Origin: a virus
Length of the DNA stretch: 64,000 bases
IMG/VR virus record: IMGVR_UViG_3300030099_007635
Span: 1 to 64,000 of that record
Reading direction: 5' to 3' (one strand)
Translations under genes and position numbers: made by a program
The notes under the pieces: generated by a model
What the model saw: only the letters and a program-made list of their open reading frames with translations
Database searches by the model: none
What the model was told of the DNA's origin: nothing
Part shown: one piece after another, positions 1 to 64,000 of the stretch
How the letters are laid out: each line of letters begins with the position of its first letter
How positions within the stretch are numbered: the stretch's first letter is position 1

Positions 1-82
1 CAAAGTCGTAAGTCCAGTTGCCTCCGACTTCTTTCTCAAGGAGTTCCTCAAGCTTCGCTAAAAAATCTTCTGTTTTATTCAT
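1..82 (-). CDS. hypothetical protein, runs off left edge (MNKTEDFLAKLEELLEKEV...)
   Basis: ATG at 82 overlaps stop of 79..366 (ATGA); frame open to window edge. Confidence 0.55.
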   Translation of the reverse strand, partial: MNKTEDFLAKLEELLEKEVGGNWTYDF

Positions 83-366
83 GCTACTTCTCCTAGTCTG
101 TTTGATGGATCGTGAATGAGTCCTAAACCCTTATTGTATTTACTTCCATCTACTTCATCTAAATGGATGAACTCTACAGGAGAGTCTGATGCTGTTATTG
201 CTTCGACTACATACGATGTGTTGGTGTCGGCATTTTGTTCTTGTAAGAATAGATCAAAAAGATCTTTTGGGTTTGAGTTTTCTTCAGCCTCGTAAGTCGC
301 AACCATGCGCTCGCAATGGTAATCGCTTTCTTCCGTAACAAAAAGTGTATAATATTTTTTCTTCAT
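79..366 (-). CDS. small acidic hypothetical protein
   Basis: ORF track; tightly packed with neighbours. Confidence 0.7.
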   Translation of the reverse strand: MKKKYYTLFVTEESDYHCERMVATYEAEENSNPKDLFDLFLQEQNADTNTSYVVEAITASDSPVEFIHLDEVDGSKYNKGLGLIHDPSNRLGEVA

Positions 367-367
367 T

Positions 368-514
368 TTACTTATCTTCTTTTATCTCTTCAAAATTAAA
401 TGCTGTCACATCAGCAGTATAGCCAATCTCATGACAATATTTTATCATCTCATCGTAAGCTTGCTCTTCAGTCTCAGCTTCGATTACGTCTTCAAAAGTA
501 ACTTTAAACTTCAT
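368..514 (-). CDS. 48-aa acidic hypothetical protein (MKFKVTFEDVIEAETEEQAYDEM...)
   Basis: Translated by hand; fills gap between ORFs; EAxxEExA motif. Confidence 0.7.
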   Translation of the reverse strand: MKFKVTFEDVIEAETEEQAYDEMIKYCHEIGYTADVTAFNFEEIKEDK

Positions 515-683
515 CTTTTATCTCGTCGGTGTTGATTATCTCGTCAGAGTAGCTTATGTTAAAATCACAGTCATTTAATATCGCATCGTTGCAATAATCT
601 CTAACTTTGTTTTGTGCTTCTTCCTTTGAGTCTGCTTCGACTTCGAAGGTGTTATATATTGTGATTCCTATTTGGTATCTCAT
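504..683 (-). CDS. 59-aa acidic hypothetical protein (MRYQIGITIYNTFEVEADSKEEAQNKV...)
   Basis: Translated by hand; directly behind a sigma70-like promoter; EAxxxEEA motif. Confidence 0.7.
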   Translation of the reverse strand: MRYQIGITIYNTFEVEADSKEEAQNKVRDYCNDAILNDCDFNISYSDEIINTDEIKDEV

Positions 684-689
684 GTCGGC

Positions 690-718
690 AATTTAAATTA
701 ATTTAAATTCAGAGTCAA
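690..718 (-). promoter_or_regulatory. sigma70-like promoter TTGACT-N17-TAAATT, 6 nt before ATG, overlapped by a 20-bp AT palindrome
   Basis: Read directly from minus strand. Confidence 0.65.
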
Positions 719-724
719 GGGTTT

Positions 725-1045
725 TTATTTTCCTTGAATGAATCTTTTATATTCTTGTTTTACAACAGGCATGACCAGATAGTCAACTATCCTGACCAGT
801 GCCTCCTCAGTGTTCTCGTCATCCATGATGTTAGATAAGCCACTGATACCAAGGGCAACATGGTGGACTTCGTGAATCAAGGTATCCAACTCCTCTTCCT
901 GAGTCAGTCCCTTGCGGATATAGATAACTTTCTTATCAAAATCCATTTCCCCAAAGTCCTCCATGTCTTTTAAAACAATTTTAAATTCCATCCCTCCCAC
1001 CGTGATGGTGGGAGGGAGTGAGTATGATGCTTTTTTTCTTGGCAT
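725..1045 (-). CDS. small zinc metallopeptidase-like protein (ImmA/IrrE-like HExxH)
   Basis: DTLIHEVHH followed by EEALV. Confidence 0.7.
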   Translation of the reverse strand: MPRKKASYSLPPTITVGGMEFKIVLKDMEDFGEMDFDKKVIYIRKGLTQEEELDTLIHEVHHVALGISGLSNIMDDENTEEALVRIVDYLVMPVVKQEYKRFIQGK

Positions 1046-1965
1046 CAGCTTATCCTTTCCAGTGCTTTAGCTCCCTTGCCCGTGATCTCCCGCTTACCGT
1101 CGATTCGCATGAAACCGTTCTTCAGCAGGAAGACCTCTGCATCCTTCTGGAGTGCTGTTCTCGACATCCCTGTCACAGCAGAGAGCATCTGCAAGGTGCA
1201 AGCTCCACGTTCCTTGAGGATACGCATGACCTGCAACTCAGTGGCATTGATGCCGTATGGCATGATACCCAGGAGATCGCACAAACTCTTCCATTCTTTC
1301 TTGCCGAAAGTAGAGATGTTATTGACTTCCGCATATGCACTGACTTCCAACGCACGTTTGATTGCGGAGCGAGCATTACCCCTGACGGTTTGACAGATTT
1401 CATCAAGGATGTTATCCTTGAAGTCAATCCAATCCATCTTCTTCTGGATAATGCTACCCAACTCTTTTCCACTGTATGGTTCGAAGTCCAGTTGTGTAAG
1501 ACGATCCTTAAAAGGAGGAAACAGTTTGTCCAGTTCGGTAGTAGCAAACAAGAAAGTCTGCCTTTCGAACTCAAACAAGAGACTGGATTCACCAAATTCA
1601 AATCGTTTGGTCTTAGCACCCTCGATATTGAAGATGGTCAGAAAAGCCATTTCCAAATCTTTCGGTAAGGCATGAGCCTCATCCAGTAGGATGGTAACAT
1701 CCTTGTCCAAGATCGCAGGAATAAAAACCTGCTCAAAGAACTGCTCTGCATTACGAATGGTAGAACAATTAATTTCGATCATGGGTTTGCTCAGAGACTT
1801 AGCAAATGCTTTTGCAAACTCTGTCTTACCTAATCCCTTCGCTCCATTGAACAGAAGAAAAGGGAGTGTGCCTGTAGCTTTCTTAGCATCGCTATAAAAG
1901 TTAAGGCGACTCTTAAGAGTGTCTTGTCCGACAAGACCTTCAAACATATCAGTGGTTTCGCTCAT
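1045..1965 (-). CDS. ruvB: RuvB-like AAA+ ATPase (Holliday junction branch-migration motor family)
   Basis: FEGLVGQD, Walker A GAKGLGKT, Walker B LLDEAH, FATT..PFKDR, RGNAR, C-terminal winged helix E.FL...G....GR.IT. Confidence 0.8.
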   Translation of the reverse strand: MSETTDMFEGLVGQDTLKSRLNFYSDAKKATGTLPFLLFNGAKGLGKTEFAKAFAKSLSKPMIEINCSTIRNAEQFFEQVFIPAILDKDVTILLDEAHALPKDLEMAFLTIFNIEGAKTKRFEFGESSLLFEFERQTFLFATTELDKLFPPFKDRLTQLDFEPYSGKELGSIIQKKMDWIDFKDNILDEICQTVRGNARSAIKRALEVSAYAEVNNISTFGKKEWKSLCDLLGIMPYGINATELQVMRILKERGACTLQMLSAVTGMSRTALQKDAEVFLLKNGFMRIDGKREITGKGAKALERIS

Positions 1966-2198
1966 TACTCAAACGTGTTTACAGAGAATTGAATCTTCTC
2001 TTGTGGTTCCGCTACTTCGCGGAGGGGTTCTCTTTTAACAGGGGCGGGATCGACAGTCAAGCCAATTTCTTCCAGCCACCGTTTAGAGACAATGATGGTC
2101 GCTTCAGAACCTACCTGCTTCGCTAGGTCACTTAACTTGACTCTAGTGAAGGAAGTAGAACCCTTGGGGCGACCCCTCTTCTTTGGTGTTTCGTTCAT
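1965..2198 (-). CDS. small AT-hook DNA-binding protein
   Basis: N-terminal KKRGRPKG. Confidence 0.65.
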   Translation of the reverse strand: MNETPKKRGRPKGSTSFTRVKLSDLAKQVGSEATIIVSKRWLEEIGLTVDPAPVKREPLREVAEPQEKIQFSVNTFE

Positions 2199-2206
2199 AT
2201 GGAGGC

Positions 2207-2235
2207 ACTATAAACTCTATGTATACAGTGTGCAA
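2207..2235 (-). promoter_or_regulatory. sigma70-like promoter TTGCAC-N17-TATAGT, 8 nt before ATG
   Basis: Read from sequence. Confidence 0.6.
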
Positions 2236-2271
2236 GACTTTTTTTGCATTTTTTTGAATTTAATTTCTTTT

Positions 2272-2277
2272 GTGTAA
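2272..2277 (+). promoter_or_regulatory. GTGTAA putative late-promoter motif
   Basis: 8 nt before ATG 2286; recurs before 8 gene starts. Confidence 0.55.
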
Positions 2278-2285
2278 TTAAATAT

Positions 2286-2615
2286 ATGACCCTGATAGTG
2301 GTTTCTGCTCTCACTACAAACGAAGGATTATATTTTAGGTATCTCACCAACGTGATGAGGTTCGATTACAGCATGGATGTTATTGTGGAGGCACAGAAAG
2401 AACAAATAGATTACTATTATTCTATATTAAAACGAAAAGGTTTATACGATTTCGTGTCAGAAATAATTTCGCCTGATATAAAAGAAGAAGGAATAAGATT
2501 AGATACGGAGATGAATTACCCACTCACCGTAACGACACAAAAGATTTCTGTGATTAACGTGTCAGAACTAATAAATAAAATTAAGTTATTAGCGAAAATA
2601 AAAGAATCAATTTAA
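2286..2615 (+). CDS. hypothetical protein
   Basis: ORF 2244..2615; ATG at 2286 preferred because of GTGTAA motif. Confidence 0.65.
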   Translation: MTLIVVSALTTNEGLYFRYLTNVMRFDYSMDVIVEAQKEQIDYYYSILKRKGLYDFVSEIISPDIKEEGIRLDTEMNYPLTVTTQKISVINVSELINKIKLLAKIKESI

Positions 2616-2628
2616 ATGTTCGGCTATC

Positions 2629-2707
2629 TACGCGCACTTATTTGGAAAAAAATCATTCGATCTGGGGGTTTTACGCGCTTATTTGGCAAAATCGCAGTCG
2701 ATCTGGG
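2629..2707. repeat. two imperfect ~37-bp direct repeats between convergent genes
   Basis: tacgcgcacttatttggaaaaaaatcattcgatctggg (2629-2666) vs tacgcgcttatttggcaaaatcgcagtcgatctggg (2672-2707). Confidence 0.75.
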
Positions 2708-3838
2708 CTATTTTTCGTTGGGTGGTGCGATGGGATTAGACCATTCTGAAATAATTCTAGCAACTCCCCATCTTAAAGGTAATATTCTAGCAAAATCAAA
2801 TGTGTCAGGCTTTGGATGCGGGGGAACTCTTTCGTTTATTATAGACCAACCACTCCAAGGCTCGTAAACCTCTGTGATGTATTTAACTTTTTGATTGGTA
2901 TACCAGTAAGCGTAGAAGTAGGGCTGTAAATCGTTGGGCCATACCTCTATGAAAGGGGTTATGTATGGAGGTTCGGGCGGTGGTTGTATGCCAACTCTTG
3001 TTAATGTTTTTTTGCCAACGAAATCAACAGGTGGATGCAGGGTTACTCTGCCTCCTCTGTGCTTGACTTGAATTGCAAACGCAGAAGGAATGTAATCACT
3101 ACCCGCATCATCCATCTCTGACCCTATCTTGCGCCACCCATCAGGCAGAAATGGAAATTCTTTTTTATTAGAGTAGTAATACTGATCGTATTTACCTGTG
3201 TCTTCTCTTTGAAGCCACACAATATCTCCATTAATACCTGTTTTAAAGCCAGAGGATTTGTGAATTAGCGACTGGTCTAGGGTAATCGGAATAGGATAGC
3301 CCCTATTTAATGAATTAAAACCTCTAGTTACCCTGTATACCATTGGTAACCTTCTGACATATCCACCAAAAGCAATGACATAATCCTCCGATCTCTTTGA
3401 TTCAATCCAAAAGCCACTGGTTTCAGGTATGTAATACTCACCAAGATCGGTGTCTCCCCAACCAACCCCCTTCCATCCTACTGAAAGTCCCTCGGGATCG
3501 TTGATTAGGTCTTGATCGTTATAGTAGAACTGAATCCACTCATCACCATACTTCACCCACACTATGTCAGCATCCCTCCAGTAAGGATGTGCAACCAAAC
3601 CTATCTCATTATTAGGTCCAAATGCCTCGTTTATGCTGCGATTGTGACGACCATTTGGAGTTCTACTAACATTATATGCAATGTGAGTAAAGCTATTAGC
3701 CTTTATAGTCTCAACGTGGAAACCAACATAATCAGAGGTAGAGTAACTCGTTTGAGAGTAAGCTCTTTCTGCGTTTACCGCAAACGCAGACAATAAAAAT
3801 GAAATTAAACCCGCAAAATATGTATTTTTCCTGATCAC
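2708..3838 (-). CDS. exported protein with internal duplication, resembles Verrucomicrobial TIGR02597-type surface proteins
   Basis: Signal peptide (AVNA/E), SDYVGF start, two DIVW...YY...GW..G..D.G..YIP units, Pro-rich linker. Confidence 0.5.
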   Translation of the reverse strand: MIRKNTYFAGLISFLLSAFAVNAERAYSQTSYSTSDYVGFHVETIKANSFTHIAYNVSRTPNGRHNRSINEAFGPNNEIGLVAHPYWRDADIVWVKYGDEWIQFYYNDQDLINDPEGLSVGWKGVGWGDTDLGEYYIPETSGFWIESKRSEDYVIAFGGYVRRLPMVYRVTRGFNSLNRGYPIPITLDQSLIHKSSGFKTGINGDIVWLQREDTGKYDQYYYSNKKEFPFLPDGWRKIGSEMDDAGSDYIPSAFAIQVKHRGGRVTLHPPVDFVGKKTLTRVGIQPPPEPPYITPFIEVWPNDLQPYFYAYWYTNQKVKYITEVYEPWSGWSIINERVPPHPKPDTFDFARILPLRWGVARIISEWSNPIAPPNEK

Positions 3839-3849
3839 CCCATACCACT

Positions 3850-3855
3850 TTACAC
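3850..3855 (-). promoter_or_regulatory. GTGTAA motif
   Basis: 11 nt before GTG 3838. Confidence 0.45.
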
Positions 3856-3874
3856 TTCTGGGGGAGCAATGTAA

Positions 3875-4558
3875 TTAAAAAGTATATTTAAAAGTGTCGC
3901 AGTCTTCTTCAAAGATAGATTTAATTAACTTTTTATCCTCAATAGTAAAGTAATCCTTATAATGCGAGTGCTTACTCTTATTGGTGTGAGGCAGATCAGA
4001 AGAAACACAAGAGATATTGTTTTTTTCTACCATAGACTTGTAGTCTTCCCTGAGATTTTCGAATTTTAATATGCAGTTTAACCCCAAAGAAGTATTTGTC
4101 CACTCTGTCTGCTTGAAAACGGGCAAAAAGAAAGGGTCTCCCTCTCTATCTTTCAGAACTTTACAGAAACCACTAAAAGATAAATCGTTTTTTAAGCCAA
4201 ACAAGTAGGCTAAACCTAGTTTTTTGCCAAAGTGATACATAGATACAACCCTATCCCAAGGATTTCTTACAACAGCAAAAGAAAAACAATCAAGCTCAAG
4301 AGGATTTATGACAGACCGAAGTTCTTCTGGGCGAGCATGAGTTACATCAAAGACTTTCTTATAGATGTTATGGTCTAACTTCTCCGTTAACTCCGACTCA
4401 TACCTTTTTACTATATTTCGGGTGCCTAGAACCTGCATAATGGATGAGCTAGCGTTTTTAGGTATCCGCAAAAACAACAAGTGATCTTTGTTCAAAAGAC
4501 TATCATCTTGCCTCACCTTTATGGCGGCTTTAAAAAAATTTAAAAAATCATCCTGCAT
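3875..4558 (-). CDS. sulfotransferase family 2 protein
   Basis: PAPS-binding motifs RIPKNASSS and VRNPWDRVVSMY, plus KFENL. Confidence 0.8.
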   Translation of the reverse strand: MQDDFLNFFKAAIKVRQDDSLLNKDHLLFLRIPKNASSSIMQVLGTRNIVKRYESELTEKLDHNIYKKVFDVTHARPEELRSVINPLELDCFSFAVVRNPWDRVVSMYHFGKKLGLAYLFGLKNDLSFSGFCKVLKDREGDPFFLPVFKQTEWTNTSLGLNCILKFENLREDYKSMVEKNNISCVSSDLPHTNKSKHSHYKDYFTIEDKKLIKSIFEEDCDTFKYTF

Positions 4559-4979
4559 CCTTTTGTTTGCTCTCGACTCTTTTTAGATAAGATACTGCTT
4601 TCTGAACTCCCTCAAGGTTGTCTCCTAGCTTGCCAAGTCCAGTATTACATGACTCACAAAGCCAGCCACGAAACTCTTTTGTAGTGTGGCAGTGATCTAA
4701 GTGAAGGCTTTTGTCTGACTTTTCTCCACAGCACTCGCACCGTTCTGGAGGAGGTGGAGATATTTTTTTTAAATAATTTCTTAACTCCGTGTGTTCTTTT
4801 ATACAAGTTTTACACCTAACATCTAAATTGTCAGCGTAATGACAATGTTTTGGAAATTGCTCTAAAGGTTTTGTTGTTCCACAGATTTTGCAGGTTTTGG
4901 TATTGGGATCATCGGGGTCTAAATCAAAAACCAGATCATAATCATTGATATTAAATAGATTTAGCTGGTCTTCTTTCAT
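4548..4979 (-). CDS. endonuclease VII-like protein with N-terminal Zn finger
   Basis: CECC..LHLDHCH...RGWLCESCNTGLG. Confidence 0.8.
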   Translation of the reverse strand: MKEDQLNLFNINDYDLVFDLDPDDPNTKTCKICGTTKPLEQFPKHCHYADNLDVRCKTCIKEHTELRNYLKKISPPPPERCECCGEKSDKSLHLDHCHTTKEFRGWLCESCNTGLGKLGDNLEGVQKAVSYLKRVESKQKDAG

Positions 4980-4985
4980 TTAAAA

Positions 4986-5204
4986 TTAATTTAAATGTTC
5001 ATACATCATAATAAATCCCTCTCCATTGCATTGCACACCCATTACGTTATAATCAATCCACTCAACGGCCTCCTCCACAGTCATTCCCTGCTTTTCAAAA
5101 ACCTTAACCACCTTGTTGTAGTCATAAATTAACAACCCGCCGTCCGATACCCCCGCTACAGCATCCTCTAAGCCGTGTAGTATTAAAGCTCCGTCTTTAA
5201 GCAT
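4986..5204 (-). CDS. conserved phage hypothetical protein
   Basis: MLKDG..GLEDAVAG..IYDYNK..MTVEEAVEWIDYN; ATG 5204 more plausible than 5327. Confidence 0.65.
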   Translation of the reverse strand: MLKDGALILHGLEDAVAGVSDGGLLIYDYNKVVKVFEKQGMTVEEAVEWIDYNVMGVQCNGEGFIMMYEHLN

Positions 5205-5661
5205 GGAACCAAGATGGTGTCTCTCTCTTACTCCACTTAGCAAAGTAAGCTTTTTCTCCGTTGTAGTATGACCTGTAAGCAGTAACAGAACAATCGTTTT
5301 TGTATTGCTCTGGCATTGCTTGTGCAAACTTGGTTAATCCTTTGCGTGGTATATTTAGCTTGTGGTAATTAGATCCACACCACTGGATAGCGTCGAGAGA
5401 CTTATGCACCTTGCCATAGCGTCTAGTATACTCTTGGCACATGGCGTAAGCGTGGTCTAGCAACCACTCGTAGTTCTCCGCTGACTCTCTAGCCCACTTA
5501 GTGCAGGGATGATTGTAGAATGCTCTCCTGTATGGAGCATCTCCATTAGGAAAGGCGGCACAGAGCATCTGCGCTGACTCTAAAATCATTTTGACTACAT
5601 GTTTATCACACAATTGTTGTGCGGCGGTCTTGGGGTCGGTGTCTACTGCAAATATATTCAT
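5197..5661 (-). CDS. pyrimidine-dimer DNA glycosylase (DenV)-like protein
   Basis: MNIF..D..A...CDKHVVKMILESAQML, NHPC..W, EY..RYGK.H. Confidence 0.7.
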   Translation of the reverse strand: MNIFAVDTDPKTAAQQLCDKHVVKMILESAQMLCAAFPNGDAPYRRAFYNHPCTKWARESAENYEWLLDHAYAMCQEYTRRYGKVHKSLDAIQWCGSNYHKLNIPRKGLTKFAQAMPEQYKNDCSVTAYRSYYNGEKAYFAKWSKRETPSWFHA

Positions 5662-5663
5662 GT

Positions 5664-6113
5664 TTATTTGGCGTTTTCTTTTTCGATCTGGGAGTAGTGT
5701 AGCCCATCATTGCCGTTACGTCCAATGATATCAATGCGTTTTTCTCCTTGAAGCTCTTGTTCTTCAGTTAACTTGGCATGGTAGTGGTGTAGGTTGCCTT
5801 TCCTCTCCTCCATGAGCATTGCTTTTGCGAGAATGGCATAGTTAACAATATCATCACAAGCATCTTCTACAGTTTCATTAGGGACAGATAATTCACTGTC
5901 ATTGGTGAACGAATAGATTCTTTTTATTTTGTCGATTACGCGGAGAAGCAAACCCTGCACAGGATGGATGTCCAGTATCTTAGATGCATTAAAATTAGCA
6001 AAGGGATCGGTAGCACCCTTGCCACCAGTGTAATCGCTGTTTTTCTTTTGCATGATTACCCTGCACTTGTCGCAGGTTTCCTCATGTAGTTCCAATAAGT
6101 CTTCAACGGTCAT
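5664..6113 (-). CDS. DUF1599 / nucleotide-modification-associated helical protein
   Basis: KKNSDY, DPFANF, R..DKIKR, ETVED..D..NYA. Confidence 0.65.
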   Translation of the reverse strand: MTVEDLLELHEETCDKCRVIMQKKNSDYTGGKGATDPFANFNASKILDIHPVQGLLLRVIDKIKRIYSFTNDSELSVPNETVEDACDDIVNYAILAKAMLMEERKGNLHHYHAKLTEEQELQGEKRIDIIGRNGNDGLHYSQIEKENAK

Positions 6114-6544
6114 AATTTTTTTATTCTTTCAAGGTAATCCCAAACTGTCTTCGCATACCAGCCGCCCCCACGCGGCGACTTTATTGCTCTGTTATTTAAT
6201 TCTTTAGCAATTGAGAGATAAGAGGTAAATCCAGCCTCGTTTAATTCTTTAAAAATTGGCTTCATCTCTCTAGCAAACTTATCTGCTTTATCTTTGTTGC
6301 GAGCCGCTTGAACCTTACCATGACTACCCAGTTTAACACCCCTAGCTTTCGCTGCTGCAAGACGTTCCTTGGTTATTTTACTTATATTACATCTCCTTCT
6401 CATGGAGTGGATTTCCCCATGGTGCTTGGGACACAAGGTTAGAAGGTTTGTTTCATCATCAGAACCACCCATAGATTTGGGTAACCAATGATGCTGTTCG
6501 ATGCCATCACTTTCTCCACAGATGGCGCAAAATTTTAATTTCAT
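6110..6544 (-). CDS. HNH endonuclease fused to serine-recombinase-type DNA-binding domain
   Basis: CAIC..HHWLP..GG....NL..LC..HH..IH, then KERLAAAKARGVKLG and IAKELN.R.I.SPRGG.W...TV. Confidence 0.7.
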   Translation of the reverse strand: MKLKFCAICGESDGIEQHHWLPKSMGGSDDETNLLTLCPKHHGEIHSMRRRCNISKITKERLAAAKARGVKLGSHGKVQAARNKDKADKFAREMKPIFKELNEAGFTSYLSIAKELNNRAIKSPRGGGWYAKTVWDYLERIKKL

Positions 6545-6565
6545 TAACCAATAAGTCTTTGATGG

Positions 6566-6895
6566 TCATTTAATTGGCTTCTTTGCTAAGTGTGTTGAGG
6601 AAATACTATACTCCGTGGAGTGTTGATTACCCTTCGCTATAGAGGTGAAGGTGAAGGAATCTTGAGGGTCAGCAGGACGACCATAGCCTCTCTCGTCCTC
6701 AAGTGTTTCTAACATTTTACACAGTTGATATTTGGTGAGAGTAACCGTCACTGGGAATTCTTTTTGTTTTTTATTCTCGTAAGTGACTGTTATTTTATCA
6801 ACCTTAGTCTCCGTGTTATTTGCCAGTATTAGGCTAACACAGAAGAGTGTTAAAGTAAAACAACAGGATAGAATGATTAGTGTTTTTTTATTCAT
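6566..6895 (-). CDS. hypothetical protein with N-terminal signal/TM
   Basis: Hydrophobic N-terminus. Confidence 0.6.
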   Translation of the reverse strand: MNKKTLIILSCCFTLTLFCVSLILANNTETKVDKITVTYENKKQKEFPVTVTLTKYQLCKMLETLEDERGYGRPADPQDSFTFTSIAKGNQHSTEYSISSTHLAKKPIK

Positions 6896-7359
6896 TAGTC
6901 TACTAGTAAGTTAAAAATTTCAACATCAGAGAATGTTTGGGGGTATTGGGCCGCTTCAATTAACAGTTGCTCTTTTGTTTCTAGAGATCTCATCGTCTCA
7001 TTAACAGTGGCAGAGTCAAGCATTAATTCTCTTGTCTCTATGTCATAGACATACAGATCATCATGGAATTTAGAATACTCTAAAATATAATCTATTGCTT
7101 GATCAAGAGTCTCGGTCTGCTCCAGCATCTCATCGTCATAGCTATTCTGAATCCTGATTTCATATTTGAAGGTCACCATAGCTAGATCAGTCTCTACAGC
7201 CTCTACAGCCTCAAGGAAGTCAAACTCAATAGATGGGTAAACAGATTCGTAGTCAACCTGCTTCTCTATGAAATGGACTGCAACCATCATGAAGCAGTAA
7301 ATGACCAAACCAAAAACTACTCCCACCCCCAAGGCTTGAATTAAATCTTTTTTATTCAT
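6895..7359 (-). CDS. membrane-anchored acidic hypothetical protein
   Basis: Start MNKKDLIQ at 7359, followed by a TM helix. Confidence 0.6.
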   Translation of the reverse strand: MNKKDLIQALGVGVVFGLVIYCFMMVAVHFIEKQVDYESVYPSIEFDFLEAVEAVETDLAMVTFKYEIRIQNSYDDEMLEQTETLDQAIDYILEYSKFHDDLYVYDIETRELMLDSATVNETMRSLETKEQLLIEAAQYPQTFSDVEIFNLLVD

Positions 7360-7621
7360 GGTTACTATTGTGTTTTTTCTTCTCTTCCATTCTACGGATA
7401 TGTTTATCCCAAATATTTTCCTGATCTGGAGTAGGGGTGAAAACTTGTGAAAGTCTACGCATTTTTTCTTGCTGTTGAAGATTGCGATAAACTTGCACAG
7501 GAAATTTAAAAAATGAATCAACCAAAGAGACCACACCAATAAAAAGGGATAACAAAACCCCCACTGTTAATGCGGCTATGATTGATACTGAGATATGGAG
7601 TATTTTTGTGTAGTTTGCCAT
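7352..7621 (-). CDS. small membrane protein
   Basis: N-terminal TM helix. Confidence 0.6.
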   Translation of the reverse strand: MANYTKILHISVSIIAALTVGVLLSLFIGVVSLVDSFFKFPVQVYRNLQQQEKMRRLSQVFTPTPDQENIWDKHIRRMEEKKKHNSNHE

Positions 7622-7701
7622 TACTTAGAAAGGAAAATCATTAACATAAAAAAAGCAAACACGAAAAGCAACAGGTGAATAATAGACTCAAACCTAGACA
7701 T
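7621..7701 (-). CDS. 26-aa hydrophobic peptide (MSRFESIIHLLLFVFAFFMLMIFLSK)
   Basis: Hand-translated; TAATG coupling to next gene. Confidence 0.5.
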   Translation of the reverse strand: MSRFESIIHLLLFVFAFFMLMIFLSK

Positions 7702-7731
7702 GTCGATTTATTTTTATTTTTTCGACACATT

Positions 7732-7971
7732 CTAGAATAATGTCGATTGATGCGCCATATCCTGCTCAGGAAAGTATTTTGCCAAGGCAGTTAGTCTGTC
7801 GTCAGCAGACACTAGCAATTCAAGAGCCTCATTTGCATTATCCCAGAAGTCGCTGGTAGAGTGGTCGCCAATGCCAGCGGGGTTCTCTGAAAGGATTTCG
7901 AGGCTGAGTAGAGCTTTGCTTTTATCTGCTTCAGCGGCAGACTTCAGCATTCTAAATAGTTCTGGTTTCAT
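7732..7971 (-). CDS. conserved phage hypothetical protein
   Basis: L..L.ENPAGIGDHS..D pattern. Confidence 0.65.
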   Translation of the reverse strand: MKPELFRMLKSAAEADKSKALLSLEILSENPAGIGDHSTSDFWDNANEALELLVSADDRLTALAKYFPEQDMAHQSTLF

Positions 7972-8090
7972 TTCTTTTCTTTCTCTTTTTCTAGGAGTTC
8001 ACGTTCTTGGTCGGTGTTAATCCCTAAGAAGCGGCACAGTAAAAGCATGAACGCTATCCAGGCGGTAATAATTAATATCCATGTTAACAC
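7968..8090 (-). CDS. 40-aa single-TM peptide (GTG start)
   Basis: Hand-translated; 6 nt after TATAAT; ATGA overlap with next gene. Confidence 0.55.
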   Translation of the reverse strand: MLTWILIITAWIAFMLLLCRFLGINTDQERELLEKEKEKK

Positions 8091-8096
8091 GTTGTC

Positions 8097-8124
8097 ATTA
8101 TAATGCAGATGAAATCCCCGTCAA
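8097..8124 (-). promoter_or_regulatory. sigma70-like promoter TTGACG-N16-TATAAT
   Basis: Near-consensus boxes, 6 nt before GTG. Confidence 0.7.
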
Positions 8125-8151
8125 GAGATTTTTTCCAGATTCTTGAAAAAA

Positions 8152-8157
8152 GTGTAA
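8152..8157 (+). promoter_or_regulatory. GTGTAA motif
   Basis: 10 nt before ATG 8168. Confidence 0.55.
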
Positions 8158-8167
8158 CTTAAGAGGT

Positions 8168-8452
8168 ATGCCGTTAGATTTACTAGGAGAAATTCACTAC
8201 AGTCACTCATCGGGGTCGGGGGACTGGGCCACCTTTAGGAGTGAGGTAACAGGAATGTATACACTAAGTGGTGGTTTATCTCTAAACGGTGGGTGGTTTG
8301 AACAGCACTTAATAAAAGAGTATAATCGGAAAGTTGATGAGCTTCATACAAGCTGGACGGGAAACGCACCAGTAACCACGGGATTATTGATAGAACCTTA
8401 TGACGCAGGTTTTAGCTATCAAGGAACAGGGGACTTCAGAAATTATCCTTAA
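8168..8452 (+). CDS. hypothetical protein (SG/TG-rich, possibly virion-associated)
   Basis: Isolated plus-strand ORF with GTGTAA motif; composition like the tail proteins. Confidence 0.6.
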   Translation: MPLDLLGEIHYSHSSGSGDWATFRSEVTGMYTLSGGLSLNGGWFEQHLIKEYNRKVDELHTSWTGNAPVTTGLLIEPYDAGFSYQGTGDFRNYP

Positions 8453-8982
8453 ACCTGCTCTAAGGGAATATGATACTTGGCATAGGGTAAGAACCAGTGC
8501 TCGCAGTTATCTAAAACATCTTTAAGTAAAACCATAGACATCATATCTTTTCTTCCTTTGCGTCTATATCCTTTATAAAGGCATGAATCGACCCTACTAA
8601 CAGTTTCTCGTAGATTGCATTTTTCTTTCGCTAGGTTATATAAATCTACATTTTTTGCATGAAGAAAGAAAGCCCCAAAATCAAAAGCTATCCAGAGGGG
8701 AGTGCCATTTTCGTTACACCACCCTGTCTTTCCATTCACATTTAGAAACTCCAATAATATTTTACCCTCCCGCGTTGAGTTTTTTAATCCTTTTAAATCG
8801 ACGGTTTCTCCATTTACCACGAAATCAACATGACCTATATCTTGAACCTTACCAGTCTTTTTTATGGTTAGGCCAGCAGAGAGACAGGAGTGTTGATATC
8901 TCTCTGTAGATTCGTCTATTAGTTTTTGGGTGTGGGCTACATGGGTAGAACCTGAAAGTCCCTTTGCCTTATCTGAGATCAT
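8449..8982 (-). CDS. PD-(D/E)XK-like nuclease-fold protein
   Basis: HVDFVV....VDLK, LEF..V.GK.GW. Confidence 0.55.
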   Translation of the reverse strand: MISDKAKGLSGSTHVAHTQKLIDESTERYQHSCLSAGLTIKKTGKVQDIGHVDFVVNGETVDLKGLKNSTREGKILLEFLNVNGKTGWCNENGTPLWIAFDFGAFFLHAKNVDLYNLAKEKCNLRETVSRVDSCLYKGYRRKGRKDMMSMVLLKDVLDNCEHWFLPYAKYHIPLEQV

Positions 8983-9085
8983 TTGAGTATATTAATTGAA
9001 TAATCAAAAGAAGTCCAGCAAAAACATACAGAGTTATACTGCTCAACACTAAAGAAGTTATTAAAAATAGTAGAGAGTAATTCAT
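8969..9085 (-). CDS. 38-aa hydrophobic peptide (MNYSLLFLITSLVLSSITLYVFAGLLLIIQLIYSNDLR)
   Basis: Hand-translated; overlaps a promoter, so may be spurious. Confidence 0.35.
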   Translation of the reverse strand: MNYSLLFLITSLVLSSITLYVFAGLLLIIQLIYSNDLR

Positions 9086-9092
9086 ATAGAGC

Positions 9093-9119
9093 AAAAACCC
9101 CCACCCACAGGATGGAGGT
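9093..9119 (-). terminator. intrinsic terminator after holin-like gene
   Basis: ACCTCCATCC-TGT-GGGTGGGGGT followed by TTTT. Confidence 0.65.
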
Positions 9120-9153
9120 GCCTAGAGTTTAGCCCTTAGACTAACCCGTAGAC

Positions 9154-9336
9154 TTACTTCTGCTTGGCTTTCCCAATGTTTAAAGCTGCCCAATCAATAA
9201 CTTTGTAAAGCTTGGACAGAAAAGTCCCCTCTTTAGGGGTAGGGGTTGCAGCCGCAACTGCTGACGCAAGAGCGATAACAGACGCAACTACACCAAACCA
9301 AGGGTTATCCTGAACTAGTTGTAGAATAGTATCCAT
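9154..9336 (-). CDS. small holin-like membrane protein
   Basis: MDTILQL..TM..ASAVAAATPTP....KLYKVIDWAALNIGKAK; start 9336 follows GTGTAA. Confidence 0.55.
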   Translation of the reverse strand: MDTILQLVQDNPWFGVVASVIALASAVAAATPTPKEGTFLSKLYKVIDWAALNIGKAKQK

Positions 9337-9344
9337 GTCCTTAT

Positions 9345-9350
9345 TTACAC
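9345..9350 (-). promoter_or_regulatory. GTGTAA motif
   Basis: 8 nt before ATG 9336. Confidence 0.55.
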
Positions 9351-9950
9351 CTAATCGGGCTGAACGTGGCTTGAGTTTCTCATTTTTTGCCAAAAATTTC
9401 TGTCAGCCCACTCTTCTTGAAATCTTTCTTTATTGGCTTTTTTCCACCTTTCATAAGAATCTTTTGTTATTTGGAGGGCAACATTTCTAGACCTCCAATC
9501 GCCCACTTTGGTATCAGAATCTCTGTCTATCTTGTATATTTTGAAAAATTGCCTATATATCTTAAGGTGCGAAGACTCAATATCATGAACTGTTTTATAT
9601 TTTTCTAGGGGTGACCAGTGTGGAACGGCAATAATTTTATTGTCTATTTGCCCACCATCAACAAAACCCAATACCCCCAAAACCCTACACGAAACTAAAC
9701 TACCCCTATCAATAGGGTCATGATTAAAAACTAAAACATCAAGTGGATCATCATCCAATGCAATAGTCTGTGGGACAAAACCATAATTAATCGGATATTT
9801 TAGGGAAGAAACTAAACATCTATCTAATTTAAATATATTTAAATTCTCATCATACTCGTATTTTGTATTGGTTCCCTTAGGAATCTCGACAATACAATTT
9901 ATATGATCGTAATCATCTGTGGTAATCGGTATGTCATTTACTAAGTTCAT
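9351..9950 (-). CDS. ppa: family I inorganic pyrophosphatase
   Basis: VEIPKG..KYE, DR, YPINYGFVPQT..DDDPLDVLV, D.KII. Confidence 0.9.
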   Translation of the reverse strand: MNLVNDIPITTDDYDHINCIVEIPKGTNTKYEYDENLNIFKLDRCLVSSLKYPINYGFVPQTIALDDDPLDVLVFNHDPIDRGSLVSCRVLGVLGFVDGGQIDNKIIAVPHWSPLEKYKTVHDIESSHLKIYRQFFKIYKIDRDSDTKVGDWRSRNVALQITKDSYERWKKANKERFQEEWADRNFWQKMRNSSHVQPD

Positions 9951-10087
9951 CTCTTCTTACCTTGCCCTCTATATTTTTTCTTATAGAGCTTACTTTGTTT
10001 ATTATTAGAGCTTTTGCTTTTAGCGTGAACCCCTTTATTCCTCTTTTGTTTCTTAAGGGAATATACTGATGTTGTTTTTTTAGCCAT
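9947..10087 (-). CDS. very basic 46-aa phage protein
   Basis: MAKK...GVHAKSKSS...YKKKYRGQGK. Confidence 0.65.
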   Translation of the reverse strand: MAKKTTSVYSLKKQKRNKGVHAKSKSSNNKQSKLYKKKYRGQGKKR

Positions 10088-10088
10088 A

Positions 10089-10379
10089 TTAAAGTAAAAC
10101 GTAGGTTGGAGCGATCTCCTCGATTTCTTCGCAAACACTTTCAATTTCGCGCCTGTTCATTTTTTCAGTAAACTGTTTCAGTTTGCTTACTTCGCAACAA
10201 AACCTCTGGTATTCGTGACTTTGGGTTATCTTTTGCTTGGTTTTACAATCGTAAATAAAACCATCTAAGACTTCATATCTTGTAGGGTCAATGCATTTTT
10301 CGATTGGGTCAAAAACAGAGTGACCTACAACGTAATTAAAGATGTCGTGACGACTAACCTTAATGTTAACTTTCTCCAT
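10089..10379 (-). CDS. hypothetical protein
   Basis: ORF; TATAAT 6 nt upstream. Confidence 0.65.
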   Translation of the reverse strand: MEKVNIKVSRHDIFNYVVGHSVFDPIEKCIDPTRYEVLDGFIYDCKTKQKITQSHEYQRFCCEVSKLKQFTEKMNRREIESVCEEIEEIAPTYVLL

Positions 10380-10410
10380 CTCCCTATTATAATAGGAAGG
10401 TAAAGTTAAT

Positions 10411-11031
10411 CTACAGAATTCTTATTCTACTACGAATTTTTGAAACGTGGCGTTTCTTTTCTAGCACTGATCCACCCTCCCTGCTCCCAGCACCATTAGT
10501 ATTACCTTCAATGGTGACTACATAACCGCTTGAATCTACGTCTTTTACCGCGATTCCAATATGAGAAAAAGTAAACACAACAATATCGCCAGCTTTAATG
10601 TCTTCGTTTGTGGGTTTACGCAGTTCTATTCCTCTATTTGATTCTTGTTTAGCCCAGTTTTCAAAGTCCCACGCTCCTGCGGTTCTGGGGCGCTTAAAGG
10701 ATACTTCCTCTCCCTCTATAGCTTCCCTGACTAACCAGCAAATAAAAGCAGCACACCAAGGCCAACCCTTTTCAGCATCGAGCCATGTAGCCGCCTTGTA
10801 TTCATCAACTCTTGGCCCACAATTACTACCATCCACCTCGGATACTCCTATTTCTTCTCTTGCTAATGAAACCATTTTTTCAGGAATACTTCCCTTTGGA
10901 GCAGCAGTTTCCTTGGTAGATAGTTTAGCTAAAATAGCATTCCATGTCACAGGACCATCTGCACCATCCGCAGAAACTCCCAAAATCTTTTGGACTGCTC
11001 TAACCACCTCTTTTTTTCCTTTAAAATTCAT
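10411..11031 (-). CDS. endolysin: peptidoglycan-binding domain + CHAP amidase/peptidase
   Basis: VQKILGVSADGADGPVT; WCAAFICW, SHIGI, TIEGNT. Confidence 0.85.
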   Translation of the reverse strand: MNFKGKKEVVRAVQKILGVSADGADGPVTWNAILAKLSTKETAAPKGSIPEKMVSLAREEIGVSEVDGSNCGPRVDEYKAATWLDAEKGWPWCAAFICWLVREAIEGEEVSFKRPRTAGAWDFENWAKQESNRGIELRKPTNEDIKAGDIVVFTFSHIGIAVKDVDSSGYVVTIEGNTNGAGSREGGSVLEKKRHVSKIRSRIRIL

Positions 11032-11633
11032 CTACACCTCCTACTAAATGATGCACATATTGACATTACAACCGATAAAACAATAGCTAGAATCATAAAG
11101 TCTCTAAAATTATGTATTCTTTCATGTAATTCCTCAGACTTTCTTTCATTATAATACATCTTAGTATCCATAATGTTATTGATAGCCTCGATAGTTGGAT
11201 CGGTCATCGTATACATGTGAGGAATCGAAGCTTTAATGCTATCAACGTCTTCTTTGTTTCCCCACTCAATCAATTGACTAACATAAGAACTTATTTTCTT
11301 CTCTTGCTCAAAAACAAAATCTGCATATTCAGTCTCATCGGGAGTAATATCTTTCTTGTAGCCCTCTAGATATTCGTCTTTATTTACACTTTCCTCCTCT
11401 AGAACTTCAACCATTTCACTAGGAGATATAATACCGTGGGAAGTTTTTATGACAGAATCTACGATGATCACACCATACCAATCAAAGCACATTCCGATCT
11501 CCATGATAGATGACTCCGATTGACGAGCATTTTCTGCTAGTGTGTTATTTATATCCTCTGTGAGAGTAGCACCTCTCCAGCCAAAAATTAAACAAATTGC
11601 AGCTAGGCAATAAACAATAAACTTAGGTCTCAT
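11028..11633 (-). CDS. stand-alone chemoreceptor-type four-helix-bundle (4HB_MCP-like) periplasmic domain between two TM helices
   Basis: TM1 aa 5-22; Y.V.IVD...K...G, Y....TPDE, MY...DP..E.I..I; TM2 near C-terminus; no HAMP or signalling domain. Confidence 0.65.
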   Translation of the reverse strand: MRPKFIVYCLAAICLIFGWRGATLTEDINNTLAENARQSESSIMEIGMCFDWYGVIIVDSVIKTSHGIISPSEMVEVLEEESVNKDEYLEGYKKDITPDETEYADFVFEQEKKISSYVSQLIEWGNKEDVDSIKASIPHMYTMTDPTIEAINNIMDTKMYYNERKSEELHERIHNFRDFMILAIVLSVVMSICASFSRRCR

Positions 11634-11947
11634 TTTTTAATAAATTTTTCTGGGTTCTTGGCGAATTTTTCCCCTAATCGCACGATACCACTAATTACTT
11701 CTGGGCTAATTACACCAATGATACCATAAGTGATCGCTTTTGTAAGTGAGGATACGTCTGTTTGTTCTAATACAAACCAAGCAATTCCAGCGGCTATAGC
11801 CGCCGTAAGCACTCTTTTAAATTGTTGTTTTAATGAAAGACCACTATTCCCCGATAATAGCCTTGCAAACATTGCTGCTGCACCCACCAAAGGCACAAGC
11901 CAGCCCCCGTTTAAAAACTCTTTTAAAATAGATTTTTCAGGTTCCAT
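11630..11947 (-). CDS. putative holin, 3 TM helices
   Basis: Three hydrophobic segments, basic C-terminus, first gene of endolysin operon. Confidence 0.65.
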   Translation of the reverse strand: MEPEKSILKEFLNGGWLVPLVGAAAMFARLLSGNSGLSLKQQFKRVLTAAIAAGIAWFVLEQTDVSSLTKAITYGIIGVISPEVISGIVRLGEKFAKNPEKFIKK

Positions 11948-11957
11948 GTTTATTTAT

Positions 11958-11963
11958 TTACAC
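11958..11963 (-). promoter_or_regulatory. GTGTAA motif heading lysis operon
   Basis: 10 nt before ATG 11947, just downstream of a terminator. Confidence 0.6.
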
Positions 11964-11970
11964 GGGATAC

Positions 11971-11999
11971 AAAAAAAGCCCCCCTTGCGGGAGGCTTTT
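11971..11999 (-). terminator. intrinsic terminator, probably bidirectional
   Basis: AAAAGCCTCCC-GCAA-GGGGGGCTTTTTTT. Confidence 0.85.
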
Positions 12000-12027
12000 C
12001 TTTTACTTTTTTAAAAACGTAGAGTTA

Positions 12028-12720
12028 TTAGAATTTGTATGAAACTCCTGCTCCAATCGACCACTCATTATCTAAGCTGTATGCGCTAGAAGAATCAAGA
12101 TCGTTATCGTTATAACCTCCTTTTACAAAAACAGAAGCCGCTTCAGTGATTTTGTAAGAGGCCGCTAAGCCAGCTTCAAAAGCTGTATATTCATCAGCAA
12201 GATTAAGTCCAGCAAAAGGTGTCAATACTAAACCGTCTACTGGAGTGTCAATATCGCGAGAAAGAATAAACTCTACTCCATATGCACCGCCAGAACCACC
12301 GCCTACTTCATGCCATAGAGTAGCTGTAAGATCTGCAAGGGCGTGACTGTAAGTAAGGCTTGCTCCGACTTCATCCCAACCACCAAAGGAAGAATCAATC
12401 CTTTGGAAGTAGAAGTCAGCTTCAAGGTCTTGACCTAAAAGACTAATACCTCTGGAATAAGACAAGGAAATGTCTTGTTCATAGCCTCCGTCAACATCGA
12501 AAATGTCAATGCCAACTGAAGCAGTCCCTCCCGCTTTTACTGGAGCAGAGAGTGTGAGAGAATAGCTAAATGCGTCATCTCTGATTCCGACTCCTCCACT
12601 AGTGGAAAGAGTGCTGTATGAAACACCACCTTCTACAGAGACATCTGCGAGAGTGGTGGCTTTAACTGCGCCAACCATAGCAGCGCCCATCAGTAGTGTT
12701 GTAAGAATTAATTTCTTCAT
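12028..12720 (-). CDS. outer-membrane beta-barrel protein (TorF/TIGR02001-like porin fold)
   Basis: Signal peptide, alternating amphipathic strands, C-terminal Bam signal GVSYKF. Confidence 0.75.
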   Translation of the reverse strand: MKKLILTTLLMGAAMVGAVKATTLADVSVEGGVSYSTLSTSGGVGIRDDAFSYSLTLSAPVKAGGTASVGIDIFDVDGGYEQDISLSYSRGISLLGQDLEADFYFQRIDSSFGGWDEVGASLTYSHALADLTATLWHEVGGGSGGAYGVEFILSRDIDTPVDGLVLTPFAGLNLADEYTAFEAGLAASYKITEAASVFVKGGYNDNDLDSSSAYSLDNEWSIGAGVSYKF

Positions 12721-12726
12721 ATTTGT

Positions 12727-12756
12727 CTATTATTACAGTTTTTTCATCTTTGTCAA
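12727..12756 (-). promoter_or_regulatory. sigma70-like promoter (TTGACA ... TAATAATAG)
   Basis: Perfect -35; AT-rich -10 region close to ATG 12720. Confidence 0.55.
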
Positions 12757-13160
12757 CTCAATTTTACACATTCTATGTTATAAAAGTCAAAAATGTCTAA
12801 AGCCTTCATGTCTCGTTCATATTCTTGGCCATAAACAACTTTAGGGATATTATAAGATGCTATTAAAGTAGCACATGAAGCGCACGGCAAAAGGGTAACA
12901 GCTAATAATTCCACTTCTCCCCTCTTTACCAAGCTTAAACAATTAGCTTCTGCATGAATCATGTAAGGTCTTCTATCTCGCCTTACCGCCCAAAAGTATT
13001 TATCTACTTTTTTTCCTGTAGCTAAACCATTATAGCCAACAGCTAAGACCATATTGTCCTTATTTAAAGCACATGCACCAACCTTCATGAAGGGGTCTTC
13101 GCTCCGTTCAGACGCAGTTTTAGCTATGTTTAAAGCGTATTGTTCCCATGAAATTCTCAT
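12753..13160 (-). CDS. dCMP deaminase (ComEB-like)
   Basis: RSEDP..KVGA, GYNG, HAEAN, PCASC. Confidence 0.9.
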   Translation of the reverse strand: MRISWEQYALNIAKTASERSEDPFMKVGACALNKDNMVLAVGYNGLATGKKVDKYFWAVRRDRRPYMIHAEANCLSLVKRGEVELLAVTLLPCASCATLIASYNIPKVVYGQEYERDMKALDIFDFYNIECVKLS

Positions 13161-13209
13161 AGTAATCCTCCAGGTCTACGCGAGGCAACGGCTCGATTAA
13201 ATTTTTTCG

Positions 13210-13494
13210 TTATTTGGAATAAATTTCTCTTTCGAGTCGCCTATAGCGAGCATCAGAGTGCCACACCTCATCAGTTTGAGGGGTATAGACTCCATCTATT
13301 GTTTGAATAGGACTATTCTTCTTGAGCCTTAGAGTAGAAGGCTGATATATGTTCAAATTGTTCACGCTCATATTTGAGTTGCTTACGCAGGAGGTCAGCC
13401 CGATCAGCATCGTTGCTATCCCCACTCTCCCTAAGCTCTTCAATTTGGTAAATAAGCTCTTGCTCTGTCTCTTTGTGCTGCCAGTATAAGTCAT
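13210..13494 (-). CDS. putative lipoprotein (o-spanin candidate); start uncertain
   Basis: KLKSLGRVGIATMLIGLTSC lipobox; overlaps upstream ORF out of frame. Confidence 0.5.
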   Translation of the reverse strand: MTYTGSTKRQSKSLFTKLKSLGRVGIATMLIGLTSCVSNSNMSVNNLNIYQPSTLRLKKNSPIQTIDGVYTPQTDEVWHSDARYRRLEREIYSK

Positions 13495-13567
13495 AATAAA
13501 ATTTTTTATTTTTTAAACTAAGAAAAAGTTCTAAAGATTTGAAAATAGATTTAATTAGCGCGAACAT
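13313..13567 (-). CDS. coiled-coil protein (i-spanin candidate)
   Basis: Amphipathic/hydrophobic N-terminus then charged helix; overlaps the lipoprotein gene. Confidence 0.45.
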   Translation of the reverse strand: MFALIKSIFKSLELFLSLKNKKFYYDLYWQHKETEQELIYQIEELRESGDSNDADRADLLRKQLKYEREQFEHISAFYSKAQEE

Positions 13568-13755
13568 TTTGCCTCCTTTTTGAAGGTGAAAACTTCTTTT
13601 TCGGTCCCATCTTCAAAGACCTCTCTGACTGAACCGTTGACTGTTTTAGCGCAGTCGATGGCCCAAACCAACGCTCCTTCTAAAGAGGGGCTATAGGCAT
13701 GATGGTATTCTCCTTTGCGATTGTATACTCTGTAAAGAGTGGCTTTACTTTTCAT
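13555..13755 (-). CDS. hypothetical protein
   Basis: ORF track, coupled overlaps. Confidence 0.6.
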   Translation of the reverse strand: MKSKATLYRVYNRKGEYHHAYSPSLEGALVWAIDCAKTVNGSVREVFEDGTEKEVFTFKKEAKCSR

Positions 13756-14477
13756 TTTTGAGGTATGAATTCAAGTGCTACCCTGCCCACGTTGTTTTGA
13801 TTATCGGACAGGAACCCGTGAATTAAAACACGATCCGCAAGAAAGTCAACCTTTTTTTCATCTAAAATGTAAATTCCATCTTCAAAGATAAGTTCTCTGA
13901 GTCTAGAAGGTGGATTGTTTTTATCAGGGTAGACCTTTCCCAGAGAAGCTTTTTTCTCTATCAGGTGCTCAGTAGTATTATTAGTGCCTACTACTTTAAA
14001 TTTAGCATTCATACGGTTACTTTTACACCAAACTACAGTATTTGGTGGGTCATTAAATATTATGGCTGTTTTGTCGTATCTTTCAATCCATTTTTTATAA
14101 GTCTCTACTTTGTATTTTCTCCTTATTTCGCTTTTAATGTAGTTTTTATTGTATGTTGTTATGGCTTTATCGAAAATATCGTGAAGTGTGGTTATCAAGG
14201 TAGAGCTTGAGGAGTTTTCTCTAATTCCAAAAAGGAAACTTACATCGAAGTAGGATTTCGATGGGTCTAAAAAAACAGCCGCCGCAATTTTTGAATCATT
14301 CTCAGCCATGTAAGTGATGCAATTTTTCATGTAAAACTCAAACGTCCTTCTAATTTTTTCTCTTTTTAAATGAGGGCTTCGCAACTTTGTTAAATCATAT
14401 GGTTGAGACTTGATAAAGAAATCTATGAAATAAGGCCAAAGCTTAAAGTCGTCCTGTTTTAACTGTGTAATTTTCAC
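13752..14477 (-). CDS. hypothetical protein
   Basis: ORF track; divergent from tail operon. Confidence 0.6.
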   Translation of the reverse strand: MKITQLKQDDFKLWPYFIDFFIKSQPYDLTKLRSPHLKREKIRRTFEFYMKNCITYMAENDSKIAAAVFLDPSKSYFDVSFLFGIRENSSSSTLITTLHDIFDKAITTYNKNYIKSEIRRKYKVETYKKWIERYDKTAIIFNDPPNTVVWCKSNRMNAKFKVVGTNNTTEHLIEKKASLGKVYPDKNNPPSRLRELIFEDGIYILDEKKVDFLADRVLIHGFLSDNQNNVGRVALEFIPQK

Positions 14478-14505
14478 ATCTTTATTATATTATATAATAA
14501 TAAAA

Positions 14506-14511
14506 GTGTAA
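14506..14511 (+). promoter_or_regulatory. GTGTAA motif heading tail-tip operon
   Basis: 8 nt before ATG 14520. Confidence 0.6.
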
Positions 14512-14519
14512 ATCTAAAC

Positions 14520-16679
14520 ATGGCGGCAGAAGGAAAAAATAAAGTAGCACAGAGTTTATTGGACTTACAGCCAACTGCTGTGTTAGAACTGTTTAGGATT
14601 TTTCCTGATAGAATAAACAAACCTACCTTATTTCTGGGGTTTCATGGAGGTGCTCTCTATAACCAGTCGGTTAAGTGGCAGGGGGTTCAATATCTCCCTT
14701 TGGCAATGGAAACTGAGGGTTTTGACATTTTAGGTGATGGTAAATTACCTCGACCAAAACTCAGAGTATCTAATAAAAACAATCTTATTACTAACTTCCT
14801 GCAAAACAATAAGGATTTAATAAATGCTAAGATTGTAAGAAAGAAAGTTCAGGTTAAATTCCTTGATGATTCAAATTTTGATGGAGGAAACCCCTTTGGC
14901 ATCGCTGATTCTAAGGCAGAATTAGCAAATGAAACATGGTTAATGGGAAGAAAAACGCAAGAATCAAAATTATTTGTTGAATTCGAACTTAATTCGCCGC
15001 TTGACCTAGAAAATTTTACCGTAAATTCAAGAAATGTAATTTCTAAATTTTGCTACTGGCAGTATCGGGGCGAGGGTTGCAGGTATCAGGGGCAACCCAT
15101 TGAAAAAGAAGATGGATCTCCGTTTTTAGATGCGGAGGGAAATAGGATTGTCCCCACTTATGAGTCTCCTGCAAACGCCACGGCGGGCAGGACTAATTCA
15201 CCCGTTGATTTTTTATTCGATCCTGCCGCAAAATGGAGTGATGGAAGAGTTTACCCAAAGAGTGGAATGGTATGGGTCGAGAGTCCAAGTATTCTCGTTC
15301 CCCCGTTACAGGAAGACATAAACGAATCTGGAGTCCCTTTAAAAACCGTATATGTTTCTATTAAAGATGACAATATAGGACAACATCCAGAGAAAAACCC
15401 CAGCTATTGGCAAAAAGATGGGTGCTCTAAAAAGTTAAACGCATGTAAAAAAAGATTTAATACATTCGATAAGAACGTTCTGGTTGCAGGAGATACAGAA
15501 CAAAAAACTTTTCCTACAGTTAGAATATCTGGAGCAGATAGCGCTGAAAGTCGCATAGTTCCTAGTTCTACAGGATTATTTCATACAACTGAAGCAGATA
15601 TCACAGGAACCCTTACCCCTACAGGGGAGTGGACAATACTGGGTTGGGTTAATATTAATGAAGCTTCTCCTTTGGGCGCTGGTATTTTTAGCACTTCACA
15701 AAAAGATGATGGTATATGGCCAAGCGCAAGGTATTTAAATATAGGAGTAGATACTACAAACAGGGGAAATACCAATGCAGGTTTCGATTTAAATACCGTT
15801 TCTGCTGACTATATTAGTTATTACCTTAGAAAGACAAGCAGTAGTAACACCGCTTTTCGGAGTGACCAACTACATTCTTGCGAGAGGGTTGATAGGACTG
15901 TCTCGCGTTGGCACTGTTATATTATTACTCACCAGACTGGAACCGCTGTTTTTCTTAATGGACAAGGCGTAGATGAAGATACTCTTTTGAAGATATATGT
16001 CGATGGCGGCATGGAATACAACGAGGAAGGAAGAGATGAGGGGAGATTAATTAATAACCTTGGTAATTTCGCCAGTTATGCCGAGAGGACAGGAATGACT
16101 TGGGATACTTTTGGAACCAACGCTCTTCCTCAGACCTTTATGCTTGGAGCGGTGGAATATTTCAAAACCAACAATGGATATGAGAATAATGAATCTATGC
16201 AGGTCTCATCCATGAATGGACAGTTGGCAACGTGGGCGTTGTGGAACAGGGCATTAAACGAACAGGAAAGAGATTATTTAAGGAGACCTGTTCTGAGTCC
16301 ACCTGATATTAATACCAATCTTCCTTTCGTTCCTACTAATTATTACGAATGCACTGGTCTTTTTTCTACCTTAACTGGTGGCACGGGGGACGGTCTAATA
16401 GGAGAACATGCTCCATTGCTATATGCGAAAGACAGTCTTGTTGCATGGTGGGATGGAACAACTGGATTAATCCCCTCTACAACAGAAATTGGGATGATTG
16501 ACATACACACAGGAGGTTTTCATTTAACAGGTAGCGGTCAATTCACGGGAAGAAGTGAAACCTATTATGAAGGAACATTGGAATCAGTTCCTAATCCAAC
16601 TCCAGCCAATCCACGCTTTGGAGGATTCCCAGGAACAGATGGATTTAGTTACGGTAGGAGGGTTAATTTATCAAGCTAG
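14520..16679 (+). CDS. lambda gpL-like minor tail protein with inserted LamG-like domain
   Basis: W.G..Y.P....EGF....DG..PRPKL..SN, KFLD..NF, CYWQYRGEGC, CSK....CKKRF, FGGFPG. Confidence 0.85.
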   Translation: MAAEGKNKVAQSLLDLQPTAVLELFRIFPDRINKPTLFLGFHGGALYNQSVKWQGVQYLPLAMETEGFDILGDGKLPRPKLRVSNKNNLITNFLQNNKDLINAKIVRKKVQVKFLDDSNFDGGNPFGIADSKAELANETWLMGRKTQESKLFVEFELNSPLDLENFTVNSRNVISKFCYWQYRGEGCRYQGQPIEKEDGSPFLDAEGNRIVPTYESPANATAGRTNSPVDFLFDPAAKWSDGRVYPKSGMVWVESPSILVPPLQEDINESGVPLKTVYVSIKDDNIGQHPEKNPSYWQKDGCSKKLNACKKRFNTFDKNVLVAGDTEQKTFPTVRISGADSAESRIVPSSTGLFHTTEADITGTLTPTGEWTILGWVNINEASPLGAGIFSTSQKDDGIWPSARYLNIGVDTTNRGNTNAGFDLNTVSADYISYYLRKTSSSNTAFRSDQLHSCERVDRTVSRWHCYIITHQTGTAVFLNGQGVDEDTLLKIYVDGGMEYNEEGRDEGRLINNLGNFASYAERTGMTWDTFGTNALPQTFMLGAVEYFKTNNGYENNESMQVSSMNGQLATWALWNRALNEQERDYLRRPVLSPPDINTNLPFVPTNYYECTGLFSTLTGGTGDGLIGEHAPLLYAKDSLVAWWDGTTGLIPSTTEIGMIDIHTGGFHLTGSGQFTGRSETYYEGTLESVPNPTPANPRFGGFPGTDGFSYGRRVNLSS

Positions 16680-16680
16680 C

Positions 16681-17088
16681 ATGAAGGATATAAAAGTAAT
16701 TAAAAACCCAAAGGAACTCATAAAATACATTAAAGAGGTTTCCCGAAAGCATTTCACAAAAGAGATTTGTGGCTTTGTGGGCTATGATTCTGAAGAAAAG
16801 ACTTATCTCATTCAACATGAGGAAAACATAGCTCCCAATCCCTCCACTCACTTTTTAATAAATCCACTTAATTATTTATTGTTTAAAGATCAATATGAAA
16901 TGGTGGCTATTTTCCATAGTCATATAGTCGGAGATGAAACCGCATCTGAATTTGATATCAAAATGGCAGATAATTGTTGTCAGCCGTTTTTAATATACAG
17001 TTTAAATACAAAAAAAATAAATATTTATACACCCAAAACAGTTGAGGCGAATGTAAATATATTAGAACGGATTAAGGAATTGATATGA
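16681..17088 (+). CDS. gpK-like tail assembly protein, JAB/MPN domain only
   Basis: EICG, FHSH......SEFD; between gpL and gpI. Confidence 0.8.
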   Translation: MKDIKVIKNPKELIKYIKEVSRKHFTKEICGFVGYDSEEKTYLIQHEENIAPNPSTHFLINPLNYLLFKDQYEMVAIFHSHIVGDETASEFDIKMADNCCQPFLIYSLNTKKINIYTPKTVEANVNILERIKELI

Positions 17089-17729
17089 CACAGATAATGT
17101 TACATGGAATCTTAGCGAGAGAGTTTGGGGACACCTTTAGTATGCGTGTCGAAAACCCCAAAGATATTTTACATGCTATTGATGCAAACAGGAGGGATTT
17201 CATCGCTAGGATTATAGAACTCCAGAAGGAGGGATTTCTGTATGAAATAATTATTAACAAACAAAGGGTTCATAGTTCAACTGAGATGGAAAACCACAGA
17301 GACCCCGAAACTATTGATTTAGTTCCTGCGATAACAGGTAGTGGTCTTGTAGCGGCTGCTAGCGCTATTATTGGTTTTTTGGGAAGCGGAACATTTCTGG
17401 CGGCTATTGCTAAAGCGGTTCTATTTGCAGCCATATCATACGCACTCACTCCAAAACCAGAGGTAGAGCAATTAGAAATTACAGCGGGTGCCTCTACCCA
17501 ATCTTTAATTTTTACCAATACCGTAAATGTTGCCACTCAAGGATCAGCAGTTCCAGTTGGATATGGGAGACTTAAAGTGGGATCGCAGGTTATACAAGCA
17601 AGTATTAAGTCATTCCCACGAAGCGAAAAAACTAGGGACGCACTTAACCCAGGACTGGGAGCTTTGAATGATATCAATGCTTCCTTACGAACAAATAAAG
17701 TAACTGATCAGAGATTTGGAAGATCATGA
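17085..17729 (+). CDS. lambda gpI-like tail assembly protein
   Basis: I.LHG.L...FG, I.LVPAI.GSG, F...VN...QG..VPVGYGRL.VGSQVI. Confidence 0.85.
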   Translation: MTQIMLHGILAREFGDTFSMRVENPKDILHAIDANRRDFIARIIELQKEGFLYEIIINKQRVHSSTEMENHRDPETIDLVPAITGSGLVAAASAIIGFLGSGTFLAAIAKAVLFAAISYALTPKPEVEQLEITAGASTQSLIFTNTVNVATQGSAVPVGYGRLKVGSQVIQASIKSFPRSEKTRDALNPGLGALNDINASLRTNKVTDQRFGRS

Positions 17730-20700
17730 GTCATATCTTAAAAAAGATAGCTATTGCGGGAGCAGGAGGGGGAAAGAACCAAGAGCCTGAACCGCCTATT
17801 TATAAACCGCCCGTATTGGGTGAATTGCAATATGGCTCTTCCTTTAGTTATTCAGAAACTTTAGATTTGGTTAGTGATGGGCCTATCGAGGGGTTGTGTA
17901 ATAAATACGGGGTCGTTCAGGATGCAGATGGAATCTTCCAAGGTATTTATCTTGATGATACACCTGTTGCAGTTTCCATAACTAATGAAGACAACCCAAT
18001 GGTTGAGGAAAGGACTGAGACTGAACAAGAAGTTCTTCAAATTCGACCTGCTACATTAGATAGTTCTTCAGGCACGGGAGTTAAAAGCTGTAGAAGATTC
18101 TTTCAAGCTCTTAATCAACAGAAAGGACATAGCAGGGGTGGTTATATTAGCACCTTAAAAATCAATGGAAGCAGGGGAAATTATTTAACTGGGGAAAAAA
18201 TGACAGACCCCCACGTTTCAATGTTTCTATTGAGATGGAGAAGAAAGTCCAACAGATGTAAGCACTTAGACCCAAAAAGTAAAAGTAAATATCTCACGAT
18301 GGTGAGAGCTTACATTAGATATGATGGAGGCACTGACCAGAGATATTATTGGTTTATTAATGGAAATCGTCGTGATGATTTGAATCTTAATAGCCAAGGA
18401 AACGCTCGTTATTCGGCTCGCAATAAGCCAGTAGGCCGATTTGAAAAACTTTACTGGCTTGATACTAACTCGTTAAGATCTTCAACAAAATTCTTTTTTG
18501 GTTTTGGTCACCGCTCAGGAGGAGGCTTTTGGTCTAGACAACTTTGGAAAAAGACTTCGGATGCCTCTGAGCAGATGGTCTACAATGACATACAGACGAT
18601 TATTGATCTATGGAATAATAATAATGATCCATTAAATCCTGACACTAATATCTATCAACGCCAACTTGCGGAAATGGCGCTAAGCAGACTTAATTGGAAC
18701 GGTAGTCAATTACATCCTGGGGCTGGTGCAGGTAATGGATTATTTACCAATTGGTTGGAAAAAAGTAATGGAAGAAAATGCCATGTAGTTGTGAGGGTAG
18801 AATCTTACAACTCCCAATTAGTTGGTAAGACCGTGTTAGAAAACGGAGAGGTTGCACCAATGAGAACTTACTCATATGGGCAAAGGCACGGTTGGAATTT
18901 AGAAAAAGTGCTAAAAAGTGCGGGTATTAGATTTGCAGACGTTACATGTCCTGAGGTTGACTCTGACGGAATAATGAATGGAAACATGCACGGCTTCATT
19001 GTTTATCAATTTTCACACCTTCAGTGGAGAACTAAACAAAGATGTGGTCAAGGGGAGTTTGCGAGATCTTATACCGTAGCTGTTCCAAAGAAAGTTAAGG
19101 ACGCTTTAAAGGATATCAAAGAACTTCGTTATACTAGGGAGATAAGGGAAGTCCATCATGTCAATGAATTTGAAACTAGTAATTTGAAATATAACTTTAG
19201 CAATGTTCTTGCTGAAGTGAGAAAGGGCGAAGAAGATCAATTACCGCTGAATTATTTCAAGAATGTTTTTATAGACCACCCTTATAACGCTAAATTATTT
19301 GGTCCTTTCTCATCAAAGGCTAAAATCTTCCCCCAACGAATAAATGCAAATACAGACATGCTCACAAGGAGCAAGGTTTTGACGAAAGATGCTGATAACT
19401 ATAACTTAGATTTAGATAGTGCCACTAAGTTACCTATTAATGAAGGTAGTGATGATGAAAGAATAGATGCGGGAGGAGACACTAGAGATTACTCATCGTG
19501 GGCAAATAACTCTCTGATTAGATGGGATGAACAAGCAATCCCAGCAACCCATACTATATACAATCCTAACGTAAAGTCCTGTTTTATTACATTAAATGTT
19601 TCGAATTTGAGGGACACTTTGGTAACTGAGGTTGACAACGTAGGAGGTAACAGTAGCGCCGACTTAAAAGTGGGAACTACTTTTCCAACCGTATTGAATA
19701 TAAAAGTTGAAACAGGCACAATTGATAAGATGGGAGGGCAAGAAGAACCCTTTAGAACTTATCATTATAGAATTGTAGCCCTCATCGAAGGAGACACTCT
19801 AATTGATATAGGTAATCCCGATTTAAGAAATCAAAAAAGTGATAGGGATTTTGTAATTGGATTAAATAAAGACGAAAGAAGAAATAGATTGTGGATGCCT
19901 TTTGAATTACCACCTGTCAGCATTAAACATAATGAGGTCTTAACAGCGGATGGTGAAAGAGGTATTGAGGCAGGGACAATTGACCAAGATAGTGTTGAAG
20001 AACGTTATATCAGGGTGACTAAGTTATCCTTTGAAACTAATTCTGTTTTGTTGAGTAAGGAAGTTGCACTTAATAAAGTAACAGAAATTATTGAAGTAAA
20101 CCTACCTTACCCTTTCTCCGCAATTATTGGAACCAAATTAGATTCTAGAGCATTCGGAGCAATTCCTAAAAGAAGTTATGACCTAAAACTCAAGAAGGTA
20201 AAAGTTCCAAGTAATTATTATCCGACAATAGGTGGTGTTGATAAAAGATACTTTAAGAATGTCGGGGACGAAGCGCTGGGGGCAGCTAATTCGCAAAGAG
20301 GATCTTATTATTATACAAAAGCTAAGAACCCTGAATCCCTGCTTGTTTATGACGGTGACTGGGATGGCGAATGGAATGAAGAGTTGCAATGGACAGATAA
20401 TCCTGCATGGATTTTATATGATCTCTTGACTAATCAACGATATGGAATGGGGGCGCATATTGATGTAAACACCATTAATAAATGGCAGTTATACAAGATA
20501 GGGAGATTTTGCGATGCAGTAGATGATAATGGTTATTTTGAGGGAGTTACCGATGGGCGTGGAGGAAGAGAACCTAGATTCTCATGTAATATTGTTTTCG
20601 ATCAGGGGCAAAAAATTTATGATGCGATTAATACTATTGCTGGCCTATTTAGAGGTAGAGTATTTTTTGGTAATTCTGAAATAAATTTTGTAGATGATAG

Positions 20701-22405
20701 ACCCAGAAGACCAGTTAACCTTTTTACAAACGAGTCAGTAAAAGATGGATTGTTTTTTTATTCTAATAATCGCCGCGACGAACAATACAATACAATTGAA
20801 GTCGGGTTTAGAGATCGCTTTGATAACTTTTCTCCTAAGGTTGAGGTTATTGAAGATGAGGATGACATTAAACAAAGAGGTATATTCAAAAAAAGGATAG
20901 AAGGAGTAGGAATTACTTCCAGAGCTATGGCCAGAAGAATGGGACAGCATCAAATGTTTCATTCTATTGAGGAAAATCAAACCGTTGCATTTACCGCAGG
21001 ATTGGAAACTCTTTTATGTCAGCCTGGGGATCTAGTTATTATTGAGGATGAACTGAAAACTAATAAAGCTAACTTTGGTAAGGTGTTGGCTGTAAATCTT
21101 GAAGAAGAAACCATCAGATTAAGTAATACCTTCTCTGAGGCTACAATGACGGGTAAGCTTACTATTTTTAATCCTACGGGAAGAGACACTATTGAGGATA
21201 TAGATCAATTTGCAGAACTTCATAGAACTCGATATGCTAGTTTCACTTTAACTGGGGATGGAACGGAAACATGGGCGGGTTATACGGGTGACTACGGTTT
21301 TTCGGGATATATACAAGGTTTCCCTGACGCTGTAGAAGGTAACGGAGAAGAAAGGTATGAACAATATGCTGTTTATTCGGGATTTACCACTGGAATAGGA
21401 GGAGGACCAAGAAGGCAAACGGAAATTTACTTTGAAACTGGCGTAACTGGTTGGGTGTTTGCATCAGGTTCTCAAAGACTTTCATACTCTGGAGATTTTA
21501 TCTCTCCTTACACTGGGAACCAAACATTACTTTCTTTTGATACTGGTGACATATCTGGAGGAAACTTTTTGTCAACGTGGGACGGAACCGTCAGCGATAG
21601 AAGGGGGTCATTCGTCCCCTTCACTGGTTTCGATCAAGAAACTATGGTTGGCCCATATCAGGGAGTCATGAACGCTGAAATTTCAGGGAGTTCTCCAGAA
21701 CAAATTTCAGTGTTGAATGTAACAGGTGGAATATTAAGCACCCCTTCACAACTAAAAGCCTCTGGACTTAACCCCTACGGAAGTTTGGTTTCTGGATTTG
21801 ATAAACCACACCTGCTTCCATTTGTGAAACTAGGAAGTCCAGCTAAATTCGAAATAAAAGATGCAAGCCCTTTTATTTACAAAGTTATTTCTCTTAAGGA
21901 GCAACAACCAAATCAATATTTAGTTAGTGCTACAAAATATAATACTGGAAAATTTAATTTAATTGAAAAAAATATCTCAATCGAGGACCAAGTTGATACC
22001 TATAGTTATCAAGTCGCTCAAGAAATTAACGGAATTACCTATACAACTCTAGAGTCGCCTATAATTGACTCATTAACCACGGGTGTTCCAAATGTAGCCT
22101 CTCAAACTTTTAGTGTTACTGGTATGTGGAATAATGTTGAAAACTCTACGGGTTACAATGTTATTTTAACTTATCCAAATGGGGAAACTGAAGAAGATGA
22201 TGTGACCACCACTGGGCATGAATTTACTGGGTTAGCTCAGGTTGGAGTATTTAGATTGTGTGTAAATGCACTTGGAAATAACGGAGGAATAGCCAACCAA
22301 AATGCATACTTCGATTCTGTATATAACTGCTCAGGAATGTTTGTGGTCTATGATGAATTATTTACTTTTAATAGGCCATTTCTTGAACAAATAACTTTAA
22401 TGTAA
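17726..22405 (+). CDS. lambda gpJ-like tail tip / host-specificity protein
   Basis: DLVSDGPIEGL, IYLDDTPV, YP.SA, P.R.Y...KVKVPSNY, WDG, WTDNPAWILYDLLTN.RYG.G, EPRFSCN, G.TS...A.R. Confidence 0.9.
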   Translation: MSHILKKIAIAGAGGGKNQEPEPPIYKPPVLGELQYGSSFSYSETLDLVSDGPIEGLCNKYGVVQDADGIFQGIYLDDTPVAVSITNEDNPMVEERTETEQEVLQIRPATLDSSSGTGVKSCRRFFQALNQQKGHSRGGYISTLKINGSRGNYLTGEKMTDPHVSMFLLRWRRKSNRCKHLDPKSKSKYLTMVRAYIRYDGGTDQRYYWFINGNRRDDLNLNSQGNARYSARNKPVGRFEKLYWLDTNSLRSSTKFFFGFGHRSGGGFWSRQLWKKTSDASEQMVYNDIQTIIDLWNNNNDPLNPDTNIYQRQLAEMALSRLNWNGSQLHPGAGAGNGLFTNWLEKSNGRKCHVVVRVESYNSQLVGKTVLENGEVAPMRTYSYGQRHGWNLEKVLKSAGIRFADVTCPEVDSDGIMNGNMHGFIVYQFSHLQWRTKQRCGQGEFARSYTVAVPKKVKDALKDIKELRYTREIREVHHVNEFETSNLKYNFSNVLAEVRKGEEDQLPLNYFKNVFIDHPYNAKLFGPFSSKAKIFPQRINANTDMLTRSKVLTKDADNYNLDLDSATKLPINEGSDDERIDAGGDTRDYSSWANNSLIRWDEQAIPATHTIYNPNVKSCFITLNVSNLRDTLVTEVDNVGGNSSADLKVGTTFPTVLNIKVETGTIDKMGGQEEPFRTYHYRIVALIEGDTLIDIGNPDLRNQKSDRDFVIGLNKDERRNRLWMPFELPPVSIKHNEVLTADGERGIEAGTIDQDSVEERYIRVTKLSFETNSVLLSKEVALNKVTEIIEVNLPYPFSAIIGTKLDSRAFGAIPKRSYDLKLKKVKVPSNYYPTIGGVDKRYFKNVGDEALGAANSQRGSYYYTKAKNPESLLVYDGDWDGEWNEELQWTDNPAWILYDLLTNQRYGMGAHIDVNTINKWQLYKIGRFCDAVDDNGYFEGVTDGRGGREPRFSCNIVFDQGQKIYDAINTIAGLFRGRVFFGNSEINFVDDRPRRPVNLFTNESVKDGLFFYSNNRRDEQYNTIEVGFRDRFDNFSPKVEVIEDEDDIKQRGIFKKRIEGVGITSRAMARRMGQHQMFHSIEENQTVAFTAGLETLLCQPGDLVIIEDELKTNKANFGKVLAVNLEEETIRLSNTFSEATMTGKLTIFNPTGRDTIEDIDQFAELHRTRYASFTLTGDGTETWAGYTGDYGFSGYIQGFPDAVEGNGEERYEQYAVYSGFTTGIGGGPRRQTEIYFETGVTGWVFASGSQRLSYSGDFISPYTGNQTLLSFDTGDISGGNFLSTWDGTVSDRRGSFVPFTGFDQETMVGPYQGVMNAEISGSSPEQISVLNVTGGILSTPSQLKASGLNPYGSLVSGFDKPHLLPFVKLGSPAKFEIKDASPFIYKVISLKEQQPNQYLVSATKYNTGKFNLIEKNISIEDQVDTYSYQVAQEINGITYTTLESPIIDSLTTGVPNVASQTFSVTGMWNNVENSTGYNVILTYPNGETEEDDVTTTGHEFTGLAQVGVFRLCVNALGNNGGIANQNAYFDSVYNCSGMFVVYDELFTFNRPFLEQITLM

Positions 22406-22406
22406 T

Positions 22407-25400
22407 ATGATTAATAAGGGAGATGCATCATTTCAAGTCCTCAATATAACTGCTGATGAAGGAGCGTGGACTTATGGTTCGGGAGCTTACGATTTTGCTA
22501 CTGGAGCAACTGGAAGTGTAGGTATATATAATGCAATTGCCACTGCTAGCGGATGGCATAGTGTAAAATTTTTGCAAGGTGTATCAACATCTGCATTACC
22601 TACAGGTCTACATGATCTAAACGGTATATTTTTCTCCACGGGATATGTCGTAGGTGGAGCAACTCCAATTGGAGATATAAGAGGCGCTGGAACGGGATAT
22701 AAAGCTGGAGTAGCCCTCACTGATGCTAGTTTGGATAGGAACCAAAGTTACAGGGCTGCTTATTACGCGGTTTACGAAGGGGCTGGAAGTTCTTTAACGG
22801 GAAAAGTGGGTATCGGCACAACCGCTGGTGACTTTACAGACTATGGGTATTACGATGGGGTTTTTACCACGAAAGAAGTTCATGATTTTGATAACTTCTT
22901 TTCAGGTGACACTGGAGACCTTGCGGCTACTACCACAGGAAGTGGTATATACATGAGTTCAGATGTAACTCTGGAGTTTGAAATAATGAATCCCATGGGG
23001 GAGCAATTAACTACAAGCGCACAAATAGTTGCAGACCCATTTATTAGTGGACAAGAAATAAGTATTTTAAATGCAGATGGAAGCATGAGGTTTCCTAGAT
23101 TTAGGAACTATGATGGTTCATCTGTCACTATTGATAGGAGAGCTAATAAAGATATATTCGGACAATATACCAACAACTATGGAGTAAGAAATACGGTTGT
23201 TAGCTATGATGGCACTAGAAACATAAATGATTACTTTGTTTATACGAATCCCGCTGAAGTAGCGAAAGTTAGAGTTCAAGATGGTAGTGGAACTTGGTTA
23301 AATGAAAGTGATAAAGAATTAGAGGGACCGCCCACAGGAGATATTGGAAGTTTTGAAGACGCAAAGGAGGCGTTAAGATATCATAATCACCAACCAGTTT
23401 ATGATAGTGATGGAAATTCTGAGCCAGTAAGCGGAAAAATTGAGTTCACTCTTTCTATGCTTCAAAAGCCTTCTAGATGCACTTATGGGGACTTGCTTAT
23501 TTTTGCGGGGGACAACGCTTTATTTTCTACTAACGAGGGAAGTTTAGTGGGTAGGTTTCCACTAGAGCAGATACAGGAGGGTCAAACGATTACGCTTTAT
23601 GAGGGTAATGGAATCCCAGTGGATGAGCCTCGGTATTACGCGATGATGGTTGATAGTCCTGTTGGATTTGATAACAACGCAGCGGGAAGTGGTGCTCCCG
23701 TATATTTTCTTGGAGACTACACTCTCGCGCAGGTTCCTCTACCCAATATGAACTTTATGCCTAACAAGGGCAACGCTCAATTGGAGGGTGATATAGTAGT
23801 TAAAAGAGCACACAACGGAGAAGGTGGTTATGTAACTGCTGATTGTATTGAAATTGGCCCAGAAGATTACACCTACCCATACGCCATAAAAACTCATGAG
23901 GGACATGTAGGTATTGGAACTTCCGCAGCGATGCTCGGGGGTGCGCGTATGAGCGTTAATGGAAACCTAGTTGGAGGTGGAACAGCAGGAAGGGCTACAG
24001 GCCCAGGAGGTGTAGATTATGCTTTAGCTAGCGATGTTCCCTCCACTATTACTTTTGGTATTTCAGCGGGTGATGTAACCAAGGTAGGTGCTGGCGGTCT
24101 TTCTGATGATGATTTTGTTAGGGTAAATGGAACTACCTACGAAGGTCGTTCTGCCTCTGACGTTAGAAGTGATTTATCCTTGGGGTCACTAGCCTTACTG
24201 AGCGCGGTAGATGCTGATAGTGTAACTGTATCCAACCTTGAAGTTGATAACTTTAAAGATAGCGCAATAGTTACTGAGTCAGAAGGAATTAGCTCTCACG
24301 ATAATGACACAAGCCTTCCAACTTCGGCTGCTGTTAAAGACTATGTGGATAACACTGTTATCCCTGACACCAACACTTATGTAACGAGTGCGGCTTTTGG
24401 AACCTCCGATGGAGTTCTAACCTTAACCCGCAATGACGCAGCAACAGTAACGGTTGATCTTGATGGAAGGTATCAAGATGAGATTACCTCTTCCAACAGA
24501 TTAAACGCCAATCTTATCGCTGCGGGTAGCGTATCCAATACGGAGTTCGATTATCTAGACGGCGTGACCAGTGCGATCCAAACGCAACTTGATGGTAAGC
24601 AAGCTACCTTGACCTTCGGGATAGCCTCTGACAATGTGCTTCAGTCAAATGGAACGATGGCTGATAACGAATTCCTTAAGGTTGATGGAACAAAGATAGA
24701 AGGACGATCCACTTCAGAAGTAAAAACCGACTTAAGTTTAAATAATGTTGAGAACACGGCTTTATCTACTTGGCCTGGGTCCAGCAGTATAGCAACTGTT
24801 GGCTCTATCTCGGCAGGAGAGTGGGCGGCAACGGCGATAGAAGATGCTTATATCGCTAGCGCGGGAAGTTGGAACGCAAAACAAGATGCGATTACGTCTT
24901 CGAACAGATTAAACGCAAACCTTATCAGTGCTGGTAGCGTATCAAATACGGAATTCGATTACATAGACGGAGTAACGTCAAATATCCAAACACAATTAGA
25001 TGCGAAGCAAGCGACGATAAATTCTTCAAATAGGTTAAACGCAAACCTTATCAGCGCAGGTAGTGTATCCAATACAGAATTTGATTATCTCGACGGGGTT
25101 ACCAGTGCAATTCAAACTCAATTAAATGCAAAACAAGACTCGCTTACTTTTGGAATTGCCACTGATAACGTCCTCCAATCCAATGGAACGATGGCTGACA
25201 ATGAATTCCTCAAGGTCGATGGGACTAAGATCGAGGGACGATCCGCTTCGGAAGTAAAAACAGATTTAAGTCTAAACAATGTCGAAAATACCGCAATTTC
25301 TACGTTTGCTGGCTCAGCCAACATTACAACATTAGGCACTATTACAGCGGGAGAGTGGGCGGGAACCGCTATAGATGATAACTATATCTCTAGCGCCTCA

Positions 25401-27404
25401 ACGTGGAACGCTAAGCAAGATGCTCTGTCGTTTGGAATAAGCTCTGATAACGTCCTTAGATCCAATGGCACCATGGCCGATAATGAGTTTCTAAAGGTTG
25501 ACGGAACTAAGATTGAAGGACGATCCGCTTCAGATGTAAAAACCGATTTAAGTTTAAATAACGTTGAAAATACCGCGCTCTCTACTTGGGGAGGGTCTAG
25601 TAATATAACCACCGTAGGCTCTATTACAGCGGGAGAGTGGGCGGGAACCGCGATAGATGATGCCTATATTGCTAGTGCAGGAAGTTGGAATGGTAAGCAG
25701 GACGCGATTACGTCTTCAAACAGATTAAACGCCAACGTTGTTAGTAATGGTAGTGTATCAAATACAGAGTTTGATTATCTCGACGGTGTTACCAGCGCGA
25801 TTCAAACGCAATTAAATGGAAAGCAAGATTCACTATCATTCGGAATAAGCACTGATAACGTTCTCCAATCAAACGGAACTATGTCTGATGATCAGTTTCT
25901 TAAGGTTGATGGGACAAAAATCGAAGGACGATCTGCTTCAGACGTTAGAAGTGATATCGACGCTCAAGAAACTATTGATGCATCAAATCGCTTGAGCGCC
26001 ACTCTAGTCGGTGCCAATGGAAACGTATCTAATACTGAATATGGTTACCTCGACGGCGTAACCAGTGCGATCCAAACGCAGTTGGATAATCGCTACACAG
26101 AGAGTGAGATGGAGGATATCATTGAACACTCTTACATTTCTAAAGAAACTGCTAGTGACCTTGCTGTTGGTTGGTATACCATTGCTACTAATACAGGTAA
26201 TAGGGCTGTAGCTAGGTTTGGTGTTTGGGATACAGATAGCAGCCGACACCAGAGTGTAATTTTTTATGCGGCACATAAATATGGCAACGCATCAGCCGAC
26301 ACAATTACTGTTTTAGATACTTCTCATTTCAGCATTAGTCCTTTCCGTTACATAAGAATTAAAGCAGGTGGAACCTATGATGGTGCTGCCCTTCAAGTAT
26401 ATATTGATAGCACCAAGAACGCTCTAAATGCAGCTATCCTTGGAGATAACTTTCAAACTGACAGTTGGGTTCTTTGCGATTTTATTCCAGATGCTGATAC
26501 CCCACCACTCGTAAGTAACTACGGCTCTTTTAGTGAAAGTTCTAGGATTGATTTAGATGAGATTGCACAAGGTGGTTTTGCAACCACTGGTCCTATCTAT
26601 GCTGACGGAAACACAAGCCAATACAAAGTTCTTACTACTAATGACGGCGGCATTAGTAGTGACAATGTTCTTCGGTCTAACGGAACAATGTCTGACAATG
26701 AGTTCCTCAAGGTAGACGGAACAAAGATTGAAGGACGATCTACTTCTGAAGTTAAAACCGATTTAGGTTTATCAAGTAGCAGCACCGTTCAATTTGGAAG
26801 TTTGGGTGTTGGTGGTGCTGGGTATAATACATTAGATGTAAATGGAGGCGTAGCAATTGGCGCGAGTTATATATCAAGCTCAGCCCCCAGTAATGGTTTA
26901 TTAGTGCAGGGAAATGTGGGAATTGGAACTAATTATCCGTCCTATGCTTTGCATGTGAATGGGTCTATTGTTGGATCTTATAAATCATTTTTAATTGATC
27001 ATCCAAGCAAGGAGGGCAAGAAGCTCATGCATGGATGTATTGAGGGTCCAGAGTTAGCAGTATACTTCAGGGGTAAGAGTGATTTAAATTTAATTAAAAC
27101 ACCAGATTACTGGGAAGGTTTAGTAGATATAGATTCTATGACTGTAGAATTAACTGCTATAGGGCCGAATCAAAATCTTTATGTTTCCTCCATAGCAGAA
27201 AATGGAGATATTACCATTGGCTCAAACACAGATGAACCTATGAATTATTTCTATGCTGTTTATGGTGAACGTAAAGACGTAAAGAAATTAGATGTAGAGA
27301 TAGATATCGAAGAAGAGGAACCTGTAACAGTTGATGGAACTCAACCAGAAGCCATCTCCAACGAAGGGGAAGTTTCGGAAGAAGAGGATTCTCCGCAAGA
27401 ATAA
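22407..27404 (+). CDS. long tail fibre / spike protein with modular repeat shaft
   Basis: VGIGT motifs, repeated modules, C-terminal KSFLIDHP...L.HGCIEGPE...YFRG domain. Confidence 0.8.
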   Translation: MINKGDASFQVLNITADEGAWTYGSGAYDFATGATGSVGIYNAIATASGWHSVKFLQGVSTSALPTGLHDLNGIFFSTGYVVGGATPIGDIRGAGTGYKAGVALTDASLDRNQSYRAAYYAVYEGAGSSLTGKVGIGTTAGDFTDYGYYDGVFTTKEVHDFDNFFSGDTGDLAATTTGSGIYMSSDVTLEFEIMNPMGEQLTTSAQIVADPFISGQEISILNADGSMRFPRFRNYDGSSVTIDRRANKDIFGQYTNNYGVRNTVVSYDGTRNINDYFVYTNPAEVAKVRVQDGSGTWLNESDKELEGPPTGDIGSFEDAKEALRYHNHQPVYDSDGNSEPVSGKIEFTLSMLQKPSRCTYGDLLIFAGDNALFSTNEGSLVGRFPLEQIQEGQTITLYEGNGIPVDEPRYYAMMVDSPVGFDNNAAGSGAPVYFLGDYTLAQVPLPNMNFMPNKGNAQLEGDIVVKRAHNGEGGYVTADCIEIGPEDYTYPYAIKTHEGHVGIGTSAAMLGGARMSVNGNLVGGGTAGRATGPGGVDYALASDVPSTITFGISAGDVTKVGAGGLSDDDFVRVNGTTYEGRSASDVRSDLSLGSLALLSAVDADSVTVSNLEVDNFKDSAIVTESEGISSHDNDTSLPTSAAVKDYVDNTVIPDTNTYVTSAAFGTSDGVLTLTRNDAATVTVDLDGRYQDEITSSNRLNANLIAAGSVSNTEFDYLDGVTSAIQTQLDGKQATLTFGIASDNVLQSNGTMADNEFLKVDGTKIEGRSTSEVKTDLSLNNVENTALSTWPGSSSIATVGSISAGEWAATAIEDAYIASAGSWNAKQDAITSSNRLNANLISAGSVSNTEFDYIDGVTSNIQTQLDAKQATINSSNRLNANLISAGSVSNTEFDYLDGVTSAIQTQLNAKQDSLTFGIATDNVLQSNGTMADNEFLKVDGTKIEGRSASEVKTDLSLNNVENTAISTFAGSANITTLGTITAGEWAGTAIDDNYISSASTWNAKQDALSFGISSDNVLRSNGTMADNEFLKVDGTKIEGRSASDVKTDLSLNNVENTALSTWGGSSNITTVGSITAGEWAGTAIDDAYIASAGSWNGKQDAITSSNRLNANVVSNGSVSNTEFDYLDGVTSAIQTQLNGKQDSLSFGISTDNVLQSNGTMSDDQFLKVDGTKIEGRSASDVRSDIDAQETIDASNRLSATLVGANGNVSNTEYGYLDGVTSAIQTQLDNRYTESEMEDIIEHSYISKETASDLAVGWYTIATNTGNRAVARFGVWDTDSSRHQSVIFYAAHKYGNASADTITVLDTSHFSISPFRYIRIKAGGTYDGAALQVYIDSTKNALNAAILGDNFQTDSWVLCDFIPDADTPPLVSNYGSFSESSRIDLDEIAQGGFATTGPIYADGNTSQYKVLTTNDGGISSDNVLRSNGTMSDNEFLKVDGTKIEGRSTSEVKTDLGLSSSSTVQFGSLGVGGAGYNTLDVNGGVAIGASYISSSAPSNGLLVQGNVGIGTNYPSYALHVNGSIVGSYKSFLIDHPSKEGKKLMHGCIEGPELAVYFRGKSDLNLIKTPDYWEGLVDIDSMTVELTAIGPNQNLYVSSIAENGDITIGSNTDEPMNYFYAVYGERKDVKKLDVEIDIEEEEPVTVDGTQPEAISNEGEVSEEEDSPQE
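24048..26770 (+). repeat. three interchangeable ~42-48-aa coding repeat modules in tail fibre
   Basis: A: FGI.SDNVL.SNGTM.DNEFLKVDGTKIEGRS.S.VK.DL; B: NNVENTA.ST..GS..I.T.G.I.AGEWA.TAI.D.YI.SA..WN.KQ; C: I.SSNRLNAN....GSVSNTEFDYLDGVTSAIQTQL..KQ. Confidence 0.9.
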
Positions 27405-27406
27405 GG

Positions 27407-27434
27407 TGGATAATTTAGCTTTCCTGTTTATAAT
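27407..27434 (+). promoter_or_regulatory. sigma70-like promoter TGGATA-N16-TATAAT, 6 nt before ATG
   Basis: Read from sequence. Confidence 0.55.
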
Positions 27435-27440
27435 GGGATA

Positions 27441-28136
27441 ATGTTAAAGTGTATTTTCTTAATCCCAATTGATCATAGAGGCATTCAGGGTAGACTGTTT
27501 ACTCAATACCTAGATTTACAGTCGTGGTGTGAACGAAACAATTCCACCATTTTGACCTGTAATGGTCTATTTTTAAATTTTGCTAGGAACCTTCTCGCTA
27601 CAGGAGGTAAGGGATATTCGGATACATCTCCCCCAAAAGCAGAATGGCTTTTTTGGATTGATTCCGATATTAAATTCAGTATTGAGCAAATAGAATACTT
27701 ATTAAATGAAGTGCCAGAGGAAAACTTGTTTGCCACTGGTTGGTATCAATCTGATCATGGAGATAAAGCGATGGTCGGCTCTTGGGATGAAGAGTATTTC
27801 AAAGAGAACTTACACATGCCATTTACCTCCGCTAAATGGTTGCTAGAAATGGCCAAGGAAGACACTCGAAAAATTGTTCAGGTTGACTGGTGTGGGTTTG
27901 GTTTTACCAAAGTCCACCGTTCAATATACGAACAAATGGACTATCCATATTACCCCTTGAATCAAATAGAAATTGAAGGTTGTAGAGACCCGAAGAATGA
28001 GGGTGAAAAGATCACCATCAAAGACCTAAGTTTTGAGGATGTTAGTTTTTGCAGAAACTGCTACAAAACAACTGGAATTAAACCTGTGGTTATTCCTGAA
28101 TTAAGAGTGGCTCACTTAAAGTCTTATTTCGTCTAG
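27441..28136 (+). CDS. GT-A fold glycosyltransferase (phage type)
   Basis: ARN, WIDSDI (DxD), VDWCGFGF, EDVSFC, V.HLK. Confidence 0.75.
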   Translation: MLKCIFLIPIDHRGIQGRLFTQYLDLQSWCERNNSTILTCNGLFLNFARNLLATGGKGYSDTSPPKAEWLFWIDSDIKFSIEQIEYLLNEVPEENLFATGWYQSDHGDKAMVGSWDEEYFKENLHMPFTSAKWLLEMAKEDTRKIVQVDWCGFGFTKVHRSIYEQMDYPYYPLNQIEIEGCRDPKNEGEKITIKDLSFEDVSFCRNCYKTTGIKPVVIPELRVAHLKSYFV

Positions 28137-28790
28137 ACTCTTAAGATATTCCCGAGGGTATTTTAATCTTTGTTCGTCTGACATCCCAGCCAAATGGAAA
28201 ATATATGGGAGTTCATTGGTCTCCTGTTCTCTTAGGTAATTTATCTCCTTTTTCCAGTAGTGCTGTAGCTTTAAGTAGGGAATGATAGAACAGATTTCTC
28301 TGAAGTTATCAATATTCTCCTTGTAGCATCCTCTTATAACCGCTTGATCTTCTATCCAATTTCTAATGGGGGGGTTTAAAAATTTATTTTTAAGCTCTTC
28401 GGAGTAAGCCCATTTTTCAACCATAGCTTTAACTTGGGCTGTATTCTTAAGAATTAGGACTCCAGAGTTCAAGGCTGGAGGGCTTAGGTTGCTGTAGTCT
28501 GCACTTAATATGATTTCGTTATCGTATTTTTGTATCAGATCTTCTAGTGAGGGGGATTCTAAATAAAAGAAAGCGTCAGCATCTATCCATACAACATAGT
28601 CATATTTTTCTATATGTTTTAGTATTAATGGAAACCTCTCCCAATGCGGCTTTCTGTCCGTGTAGCGGCGTTTGGAACATTTTATTAATTTATAATTATA
28701 TTTATTACAATATAATTTATTTATCTGGTGATAATATTTAGCAAAGAATTCTATTTGCTTATCATACCACATTAAGACCGCTATATTCAT
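28116..28790 (-). CDS. GT34 (GMA12/MNN10)-like glycosyltransferase
   Basis: YC.K..Y, P.W, WIDADA, LNSGVLILKN, DQ, IFHLAG. Confidence 0.75.
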   Translation of the reverse strand: MNIAVLMWYDKQIEFFAKYYHQINKLYCNKYNYKLIKCSKRRYTDRKPHWERFPLILKHIEKYDYVVWIDADAFFYLESPSLEDLIQKYDNEIILSADYSNLSPPALNSGVLILKNTAQVKAMVEKWAYSEELKNKFLNPPIRNWIEDQAVIRGCYKENIDNFREICSIIPYLKLQHYWKKEINYLREQETNELPYIFHLAGMSDEQRLKYPREYLKSLDEIRL

Positions 28791-28800
28791 AGCTAAAATT

Positions 28801-29037
28801 CTAACTATCCCTATCAGTAAGGGATGGTAGAGCGTAGGCGTGAAAGTGGGGGGTGTTTCCTTCTTGGTAATCGTTTTTAAAGATAAGGCATGAGACCTTT
28901 TGACCGTTTATCTCTATAGTTCCCGACAAGTAGCTTCTCCCATCTCCCTTATTTTTGATCCAAAACGATCCCACCTTGTTCTGAGTCCAAGTTGAAGGTT
29001 GTTTCTTTGAGGAGGTTGATAAAGTCTCTTTTTGCAT
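28801..29037 (-). CDS. small beta-rich protein (DUF736-like)
   Basis: VGSFW......YLSG.I......IFKN......P.F. Confidence 0.5.
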   Translation of the reverse strand: MQKETLSTSSKKQPSTWTQNKVGSFWIKNKGDGRSYLSGTIEINGQKVSCLIFKNDYQEGNTPHFHAYALPSLTDRDS

Positions 29038-29146
29038 AATGCGGTAATGATTTATATTGTGATTTTAAGCGTTGGTAAACTCTTCTGGATACAGGATCAA
29101 CTGGATTACAAATTTTTCTTAATTTTTTAGCGACTCTTTTGTTCAT
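28949..29146 (-). CDS. basic hypothetical protein
   Basis: MN..VAKKLRK...R.Y..LK..Y. Confidence 0.6.
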   Translation of the reverse strand: MNKRVAKKLRKICNPVDPVSRRVYQRLKSQYKSLPHYAKRDFINLLKETTFNLDSEQGGIVLDQK

Positions 29147-29598
29147 AGTTCTGCAATGTAAATTTCACAATCTTTAACGAAGCCTAGTTTCTCATAGAAC
29201 CTAGCTACTTTGCTTGATTTTGGATGTCGTTCAACACAAGACATACTTGCATATTTAAATTCTTTTTCTCTGGCAAAGCTTAGAGCATGACCTAATAACT
29301 TTTGTCCTACCCTTGGGTTTTTTGAAAGCCAAAGGTATTCGGTAAAAATTTCCTCTCCAAACTTTTCATTTTTATGATTTAAAAATGCAATCATTGCATC
29401 AAATTTACCAGTGTCATTTAGATTGGCCCATACAAAAAAATCCCAAGCAAGAACGTGTGGGGTGCTAAAGGCATTAATTATATATTCTTTATTATGCTTT
29501 AAAAAATGCCCCTCATTTTCATTCTCAAACTCAAAAAGCTCCTCAATGTCATCTAGGAGATTGTTGAATTCTGCGGGATTAGTTATTCTTTTAATCAT
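29143..29598 (-). CDS. GNAT-family acetyltransferase
   Basis: G.KLL..A..FA, FYEKLGF. Confidence 0.7.
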   Translation of the reverse strand: MIKRITNPAEFNNLLDDIEELFEFENENEGHFLKHNKEYIINAFSTPHVLAWDFFVWANLNDTGKFDAMIAFLNHKNEKFGEEIFTEYLWLSKNPRVGQKLLGHALSFAREKEFKYASMSCVERHPKSSKVARFYEKLGFVKDCEIYIAEL

Positions 29599-30371
29599 TG
29601 ATTAAGTGCAACGATAAGCTTTCTGGCTTCTTTCGCTGGGATATCCGCAAAAGAATCCCACTCTGCCGCTGATTCATTACGGTATTTGTCGTCCTTCCAT
29701 AAGTCTCTCAGAACCTTCTTGCAGGACTCAAAAGAGTCAACCCCATGCTTTTCCCTAAGAGTCTTTTCAAGGAGGTCTACGGGGGTGATAGGAGTCGCAA
29801 TAGCGTCAGCCTCTACAGCTTGGCCAGAGCCTTGAGACTTGTCAATCTCATCTGCTCCGACAATGTGGATATTAAGATAATTACGCACACAACGGACAAA
29901 AGCTCTGTTACAAGCAATTGTTTCTAGGAATTTAGCACAGAAGCTATCTGTATTTGCAAGAGTAGCGTTAGCATAGTCTTGATATGCGACTTCATGTTGT
30001 GTCTCATAATTCTTATCCCAGTTTATGGTGCATTTGGCTGTTACATAGCTATCTGAAAGATGGGTTACATCGAAAGCTACCGTGGAGTATCCTCTCATTT
30101 TAGCTAGCTCTTTGATCCCTCCAAGCATGATCAGAAGCTGCTTATCATCTAAGTCTTCTGTAGATGTAGGAACAGGTTTATTGCGAGCATCAAACCAGCC
30201 CTTATTAGGGTAAAGGAACTCTGGCTTAATCATAGCCCTCCAGTTTACCGTGCCGTCCTCATTAAATTCGTAGTCCACATTTTCTAGAAGTCCATGCTCA
30301 TTACGCTTGTAAGCGTCTGGTCCGTAGAATTTCTTTGCGGCTTTCTTTTTACCTGTTTTAGTCTGACTCAT
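29595..30371 (-). CDS. putative ssDNA-annealing protein (Rad52/RecT-like fold)
   Basis: GG..ELA..RG, A.A...N, IA.NRAFVR.VR.YLNI....DEI resemble annealase cores. Confidence 0.4.
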   Translation of the reverse strand: MSQTKTGKKKAAKKFYGPDAYKRNEHGLLENVDYEFNEDGTVNWRAMIKPEFLYPNKGWFDARNKPVPTSTEDLDDKQLLIMLGGIKELAKMRGYSTVAFDVTHLSDSYVTAKCTINWDKNYETQHEVAYQDYANATLANTDSFCAKFLETIACNRAFVRCVRNYLNIHIVGADEIDKSQGSGQAVEADAIATPITPVDLLEKTLREKHGVDSFESCKKVLRDLWKDDKYRNESAAEWDSFADIPAKEARKLIVALNQ

Positions 30372-31506
30372 AAATATAAAAGTGTTCTAATTCTTTCCAG
30401 TAGTCAAGAGTATCTAATACTTTATTGTTCCTGTCAAGACCTTTTTTCCAGTGAGCCGCACTTAAATATTCCTTATTACCTTCGATAAGTCTAAAAGAGG
30501 AAAGGAAACGGCTTTCTTCGCTAACTTCACAGGGAGCTTCTGTTCTTGTGTAATACAATCGAGTCGGAATATCGAAATATTTGTTCCTTATGTAAGGTAG
30601 ATCTTCTTCCTCCTTTACCAAAAACACTAATTCTATATTTAGATTTTTAAGTATTTTAAAATAATTATCAGGAATATCGTCCCAATCTTTGTTAATTATT
30701 ATAAATAAGCTCTTTGTGTTAGCTGCAATATTACTTAAAGCTTGTGGTTGAATAAGTTGATCAGCACAGATGGCAACTTTGTAACGAGAGCAATAGCTTA
30801 AAAAAGCATTCTCATCAAACCCATAATCTGCCCTGACTACAAGTAGTTGATTGGGATCAAGCTTGAGTGGGTTAAATGAGGTTGGTATTACTTGAACTGC
30901 ATTTTGGGGAAATGAATCCCCGACATACTTAGTTCTAAAATTAATTTCTTCTTTCTCTATATCTAAAAAATCAAGCACACTCTGAGCAATGTCTTCAGCC
31001 TTAATTTTTTTAATCTGTTTTTGTGGGTCTATGTTTGAGAAAGACGGCTTCTGCTTGGAATTCCAAGGGGGGGTTAGGTTTTTATTAAGAGACGGTTTAG
31101 AAAAAATTGGTCGGTTATTGGACGGAAAAGTATTGCCAAATAGATTCACCGTAGGAATTTGCTTGGAGCTAGCTAAATGAGAGAGAACTCCATCACCACC
31201 CACATGAACCAAGGAGTTTGATATGATAAAACTTTTCTGTTTAAACGTTAAATTTAATGCGGCATCACTACCCTTGATGCGAGAATTACCTCCTAACTGA
31301 ACTATTTTGATGTTAGCTCGATCAAAAAAAGGTTTTAATAAATCTACTACTAAATCGTAATAAGGATATGATTTAGATTCTATTCCATCATCTTTCGAGA
31401 TAGTTATATAGTTATCAAAATTTAAAGGAAAGAAATGATCTTTTACTACGGGGCTTGAAATCTTCACGCCCAAACTTTTTGCATATTCTTCTAGTAAATG
31501 TGCCAT
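30358..31506 (-). CDS. GT9 (heptosyltransferase-like) C-terminal half plus unknown domain
   Basis: H..E.Y...LG, K.YPY, IVQLG, HVG.D....HLAS...IPTV.LFG. Confidence 0.6.
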   Translation of the reverse strand: MAHLLEEYAKSLGVKISSPVVKDHFFPLNFDNYITISKDDGIESKSYPYYDLVVDLLKPFFDRANIKIVQLGGNSRIKGSDAALNLTFKQKSFIISNSLVHVGGDGVLSHLASSKQIPTVNLFGNTFPSNNRPIFSKPSLNKNLTPPWNSKQKPSFSNIDPQKQIKKIKAEDIAQSVLDFLDIEKEEINFRTKYVGDSFPQNAVQVIPTSFNPLKLDPNQLLVVRADYGFDENAFLSYCSRYKVAICADQLIQPQALSNIAANTKSLFIIINKDWDDIPDNYFKILKNLNIELVFLVKEEEDLPYIRNKYFDIPTRLYYTRTEAPCEVSEESRFLSSFRLIEGNKEYLSAAHWKKGLDRNNKVLDTLDYWKELEHFYIYESD

Positions 31507-31508
31507 GA

Positions 31509-33398
31509 TTAACGTAGGGAAAATTGGTGCTTATCTAAGCCATTGTGAATATATGAAATATTCTTTTGTGTTGTATTGTGTGGATGAAAAACCATTTCAA
31601 AAACACCCCTGTGATCAGCGACACCCTCTAAAGCTAATGAGTTTTCCAACATAGGGCTGTAGGGAAGCAATTTATAAACATGAGGGTTGTCGTCTATGCA
31701 GGGAAAAAATTCAGGATTAGTGAAAACATATATGTTATATTTTTTATATTGTTTTTTTAAATTCTTTAGAAGTGAATTAATTAAGAATACATCTGTATCG
31801 CTCTGAGGTATTACTACGGCAATTCTTTTCCCCCTATCCTCTTCCCCTAGAAACGTAGCTAAATCAGGAGTGTTAGACTTTTGTTGCTGCTCTCTAGCTA
31901 TGTTTTGAAAATGTTCGACAATTTCGTGTGCAGGAGTTCCTTGGTTTAATAAGTTTAGCCAATGTTTAACTCCCTGTGAATTTTCATCAACATCATCATT
32001 TAAAAATTTCTTATAGATATCTACTAGAAAATCTTTAGGAGAGGGATAATTTTCTTTAGGTTTGTAATTAGGATCTCCAGAGACTTTTTTGAGGTCATAA
32101 TCAAAATCCACCGAAGGCATCGAATCAATAATCTCCTCTAACTGTTTTCCGATTACTTCAACCGAGAAATTATCAATTGTCCATTGTCTTGCTCTTTCTC
32201 CCCATTCTTTTCTCTCTTCATCAGAAAGACTCAAAACTTTATTAAGTTGATTAACTATGCTGTCAGGATTAGTTGAAGCTTTAGTAAATTGAGTTCCAGG
32301 TTCCCTATATTCACTCCAACCCAAAGGCAAACCACCTGATTCCTCAGTGCAGTTATCTTCGCCACAAGAATAGTTGGTGACTAATGTAATTAAACCTGTA
32401 AGCTTTGCTTCTTGAATGGGGATCTCCTGACCTCCACTTGTAAAAGGGTGGCAGTAAACATCCATTAAATTGTAAATCTCATTTAGCTGATCTTCACTCA
32501 CACCCTTATTTGTGTTTGTGGTATTGAGGGACTTTTCGGAGCCACATTTTCTACAGTTTTGCTCTTGTCCTGTAAATGGCCTAACTTCGTATTGATGGCA
32601 AACGTTACACACATAAGTTGTTAGAACATCCTCCCTATTAATGTTTTTCTCTTCTAGCATACGAGGAATGTCCCAACCCTCAGACCAGTGGGTATGAAGA
32701 AGTAGCTTGGCTTTTGGCTGTTTTTCTTTAAAAATTTTAAACGCATCCAATAGATTAGGAACACTTTTCCTTAACTGGTTACGAAAGACGAAACCTATTA
32801 TATAGTCATTAGTAAGCCCATACTGTTCCCTTAATTGCTTCCTTTTTTCATCTGGAAGTCGATAAAAATTGGAGATATCCAAGGAACCTCTAAGTGTTTT
32901 AACGTGGTTATATCCCATTTCCTTGAATGCTTTTTCAGCAAAGGAAGACCACACATAATAATTTTTAATTTTAGGAGCATATTCGATTGCTTGCGGTAGG
33001 ATAGGTAAACTATCCAACGTGGTCCATACCATTGTGTTGATCTTGTTCCACCAAGCTTTTGTGTGAAATCCATTAAATGCCCAGATATCTTCAATACCTA
33101 TATAAACATCAGGCTTAAACTCCTCAATAGCCTTGTCTAGTAACTTACCTCCATAGCCCTCTGCCCGTCTTTGATCGGGGTTTAATTTTTCCAACTCACC
33201 CGCAGGTGGAAGAGAGCCTCTGCACTTCCAAGGGACAGTTTTAGTAACTGGATCATTCCACTGAAGCCCGTTGGCCACCTCAATTAGTTCATATTTACCA
33301 GTATCAAAAAGATACCGCATAATATTTTTTTTATTTTTACCAAAACCAGTAAAGGCTCGACAGAAATTAGAATGAATTAAAACTGTTTTCTTTTTCAT
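31509..33398 (-). CDS. GT4 glycosyltransferase with Zn-ribbon insert and C-terminal GT9 N-terminal-like domain
   Basis: TGFG, RNQLRK, CNVC/CRKC, YN.MDVY.HP..SGG.EIP..EA; tail RIAVV....DV.L..SLL..LKK.Y....I.V.T.P......NPHV. Confidence 0.75.
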   Translation of the reverse strand: MKKKTVLIHSNFCRAFTGFGKNKKNIMRYLFDTGKYELIEVANGLQWNDPVTKTVPWKCRGSLPPAGELEKLNPDQRRAEGYGGKLLDKAIEEFKPDVYIGIEDIWAFNGFHTKAWWNKINTMVWTTLDSLPILPQAIEYAPKIKNYYVWSSFAEKAFKEMGYNHVKTLRGSLDISNFYRLPDEKRKQLREQYGLTNDYIIGFVFRNQLRKSVPNLLDAFKIFKEKQPKAKLLLHTHWSEGWDIPRMLEEKNINREDVLTTYVCNVCHQYEVRPFTGQEQNCRKCGSEKSLNTTNTNKGVSEDQLNEIYNLMDVYCHPFTSGGQEIPIQEAKLTGLITLVTNYSCGEDNCTEESGGLPLGWSEYREPGTQFTKASTNPDSIVNQLNKVLSLSDEERKEWGERARQWTIDNFSVEVIGKQLEEIIDSMPSVDFDYDLKKVSGDPNYKPKENYPSPKDFLVDIYKKFLNDDVDENSQGVKHWLNLLNQGTPAHEIVEHFQNIAREQQQKSNTPDLATFLGEEDRGKRIAVVIPQSDTDVFLINSLLKNLKKQYKKYNIYVFTNPEFFPCIDDNPHVYKLLPYSPMLENSLALEGVADHRGVFEMVFHPHNTTQKNISYIHNGLDKHQFSLR

Positions 33399-33877
33399 GA
33401 GTTTCTAAACTCTTTATTCTTGGATAGTCTGCAAATATAAAGCTCTTGTAAATAAAATTTGAGAAACTCTCTCAACCCGTAAGCCTCAGACATTTCTACT
33501 CCGATGCCAAATTTATTAGCGGAGTTTCTAGTTACTCCAAAAGAGAAGGCATCTGTGCCATCTTTTTTCTTATAGGGCTTAAATGAAATAGAGGTTTTAT
33601 TGTCCTCGTATGAATGAAATGCAGAAAATTCTTTATATTTTTCTATTGCAAAGATAAGCCCGCCCACTTCAATCTCATTCAATTTAATTGAAATGGACTT
33701 GTCTGGATCTTTGGCGTTCTCTGAAAAAGAACCAGTGCGAGTCTTGTCGTTCCAAGAGTGTTGTTTAATAGCTCTTACATAAACGCAAGGCTCTTGGTTT
33801 TTATTATTAGCTCCGATATCGAAGCTGAAGGCGCATCCTGTATTCTTAGAATTGGGCTTATAATACTGAACAATCAT
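33395..33877 (-). CDS. hypothetical protein, possibly PC4/Whirly-like ssDNA-binding
   Basis: Two beta-beta-beta-alpha units (I.IKL...E...L / I.V...E...L); weak. Confidence 0.45.
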   Translation of the reverse strand: MIVQYYKPNSKNTGCAFSFDIGANNKNQEPCVYVRAIKQHSWNDKTRTGSFSENAKDPDKSISIKLNEIEVGGLIFAIEKYKEFSAFHSYEDNKTSISFKPYKKKDGTDAFSFGVTRNSANKFGIGVEMSEAYGLREFLKFYLQELYICRLSKNKEFRNS

Positions 33878-33881
33878 ACTG

Positions 33882-33909
33882 ATTGTATCAAATTAACCCT
33901 TAAATTCAA
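33882..33909 (-). promoter_or_regulatory. sigma70-like promoter TTGAAT-N16-TACAAT, 4 nt before ATG
   Basis: Read from sequence. Confidence 0.6.
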
Positions 33910-35189
33910 CCGCCGCCGCTCTTTTCTTTTACTATCTGCTTATGTTTTTTCATGAAAGCTTCATGATTTGGGCCAGCCATATAAAGGGTTCTCCCATCGT
34001 CTGTTTTGTGGGTATGGAAGCCTTCTAAGCCAAGCTTTTTAGCGTCCTTAAGAGCCTTCTCTTTGGTATCAAAATAGTGTGCATTAGGGTCATCTTTCCC
34101 CTTCGCTCTTTCCCAAGCGTCTTTTTGGGGACGATCTTTGTCACCAACTTTAGCTGGTTTATAATTTTTACCCATTCTCTCTTTCTTTTTACGAATGTTT
34201 TCCCAGAGGGAACCCATGGCATCTGCACAATATGATGAAGCCGAGGCGATGTCTTGATCTGCTTTTTTGTAGGATTCTTTAACCTTGCCACCCCTTACCA
34301 TCTTAAGGAACATGTTAACTCTTGCCATTGCCCAGCCATGACGAGACATATTTGGACGGTGAGATGTGCTGAAAGCGCCAGCGCCTCTCCTGTATACCTT
34401 CTTTAATTGGCTAAGAGTAACTTTTTTCGAGTGCTTAGAATTATGTTCTTTGACTTTTTCTTTTAGAGAGTTAGTGGTTTTTTCACTAAATGTAATCTTG
34501 CCGCCCTTTTCCCCCGCACTTCCTTTAGGATTTTTCTTTGAACCTTTTTTTCTTTCACTTGGTTCTGCGGGTGTTTGAGCGCCGCTTTTGCGACCACTAC
34601 GTTTAGCCGCCTCAGAAACTTCTGCTTCTGGTGCATTAGCTAAATCTGGATTCATGGCTAACAATTCGTCGTGATCAAAAATTGTTTCTCCATCCCATTC
34701 GTATTCTTCCTCTGTAGAACCTTCAACTTTCTTACCTGCTCTCCACTGCTTGCAAGACCAATAGCGAGCCTTCCACTTTGGACCTGGATTATCACAGTTA
34801 TGCCTCGCTCTGAAACTTTTCCTACGAGCAGGGTCATCTCTTTTGATTTCCATGTTAGGGTCGCCAAAATTAACCTTTACAACGTTACCTTTCTCATTCT
34901 TAACGTAAACAGAGAACTTTTTTGGACCTTTAGGGGTGCGGAAAGGCTTGTTTAATGGCTTGTTTTTTTCTTTAGATTCAGACCAATATAGTATTTTGTC
35001 GCTTTCACCCCAAGGATTCGTCGAGTCGAATACTAACGAAGCTTTACTTTCTGCTTTAGAAAACTGAGAAGAGCAGACTGCGGCTCTTTGCTTGTTGTCT
35101 TTAAACTCTCCCTTTGTCGTAGGGTCACTCATACAGCGATCCATAAACTTAGAACGCTTCTCTCCGTTGTTTGGTGTGGGTAGTGGCAT
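33906..35189 (-). CDS. mosaic basic protein made of several small phage modules
   Basis: MPLP.P...E....F..RCM..; KKF.VYV......V.FGD......R.SFRARH.C....ARYWSC..W; LKKVY.RG.GA...SHRP.....WA.ARV; LWENIR.K; A...G..G.H.H......YM. Confidence 0.7.
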   Translation of the reverse strand: MPLPTPNNGEKRSKFMDRCMSDPTTKGEFKDNKQRAAVCSSQFSKAESKASLVFDSTNPWGESDKILYWSESKEKNKPLNKPFRTPKGPKKFSVYVKNEKGNVVKVNFGDPNMEIKRDDPARRKSFRARHNCDNPGPKWKARYWSCKQWRAGKKVEGSTEEEYEWDGETIFDHDELLAMNPDLANAPEAEVSEAAKRSGRKSGAQTPAEPSERKKGSKKNPKGSAGEKGGKITFSEKTTNSLKEKVKEHNSKHSKKVTLSQLKKVYRRGAGAFSTSHRPNMSRHGWAMARVNMFLKMVRGGKVKESYKKADQDIASASSYCADAMGSLWENIRKKKERMGKNYKPAKVGDKDRPQKDAWERAKGKDDPNAHYFDTKEKALKDAKKLGLEGFHTHKTDDGRTLYMAGPNHEAFMKKHKQIVKEKSGGG

Positions 35190-35192
35190 TAC

Positions 35193-36266
35193 TTAAGCTT
35201 TTACACCAAAAATAGGCTCACAGATCGTCTTCATGAAAAAATCTCTTTTTTCTGAAAAAATTGGCAACTTGCAAAACCTTGAGTAGCAGTGAGAAAAACT
35301 ATCAGCAATTTCTAAAATTCTCTGATAACGGTAAGAATTGTAGAGATAGACCTCTCTAATGTAACAAATAAGTAGGTCTGCCAGTTTTTTCCTTACCTGC
35401 ATTTCATATATAACATGGAAAAGGTCTCTGTTTTGGGGGAAACCTCCTATTTCACAAAAGCGTTTCCATAGCCTGATATCCATTTCTGGTGGAACTCCCA
35501 AATCAAATATTAAGTCTAAAAAATCTATGTAGGGGTGACCCTTTGAAACATTATATAAATCATCAAAATAAAAACCTTGCTTTTCTCCCTCATAATAAAA
35601 AACAGAATCAATACCTAAGGCTCCATGACATTTATGGTTTAATTCTGCGCTAGCTCTATCTGAGCATACTATAATTTGAGTTCTTAGATCTAATAGGAAC
35701 TTTTCACAAAAATCATAGTCAGTATACTTCTTAACTGCCTGTAGCCCTGCCTCATCAATGCAATTTTCGGGTATTAAATCATCAGCAAATTCCTTAATAA
35801 CTGACGTATAAGACTGCCGCACTGGTCTAGTTTCAGCAAATTGCCAATAAGCATTAATAAAGTCGTCCACTTTTTCCATTAAATGAGAACGACCTATATT
35901 TCTAACACTTTCTCCCGCAGGAACTTTGGTCATGAGATAACTAATAGGTTCACCCAATTCGGTCTCACCATGTTTTACAAGGGAGGGGGAGGCATTTGAA
36001 CCTAGACTTCTGATAGAGGTCACCTCCCTTTTAAGCAATCCACGGGGATCGCTTAGTGAAAATTTTAACTTAAAACATTCCCTCTTCTCATTGCTTAAAA
36101 GGAATATATCACAGTATTCTGTGACTCCCCAAAGCATAATTTCCTTCAAGTTGAACTTTGGTTTAATTTTACTAATTAAATTAGCTGCAAACTCACAGTC
36201 ATTCTCGGGGTCTCCCGCTTGAGAAAAAGCATAAGCTTTATCTTTGAATAAAGAAGTTAATTTCAT
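35193..36266 (-). CDS. APH/choline-kinase-fold protein, probably degenerate
   Basis: LK..., L.RE, CHGAL (HGD expected), FDD, GHP..D. Confidence 0.5.
   Translation of the reverse strand: MKLTSLFKDKAYAFSQAGDPENDCEFAANLISKIKPKFNLKEIMLWGVTEYCDIFLLSNEKRECFKLKFSLSDPRGLLKREVTSIRSLGSNASPSLVKHGETELGEPISYLMTKVPAGESVRNIGRSHLMEKVDDFINAYWQFAETRPVRQSYTSVIKEFADDLIPENCIDEAGLQAVKKYTDYDFCEKFLLDLRTQIIVCSDRASAELNHKCHGALGIDSVFYYEGEKQGFYFDDLYNVSKGHPYIDFLDLIFDLGVPPEMDIRLWKRFCEIGGFPQNRDLFHVIYEMQVRKKLADLLICYIREVYLYNSYRYQRILEIADSFSHCYSRFCKLPIFSEKRDFFMKTICEPIFGVKA
35201..35206 (-). promoter_or_regulatory. GTGTAA motif
   Basis: 11 nt before ATG 35189, inside the 3' end of the upstream gene. Confidence 0.5.
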
Positions 36267-36277
36267 ACTTATATAAT

Positions 36278-36309
36278 AAAAAACTAACCCCCTTTTTCAA
36301 GGGGGTTAG
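36278..36309 (-). terminator. intrinsic terminator overlapping a TTGAAA-N16-TATTAT promoter for the next gene
   Basis: CTAACCCCCTT-GAAA-AAGGGGGTTAG-TTTTTT. Confidence 0.85.
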
Positions 36310-36369
36310 CGGGGTTAGAGATCAGGGTGCCTAATGATCTCCCGTTTTGGTAAAATCTTTCAGTCCGAC

Positions 36370-36594
36370 CTAAAAAACTTTGCCAAAGTTTTGTTGGGCA
36401 AGTCGCACACCACAAATACTTGTTTTAGCGAGCTTGCGGTCTACGCCCGCATTGCGATCATAGACCTTTACATAGTTATCTGTTTCTCCCATTAGCTGAG
36501 CATTTACAGATTCTCCTTGAGAGGTATACAGGCCGAAAAACCTGCCCCTACTGTTTCGGATCGCTCTCATGACCCTAGTGTTAATTTGCTTCAT
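36370..36594 (-). CDS. small basic hypothetical protein
   Basis: Start MKQINTRV at 36594 with its own promoter and terminator. Confidence 0.65.
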   Translation of the reverse strand: MKQINTRVMRAIRNSRGRFFGLYTSQGESVNAQLMGETDNYVKVYDRNAGVDRKLAKTSICGVRLAQQNFGKVF

Positions 36595-36601
36595 ATGCAC
36601 T

Positions 36602-36630
36602 ATACTACGCAAAAGAAAGGCTTTTGTCAA
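36602..36630 (-). promoter_or_regulatory. sigma70-like promoter TTGACA-N17-TAGTAT, 7 nt before ATG
   Basis: Read from sequence. Confidence 0.65.
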
Positions 36631-39037
36631 CTATTTTTATAGAAATTTTATCTGCTTTCCTATTCTGCACAATAAACTGAGAAAGGGGAATTTGAACTAT
36701 AGTTTTCACTAGATTTTTAATGTCTCTTGCGTGGGTATTTTTTTCTTTTATTTTATTAAAAATGAATTTTTTAACACTTGGAGAACAGGTTATTTCAATG
36801 TTTCTTTCTTTGAGTCTTGTTTCTATACCCTTGAGTTCTTGGTTAATTATTTTAAGAAGATGGGGATCTGAAAGTTCATTAAAGAACAAGACCTCATCAA
36901 CGCGAGCTAGAAGTTCGGGGCGTAAATATTTTTTAAGGGACTTTTTGTATATATTCTCATCCTCTTCTGGTTGTGGTAAAAAGCCCATTTCTCTTTTAGA
37001 TTTTTCTTTATGACCAATATTAGATGTCATAATCACTACAGTTCTAGAAAAATCAATAGTTCTGTTTAAGTTGTCTGTGGCATAACCCTCATCTAAAATG
37101 TGAAGTAATACATCTAAAATTTTTGGATCACACTTCTCTATTTCGTCAAAAAGAACAACCGAATTTGGATTGTTTCTAACAAATTCAGTTAGAAGTCCTC
37201 CTTCTTCATATCCTACATAGCCAGCATTAGCCCCCATTAATTTAGATATACCAGTTTTGTCTTGGTATTCACTCATATTCAGTTGAATAAATGACTTCTC
37301 GTTACCATAAAAGTATTTTGCTATCTTCTTCGCTGTAAATGTTTTGCCCACGCTTGTTGAGCCAATAAACAGAAAGTTTGAAAGTGGTTTCTGTGGATCA
37401 TTTAACCCTGCTTTAACGCAGCTTAGAGTATCATGAATAGTTTGTATATTCTCCTCTTGTCCAAAAATTTCAGAGTTCATCTGTTTTAAGAATGAAGAAA
37501 AAGAAGAAGTGTTTTTTGCTATTGTTTTTCCTGATAGACCTGTTTTTTCTGTTAAAATCGAAATAATATCCTTTTGACGAACTTTTTGTTTTCTACCTCT
37601 ACGCTCTGCGTGTTTTGCCATTACTTGCAAGTAGTTCTTCAATAATTCTGTAAACTCCTCCTCATCAACTTTCTCATCCTCGTTTGTCGCCATTAAAAAT
37701 TCACAAAAACTATTTCGAACATCCGAAACATTTGTGGGGACGGTGGCATATTTAATTTTTGTCCTTGAACCAACTTGATCAATTATATCAAAAGCCTTAT
37801 CTGGGAATCGTTTAGTGCTTAGAAATTTTTCCGAAAGGTCTAAAATCACATCTATGTCTTCCTCTTTGTATTTAACATGATGAAAGTCTTCATAAAATGG
37901 AAGGGCATTCATAATAATTTTTTTAGTTTCCTTTTTTGAGGGTTCTTCTACGAAAATTTTATCAAACCTTCTTTTCATAGCAGCATCCTTCTCGAAAAAC
38001 TTTTTATATTCCTGAGAGGTAGTCGCTCCAATGCATTTTATGTCTCCTCTAGCTAAGGCTGGTTTAAGCATATTAGATGCATCAACCGCACCCTCTGAAT
38101 TTCCAGCACCAATGATTGTGTGTATTTCATCAAAAAATAAAATTATATTAGGCTCTCTCTCCGCTTCGGCAATAAGTGATTTAAATCTCTCCTCAAACTC
38201 ACCTCTATATTTGGTGCCAGCAATCATTGCGCTAATGTCAACAGCGCAAATCTGCATTAGAGACATGTGGGGGGGAGAGTCTTGGTTAACAATTTTCTGA
38301 ACCAACCCTTCAACGATGGCTGTTTTTCCCACTCCAGCTTCACCTACTAAAATGGCATTGCTTTTATTTTTCTTGGATAGAATCTCTACCAATTCGTTAA
38401 TTTCTTGATCACGACCAGAAATTTTAGAAGATCTTTTACTTATAAATTTTTGATTTAAGTTGACACAATATTTAGCTAAATGAGGTAAGGACTGTCCTGC
38501 TTTCTCTTCACGGACTGTCGTGTTTTTCTTAGACTCTACATATAAAATATTTTTTATTTGATCTGTGGGAGGAATACTAGTTTCTAGAACGTGTGTTTCT
38601 ATGATGTCTTTTGCGTAAAGGGTGTCGATGCCGTTATTTCTCAAGTGTTCGACAAACTTACCCTCCATATCAAAAACAACATATAAAATATGTTCCACAC
38701 CAATGAAATAGCTATCGAAGTTGTCTGAAAACTCCTTGGCAAAGAACACGACTTCATTTACATCATCATGCCATCCACCTTGCCCCTTTTTTGCTTGGAA
38801 CTCCTCTGAATTATCTTTGGCGTATTCCTTAAAAAGTTTAATAAATAACTTGGCATCAATCTTGATTCCATAGTTTTTAAGCTTTAAGGCACAGCTATCA
38901 GATATATTAACTAAACAACCATAAACTAGATGAGAGGTTGTTACTAGAGAGTGACCATTCGCTTCCGCAAACTTCTGAGCATCCTTTAAGCCCTTCTTTG
39001 CTTTAGGGGTTAAATTAAAATCCGTTAGACCCATCAT
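36605..39037 (-). CDS. clpC: ClpC/ClpA-type Hsp100 ATPase
   Basis: Clp N-repeat domain, GEAGVGKT, AGTKYRGEFEER, LKPALARG, GSTSVGKT, GYVGYEEGG.LTE, MGF loop. Confidence 0.9.
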   Translation of the reverse strand: MMGLTDFNLTPKAKKGLKDAQKFAEANGHSLVTTSHLVYGCLVNISDSCALKLKNYGIKIDAKLFIKLFKEYAKDNSEEFQAKKGQGGWHDDVNEVVFFAKEFSDNFDSYFIGVEHILYVVFDMEGKFVEHLRNNGIDTLYAKDIIETHVLETSIPPTDQIKNILYVESKKNTTVREEKAGQSLPHLAKYCVNLNQKFISKRSSKISGRDQEINELVEILSKKNKSNAILVGEAGVGKTAIVEGLVQKIVNQDSPPHMSLMQICAVDISAMIAGTKYRGEFEERFKSLIAEAEREPNIILFFDEIHTIIGAGNSEGAVDASNMLKPALARGDIKCIGATTSQEYKKFFEKDAAMKRRFDKIFVEEPSKKETKKIIMNALPFYEDFHHVKYKEEDIDVILDLSEKFLSTKRFPDKAFDIIDQVGSRTKIKYATVPTNVSDVRNSFCEFLMATNEDEKVDEEEFTELLKNYLQVMAKHAERRGRKQKVRQKDIISILTEKTGLSGKTIAKNTSSFSSFLKQMNSEIFGQEENIQTIHDTLSCVKAGLNDPQKPLSNFLFIGSTSVGKTFTAKKIAKYFYGNEKSFIQLNMSEYQDKTGISKLMGANAGYVGYEEGGLLTEFVRNNPNSVVLFDEIEKCDPKILDVLLHILDEGYATDNLNRTIDFSRTVVIMTSNIGHKEKSKREMGFLPQPEEDENIYKKSLKKYLRPELLARVDEVLFFNELSDPHLLKIINQELKGIETRLKERNIEITCSPSVKKFIFNKIKEKNTHARDIKNLVKTIVQIPLSQFIVQNRKADKISIKIVDKSLSFA

Positions 39038-39043
39038 AATTAT

Positions 39044-39049
39044 TTACAC
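39044..39049 (-). promoter_or_regulatory. GTGTAA motif
   Basis: 6 and 9 nt before tandem ATGs of clpC. Confidence 0.5.
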
Positions 39050-41604
39050 TATTTAAGTTCAGATAGCTTCATGTAGATTTTATCCTTAAGAGGAAAAACT
39101 TTATCAACAAAAACTACATCATCTCCTTTAGAGCCATATATAATGACTACATCCCCTTTTTGGGGAAGTTTTTTACCAGAATCTAAGTAATCAGTTAAAC
39201 GAGCAGCACGTTGACTATCTAAAAATAATCCGTCAATAGCTCCACCCTCATCTTGGAAGTTCATTCTTGCATACTTGTTACCATTTCGACTGGTCCTGCG
39301 AATAATGTCAGTCAAAACACCCACAAATTTAACATTAGCTCTCTCTGGTAAATCTTTTACTACATCTGAAGAGTTAAAGTCTCCCTCATAACTAAAAACT
39401 TCTCTAATATTATGTGAATAACTATATCCAAGTAACTTCTCCTCAAAATACCAATTAGCGTATTTTGTGTGTTCCTTGTTCATCTCATAAATTTTCTTAT
39501 AAGGTGAAAACTTTTTCTTGAAAGTCTCAAATCTTTTAGGAGCAAAAATTTTCCTATTATCATCTCCAACCATTTCCTGCTTACGCACATCATGAATTGA
39601 ATTTATGATATCATAATCATAGTTTGGTCCAAGCTCAATCAGGTTTCTCTTCTCTCGATCAGTCAAGATGTTAAAGGTCTGAGCTTCAAGAACTAGTCGC
39701 GGTCTGTTACTAGAAACAAAAGAGTCTAGAAGACCAGCTTGAATTAATGCTGAGAGGGTTCCTATGTTAAGTCCTGCTTGCTTGGCCGAAAGAAACACTT
39801 CGTATTTATTGTCAAATGACTCCTCTCTGAATTCTAGTAGCGATTCTAATACTTTAGTAGAAACTCCCTTGATGGAATTTAAACCATATCTAATATTCTT
39901 ACCCTCAATTTTAAAATCAATGTCTGACTTATTCAGGTCTGGTGGAAGTAACTTTATATCAAAGTGAGAAAGCTCTTGTGATATTTTAGCTATCTCCTCA
40001 TGAGAATTAGGCTCATACTTTGCATATTTTAAAAGACTTAAAAAGAATTCTTTTGGATATTGAAATTTAAGATAAACAGTGATTGCTGCCAAATAAGCAT
40101 AGCTTATAGAGTGAGACTTGTTAAATGAATAGTTTGCAGAATCTTCAGCCACGCTCCAAAGTATTTCCCCAATAGATGGGTCTAATTTATTTTCCTGTAT
40201 CTTCTCTTCAATCTTAGCCTTCCACGCTGGCATTTGATCAACCTTCTTCTTGCCTACAATACGTCGAAGTTGCTCCGCTTCATCAAGGCTAAATCCAACC
40301 TTAACTGCCATTTTCATCAACTGCTCCTGATACAGAGGAATGCCTCCTGTATAGCTCAAAATGTCATCAAAAAACTCATGAACCGACTGGAACTCGCCTG
40401 TCCTTGCATACTCAGCATACCTGTCCTTAAAGTCTAAAGCTCCAGGTCTTGCAATAGCCACCACCGCAGATAATTGCTCAAGATTCTGAGGCGCTATCAA
40501 GCGGCAGACCTTAAAGTTGGTGTCTGCTTCAATTTGGAATAAGCCTTGAGGAGAGCGTAGGGATGATAGAGCCGTGTAAATTATAGGATCGTGAGGATCT
40601 ATATCTTCAGCTTTGATTCCCAACTGCTTACAAACATCATGGACCACAGAAAGAGTTCTTAATCCAAGAATATCAAACTTTACGCTTAGACTGGCTACGT
40701 CATTCATGTCGTAACCAGAAACTAATGCTCCATCATTTGTTGTTTGAAGAGGCATTATGTCATCAAGCTCATAATAAGAGATTGATACGCCAGATGGGTG
40801 AACTCCAGTATTTTTATTCAAGCCCTCTAGTTTTTTGGCTATCTTAAATACTTTTGCATATTTATCTGCATACTCTCTGAAAGTTTCACTTTCGTCATAT
40901 GCGACATCTAATTTAGCTACTATGCCAAAATGTTTTGGAATCGTATCACTGATTTGGTTTACATCTACTTCGGATAGCTCTTCAACAATCTTCCCGCACT
41001 CCTTCATGCAGAGCTTGCCGCTTAATGTATTCAGCGTCAAAATCTTAGAGGTTTTACCCTCATATTTTTTTTCAATGTATTCTATGACTTCTGCACGACG
41101 ATCATAAGAAATATCATTATCAACATCAGCTAATAAGCTACCGTCCAAGTAGACTTCGCCTTCATGCTCAATCTTTCTTGCTCTACTCTTTGACACAAAC
41201 CTCTCAAAGAAGAGGTCATACTCTATGGGGTCGATGTTCGTTACACCTATGACATACAATACTAATGAACCAGCGGCACTTCCCCTACCTGCCCCTGTTG
41301 GAATATCGTTTTCCTTGCAGAAGTTCATGATATCCCAATTAAGTAGAATATAATCCACGAACCCTAACTCATCGAAGATAGTTAACTCTTCTTTTAGTCG
41401 GTCATAGTAAAGTTGAGGATTGTCTACCTTATCTATGCCTTTTTCTTTTACCTTTTTAAAGCATAGCTTCCTGAGGAATTGATAGTTATCTTCCAGGTCA
41501 CTGCAAGAAACTTCGTCGTAATATTTTTTTTCTATTTTAATTTCTGGTAGCTTAACTCCCACGGGAAAGGGTGTATTGTAGCCTGTAAAGGTTGTAGAAC
41601 TCAT
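39049..41604 (-). CDS. dnaE: DNA polymerase III alpha catalytic core (no PHP domain)
   Basis: GRGSAAGSLV, FERF, DVDND, HPSG, KFDILGL, IARPG, YQEQ, YSFNKSH, C-terminal OB fold. Confidence 0.9.
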   Translation of the reverse strand: MSSTTFTGYNTPFPVGVKLPEIKIEKKYYDEVSCSDLEDNYQFLRKLCFKKVKEKGIDKVDNPQLYYDRLKEELTIFDELGFVDYILLNWDIMNFCKENDIPTGAGRGSAAGSLVLYVIGVTNIDPIEYDLFFERFVSKSRARKIEHEGEVYLDGSLLADVDNDISYDRRAEVIEYIEKKYEGKTSKILTLNTLSGKLCMKECGKIVEELSEVDVNQISDTIPKHFGIVAKLDVAYDESETFREYADKYAKVFKIAKKLEGLNKNTGVHPSGVSISYYELDDIMPLQTTNDGALVSGYDMNDVASLSVKFDILGLRTLSVVHDVCKQLGIKAEDIDPHDPIIYTALSSLRSPQGLFQIEADTNFKVCRLIAPQNLEQLSAVVAIARPGALDFKDRYAEYARTGEFQSVHEFFDDILSYTGGIPLYQEQLMKMAVKVGFSLDEAEQLRRIVGKKKVDQMPAWKAKIEEKIQENKLDPSIGEILWSVAEDSANYSFNKSHSISYAYLAAITVYLKFQYPKEFFLSLLKYAKYEPNSHEEIAKISQELSHFDIKLLPPDLNKSDIDFKIEGKNIRYGLNSIKGVSTKVLESLLEFREESFDNKYEVFLSAKQAGLNIGTLSALIQAGLLDSFVSSNRPRLVLEAQTFNILTDREKRNLIELGPNYDYDIINSIHDVRKQEMVGDDNRKIFAPKRFETFKKKFSPYKKIYEMNKEHTKYANWYFEEKLLGYSYSHNIREVFSYEGDFNSSDVVKDLPERANVKFVGVLTDIIRRTSRNGNKYARMNFQDEGGAIDGLFLDSQRAARLTDYLDSGKKLPQKGDVVIIYGSKGDDVVFVDKVFPLKDKIYMKLSELK

Positions 41605-42233
41605 ATCTCTAAATCAAAAAGTTGTTTACGAAAGATCTTGAAATTCATTTCGATATCATACAGGGCATCATGGAGTCTTTTGGGGTCATGATCAATGTTA
41701 TATTTCTTAAGAAGAGTGGCTTGAGATGTTTTTAAGCCTCTTTCTCTGTAGTTTAAGAGTCTATATTGCCAACCTATGAAATCGTCCTTATCAACAGGGA
41801 TTTGCTTGGCTATGGCAGTAGCTAAAGACTTTGTATCTATTATGCGGGGGACAAAAGAGTAATCAGTATTTCTTCCCATTAACTTACGCCAGATATTTAC
41901 CATGTAAACATCAAAACCCAAAAGATTTTGGCCCACAATTAAATTGTTTTCGTCATATAAATCCTCTGAAAACTTTTCCCAGACTATATTTGGAGGCATA
42001 GATTTTTTATTGTATTCTTTCATGGAGAAGCCTGTCACTTTAGCCGCTCCCTCTGAAACATTCAGATTTGGCCAATGCACGAACATATCATTTCTCGCAA
42101 TGATTTCATCGCCCTCCACAACCAACCAAGCAACTTGCCAAGGTCTAGAGGTGACTAAATTCAAACCTTCGGTTTCAGTATCGAAAACAATATATCTTTG
42201 TTTCTTGTTAAATCTAAGCAGTGACTCGTTCAT
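41601..42233 (-). CDS. DEDDh 3'-5' exonuclease (DnaQ-like)
   Basis: FDTETEG, N..GFD, IDT, HDALYD. Confidence 0.85.
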   Translation of the reverse strand: MNESLLRFNKKQRYIVFDTETEGLNLVTSRPWQVAWLVVEGDEIIARNDMFVHWPNLNVSEGAAKVTGFSMKEYNKKSMPPNIVWEKFSEDLYDENNLIVGQNLLGFDVYMVNIWRKLMGRNTDYSFVPRIIDTKSLATAIAKQIPVDKDDFIGWQYRLLNYRERGLKTSQATLLKKYNIDHDPKRLHDALYDIEMNFKIFRKQLFDLEI

Positions 42234-42960
42234 TTTCTAAATAAGATTCAATACAAAATTCATTACTCCCAAAGTGATCTAAGTTTGGACAGCTTAACGA
42301 AGCCGCTCTACCAAAATTTCTATTGCACAAAATCTTGTATGTTTGCAAAGCTTCTACGTCTGACTTGTTTTTATATAAAATTGTTTTTACTTTTTTAACT
42401 GGTTGCATCATTCCTCTCGCAAACTTCTCAACTTTTTCCCTCAGTAGATCATCAAAAGGTAGACCGTTTTGCTCTACCCAAAAAGTTGGTAGCATTTTAT
42501 AAAAGTCAGGAACACACTTTCTTAAATAAAAATTATTATTAAATATAAAGGAATCGTAAAAAGGAATTACTAATTCTAAGTCGTCACTCCACATTGAATT
42601 TAAGAAACTGAAATCTACCTTTCCGCTATCTGTGTGGGCATAGGAGTATATTCTGTAGAGCAAGCGGCAACCGTCATCGTTGTTTGCAAAGATAACAATC
42701 TTATGATCTGAATTGTCATCCTCAAGGGTATTATTGCAACATGTAATTCTTAAGCCAAAAACAAGATCAATGCCTTTTTCTTTGCAACGATTATGAGCCG
42801 TAACAAAGCCCGTCATTGAGTCTTCTACAAGAACTAGTGACTTAATTTTATTTTCCTCACAAATAGTAAAAATACTATCAGGACCGCCCTCTTTATCGTC
42901 GTCATCGAGAGTTAAGATGCTTTTACCTATAGAATATGTAGACTTAAATACTGGAGTCAT
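42214..42960 (-). CDS. stand-alone PHP domain of Pol III alpha (degenerate)
   Basis: FKSTYS, LVED.M.G, I..FG, IFA.N..G...L..I.S; ATG 42960 follows TTGACA-N16-TAAAGT. Confidence 0.75.
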   Translation of the reverse strand: MTPVFKSTYSIGKSILTLDDDDKEGGPDSIFTICEENKIKSLVLVEDSMTGFVTAHNRCKEKGIDLVFGLRITCCNNTLEDDNSDHKIVIFANNDDGCRLLYRIYSYAHTDSGKVDFSFLNSMWSDDLELVIPFYDSFIFNNNFYLRKCVPDFYKMLPTFWVEQNGLPFDDLLREKVEKFARGMMQPVKKVKTILYKNKSDVEALQTYKILCNRNFGRAASLSCPNLDHFGSNEFCIESYLENERVTA

Positions 42961-42991
42961 CAGTAATACTTTAACACCATCCAATGAGGTG

Positions 42992-44020
42992 TCAAGAAGA
43001 ATGTGCTGGACATCCTTGATAATACTTCATTTCGTAACCTCCCCCCTCAGGAACTAATTCCTCGGTAAACTCGTCCTCAAAGTATGAACCTATTTTCTCC
43101 TTGTTATTGTTCCATACCTCGTAAAAGAAAAAATCAAACTTCATCGGACAGTGCCACTTGGGAGATCCATCAAGTTTTAACTCTCCCTTTTCTTTAGCAA
43201 ACCCACACAGTAACTTACCACTGAAGGAATTATCCTTCGGAAAACCTTGGTGAGCAGCAAAGTTTTTCTTTGCGTCTTTTTCTGAAAAGTTATCTAGATA
43301 TTTTTGAATCTCAGAAAGCTGTAACTCAAAACCTTTGAGTTCATCTTCTTCCAAAGGTTTCATTTGAACTATACCCGACTTAGGTGCGTTAAGGTCTAAG
43401 TCGAATTTAAGGAAGAGGAACTCACTCACTCTTTCTGAATATTCGGGGAAGAGATTTTTCACAGCTAAACTATACATTAAATCTTGTAGATTATCTGTAG
43501 CATCTTTTCCCTTAAATACGTCCTTGCTGGTCTTAAAGTCCCTTATCAATGCAAACTTTTGTTTCTTGTATAGGAATAGTTTGTCAATAAAACCTCTGAT
43601 TTTATATTTTATATCTCCATCTACCTTGATAATATCAAAATCTTTTTCTGAAAATTCTTCTGTAGGCTTATCTAAGTCTTTACCAAAAAAATCATACGAG
43701 AGACCATTAAAAATCATCTCCTTCATTAAGTCTACATTTTCGCTATCGTCTATTCCCTCACGAATAGCGTGTTTTAGGATTAATCTCTTAATAGATTCTA
43801 CTGCGAAGACATCCTCATTTTTAATAATTTTATTATAGTATTTTTTTCTTTTGGGAACTCCCAAGACCTCAAAAACCAAATGACAAATGGAACCTCTTCT
43901 TGCTCCATCGTTGCTTTTGTCAGGTAAATGAAGCTTATACTTACACCAATAAAGCCAAGAACAAGACTGGGCAGTCTTAATTCGGCTAGCTGAAAGGGGT
44001 GTTTGAGGATCAGGCATCAC
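42992..44020 (-). CDS. PD-(D/E)XK RecB/Cas4-like exonuclease
   Basis: LSASRI....C.W.Y, G...H, RGFIDK, DFKTS, Q..MY, C-terminal Cys residues. Confidence 0.8.
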   Translation of the reverse strand: MMPDPQTPLSASRIKTAQSCSWLYWCKYKLHLPDKSNDGARRGSICHLVFEVLGVPKRKKYYNKIIKNEDVFAVESIKRLILKHAIREGIDDSENVDLMKEMIFNGLSYDFFGKDLDKPTEEFSEKDFDIIKVDGDIKYKIRGFIDKLFLYKKQKFALIRDFKTSKDVFKGKDATDNLQDLMYSLAVKNLFPEYSERVSEFLFLKFDLDLNAPKSGIVQMKPLEEDELKGFELQLSEIQKYLDNFSEKDAKKNFAAHQGFPKDNSFSGKLLCGFAKEKGELKLDGSPKWHCPMKFDFFFYEVWNNNKEKIGSYFEDEFTEELVPEGGGYEMKYYQGCPAHSS

Positions 44021-45077
44021 TAAGTATTAAGGCCGTCTGTATTTCTTTCTTAGTGAAGCAGGATGGGTTGTTTTTAACAAAATCTAGAATGTAAGCGAAT
44101 TGTGCGGCCCTGTCGATGTCTCTAGTAAGCCAGTTATTTAGGTTATACCCATCCAAATGAGCATCACCAAAATCATTATAGGGTTTTGGTGGAAATTTTA
44201 CAGTCAAACTGTCTAGATCAAAATATTTCGAAAGTTTAATAAAGCTTTTTATTCCTGCAATAAATCCTCTATTTTCCCCACTACCCTTATCGTTATTTGT
44301 TGAAATATATATATGCCGAATAGAGTGAGCACTAAGATAATTAATAATGTTGTTGTTAACAGATAAGCCAAAAATGACCAAAACATTTTTGATACCTTGT
44401 TCATAAAGAGCCAGCGCATCACCTATACTTTCTACTAAAATAACTTCTTTTTTTAATTTTATTTCTTCATCTACCTCAGTCTTTTTATTTAAAGCGGGGT
44501 AAACCCAATTGTTTCTTTTTCCTATATGCTTCCATTTAGGATAATTGTTATCCTCATCCACCTTTCTTCCCGAAAAGCCAATGAGTTGGGTGTGTTCATT
44601 ATAAATAGGAAATACCATTCTTCTATACATTTTGCCTACACCCGCTAAGCCTACCTGAAACTTTTGTTGTGTTAGCTCTGATATGTCCTTTTTCTTATAA
44701 AAGTTATAATTAGGAAAGAGTTTTTCCAAAGATTCTTCTGGATAAATTTTTTCCATTTCTATTTTTTCTGTTGGGGAATAAGTTATTACGTTTTCTGTAG
44801 AAGACTTCCCTAAAATTTCTGTAACCTTAGAGGAGTCTTTAACAGTTAGTTGGACAAGGGCTTCAAACGGTTTAGATCCTTTGTTTTCCACAAAATCCAT
44901 CCAAACACCTGTATTTTTGTATATTTTTACAGCGGTTTTATTGTCTCCGTCTCGATATAAAGCCTGTGTTCTCCAGTGGTCTCCACAATCAATTAGCTGA
45001 TAGCCTATTGACTCTAGAATCCCCTGAAAGTCTTCAGAATTGATCGAAGTCTGGGATTGTCTCTTGGGTTCCTTCAC
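44010..45077 (-). CDS. DnaG-like primase (TOPRIM)
   Basis: R.VFPI......IGFSGR, PKW, VILVES..DALAL...G, DFGD. Confidence 0.8.
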   Translation of the reverse strand: MKEPKRQSQTSINSEDFQGILESIGYQLIDCGDHWRTQALYRDGDNKTAVKIYKNTGVWMDFVENKGSKPFEALVQLTVKDSSKVTEILGKSSTENVITYSPTEKIEMEKIYPEESLEKLFPNYNFYKKKDISELTQQKFQVGLAGVGKMYRRMVFPIYNEHTQLIGFSGRKVDEDNNYPKWKHIGKRNNWVYPALNKKTEVDEEIKLKKEVILVESIGDALALYEQGIKNVLVIFGLSVNNNIINYLSAHSIRHIYISTNNDKGSGENRGFIAGIKSFIKLSKYFDLDSLTVKFPPKPYNDFGDAHLDGYNLNNWLTRDIDRAAQFAYILDFVKNNPSCFTKKEIQTALILSDA

Positions 45078-46551
45078 TATCTAAATCCTCCTCTCCATCA
45101 AGCATCCTTGCAATATCTCTTAAATCTCCCCTTTCTGTAATATTAAAATTATTAAAATCTAAATTAATAGCATTCTTGCGGAGAGCATCTCCAATTCTTA
45201 CTGGTTCAACCGCTCCAGCTATATCACTACCTAAGTGTCTCGATTTAACATTAATTAGTTTATGTGTTCCAAATCTTCCACCCTCAGTCTCAATCTCATC
45301 GTTAGTTTTGTTCCTTAAAATAAACATGTGGGAGCAGAACTGAGTAATACGGTCAGACAGTGAAACAATAGACTCATCGTCTACTATGTTCTGAGAGGTT
45401 CTATTATTGGTAATTCCATACCTATTAGACTGGACAGAAGTAATCATTGGGATAATAGGATTTCCATCATGTAGAATTTCTTTTTGAACACACTTTTTAA
45501 ATTTATCTACCATTTCTCCTACCACTTGCCATTCTGATTTGTTTGAAATGTTTTCCGAGGTGGTCTTGATATAATCAAAAGAAAAGACCATGGGATTCCC
45601 ACGCCCAACTTTGGCATAATAAAATCTCTTGAGAGTGTTAACCATGGAATCTACATCCAAGCCACCAACGTTATAATAATAGAATTTTAAGTTTTTAACC
45701 TTAGGCCAAACAGAGCGCACTTTCTCTACTACGTTTTCTCCCGCCTGTCTCCATTTACCGCTCTCTAATAGGTGCATGGAAACTCCAGAAAGAGCAGCAC
45801 ATTGACGCATAATAAGCTCCTCCTTGCTCATTTCACCGTTATCGAAGTGTAATACAGGAACATCATACTGAAGACTGACCTTTGTAGTGTAGTCCATGCA
45901 GAAATTTGTTTTTCCGACTCCAGAGCGAGCCACAATAACGGTAATATTACCAGCGCGAAGAAGAGACCCATAAATTTCATTAACCTTGGGGTGCGGCCCC
46001 ATCATTCCAAATTCTGTAACAGGATTATTGCCACGATCTTCAATGATATCCTCCATCTCCTCGTAAATATTCTCAGGAGAATCATTGCCCATCTCATAAA
46101 GATTAATACGAGAATTGTAGGTATTGTCGGCGGCTTCTATAATTGAGCGATAAGATGCCTCAGGAGGCATATTCTTCATCTTCTTGGCAATATCCTGAGA
46201 GGACTCTAAAATTTCACGCCTTATTGAATATTTTTTTAATTCTTTAGCTGTCTTGATGGCATTTCCCTTTGGGACTTTTCTCAATGCTAGAGATTTGATA
46301 TAATCAGCGGGGTTTAAATTATCCTCAAAAGACAACCCAACATCATTAACTCTTTGAGCTATGATAACCTCATCTACTTCGTCTCCAGAATCTATAGCCT
46401 GTTGAACTATGCGGAAAATAGTCGAATGAAGAGAGCTTTGCTTTGAATAAAAGTCTGAAGTTCCGATGAAGTTGGAGATTTCTGAGAGACTATCGGGTTC
46501 CTTTATGAGACCCGCTAAAAGTTGTTTTTCTAATTCAAAATTATAAATCAT
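45034..46551 (-). CDS. dnaB: DnaB-like replicative helicase
   Basis: E..LL, ARSGVGKT, EMS, DYIK, Q.NR, K.RH. Confidence 0.88.
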   Translation of the reverse strand: MIYNFELEKQLLAGLIKEPDSLSEISNFIGTSDFYSKQSSLHSTIFRIVQQAIDSGDEVDEVIIAQRVNDVGLSFEDNLNPADYIKSLALRKVPKGNAIKTAKELKKYSIRREILESSQDIAKKMKNMPPEASYRSIIEAADNTYNSRINLYEMGNDSPENIYEEMEDIIEDRGNNPVTEFGMMGPHPKVNEIYGSLLRAGNITVIVARSGVGKTNFCMDYTTKVSLQYDVPVLHFDNGEMSKEELIMRQCAALSGVSMHLLESGKWRQAGENVVEKVRSVWPKVKNLKFYYYNVGGLDVDSMVNTLKRFYYAKVGRGNPMVFSFDYIKTTSENISNKSEWQVVGEMVDKFKKCVQKEILHDGNPIIPMITSVQSNRYGITNNRTSQNIVDDESIVSLSDRITQFCSHMFILRNKTNDEIETEGGRFGTHKLINVKSRHLGSDIAGAVEPVRIGDALRKNAINLDFNNFNITERGDLRDIARMLDGEEDLDSEGTQETIPDFDQF

Positions 46552-46787
46552 TTATCTTCCTCCATTGGCTCATTTGCACCCGAGAGATGATTCTCTAGAG
46601 CCTTAGTTAAAGCAAACTCAGTCATACCACAATCAAATTTACAATATATTAAGGGCTTACCATTTTCAGAAGATGCGGCTAAGATTACCCCTTTGTATTT
46701 ATCCGCACCTCCTGATAATTCATAAAGTTTATCAACCATCTCTGTGGGTATTGAAAATTCTGAGTTGCCATCGTCTCCTAAATTCAT
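46548..46787 (-). CDS. hypothetical protein
   Basis: ORF track, coupled. Confidence 0.65.
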   Translation of the reverse strand: MNLGDDGNSEFSIPTEMVDKLYELSGGADKYKGVILAASSENGKPLIYCKFDCGMTEFALTKALENHLSGANEPMEEDK

Positions 46788-47191
46788 AGATAAATATCCT
46801 GTTTCTTAAATAATGATGCCGCAATTTCATCTTGCGGATAAACCTCTGCTAACTTTATATCGTTAGCCTTGCAGAAGTCAAGTTTCTTCTCGTCTCTTTT
46901 TAGCTGGTCGGAATATTTGAAACGATTTTTGTGAAAAAACTTAACATATTTTGTGTGTTGTGCTCCTTGAACCTCCACAGCGATTTTTTTATTAGCATTG
47001 TAAAAATCTAAAGTTAATCGGCTCCCAACAACTCTGAACTCCTCAAAAACAATATCATTCTTCCAATAAGGATACAAAAATTTTTTAACAGAAGTTTGAA
47101 ACTTGCTGCGGCTGGGTTTTTCCCAGTCTATTAAATATTTTTTTGCGTTTTTAAGGTTTCTCTCTTTGCCATATCCATCAATAAACTTCAT
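46784..47191 (-). CDS. Vsr/DUF559-like endonuclease
   Basis: LDFY.....AVEVQG.QH, RD..K...C. Confidence 0.75.
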   Translation of the reverse strand: MKFIDGYGKERNLKNAKKYLIDWEKPSRSKFQTSVKKFLYPYWKNDIVFEEFRVVGSRLTLDFYNANKKIAVEVQGAQHTKYVKFFHKNRFKYSDQLKRDEKKLDFCKANDIKLAEVYPQDEIAASLFKKQDIYL

Positions 47192-48300
47192 GCGCCTATT
47201 TGTTCCTTAAAATAATCTATTAAAAATTTACATAGATCTTTATTTTCTTCAACTGTCTTGAAGAGATTGTTGTCTCCTTGTATTTTTTCAGGAAACTCCA
47301 GATTATTGGAGTCGAGAAGCTCCTTAAAGTCTTCAGTAGGCTTAATCCAAGCCCCCTTCTTTTCTACGAACTCCCAAGCATAAAGGAGATCAATAACCTC
47401 CTTCTCGATCCAGATAGATGTGCCTCCCGTGCGCCCATAACGAATTGGGTAGGATACTGTAGTGTTCGTATTTTCATGAGCAGACTTTTTGATTGTAACT
47501 TTTGCATGATGTCCAATAATTGGATTTTTCTTGGCATCCATGGTTTTAACGGCGGGATTTTTAAGAATCAAATCTCCTTTAAAGCGAGGTTCAAACTCCA
47601 TAATGTTATTCGCAAAGTGGAGTAACGCATTTCCTCCTGTCGCTGTAGTTTGACGCACGGGTGCTTTAGAGTATGGATCTAGCTTAATGTCTGCTCTTAC
47701 CTGACTGATGAATATCGCCATGTGTCCACGCTTTCCTAGTGCAGTGCTTGTCTTTTTGCAAAAGTCAGATGCAATCACTGCTCCCCCAGCAACCTTACTG
47801 CTTTCTTCAAAATTCTTTCCAAAATCGTCTTTTTTGATTAGGCCATCTACTGAATCCAATATAAAACAATATTTAATCTTATCATCATTGTTAGTAATGA
47901 GTTGGCGAATAAGTCCCATTGCTGTTTCATAAATATTGCTTTCAAAAACAAAACAGGTTCCATCAACCCATTCTTCTGGCGTGAAAACGAATTTTACCCC
48001 AGATCTTTCTTGAACCTCAGGTCCAAGCCTACCCTCTGCTTTAATATATAGACCTCTGGATTTATCAAGGTTTCCCAGAAAGTTCTTCATTACCTGTAAT
48101 GACTCTGAGGTTTTTCCTCCCTCATTAACGCCAGTAAAACGGTGAAGCCCAGGTCCAAAACCACCTGCCAAATACAAATCTAGCTGTAACGATCCACTAG
48201 AAACCTTATATTCCACTGTCTCTTCAAAATTATAATGATCATCCTTATTTGCCTTTAGGTAATTACCAAGAATGTTTTCGGGGTTTACATTTTCACTCAT
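47188..48300 (-). CDS. recA: RecA/UvsX-like recombinase
   Basis: SSGSL.LD..L.GG, G....GKT, YI.AE, LDSV, ISQVR, GGNAL.H. Confidence 0.85.
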   Translation of the reverse strand: MSENVNPENILGNYLKANKDDHYNFEETVEYKVSSGSLQLDLYLAGGFGPGLHRFTGVNEGGKTSESLQVMKNFLGNLDKSRGLYIKAEGRLGPEVQERSGVKFVFTPEEWVDGTCFVFESNIYETAMGLIRQLITNNDDKIKYCFILDSVDGLIKKDDFGKNFEESSKVAGGAVIASDFCKKTSTALGKRGHMAIFISQVRADIKLDPYSKAPVRQTTATGGNALLHFANNIMEFEPRFKGDLILKNPAVKTMDAKKNPIIGHHAKVTIKKSAHENTNTTVSYPIRYGRTGGTSIWIEKEVIDLLYAWEFVEKKGAWIKPTEDFKELLDSNNLEFPEKIQGDNNLFKTVEENKDLCKFLIDYFKEQIGA

Positions 48301-48640
48301 CTAAAAAATCTTTTACTGTTTTTATTTTTGGGACGACAGTTTTGTCTTCGCCCACCTTTTCTCCGAAATGATAAGTCTCATATTTGGATAAATCAACCCT
48401 AAAGTTGAAAGCTCTGAATTTTTCATCTAGGGTAGACTTTAGCTTATCGCTTACAAGATAAGCCAGTGAGTCAAACTTCTTTGCAAAGCTGACAATATCC
48501 ATAAATTCTAGGGAATAGCGCTCACATAAATCATTGAGCATTTTCATTTCCCTAGCAAAAAAAGGTCTTCTTCCTTTATCGGGAACTTCCAATAAACGAA
48601 AAATAATCTCTCTTTTGTTTGGACCTTTAGACTTTGCCAC
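48293..48640 (-). CDS. hypothetical protein
   Basis: ORF track, coupled. Confidence 0.65.
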   Translation of the reverse strand: MAKSKGPNKREIIFRLLEVPDKGRRPFFAREMKMLNDLCERYSLEFMDIVSFAKKFDSLAYLVSDKLKSTLDEKFRAFNFRVDLSKYETYHFGEKVGEDKTVVPKIKTVKDFLDE

Positions 48641-49695
48641 TATGGATACATAACAGGTCCAGCATCCCTGTCAACCATTTTTTTCACAAGCTGTATAAAG
48701 TTGCAGGTAGGTTTCCATCCTAATTCTTCGCGAGCTTTTGAAGAATCTCCAAGTAATAAATCTACTTCCGCTGGCCTATAAAAATCTTTATTAATTTCTA
48801 CAAGACAATCGTTGCCGTGAAAATATTTCTCATTAATTCCTTTACCCCTCCACTCAGATACCGATCTATGAAAACCAACAAAATTAAATGCTTCTATTAC
48901 AAACTCTCTTATTGTGTGTGTTTCATTGGAAGATAAAACATAATCTTTCTCTTTTCCTCTTTCTTGATTAAGCATTAACCAAACGCCTTTAATAAAGTCT
49001 TCTGCATCGCTCCAATCTCTTCGTGCATCTATATTTCCCAATTGTAGAGGTTTGATGACTCTGCCTGTTTCAAACTCTTTAAGAATTCTTGCTACATTTT
49101 TTGTTATTTTTCTTGTTACAAACTCCTCTCCTCTTCGCACTCCCTCATGGTTAAATAACCATCCCTGAACGGCATAGATATCATAAGAATCTCTGTATAC
49201 CTTGACTAAATGCCTAGCGGCGCACTTAGATGCTCCATACGGACTTCTGGGGCGCAATGGGTGCTCTTCTGACTGTGGAGATGTAACAACATCCCCAAAT
49301 TCTTCAGAGCTTCCTGCGTTGTAATATCGACAATGTGGAGCATGACGACGAATAGCCTCTAGTTGATGCAAAACAGCCATACAGTTAGTTTGCATATGAT
49401 TGAAGGGCATGTCCCAACTGCTACCAACAAAGGAATTTGCTGCAAAATTGATAAAGTAATCGGGCTTGTGTTCCGATATGACTCTTTCTGTGTTTTGTGG
49501 GTCTGAAACATCTAAATCAATAAGAAAAAATCTATCGTTACTTTCTAAGTGTTTTATATTTTTATGATTCTCAACACTTAACCTTCTTACTCCTCCAATG
49601 ATTGTGTGTTCCGTATTTTTAAGAAGGTAATCAGCCATCAAGCTACCATCTTGACCTGTAACTCCTGTAACAATTATTGTTTTAATTTCAGACAT
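48640..49695 (-). CDS. gmd: GDP-mannose 4,6-dehydratase
   Basis: TGVTGQDGS, PRSPYGASK, LFNHE..RRG..FVTRKI, LGN....RDW, RPAEVDLL.GD. Confidence 0.92.
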   Translation of the reverse strand: MSEIKTIIVTGVTGQDGSLMADYLLKNTEHTIIGGVRRLSVENHKNIKHLESNDRFFLIDLDVSDPQNTERVISEHKPDYFINFAANSFVGSSWDMPFNHMQTNCMAVLHQLEAIRRHAPHCRYYNAGSSEEFGDVVTSPQSEEHPLRPRSPYGASKCAARHLVKVYRDSYDIYAVQGWLFNHEGVRRGEEFVTRKITKNVARILKEFETGRVIKPLQLGNIDARRDWSDAEDFIKGVWLMLNQERGKEKDYVLSSNETHTIREFVIEAFNFVGFHRSVSEWRGKGINEKYFHGNDCLVEINKDFYRPAEVDLLLGDSSKAREELGWKPTCNFIQLVKKMVDRDAGPVMYP

Positions 49696-50599
49696 TTTCT
49701 AAATACCAGTTATAAGTTTTTCTTAATCCTTCACACAATGTAGTTGTAGCTTTGAATCCTAAAAGCTCTTCTGCTTTGCTTGTGTCTAGACAGCGCCGTG
49801 GTTGACCGTTAGGTTTATCACTGTCATATACAATTTCCCCATCAAACCCAACTATCATTGCTATTTTTTTAACTAGGTCTTTGATTGTGATTTCAGAACC
49901 AGTTCCAATATTGATGGGTTCAGGATCGTCATGTTTATCCAAGGCTAGCTCGATAGCCTCTGCACAGTCTCCCGCATACAAAAACTCTCGCGAAGCGCTT
50001 CCATCACCCCAAACTTCTACAGAATCCAGATTGTTTACTTTTGCTTCGTGTAGTTTTCTAATCAAAGCAGGTATGACATGGGAACTGTCGAGGTCAAAAT
50101 TGTCATTTTCTCCATACATATTAACAGGAATGAGATGAATGAAGTTATCACCATACTGGTCATTGTAAGCCTTACAGCCAACTAATAAACTTTTTTTAGC
50201 AATACCATAAGGAGCGTTAGTTTCCTCTGGGTATCCATCCCAAATATTTTCCTCCTTAAAGGGAACGGGTGTGAATTTTGGGTAGGAGCAAACACTACCT
50301 AACGTAATTAATTTTTTGACTTTCACATGGTTAGCCATGGCTAAAATATTTATGCTCATCATAGAGTTCTTAGCAAAGAAATCTGCTGGAGATTTTTGAT
50401 TAGCTCCTATTCCCCCACAAACAGCAGCTAAGTGAATAATTGCCTCTGGTTTATGATTTGATAAATAATTATAAAGGTGAACTATGTCTTGCACGTTTAG
50501 CTCAGAGCTATTGGGTGTTAGTAGCTCATGCTTGTCCTTTAATCTTTCAACTAAATGATGACCCAAAAAGCCATGTGATCCTGTAATTAATATTTTCAT
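49688..50599 (-). CDS. fcl: GDP-L-fucose synthase / epimerase-reductase
   Basis: AA..GGI.AN, GS.C.YPK, TN.PY.IAK, SHVIPALI, WG.G...REF, DKPNG.PR. Confidence 0.92.
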   Translation of the reverse strand: MKILITGSHGFLGHHLVERLKDKHELLTPNSSELNVQDIVHLYNYLSNHKPEAIIHLAAVCGGIGANQKSPADFFAKNSMMSINILAMANHVKVKKLITLGSVCSYPKFTPVPFKEENIWDGYPEETNAPYGIAKKSLLVGCKAYNDQYGDNFIHLIPVNMYGENDNFDLDSSHVIPALIRKLHEAKVNNLDSVEVWGDGSASREFLYAGDCAEAIELALDKHDDPEPINIGTGSEITIKDLVKKIAMIVGFDGEIVYDSDKPNGQPRRCLDTSKAEELLGFKATTTLCEGLRKTYNWYLENV

Positions 50600-51423
50600 T
50601 TTAAAAAGTCTGCCAAAAGTGAGTCGATGGCCTGTTTGTAATGTGAATATGGGCGTGGTGCTATAAGTTCTGTGTAGTGTCCATTTTTTAGAGCTTCGGG
50701 GTCATAGTTGAACTTGCCACCGCGAAGGTGTAATCCTCTGTCAATTCTTCTGGGTAGCCACTGTTTTCTGAACATACCCAATTTAACAAAGACACTATCA
50801 TCTACGTTTTTAGAATAACTATCAATGCAATGTGAGGCGTAGCATTCATCTAATCCCCATAGGTTAGGCGGTAAGGTATAATTTCCTCTGTGTGAAAACA
50901 CTTTTGTTATTTCATCTTCCCATCTATCTTCTATGTTGAATATTTTTTTAAATGTAGAACCTTTTGCGGAAAGATGGGAGGTAGGGTAAAATGCATGAGG
51001 AATATTACTGTGGTATCCTAGAGTGTCAGGCGTATAGCCTTCGTAAGCATCATCAAATCCAATTACATATTTTTCTTCATCAATATCTTTTAACAAATCA
51101 AAATAAAAATCAGAAAGATCTATCTCGTCTATTCCTGAAGTAACACAAACATCATTTGGAAATTGGGAAGCTCCCCACTTTAACGCCCAAGTTACAGACC
51201 AGTCTGGTTTTGCAGAGACTGTTACCGCATCTACTCTGTCAACTCTAATGATGTCTCCATGATCCTTAGAGAGATTGCTATCACTAAGCTCTTCTGCGCT
51301 TCCTACATAAATTAGAGTAGGACGCAAATTGAATCTTTCGTTCCAAATAGGAGAAAAGATATTCCAAAAATCCGCATAAAGAGGATTACTGTTTAATGTT
51401 GTTATGATTCTATCTACTTTCAT
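50596..51423 (-). CDS. putative glycosyltransferase-like protein, paralog of 61224..62018
   Basis: NSNPLY..W, TSGIDE, KGSTFKK.FNI, WGLDE.Y. Confidence 0.5.
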   Translation of the reverse strand: MKVDRIITTLNSNPLYADFWNIFSPIWNERFNLRPTLIYVGSAEELSDSNLSKDHGDIIRVDRVDAVTVSAKPDWSVTWALKWGASQFPNDVCVTSGIDEIDLSDFYFDLLKDIDEEKYVIGFDDAYEGYTPDTLGYHSNIPHAFYPTSHLSAKGSTFKKIFNIEDRWEDEITKVFSHRGNYTLPPNLWGLDECYASHCIDSYSKNVDDSVFVKLGMFRKQWLPRRIDRGLHLRGGKFNYDPEALKNGHYTELIAPRPYSHYKQAIDSLLADFLK

Positions 51424-51823
51424 GTTCTTTAATCCTTATTCTTAATAATGAAGAAGAATAGTTATGACTTCTGTTATTGTATATTATTTGGTGATTTCTT
51501 CCATCCAAATCCTTGCCTGTAAATTCCTTGCCGCGCCAATCTTGGCCCACAAACCTAAAGTCTAGGGGCAGAACAGTTAATAGCTCTAACAAATCTTTTT
51601 CTGTCTCGTAGGGGATTATCTCAGATACAAACTTGACTGCGTTAAGCTGAATGTATCTCTCCACAATTGATTGAATTGGGATGTTTTTTTCTGGCCTTTC
51701 CGTATTCGGGTTTAAGTGAAGACCAACAATAAGCTTGTCGCATTTAGTAGCACATTCTTCAAGCATTAAAATATGACCAGTGTGTAAAAGGTCAAAAGCT
51801 CCAGCCGTAAAGCCAACTTTCAT
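51410..51823 (-). CDS. cytidylyl/adenylyltransferase (TagD / HldE C-terminal family)
   Basis: GAFDLLHTGH, ER...L, G.DW, R...YSSS. Confidence 0.85.
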   Translation of the reverse strand: MKVGFTAGAFDLLHTGHILMLEECATKCDKLIVGLHLNPNTERPEKNIPIQSIVERYIQLNAVKFVSEIIPYETEKDLLELLTVLPLDFRFVGQDWRGKEFTGKDLDGRNHQIIYNNRSHNYSSSLLRIRIKEHESR

Positions 51824-52326
51824 TATATAGTTGAATGAAGAAAAATTTGATGAAGGCACTCCACTATTCCATAGTCATCGGAGTCTACCCAGTAATTAAT
51901 TGAAGCTGTGTTTTCTGCTTTTTCCCTTAAGGTGTTATTTTCATTAAAACCAGTTAAAACAACATGTTTTGTTTCTACATCTTGGCAATATTTAAGGCAA
52001 TTAATAATATTTTTTGATTCTCCAGAAGAAGAAATTAATATTACCAAACTTCTTGGGCGCTCAAGTTGTGTTAAAAACATTGCAAAAGCCTCATCTTGAC
52101 CATAATCATTAATATAACATGTTAATCTTGACGGGTCTGAAAAAGAGATAGCTTTTTTACCCAGCACCTTGGTATAATCTTGTGCAATATGTGAAGCGAT
52201 TGAATTGCTACCCCCATTGCCTAAGATAATTATCTCTCTGTGATCGTCCACTAGAGATTTTAAGTTTTCACATAGTGTTGTTTCTTCTAATTGAGCGAGA
52301 AGATGTCGTAATTTTTCTATATTCAT
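51823..52326 (-). CDS. gmhA: SIS-domain phosphoheptose isomerase
   Basis: GNGGS...ASH, NDYG, ISSSG.S.NI, VE..H. Confidence 0.8.
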   Translation of the reverse strand: MNIEKLRHLLAQLEETTLCENLKSLVDDHREIIILGNGGSNSIASHIAQDYTKVLGKKAISFSDPSRLTCYINDYGQDEAFAMFLTQLERPRSLVILISSSGESKNIINCLKYCQDVETKHVVLTGFNENNTLREKAENTASINYWVDSDDYGIVECLHQIFLHSTI

Positions 52327-53243
52327 ATCTTAAATGATTTAGCGCCTCCATTGGCTATTTCAATTTCAATAGAGTCTTCTAGGTTAATCTGGTTAGATGT
52401 GACACAGAAGAAATATCCTCCTCCACCTGCTCCACATAAGCGATGAGAGAGGATTGCGGGATTATCCTCTAGCAATAAATCTAAATCTCTTAGGGATTTG
52501 TTGGAGACAACGTGAGGAGTTTGTCTTTTTTTTATGCGCCAACCATCATTAATTGTCTTAAGGGCTTTGTCAATGAGATCTTTCTCGATATAGTCTTTTA
52601 AATTTGAAGCGCACTCAAAAAAAGGAAAGAGGTTAGACTCTACTGTTGTCTCTAAACACTTTGTGGATTGCCTCGTTATATTAGTGGGCATCAACCACAT
52701 TTTAAAATCTTTAAAAATCTTAGAGTCTAGGTGTGTAATTTTGGGGCTTTGCGAATACTCTGAAAACTCCATATGCTTTAAGCCGCTCATTCCGCAACCG
52801 TAAGGGTCTTGTCTTCCTGTTAATGGGTTAAATGTTCTCTCTATTTCTAACGCTATTTTACAGATTTCAAAATTAGATTTCTTTAAATCATAAAAATCGT
52901 TGAATGCTTTTAAAATTGCAATGCAAAAGGATGAAGAAGAAGCTAACCCACTTCCCGTGGAATAAATGTCACTATTAAATGTTATAGTGACAGGACCATT
53001 ATCATAGCGCCTAAAGACTTCTCTGGCTAAATTATTCTTAATATTTTTCCAGTGTTTAACTTTCTCTGGGCGAGAATAGTTAATAATATACTCGTCACGG
53101 TGATTATTGTGTATCGAAACCGAGGTGTATAAATTGCAAGGAAAGCTAACAACATGACCTGAGCCGTGTGTCGTTATAAATTTTTCTAAATCTGTTCCTC
53201 CACCCGCAAGAGAAACTCTTAAGGGACATTTAGCTACAACCAT
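52323..53243 (-). CDS. hddA: GHMP kinase, D-glycero-alpha-D-manno-heptose-7-phosphate kinase-like
   Basis: PLRVSLAGGGTD, GSGLASSS, G.QD.Y, GAGGGGY. Confidence 0.82.
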   Translation of the reverse strand: MVVAKCPLRVSLAGGGTDLEKFITTHGSGHVVSFPCNLYTSVSIHNNHRDEYIINYSRPEKVKHWKNIKNNLAREVFRRYDNGPVTITFNSDIYSTGSGLASSSSFCIAILKAFNDFYDLKKSNFEICKIALEIERTFNPLTGRQDPYGCGMSGLKHMEFSEYSQSPKITHLDSKIFKDFKMWLMPTNITRQSTKCLETTVESNLFPFFECASNLKDYIEKDLIDKALKTINDGWRIKKRQTPHVVSNKSLRDLDLLLEDNPAILSHRLCGAGGGGYFFCVTSNQINLEDSIEIEIANGGAKSFKI

Positions 53244-53976
53244 TTTTGCACATAAAGTAGTAAGAGTTATCGTGATTTCTTAATTTTGTTTTGAAGTCGT
53301 AATCTTTGACAGTAAAATATTTACTCAATATTTCATCCCAAGGCTCTTTGGAATCAAAGACGGTTTTATGAAGTAAAAATTGTTTAGAATCAGCATTGTA
53401 TTCTGGGCAATCTTGATGAAATCCATTTTCATCTCTGACATCAGGGAAAAGAGCGATGCTACCAAAAAATAAGCCATCTTCACTCAAGTGTTCAGATACG
53501 TTTTTAAAGAAAATATCTAAATCTTTTTCATTAAAATGTTCTATAACCTCCCAACAGGTAATAACATCAAATTTAATTTTATTGTTTGTCTCGTCTAGTA
53601 TTGAAAAATTTTCTACTAAGTTCGCGTGGCGTAAAACCTGTCTGTTTTCCTCTATTAGCCAGTTTTGGTGTTTATATACGCCACAGCTACCGTCTAAACC
53701 AATGCAAACATTTGTCTCTGAACGTTTATGAAAATCTAAGATAAGCTGTCCTGCTGCACACCCCAAATCTAAGCAATTTATTTTTTCTTTTGTAAATCGT
53801 GATAAGGATTCTTCAATAAGATCTCTATCTGTATGGTTGTCTTCGCCAGCAGAACAGTTCATCTTTAATGGCTTTAGTCTTATCTCGGACGGATCTTTCT
53901 CTGAGACTTCTCCATGAAGAGTAAAATCTGGCTCATTTATGCAGAAGGGGTGGTTTGTTTTGACTACGGTGTTCAT
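53230..53976 (-). CDS. class I SAM-dependent methyltransferase
   Basis: LDLGCAAG, FDVIT..EVIEH. Confidence 0.85.
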   Translation of the reverse strand: MNTVVKTNHPFCINEPDFTLHGEVSEKDPSEIRLKPLKMNCSAGEDNHTDRDLIEESLSRFTKEKINCLDLGCAAGQLILDFHKRSETNVCIGLDGSCGVYKHQNWLIEENRQVLRHANLVENFSILDETNNKIKFDVITCWEVIEHFNEKDLDIFFKNVSEHLSEDGLFFGSIALFPDVRDENGFHQDCPEYNADSKQFLLHKTVFDSKEPWDEILSKYFTVKDYDFKTKLRNHDNSYYFMCKNGCS

Positions 53977-53977
53977 A

Positions 53978-54961
53978 TTATTGTAAGAAAATTTTATTAA
54001 ATGTGTTCATTATCACTTCTGGCTTAAATTGATCATAGCAATTCCAGTTTTTTTCGGGTTCTGGAGTGAAATTAATTAGTTTCTCATACATTTCTTCTGC
54101 ATTATTATAATAGATACCTTTTTCACCTAAGGTCTCAATGTGGTGCTTATCTTTCGATAAACTCCATGTGATAATTGGTTTGTTAAGGCTAGAGAATTCG
54201 CCACAGGCGCAACCAAAGCTTTCTCCTTCGGCCCTCGCGTGAATCATAGCATCACAAGTGTTTATAAATTGAGATTTAATCTTAAGATCTGCGGAAGGTT
54301 CTAACTTTAGAGCACGGGGGTGAGAAAATGAAAGGTTCGTATTTTGAAACAAGAAATATATATTTTCATCTGAGTGTAGAACATGCTCCACTACGTTATC
54401 TGCCCAAGGTAAATTCCAACCATACTCTCCACCAGTCCTTCCAAAAACTCTAGCTGACAATGGAATTCCTAGCTCTTTGCGTAAATTGCCCTCGTCCTTT
54501 GAGAGAGGTGTAATCATGCTGGGGACAGCAGGGTAGCGACCACCAGAGGCGACCTTGCTTAGCCACTCTGAAACATAAGCATATACATCTCCATGTGGGT
54601 CACAAACTGGAGCGGCACATAATACCAGTGTTTTACATATCCGAGAAACAACGCCGTCATTGTTTCCAAATTTTTGCATATAAAGAGCATCACAATTTTG
54701 TGAAGCAATTACCTCGTCTAACAGGGGAACTGTTATCCTGCTGTTCCATGTCCAGTTTTCTTCTGGACTGTTTAAGGTAAAAATATCAGAGAACCTAGTT
54801 TGGAATTTCTGAATGACAGACGGATGATTTGCGTTATTCCCCTTATTATAAATGATAACAGATTCGTTACCAAGTAACTTTTCATTGTAATCAGCGAAAT
54901 CATAAAGAGTTATTTCAGTTCCACCAAGAGAAAGGTGAGGGGAATAAAAAGCAATTTTCAT
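53978..54961 (-). CDS. GT-B (GT4-like) glycosyltransferase
   Basis: GGTE...YD.A.YNE, FINTCDAM.HAR..GESFG...EF. Confidence 0.75.
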   Translation of the reverse strand: MKIAFYSPHLSLGGTEITLYDFADYNEKLLGNESVIIYNKGNNANHPSVIQKFQTRFSDIFTLNSPEENWTWNSRITVPLLDEVIASQNCDALYMQKFGNNDGVVSRICKTLVLCAAPVCDPHGDVYAYVSEWLSKVASGGRYPAVPSMITPLSKDEGNLRKELGIPLSARVFGRTGGEYGWNLPWADNVVEHVLHSDENIYFLFQNTNLSFSHPRALKLEPSADLKIKSQFINTCDAMIHARAEGESFGCACGEFSSLNKPIITWSLSKDKHHIETLGEKGIYYNNAEEMYEKLINFTPEPEKNWNCYDQFKPEVIMNTFNKIFLQ

Positions 54962-54964
54962 TTC

Positions 54965-55924
54965 TCATGAATTGTATACGGAGTTATATTTTGTAATAAT
55001 TCCTTTTAAATATGATTGGTGGATTTTGGGCGTTACAAAAGGCTTAGCAAATTTTGTCTGTTTTTTGCTTAATTTTTCCGCAACAGAAGGGTTTTTATTT
55101 AGCCAATTTACGGTGGCTTCCCAATCTATTTCATCAACATGCAGGAAGGCTCCAAAAGTTTTAAAGTAGTGATAATACCAGGACATATCATGACGCTTGG
55201 GGGTAAGGTAAATACAAAGAGAGTTTGAATACATCGCCCATAAAAGTCTGTCCCAACAATTTGTTTCTCCGTTGATGTTAAAAATGTATTTATACTTCAT
55301 TTGATCAGATGGAGCGACAAAGCCACCCTCAATCTTTTTCCAGTCGTATTTTTCTAGATACTCCGCATGCCCATTCGGAGTTACGTTCATGAAGAAGTTT
55401 GTTATTTTAAAGTCTGCTATCTCTGAGTCTTGGTTTTCCCAACAGAACGTAAATCTTTGATTTTCTTTGGGGTTGGCTCCTCCGCAATAACTTCCTGCAA
55501 ATACGGCTCGATCATTTTTGCTAGAAAAATCTATATCCCACTCTCCAAAATAATTAACTAACTGTGCAACGTTAAAGATGTGAGGGTCGGGAATTAAAAT
55601 ATTGCGATCATTTTTGCGACGAGTAAAACATAAGCGAGGAGCACCATCATCATAAAAAGTTAAATCATCGCCAAAGTAAATAATTGTTTCAAAATCTATA
55701 TCGGAAAAATCTAACCCACAACCAGATAAAAGATTCATAAAGGTTCTAATTCTGGAATGGTCTTGGGTGTCGTGTTCCCTGAAAATGTGAACTCCCCCCT
55801 TGTTAATTCGTGCGTGAATTTCTTGCGGTCTTAATTCTGAGCTTTCTAGGTTTTTAAAGTCCCCCTTTGTCAAGTGAGAGATTTCTTTGTTAACACAAAA
55901 ATCTACAATTTGTTTTTCGGTCAT
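54965..55924 (-). CDS. GT90 (CAP10-like) glycosyltransferase
   Basis: P+PD, K....F.GS..G, KYKY...I.G....W.RL, WYY. Confidence 0.65.
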   Translation of the reverse strand: MTEKQIVDFCVNKEISHLTKGDFKNLESSELRPQEIHARINKGGVHIFREHDTQDHSRIRTFMNLLSGCGLDFSDIDFETIIYFGDDLTFYDDGAPRLCFTRRKNDRNILIPDPHIFNVAQLVNYFGEWDIDFSSKNDRAVFAGSYCGGANPKENQRFTFCWENQDSEIADFKITNFFMNVTPNGHAEYLEKYDWKKIEGGFVAPSDQMKYKYIFNINGETNCWDRLLWAMYSNSLCIYLTPKRHDMSWYYHYFKTFGAFLHVDEIDWEATVNWLNKNPSVAEKLSKKQTKFAKPFVTPKIHQSYLKGIITKYNSVYNS

Positions 55925-56832
55925 GACTGCTGTGTGTTTATCCAGTCTAAAAGGTTGGTTTCTGGCTTCCACCCCAAAATATATTCAGCCTTAGAATTAC
56001 CCGCTAAGCTTTCTTTAATTTCACCCAGACGAGGCTTAATGAAAACATAATCTCCTTTAATGTGTTCTGCTATTTCTAGAATGCTGTAATTTCTACCCGT
56101 TCCAATATTAAAGGTTTCTCCTGAAACTTTATCATTGTCTAGATTGGCGGCTAAAACATTAGCCCTAACAACATCCCCAACATAGGTGAAGTCTCTTCTT
56201 TGAGTCCCGTCACCAATGACGGTCATAGGTTCTCCATCTCCTTTTTGTCTTAAAAAGATTCCAATGACGGGCGCATATTGGCCTTTTAATGGTTGCCTCT
56301 CACCGTAGACATTGAAATATCGCAGGATTGAGGTTTGTAAACCAAAGAGGTTTGTATACATTTTGCAAAACTCTTCTCCTGCCACTTTGCTCACTGAATA
56401 TGGATTAAGGCAGTCGTTTGTCATTACCTCCACATTCGGAATGGTGTTTTTGATTCCATAAGAGGCAGAAGTCGAGCTATATACTACTCTTTTTACCCCA
56501 GATTCTTTTGAGCACTGTAGAATAGTGCAAGTGCCAACCGTATTAACTTGAGCCGCCAGAATTGGATTCTTTAGAGTGGGCTGAATACGAGACTCGGCGG
56601 CAAGATGAAATACTATATCCACCCCATCAAACAATGGCCTGATATTTTCATAGTCACAAATATCCAATTTGTGATTTTCTGCTTGATCATTCCAATAAAA
56701 TGAATCGTGTGATTCACTTGATTCATTATCTATGACTTTTACTTTCCATCCTAGACTTATAAGATAATCTGTTAGATTAGATCCAATAAACCCCGCACCA
56801 CCAGTAATAATCGCTGTTTTTTTATTTTGCAT
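55921..56832 (-). CDS. NAD-dependent nucleotide-sugar epimerase (extended SDR)
   Basis: TGGAGFIGS, HLAA, YSVSK, LRYFNVYG.RQ, GDG.Q.RDF. Confidence 0.9.
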   Translation of the reverse strand: MQNKKTAIITGGAGFIGSNLTDYLISLGWKVKVIDNESSESHDSFYWNDQAENHKLDICDYENIRPLFDGVDIVFHLAAESRIQPTLKNPILAAQVNTVGTCTILQCSKESGVKRVVYSSTSASYGIKNTIPNVEVMTNDCLNPYSVSKVAGEEFCKMYTNLFGLQTSILRYFNVYGERQPLKGQYAPVIGIFLRQKGDGEPMTVIGDGTQRRDFTYVGDVVRANVLAANLDNDKVSGETFNIGTGRNYSILEIAEHIKGDYVFIKPRLGEIKESLAGNSKAEYILGWKPETNLLDWINTQQS

Positions 56833-57670
56833 TATGCTTAAGGCTGTTTATTAGGGATTTAACCCTTTTCGTATAGGAATGCGTGGAAGAAAGAAATTCT
56901 CCCTGCTTGGATATTTTATCAAGTTTGTCCTTATTGTCTAAATAATACTTTAATTTTTCCGTTAATGAGTCAAGGTCGCGATAAAAAATCACATTTTCCC
57001 CATCTCTGAAACCAAGATAGTCATACATGTGATTATGATCTGTTATTAGCGCCGTTCCGCATCCAATCGTTTCAAAATTGCGATAATTTAAATCGTTAAA
57101 CATATTTTTATTAAAGTGCAGTTTTGTTTTGTTTATTGTCTCAACCATTTTGTCACCAATAACGAAAATGTGCTGCTGCAAATTAAAAGTTTGAGTTAAA
57201 AAATCTAAAAGACCCTTTCTATTAACGTGGTTGCCCACAAAAGACAGATCAATTGATTTGTCTAGTTTAAGGTTTTTTATTTTTTTATCGCAGAAGGCAT
57301 TGGCAAACCAAAGGTGGTGTGGCTCTCTCACATAATCTAAGGTAGAGTGTAATAGTAGTTGATATTTTCCTTTTTTGAAGATTTCCTCATAGGGTTCCTC
57401 ACCTCGACAATGTGCGTCGATACTCCATAACATCTTAAATGGCTTGTTACATTTTGATAAATCGGGAAGCCACTCGTCTCCGTAATTTTCTAAATTTAAA
57501 ATAAAATCAAAACTATTGAAATTGGGAGGAGTTTCGAAATTTTCATGTCCTTTACCGTAGACGGTAGGCTCCCAACCCTCTTCTTTAAAGGCGCGATAAA
57601 GACATAAACACTCCCTAAAGTCTGAGTTTTCAACATGGCGACTCGCCTCTTGTATAATTAATATTTTCAT
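56822..57670 (-). CDS. CgeB-like / GT-B glycosyltransferase
   Basis: D.SFVG, N.R.FE..G.G...IT, H+Y..R. Confidence 0.75.
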   Translation of the reverse strand: MKILIIQEASRHVENSDFRECLCLYRAFKEEGWEPTVYGKGHENFETPPNFNSFDFILNLENYGDEWLPDLSKCNKPFKMLWSIDAHCRGEEPYEEIFKKGKYQLLLHSTLDYVREPHHLWFANAFCDKKIKNLKLDKSIDLSFVGNHVNRKGLLDFLTQTFNLQQHIFVIGDKMVETINKTKLHFNKNMFNDLNYRNFETIGCGTALITDHNHMYDYLGFRDGENVIFYRDLDSLTEKLKYYLDNKDKLDKISKQGEFLSSTHSYTKRVKSLINSLKHNAK

Positions 57671-58368
57671 GGGCGAAAAAAGTTTTTCTTATACCCTTTA
57701 AATTTGACTAATAGGTCTGACTCAATCTCGGGAGGCATTGATTTGTTGTATTTTCCTTGTCCCAATGACTTTAGCTCTGATAACTTTTTCTCTTGTAGAA
57801 TTTTTAATGAATCCAGCATGAGTTTTTGCTCTAAATTTTGAATTCGTAATTGAATATCTAACAAGCTATCGTCGGGATATACTTTAATATCTTTTCTTTT
57901 TAAAAGCTTTCCCTTGTCTATTTCGGCGTTTATAAGGTGAGCGGTTGCGCCTTGAGGTAAATTGTCCTCTATTGCCCACTTTATTGTATCTAAACCTCTG
58001 TTTTCTGGCAAAATCCCAGGATGCATGTTTATAACCCCAATCTTAAAATCTTCAAAAGCAACAGGCTTAAGTATTCTGGCTCCTAGTATAATTCCCACAT
58101 CAAGTTCGTTGATATTTATTAGATTTTTAACCTTTTGGGAGTTATGTTTAACCACATGATATTCTATTCCATAAAAATCACACAGTTTTTTAGGGTGAGT
58201 CAAAAATAAGTCTTTGGGTCCAGTTCTTATTTTAGATTGATAAAATTTTAATTCCACTGGGTCTGCCGCGAAAACAATTTCAGGTTTATATCCCTCAATA
58301 CACAAATTATGCAAACCCATTTGTGTCTTTAGATGAGGGAAGTTATATGCAAAAACTCCTATTTTCAT
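57667..58368 (-). CDS. formyltransferase (sugar N-formyltransferase-like)
   Basis: INMHPGILPENRG, T.H.I...ID.G. Confidence 0.8.
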   Translation of the reverse strand: MKIGVFAYNFPHLKTQMGLHNLCIEGYKPEIVFAADPVELKFYQSKIRTGPKDLFLTHPKKLCDFYGIEYHVVKHNSQKVKNLININELDVGIILGARILKPVAFEDFKIGVINMHPGILPENRGLDTIKWAIEDNLPQGATAHLINAEIDKGKLLKRKDIKVYPDDSLLDIQLRIQNLEQKLMLDSLKILQEKKLSELKSLGQGKYNKSMPPEIESDLLVKFKGYKKNFFRP

Positions 58369-59165
58369 ATTAATTTAGACAATAGCATATGAGACTTGCG
58401 GCAGTCGAGCTTTTTATTGCTGAAAAAAAACTTTTGCTCGTTTTCGATTGAAGATGCCTTTTCTACAAAAAGCGATTCAGAAACATGATGTCCATTTAAT
58501 TGCCAATGTTTTATTACTGACTGCTCTTGTAGATCTGCTATATAAGTGCAATTGGATTGGCGAACTATTATTTTTCTTTCTTTAAAGAAAGTATCTTTGC
58601 TCCAGATCATTCTGCATAAAGGAGAAGACGAGGAAAATACTGTTGTTTTATTAAGCTTCATAACTTTATAATCTGTTACCTCGTCTAAATCTAAAAGGTG
58701 AAAAAGTAAATCTATGTCGTGTATCCCAATGTCTTCAAAAATAGAAACGTCTGAGGACTCTTCAGAAACACAACATCTACTAAAGTCTATGTTTATAAGC
58801 TTGTCTTTTTCTATGCTTTTTTTTAAGGTTTGGATTGTAGGATTAAATCTTTCAACCATTCCTACCATAAGGTTTTCATCTGCCAACATGATATCAACGT
58901 GACCTTTTTTCAGAGCCACAGGCTTTTCCACAAAAATCTTACCCTTATATCCGCTATTTCTCACATACACATAATTGTCGTAGTGATATTTTTCGGGAGA
59001 TGTAATAAATATTCTATCAAAACAATTTAAATTATTTAAATCACACCTTTTGGACAAAGGTCCAACTGGATCGGGATCATACCAATACCAGTCTATATTG
59101 TTTTTGGTTAAATATTTAGCGTGAACCTTGCCTATGTTTCCATAGCCTATTATTAAACACTTCAT
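58365..59165 (-). CDS. Gfo/Idh/MocA oxidoreductase (sugar 3-dehydrogenase-like)
   Basis: IGYGNIG..H, VEKP, VG.VERFNP, D..IHDID. Confidence 0.85.
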   Translation of the reverse strand: MKCLIIGYGNIGKVHAKYLTKNNIDWYWYDPDPVGPLSKRCDLNNLNCFDRIFITSPEKYHYDNYVYVRNSGYKGKIFVEKPVALKKGHVDIMLADENLMVGMVERFNPTIQTLKKSIEKDKLINIDFSRCCVSEESSDVSIFEDIGIHDIDLLFHLLDLDEVTDYKVMKLNKTTVFSSSSPLCRMIWSKDTFFKERKIIVRQSNCTYIADLQEQSVIKHWQLNGHHVSESLFVEKASSIENEQKFFFSNKKLDCRKSHMLLSKLI

Positions 59166-59509
59166 AGTTCTTCAATTCTTTTGGCCTTGTCATCAATTAC
59201 TAAATCAAAAGCTGGTTTAGGTTTTGGGCTTGTCCCTGTAATCAATTCGTGATATTTACAACCCCATTGTTGAAGTTGTTGTGTTGTGTATTCATAATAA
59301 TCTACGCCTGAAGTCGCCCCTCTCGCAGTCCAATAAATAATCCTCCAGCCTTTCTCATAAAGGCCGTTTATCTTTTCTATATTTTTTTTGCTTGGAATTG
59401 CTAAATCATATCGTCGAGAACCTTTTTTATAATAACAGATGGTTTCGTCTATATCTACTAATGCCACCTTCCCTGTAATTGTTTTTTTGCTAGCTTCTTG
59501 AAAGTTCAT
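59162..59509 (-). CDS. HAD-superfamily phosphatase (capsule-type, capless)
   Basis: DIDETI, WTARG, KP, IDDKA. Confidence 0.8.
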   Translation of the reverse strand: MNFQEASKKTITGKVALVDIDETICYYKKGSRRYDLAIPSKKNIEKINGLYEKGWRIIYWTARGATSGVDYYEYTTQQLQQWGCKYHELITGTSPKPKPAFDLVIDDKAKRIEEL

Positions 59510-59510
59510 T

Positions 59511-60158
59511 TTAATAGTTTTCTGTAGGAGAATTTTTATACCACCAAAGAGGGTGAGTGCTGACTAATAGCTTCTTCCATTTGTTTAAGTGCAGAGAAAA
59601 ACAGCCCTCTCGCCACCTACAGCTACTATCTGATAAATATTTAAAATCCCTAAAGGTAGAAGAATTGGGACATCTATTTTTTTCAGGAATAAGGTCTTTT
59701 ACATCTATTCCCGTTCTAACTGGTTCGTGGATATTGAAGCATTTTATTTCTTTTCCTAGAATGTTAGAGAGTATTTTTAACTCGCTATTAACATGTTCTT
59801 CGTGTGAAGCGTTTTGGGGGCAAAAACTAGGCTCATAATGCAGTCCTATTTGCTGTCCAGCATTTAGTATTTTTTTGGCTATTTCAATAGAAGCTGGTGA
59901 TAGCATATTGTATTGTCTTGCATGTAATCTTAAGAAATAAGTCGAAATAACACCAAGCTCTTTTTCTGTGTCCAAAAAATTAGAACAAAGAGATATGTCG
60001 TGATCAACATCATGAACTAACACAATTATTTTGCAACTGTCTGCCAAGGGCAATCCTGCCCCTCCATCCCATGGGGTGATTGCATCACGAAATACATATC
60101 CCTCATCTTTGTATTTTTGTAACGTGTTTTTGTAATGTCTTATGGTAAAGTCGCTCAT
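59511..60158 (-). CDS. polysaccharide deacetylase-like protein
   Basis: HDVD, STYF, IGLHY, Y.SDS...W, HP.WW. Confidence 0.7.
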   Translation of the reverse strand: MSDFTIRHYKNTLQKYKDEGYVFRDAITPWDGGAGLPLADSCKIIVLVHDVDHDISLCSNFLDTEKELGVISTYFLRLHARQYNMLSPASIEIAKKILNAGQQIGLHYEPSFCPQNASHEEHVNSELKILSNILGKEIKCFNIHEPVRTGIDVKDLIPEKNRCPNSSTFRDFKYLSDSSCRWREGCFSLHLNKWKKLLVSTHPLWWYKNSPTENY

Positions 60159-60159
60159 T

Positions 60160-61224
60160 TTATTTATCTATAACCCTCCCGTTATATTCAAAAATTTCTT
60201 TCCAAACTCTGGTTAATTTGGTTCCCCATTTTATTTTGTAATCATTTGTATTTTCTATTGATAATACTTCACAGATAGCTGCTTCAAGCAGATCAACACC
60301 CGCACCTCTACAGTGCTCCATGGTGCCTGAAACTCTGGGGTTTATTTCTAGAAGTTTGGGTTGTCCTTGTGAATTATATTTAAACTGTAGGTTTATATTA
60401 TATTTTAAATCTAGAGCATTATATAAAGTCTTTGAAAGGCTTATTAAATCTTGTTTTTCTTTAGTCTCTCCCCCAGTGCATATTCCCTCTTTTATCTGAT
60501 CTCTGCTTCTAGGTATACAGAAAAAATTTTTCTTTGTTCTTAAACAGTCTACGCTATACTCCTCCCCTTCTAGATATTCCATTATCATTAAATCTTGAAA
60601 AGATTTGCCGCCGTCTGATAGAATTTTGTATAAGTCGGAGAACGAAATATTGCTTTGAGTATTTTTTTGAGAGAAGAAGTCTTTTTTGCTTATGTTTTCT
60701 TTAATTATTCTAAACCCTCTGCTGCCGTGCGCTGAAACAGGCTTGACACAAGTAGTTATTCCTTTCTTGTCAAAGAACTGATAAAGTTCAGATAAATCGT
60801 CTACATTATTACAGATATTATAACTGGGAATAATCTGCCCAAGCCCCACTTTTTTACAAAACTTAAATAAGCTGTCCTTGTTTAATATTTTTTTCAAGGA
60901 AGAGCTTCCTGATGCAAGTATTTTACAAGATATGCTTGAAAAATCTGAAGCAGCAGTCGCTAAAGGTATTAACTCTTCATCTGCACAAGGTATAATGAGT
61001 TTTATGTTGTTTTTTTTACAATAGCTGAATAGTGTGGGAATATATTCTGGAGACGCTCCTTTGGGGGATTTAAATGAGTGTTCAGCAAACTTAAGACCAA
61101 GAGAGTCTGGGTTCATATCGCAGCCATGAATCGAAACATCCCTTAAAAGAGAAGAAGATTTAATAGAATTTCTAATATTAAGAAACCCAGGACAACCAGC
61201 GGCTGTTACTAAAATGTTTGTCAT
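60160..61224 (-). CDS. ATP-grasp ligase (CPS-like / PylC-like)
   Basis: IP..DEEL, KP....GSRG, EYL.G.EY+VD, LEINPR.SG. Confidence 0.8.
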   Translation of the reverse strand: MTNILVTAAGCPGFLNIRNSIKSSSLLRDVSIHGCDMNPDSLGLKFAEHSFKSPKGASPEYIPTLFSYCKKNNIKLIIPCADEELIPLATAASDFSSISCKILASGSSSLKKILNKDSLFKFCKKVGLGQIIPSYNICNNVDDLSELYQFFDKKGITTCVKPVSAHGSRGFRIIKENISKKDFFSQKNTQSNISFSDLYKILSDGGKSFQDLMIMEYLEGEEYSVDCLRTKKNFFCIPRSRDQIKEGICTGGETKEKQDLISLSKTLYNALDLKYNINLQFKYNSQGQPKLLEINPRVSGTMEHCRGAGVDLLEAAICEVLSIENTNDYKIKWGTKLTRVWKEIFEYNGRVIDK

Positions 61225-62018
61225 TATCTAATTCTTATATCTTTTAATAGTTTGTCAATTAGAGCTTGATTGTTTGGATCGCTAAGCGGTCTAACCATGT
61301 GTGCGGTCCAATAAAAACCATTGTTAATTAGCTCGGCATTGTAGCCAAAACCGTCCCTAGACCTACATATTTTCTTTGATTGAAGATTTTCTGAAACCCA
61401 AGCCTCTTCTAAAAAATATACGTCAGGGCTATCAAAAACAAATGTTGAAATATAATCTTCATCTAATCCCCACCAATTGTTTCCTCTTCCTATCGAAGAA
61501 GCCCTTGGTAGCTGTGTTTTAATAGACCATACTTTATTTAATTCATCATGAAGGTCATTATCTATATTAAATACTTTTTTAAATGTAGATCCTTTTCCAG
61601 AATTTTGACCACTTCCTATGAGCTTCTCTGGGCCATATGGGTGTGGACCTAATCCAACCACAAACTTAGAATCATCTATCGGCTCTATCCTGTCCCATAA
61701 GGCGCTGGAAAGTGGAATTTCATCTATTCCAGATGTAAGACAAAAATCATTTGGGAAAAGATTTGCGATACCCCAATAAAGAGACCAAGTTACAGTCCAG
61801 TCTAGACTGGGGTTGCTTATAAATTCTTCATGCTTAGGCAATAGGTAAACCTCTCCAAAATTAAAATTAACCTCCTTTTCAAGTTCCTCTTGAGTCCCTG
61901 CAAAAAGTAGGGTGGGAATAAGTGGCGTTTTTTTTGAATAAACTTCCGAAACAATGTTCCACATCCCCGAGTAAAGCGGATTGGAATTTAAAGCAAAAAC
62001 TACTCTATCTAATTTCAT
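61224..62018 (-). CDS. putative glycosyltransferase-like protein, paralog of 50596..51423
   Basis: NSNPLY..W, TSGIDE, KGSTFKK.FNI, WGLDE.Y. Confidence 0.5.
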   Translation of the reverse strand: MKLDRVVFALNSNPLYSGMWNIVSEVYSKKTPLIPTLLFAGTQEELEKEVNFNFGEVYLLPKHEEFISNPSLDWTVTWSLYWGIANLFPNDFCLTSGIDEIPLSSALWDRIEPIDDSKFVVGLGPHPYGPEKLIGSGQNSGKGSTFKKVFNIDNDLHDELNKVWSIKTQLPRASSIGRGNNWWGLDEDYISTFVFDSPDVYFLEEAWVSENLQSKKICRSRDGFGYNAELINNGFYWTAHMVRPLSDPNNQALIDKLLKDIRIR

Positions 62019-62662
62019 CTTAACATCTCTCCGTGTTCAGGGTGCAGGGGTTGGTTTTCGGCGTTGAATGCTTGCCCAACAAAGTTTGTTCCAACACGGG
62101 CAGAGGGAAACGGGTTAATTTCAAAAAATTCATCATGAATGCAGCAATCGTTGTTAATAATTGGATATATACGTTCTCTTAAAAAGTTTTGGTCTACCTG
62201 CCAAAAGTCACCCTTGTGGTATTTTTCAATGAGATTATCCATGTCTTTTAGAAGATCTCCTCTAACCCCCCACATGCCCCCAAGTATTTCTGTTTTGTGA
62301 AAGGGATGGTCTCTCATAATGTGAAAACTTTTTCCGCTAGAAAGCCACTGATCTACTGCTAATTTCTCCCTTTTGTCGAGCCTACAGTCAGTATCGCGTG
62401 ATATCATTACATCTACAGTGGGGTCGCTTGCTGGAGAAAATCTCCAAAACATGCCGTTCCAACTTCCCTCTTCGTTCATTTCAATCACTTTAGTGTTAGG
62501 TTGTTCTTTTAATTGTTCTTTAATTTCAAGAGGACAAGATTTGCCCACATAAAACCAACACTCCCATTCAGGGTAAATTTCTTGGGCAATCTTAGCATTA
62601 TTAACTGCACCTACTGTATAAACAGGGTCTGTCCCCCATAAACTAAAGCTTATAACTTTCAT
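62015..62662 (-). CDS. conserved putative GT-A glycosyltransferase
   Basis: ISFSLWG, MFWRF, SRDTD.R...RE..AV..W, HIMRDHP.H, ILGGMWG, DQ.FL. Confidence 0.65.
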   Translation of the reverse strand: MKVISFSLWGTDPVYTVGAVNNAKIAQEIYPEWECWFYVGKSCPLEIKEQLKEQPNTKVIEMNEEGSWNGMFWRFSPASDPTVDVMISRDTDCRLDKREKLAVDQWLSSGKSFHIMRDHPFHKTEILGGMWGVRGDLLKDMDNLIEKYHKGDFWQVDQNFLRERIYPIINNDCCIHDEFFEINPFPSARVGTNFVGQAFNAENQPLHPEHGEMLR

Positions 62663-63408
62663 TGGTATAAATTTTGAATTTCTCTATCTTCCTTTTGTGC
62701 TAACTGTAAATTTTCTACAGAAACAGAATCATCCCTGTGGTAGAAACAACCTATGATGTCTGGTATTTTTTTAAATTTAAATTTATTGGCAGAGAGATTT
62801 AGCCACATCTCATAATCTCCCGAAGAGGTGTATTTTTCTTTGAAGAATCCACATTTTTCTATAGCTTCTTTCCTTACCAGTGGAAATGGGCCACCAATAC
62901 AAAGTTTAAGTAGAGTTTCGTGTGAATAGTCGGGCCAATTTCTCATGCCTACGATATTATCAAAGCTTTGTGAGTTAATAACACAGCATGGACTATAAAA
63001 CAAATCTACTTTTGGATTTCTTAATATATATTCTGTATATGTTTGAAGAGCGGATGGATACAATAAGTCATCAGTATTCCAATTCATAACATAGTGACCA
63101 TTAGCTTCTCTTATCCCCATATTCCAAGCTGTATAGATACTAATTCTTTCTAGATTTTCTATAATGCTTACTTTTATTCCATCTCTAAAATCAAATTTTT
63201 GTATTATCTCTAGAGAGTTGTCGGTGGAATTAGCATCAATAAAAATAACTTCAAAGCTGTCCTCAAATTGATTATTGAGGGCATTTAAATATCCTTCTAA
63301 CCACTTAGAAGCATTATAAACAGAGCAAATAACAGAAATTTTAGGCCATTGTTGCCTCTTCCCAAAATTTCCGCGCTGCTCCTTCACAACCGTTTTTAAA
63401 GTTTTCAT
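62659..63408 (-). CDS. GT2 glycosyltransferase (start uncertain)
   Basis: ISVI..VYN, D..STD, A.N.G, NTDD, DYE.WL. Confidence 0.85.
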   Translation of the reverse strand: MKTLKTVVKEQRGNFGKRQQWPKISVICSVYNASKWLEGYLNALNNQFEDSFEVIFIDANSTDNSLEIIQKFDFRDGIKVSIIENLERISIYTAWNMGIREANGHYVMNWNTDDLLYPSALQTYTEYILRNPKVDLFYSPCCVINSQSFDNIVGMRNWPDYSHETLLKLCIGGPFPLVRKEAIEKCGFFKEKYTSSGDYEMWLNLSANKFKFKKIPDIIGCFYHRDDSVSVENLQLAQKEDREIQNLYQ

Positions 63409-64000
63409 ATCCTACTTTTTCAAATTCTAAATAAGAGCCTATTTTGGAACGGTCTCCAATTATTTCCTCTACTCCACATAAAAGAGCCTCTGCTATCATT
63501 CGGCAGAAAGGTTCATTTACAATTGGTGCGTGAAATACCGCTCGCGCTTGTTGAAATATCGAAGCTGTTTCGTGATGTTCACAAGACCCGTTAAATATAA
63601 TATTTTTTTCACCCTCAAAAAGACTGTGGGGGTTTCTATCTGACCAACCAAAAACATCCACCTTTCTGTCTGGGTTATTTCTTGCAAAGTTCAAAAGGTT
63701 ATTTAGTCCCTTAAGTGGGTGTAAATAGCCACAATAAACAACATCATATTTTTTTTTCTTCTCTTCTTTTTTGAAAATTTTTGTGTTGATAGGGTCGTAA
63801 ACTATCACGGCATTTTTGAAATAATCGCCATAAAGATCTTTAAAGAAAGAATAATGATAATCACTTAAAAAGAAATTCTTTTTTGAATTATTAAACAAGA
63901 TGCGCCTCTCCCCATTGGATAAATAAGAGCATGAATCGTGCTCAAGCCTAACAGAATTAGGAAGTCTCTCAATCATGTTGAGCTTAGCAGGGGAAGTTTT
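63341..64000 (-). CDS. GT4 glycosyltransferase, probably 5'-truncated by window edge
   Basis: Y.G.L...KG...L, EPF....AEA...G. Confidence 0.75.
   Translation of the reverse strand, partial: KTSPAKLNMIERLPNSVRLEHDSCSYLSNGERRILFNNSKKNFFLSDYHYSFFKDLYGDYFKNAVIVYDPINTKIFKKEEKKKKYDVVYCGYLHPLKGLNNLLNFARNNPDRKVDVFGWSDRNPHSLFEGEKNIIFNGSCEHHETASIFQQARAVFHAPIVNEPFCRMIAEALLCGVEEIIGDRSKIGSYLEFEKVGYENFKNGCEGAARKFWEEATMA

Follow-up and report, generated by a model that had tools for sequence, protein, structure and literature searches.

A stand-alone chemoreceptor-type sensor protein coupled to a holin gene is a candidate optional tuner of lysis timing in a marine phage

Organization of the lysis locus

The window analysed here, the whole stretch of 64,000 nucleotides, is a fragment of a siphovirus-like marine phage with a G+C content of about 38%. 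Three open reading frames follow one another on the minus strand: a holin-like gene of 105 amino acids (11630..11947), a gene for a 201-residue protein (11028..11633; hereafter the middle protein), and a CHAP endolysin gene of 206 amino acids (10411..11031). Each junction is a 4-nt overlap. The comparisons below indicate that the three ORFs are real genes rather than chance reading frames, since the middle protein has numerous homologues, the gene order is conserved, and dN/dS is low for all three. One sequencing run, whose source we guess to be RNA, contributed two 150-nt contigs that lie on the endolysin gene; one of them extends 29 nt into the sensor gene, which we do not count as bridging. 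No match to the cassette, the sensor, or the holin was found in the cultured-phage collection by blastn or tblastn. The relatives of the phage polymerase in that collection are all below 30% identity, so the phage has no close relative there.

The gene upstream of the holin encodes a MipA-like outer-membrane barrel (Pfam MipA, 31 bits against a cut-off of 24.2). It is closed by an intrinsic-terminator-like hairpin, G+C-rich and followed by a T-run (11980..11994, minus strand), which sets the lysis genes apart. A CGTGTAAAT motif then lies at 11956..11964 on the same strand, 8 nt 5' of the holin ATG. The GTGTAAAT portion of this motif recurs 4–8 nt 5' of three other start codons in the window. 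The full 9-mer, with one mismatch allowed, is not enriched in the window (14 occurrences against 13 expected), and proximity to start codons is therefore the one argument for it. The first-pass annotation had named this same arrangement of terminator, GTGTAA motif, three-helix holin-like gene, middle gene, and CHAP endolysin, joined by 4-nt overlaps, and all of its elements are found in place.

The endolysin has a peptidoglycan-binding-like N-terminus and a CHAP peptidase domain that scores above the Pfam cut-off (35.8 bits against 26). It matches PHROG endolysin families at 1e-15 and carries neither a signal sequence nor a SAR sequence.

Three hydrophobic helices (residues 17–32, 39–62, and 67–97) and a charged C-terminus make up the holin-like protein, which was modelled with a pLDDT of 68. 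Only a stretch of about 15 residues at its N-terminus and one loop of about 10 are predicted to reach the periplasm. The best Pfam matches of this protein and its relatives are to the LydA family. For the window protein these matches lie below the Pfam gathering score (Phage_holin_3_3, 0.059; phrog_6384, 0.0016), and the stronger matches of its relatives (Phage_holin_3_3, 9.5e-5; phrog_6384, 5.5e-7) are still sub-threshold for Pfam. Assignment to holin superfamily III, the type of lambda S and P1 LydA, thus rests on architecture, position next to an endolysin, and sub-threshold family matches, and this is a counter-point to any reading that builds on the holin.

About 1.3 kb upstream lies a second set of envelope genes, also on the minus strand. 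A 94-residue lipoprotein with the lipobox LTSC (13210..13494) is a candidate outer-membrane spanin-like partner, and an 84-residue coiled-coil protein (13313..13567) is a candidate, atypical inner-membrane one; the latter has an amphipathic N-terminus only and no clear transmembrane segment. The two genes overlap out of frame, the arrangement typical of overlapped spanins. The overlap is 137–200 nt long in all 70 of the 70 loci that have both genes, and a lipobox is present in each of the 53 distinct lipoprotein sequences. The pair is also found in the distantly related locus L086.

Architecture and homology of the middle protein

The middle protein begins with a transmembrane helix (TM1, residues 4–21; 11571..11624, minus strand) that runs on into the first helix of the sensor. 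Its N-terminus is basic (MRPK), which points to an N-in orientation. A predicted periplasmic four-helix bundle follows (residues 22–176; 11106..11570, minus strand), comprising about 155 helical residues, and leads into a second transmembrane helix (TM2, residues 177–196; 11046..11105, minus strand). The protein stops 5 residues beyond TM2 with the basic tail SRRCR. No HAMP, signalling, or kinase domain is matched in it by Pfam. Chemoreceptor four-helix-bundle ligand-binding domains normally feed HAMP and signalling domains. The layout agrees with the first-pass annotation, which had also quoted three motifs in support of a 4HB_MCP-type domain; these are present as YGVIIVDSVIKTSHG, YKKDITPDE, and YTMTDPTIEAI.

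Searched by itself, the middle protein matches nothing in Pfam or PHROGs, and 4HB_MCP_1 and TarH are absent even at E values up to 1. It has more than 200 close homologues. An exhaustive HMMER search returned 38 relatives, of which about 20 are distant and full-length, at 19–30% identity. These full-length relatives are all 195–257 amino acids long and share the layout of a transmembrane helix, about 150 helical residues, and a second transmembrane helix. None of the 38 (all at most 257 residues) contains an output domain.

The sequence link to chemoreceptors runs through one relative, P0151, which is a fragment of a true chemoreceptor: it matches 4HB_MCP_1 at 5.3e-24 and TarH at 3.1e-19, and includes the start of a HAMP domain. 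The middle protein matches P0151 in phmmer at 1.2e-5, and a profile built from phage members only (A2) aligns to it with an hhalign probability of 97.8% and an E value of 1.2e-12, with 152 columns in register. Two phage-type members, P0135 and P0140, weakly match 4HB_MCP_1 themselves, again in register (0.005–0.008). The best identity to any cellular receptor is about 21%.

The AlphaFold model of the middle protein has a pLDDT of 89 and consists of helices 3–65, 71–93, 98–126, and 137–200. The bundle is antiparallel, and its first and fourth helices run on into TM1 and TM2, respectively, as in Tar or NarQ. In VIA-align comparisons, the ligand-binding domain of MCP2201 is matched with a Z score of 14.3 and an rmsd of 1.9 Å over 137 of 141 residues, and that of Vc1313 with a Z score of 14.3 over 154 of 158 residues. 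PcaY_PP, Tar, Tsr, and NarQ are further top matches, and receptor ligand-binding domains overall fall at Z scores of 13–14.4 with rmsd values of 1.9–2.6 Å. Models of full-length receptors align across both transmembrane helices, over 199 and 197 residues. Z scores near 14 can be attained by helical bundles through shape alone, and we therefore rest the homology on sequence and fold jointly. Foldseek returned no PDB match at E values of 0.001 or below, its top rows all being four-helix-bundle sensors. A profile search of PDB sequences yielded de novo designed helical proteins alone; these matches are of the composition type and uninformative. In the ESM Atlas, the feature-based neighbours of the protein are short 4HB_MCP_1, TarH, and CHASE3 clusters, which we treat as a lead only. 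Taken together, the profile alignment, the predicted fold, and the structural matches place the middle protein, as first proposed, among the true though remote relatives of the 4HB_MCP_1/TarH sensor domains. It is a stand-alone TM1/sensor/TM2 module that has neither a HAMP nor a signalling domain.

Selection on the cassette genes

We estimated dN/dS from 68 distinct coding sequences of related contigs; synonymous sites are close to saturation, so that all the ratios are approximate. The whole sensor protein gives about 0.07, the holin 0.04, and the endolysin 0.045, which indicates that the middle gene is under purifying selection as a working gene. Its dN (0.139) is about twice that of its neighbours (0.064 and 0.071). 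Helix 1 (residues 34–59) and helix 4 (residues 139–163) are near-invariant among close relatives, and variation is greatest in helix 3 (dN/dS 0.13) and TM2. In Tar-type sensors, helices 1 and 4 form the dimer and ligand face, and the dimer pairs through them and the transmembrane helices; their near-invariance here is an indirect hint of ligand binding or dimer formation. Most of the residues that are conserved in the sensor recur in the bona fide chemoreceptor, and may therefore be structural and silent about a ligand. No part of the protein evolves faster than TM2 (dN/dS 0.15), which is not expected of a highly specific transmembrane interface.

The holin partner across related phages

Within the window's lineage, about 80 contigs preserve the order holin–sensor–endolysin; in three of these, an 870-residue fibre-like gene stands in the endolysin's place. 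In two distant lineages, where the sensor is 20–27% identical to that of the window, it lies directly 3' of the holin with the ATGA junction retained and no endolysin adjoining. The holin and sensor of loci L082–L085 are 60% and 25% identical to those of the window, and those of L086 are 35% and about 20% identical. The 4-nt ATGA overlap with the holin stop codon is present in essentially all loci that bear the four-helix bundle, both here and in three divergent lineages. A search for loci related to those of three further relatives (P0137, P0128, and P0139) found none. The first-pass annotation had raised the question of whether the three-gene order recurs in related phages. The pairing of holin and sensor does recur, including in distant lineages; the endolysin is adjacent only in the window phage's own lineage, so the conserved unit is the holin and its partner rather than all three genes.

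We then sampled 80 loci by the holin alone and typed the gene that overlaps the holin stop codon. The full sensor form (198–202 amino acids) occupies this slot in 18 loci. A bare two-helix transmembrane hairpin of 49–57 amino acids is found in 31 loci, and a 79-residue form, in which a 30-residue loop separates the two transmembrane helices, in a further 6. No partner is present in 21 loci, each with at least 1.1 kb of downstream sequence, and the contig ends before the form can be called in the remaining 4.

The short forms match nothing in Pfam or PHROGs. Compared by phmmer with the 5,856 ORFs of the loci, they match short and full forms only (2.8e-6, 6e-4, and 7e-3), with no other protein matched up to an E value of 10. 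The 79-residue form is 44% identical to the window protein over the N-terminal 32 residues. C-terminal tails are also alike between short and full forms (for example, ...ALCLSLCIGMAIRE and ...ALCISLCAGISIRE), and TM2 and the basic tail of the window protein have their counterparts in both kinds of short hairpin. These alignments indicate that the short forms are homologous to the transmembrane ends of the sensor protein.

L087, with the mini hairpin, and L082 and L088, with the full sensor, share an identical holin protein, so that the loop ranges from about 5 to about 155 residues beside one and the same holin. At the DNA level, the flanks of mini and full loci are collinear and the swap falls exactly within the partner slot. 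Since short and full forms have homologous transmembrane ends and can stand beside an identical holin, the hairpin appears to be the conserved holin partner and the sensor to be optional. What stays constant, on this comparative evidence, is a dispensable membrane hairpin of two helices, into which the four-helix bundle is inserted as an optional periplasmic domain. The holin tree shows at least 8 changes of partner state, with the full sensor on its most divergent branches. This suggests that the sensor was lost repeatedly, on a tree that is short and midpoint-rooted only and with a direction of change that we infer.

A proposed role in lysis timing

Two features of the middle gene recall antiholins. 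It is encoded beside the holin, and it appears to be accessory, since the holin stands without any partner in about a quarter of holin-bearing relatives and so would work alone. The pattern of hairpins and inserts agrees with an accessory regulator that works on the holin inside the membrane and takes its input from the sensor, and argues against an essential lysis component. The first-pass annotation had proposed a ligand-responsive antiholin or lysis timer acting through transmembrane contacts with the holin, which would resemble T4 RI/T lysis inhibition but answer to a small periplasmic molecule. Action through such contacts gains indirect support from the relatives that keep just the two transmembrane helices in the slot, and from the identical holin that is found with either form. 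A complex prediction from the two family alignments, A2 for the sensor and A3 for the holin, scored 0.00, which weighs neither for nor against a contact. Coupling of two genes is in itself no proof of a shared function.

The explanation that we prefer, and that we consider about evenly balanced between holding and failing, is that a sensor-bearing hairpin tunes holin triggering through its transmembrane helices. The protein would lie in the inner membrane with its N-terminus inside, followed by TM1, the periplasmic loop, TM2, and an internal C-terminus, and would be produced by translational coupling with a three-helix holin of the LydA/lambda S type. TM1 and TM2 would be its working end and would associate with the holin in the membrane, shifting the time at which the holin triggers; the most likely effect would be an antiholin-like delay. 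The sensor would serve as a modular input through which a periplasmic cue alters the packing or register of TM1 and TM2. The middle protein is thus probably a tuner of the timing of host burst, and we put it forward as a candidate; the tuner would be optional because related phages have a bare hairpin, or nothing, in its slot. From this body of evidence we infer that the hairpin touches the holin, which way it shifts triggering, and that a ligand exists and of what kind it is, and with these a signal-responsive, antiholin-like role.

A more specific form of this proposal, possible but doubtful, is a chemically gated lysis clock in which occupancy of the bundle shifts TM2 relative to TM1 and so holds or releases the holin. 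The occupant might be a small molecule, a loaded binding protein, or a product of envelope damage. Abundant marine phages would then adjust their latent period to a cue from the periplasm or from outside the cell, and the bare hairpins would be a constitutive, sensor-less version of the same regulator.

Several other functions could be assigned to a membrane protein at this position. Two-component holins occur in Gram-positive phages, and the middle protein could be the second hole subunit of such a system, its bundle being a periplasmic scaffold that shapes the lesion or contacts peptidoglycan rather than a sensor. Translational coupling to the holin in a fixed order would suit this arrangement, and the bare hairpins share the topology of class II holins. 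We nevertheless think it unlikely: about a quarter of the related holins do without a partner, the mini forms have no charged cytoplasmic tail of the kind typical of holins, and the loop varies widely in length beside an identical holin. Improbable to a like degree is a membrane protein with another purpose that is merely co-transcribed late, such as superinfection exclusion, a barrier to incoming DNA or to foreign holins, or a sensor of the envelope that serves a different phage process. Late operons of phages are of mixed function, the neighbouring outer-membrane barrel and lipoprotein are likewise envelope proteins, and the roughly twofold faster evolution of the sensor (dN) is often seen in genes engaged in conflict; yet the 4-nt overlap is made with the holin only and persists where all other neighbours differ.

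It is very improbable that the protein is a decoy, joining host chemoreceptors or sensor kinases of the same bundle type in a dominant-negative heterodimer that silences host signalling. Such a decoy would make use of just those helices (1 and 4) by which Tar-type dimers pair and which are the most conserved here, and the nearest cellular relative is a real chemoreceptor, but identity to cellular receptors is low, forms without a bundle fill the same slot, and expression with the late lysis genes would come when host signalling hardly matters. Least credible of all is a spanin-type component that bridges the inner and outer membranes at the last step of lysis. A membrane anchor with a helical periplasmic domain in a lysis cassette, in a Gram-negative-type envelope context, invites this reading; against it, the protein has transmembrane helices at both ends that lie in the same membrane, a conserved C-terminal TM2 with a basic cytoplasmic tail leaves no free periplasmic C-terminus, the mini forms are nearly devoid of a periplasmic part, and the coiled-coil/lipoprotein pair upstream is separate and conserved.

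Spanin candidates within the middle gene were also considered. Cys9 and Cys14 are not conserved in the distant full-length homologues, so we do not regard the middle protein as a lipoprotein, and its identity as a u-spanin was rejected. No ORF of at least 20 residues with a lipobox is embedded in the gene. The first-pass annotation had named a spanin subunit as one outcome that would overturn its proposal, and that outcome is strongly disfavoured by the two transmembrane helices, the unconserved cysteines, and the absence of an embedded lipoprotein ORF.

Comparison with known systems

The middle protein has the same topology of TM1, antiparallel bundle, and TM2 as the 4HB_MCP_1/TarH receptors Tar, Tsr, MCP2201, PcaY_PP, Vc1313, and NarQ. 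It differs from them in being phage-encoded and coupled to a holin, and in having none of their HAMP, kinase, or methyl-accepting domains. An output-less membrane protein of this kind has a cellular parallel in GlnX of Corynebacterium glutamicum, which combines transmembrane helices with periplasmic four-helix-bundle modules, lacks an enzymatic output, and is proposed to pass its signal by contact through contiguous helices (PMC9769921). Both would act on a bound partner; GlnX, however, has four transmembrane helices with two bundles, and pairs with a cytoplasmic kinase rather than a membrane holin.

Among phage systems, T4 offers a periplasmic domain that is thought to pass on an envelope signal and delay lysis: the small antiholin RI, freed from its signal peptide, binds the holin T at the latter's large periplasmic domain (PMC8385771). 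The holin described here has no large periplasmic domain, and its partner keeps two transmembrane anchors. We found no relation between RI and the middle protein in sequence or in fold. The Vibrio phage ICP1 encodes a transmembrane antiholin, ArrA, beside its holin TeaA, and ArrA is conserved and not essential (PMC7182436). This resembles the present locus in having an accessory transmembrane antiholin near the holin in a marine-type phage; it differs in that no sensor domain is reported for ArrA, and tblastn of the window protein against the phage collection gave no match. In P1, whose LydA family provides the best Pfam matches of the holin, the antiholin gene lydB likewise lies directly 3' of lydA; LydB has no transmembrane segment, its mechanism is not established, and it has no known fold relation to the sensor (PMC9025707). 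A search of a literature library found no description of a chemoreceptor-type sensor coupled to a holin. What is new here is the series of hairpins on the holin side, from the full sensor through the 79-residue and bare forms to none.

Implications for phage lysis

The timing of lysis determines the burst size and fitness of a phage. To our knowledge, the only well-understood sensing of the environment at the level of the holin is the lysis inhibition of T-even phages and of ICP1. The series of full, 79-residue, bare, and absent partners, sometimes on an identical holin, provides natural constructs for asking how a hairpin modulates the holin and what the sensor contributes. If the proposed role is true, the middle protein would be a minimal case of Tar-type transmembrane signalling that proceeds without a cytoplasmic domain. 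It would also represent a second and mechanistically different route for environmental input into lysis, operating in phages that are common in ocean metagenomes.

Genes neighbouring the lysis cassette

Two overlapping genes occupy window 13210-13567 on the minus strand: one codes for an 84-aa coiled-coil protein, the other for a 94-aa lipoprotein with the lipobox LTSC. They share 182 nt, read in different frames, and both reading frames are kept in 70 related loci as well as in L086, a distant lineage. These genes constitute a candidate overlapped spanin pair, which is atypical because the N-terminus of the coiled-coil protein is amphipathic rather than hydrophobic. Adjoining the lysis genes on their upstream side is a phage-borne gene for a MipA-like outer-membrane beta-barrel (window 12028-12720, minus strand). 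Identity of the barrel across relatives swings from 41% to 100% while the flanking genes remain steady at 90-100%, and the MipA-like gene is therefore a mosaic, fast-swapping cassette.

A small single-TM protein assigned to phrog_9685 (function not assigned) is encoded at window 9154-9393 on the minus strand. It contains the motif TPTPK...LYK.ID.AALNIGKAK and is kept in almost every related locus, in addition to L086 and the locus L141. Its real start is probably Met20 (9336), which is located directly 3' of a copy of GTGTAAAT (9343-9351, minus strand). This is one of four copies that are positioned 4-8 nt 5' of a start codon in the window. The others precede the holin (11956-11964, minus strand), a ClpC-like gene (39042-39050, minus strand) and a minor tail gene (14505-14513, plus strand). 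GTGTAAAT could act as a late promoter or as a signal for translation start; there would be almost no leader.

Variation among relatives

In three close relatives (L024, L027 and L077), a fibre-like protein of 870 aa, rich in repeats (L024 5610-8219, with equivalents in L027 and L077), takes the place of the CHAP endolysin that follows the sensor gene. The endolysin of these phages must be sited elsewhere in their genomes. The partner slot of L141, which follows the holin, contains a 41-aa remnant (3315-3440) with a hairpin-like beginning, MKILAWFLFFF, that passes into a poly-lysine/poly-A tract. The remnant is seemingly a partner gene that has decayed.

Sequencing run X9 (2025), which is labelled with an organism name and not as a metagenome, contains 56% of the cassette words (window 10300-12100) and numerous variant contigs with 85-99% likeness to this region. 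The run may represent a culture or holobiont bearing relatives of the window phage, and could hint at a host for it.
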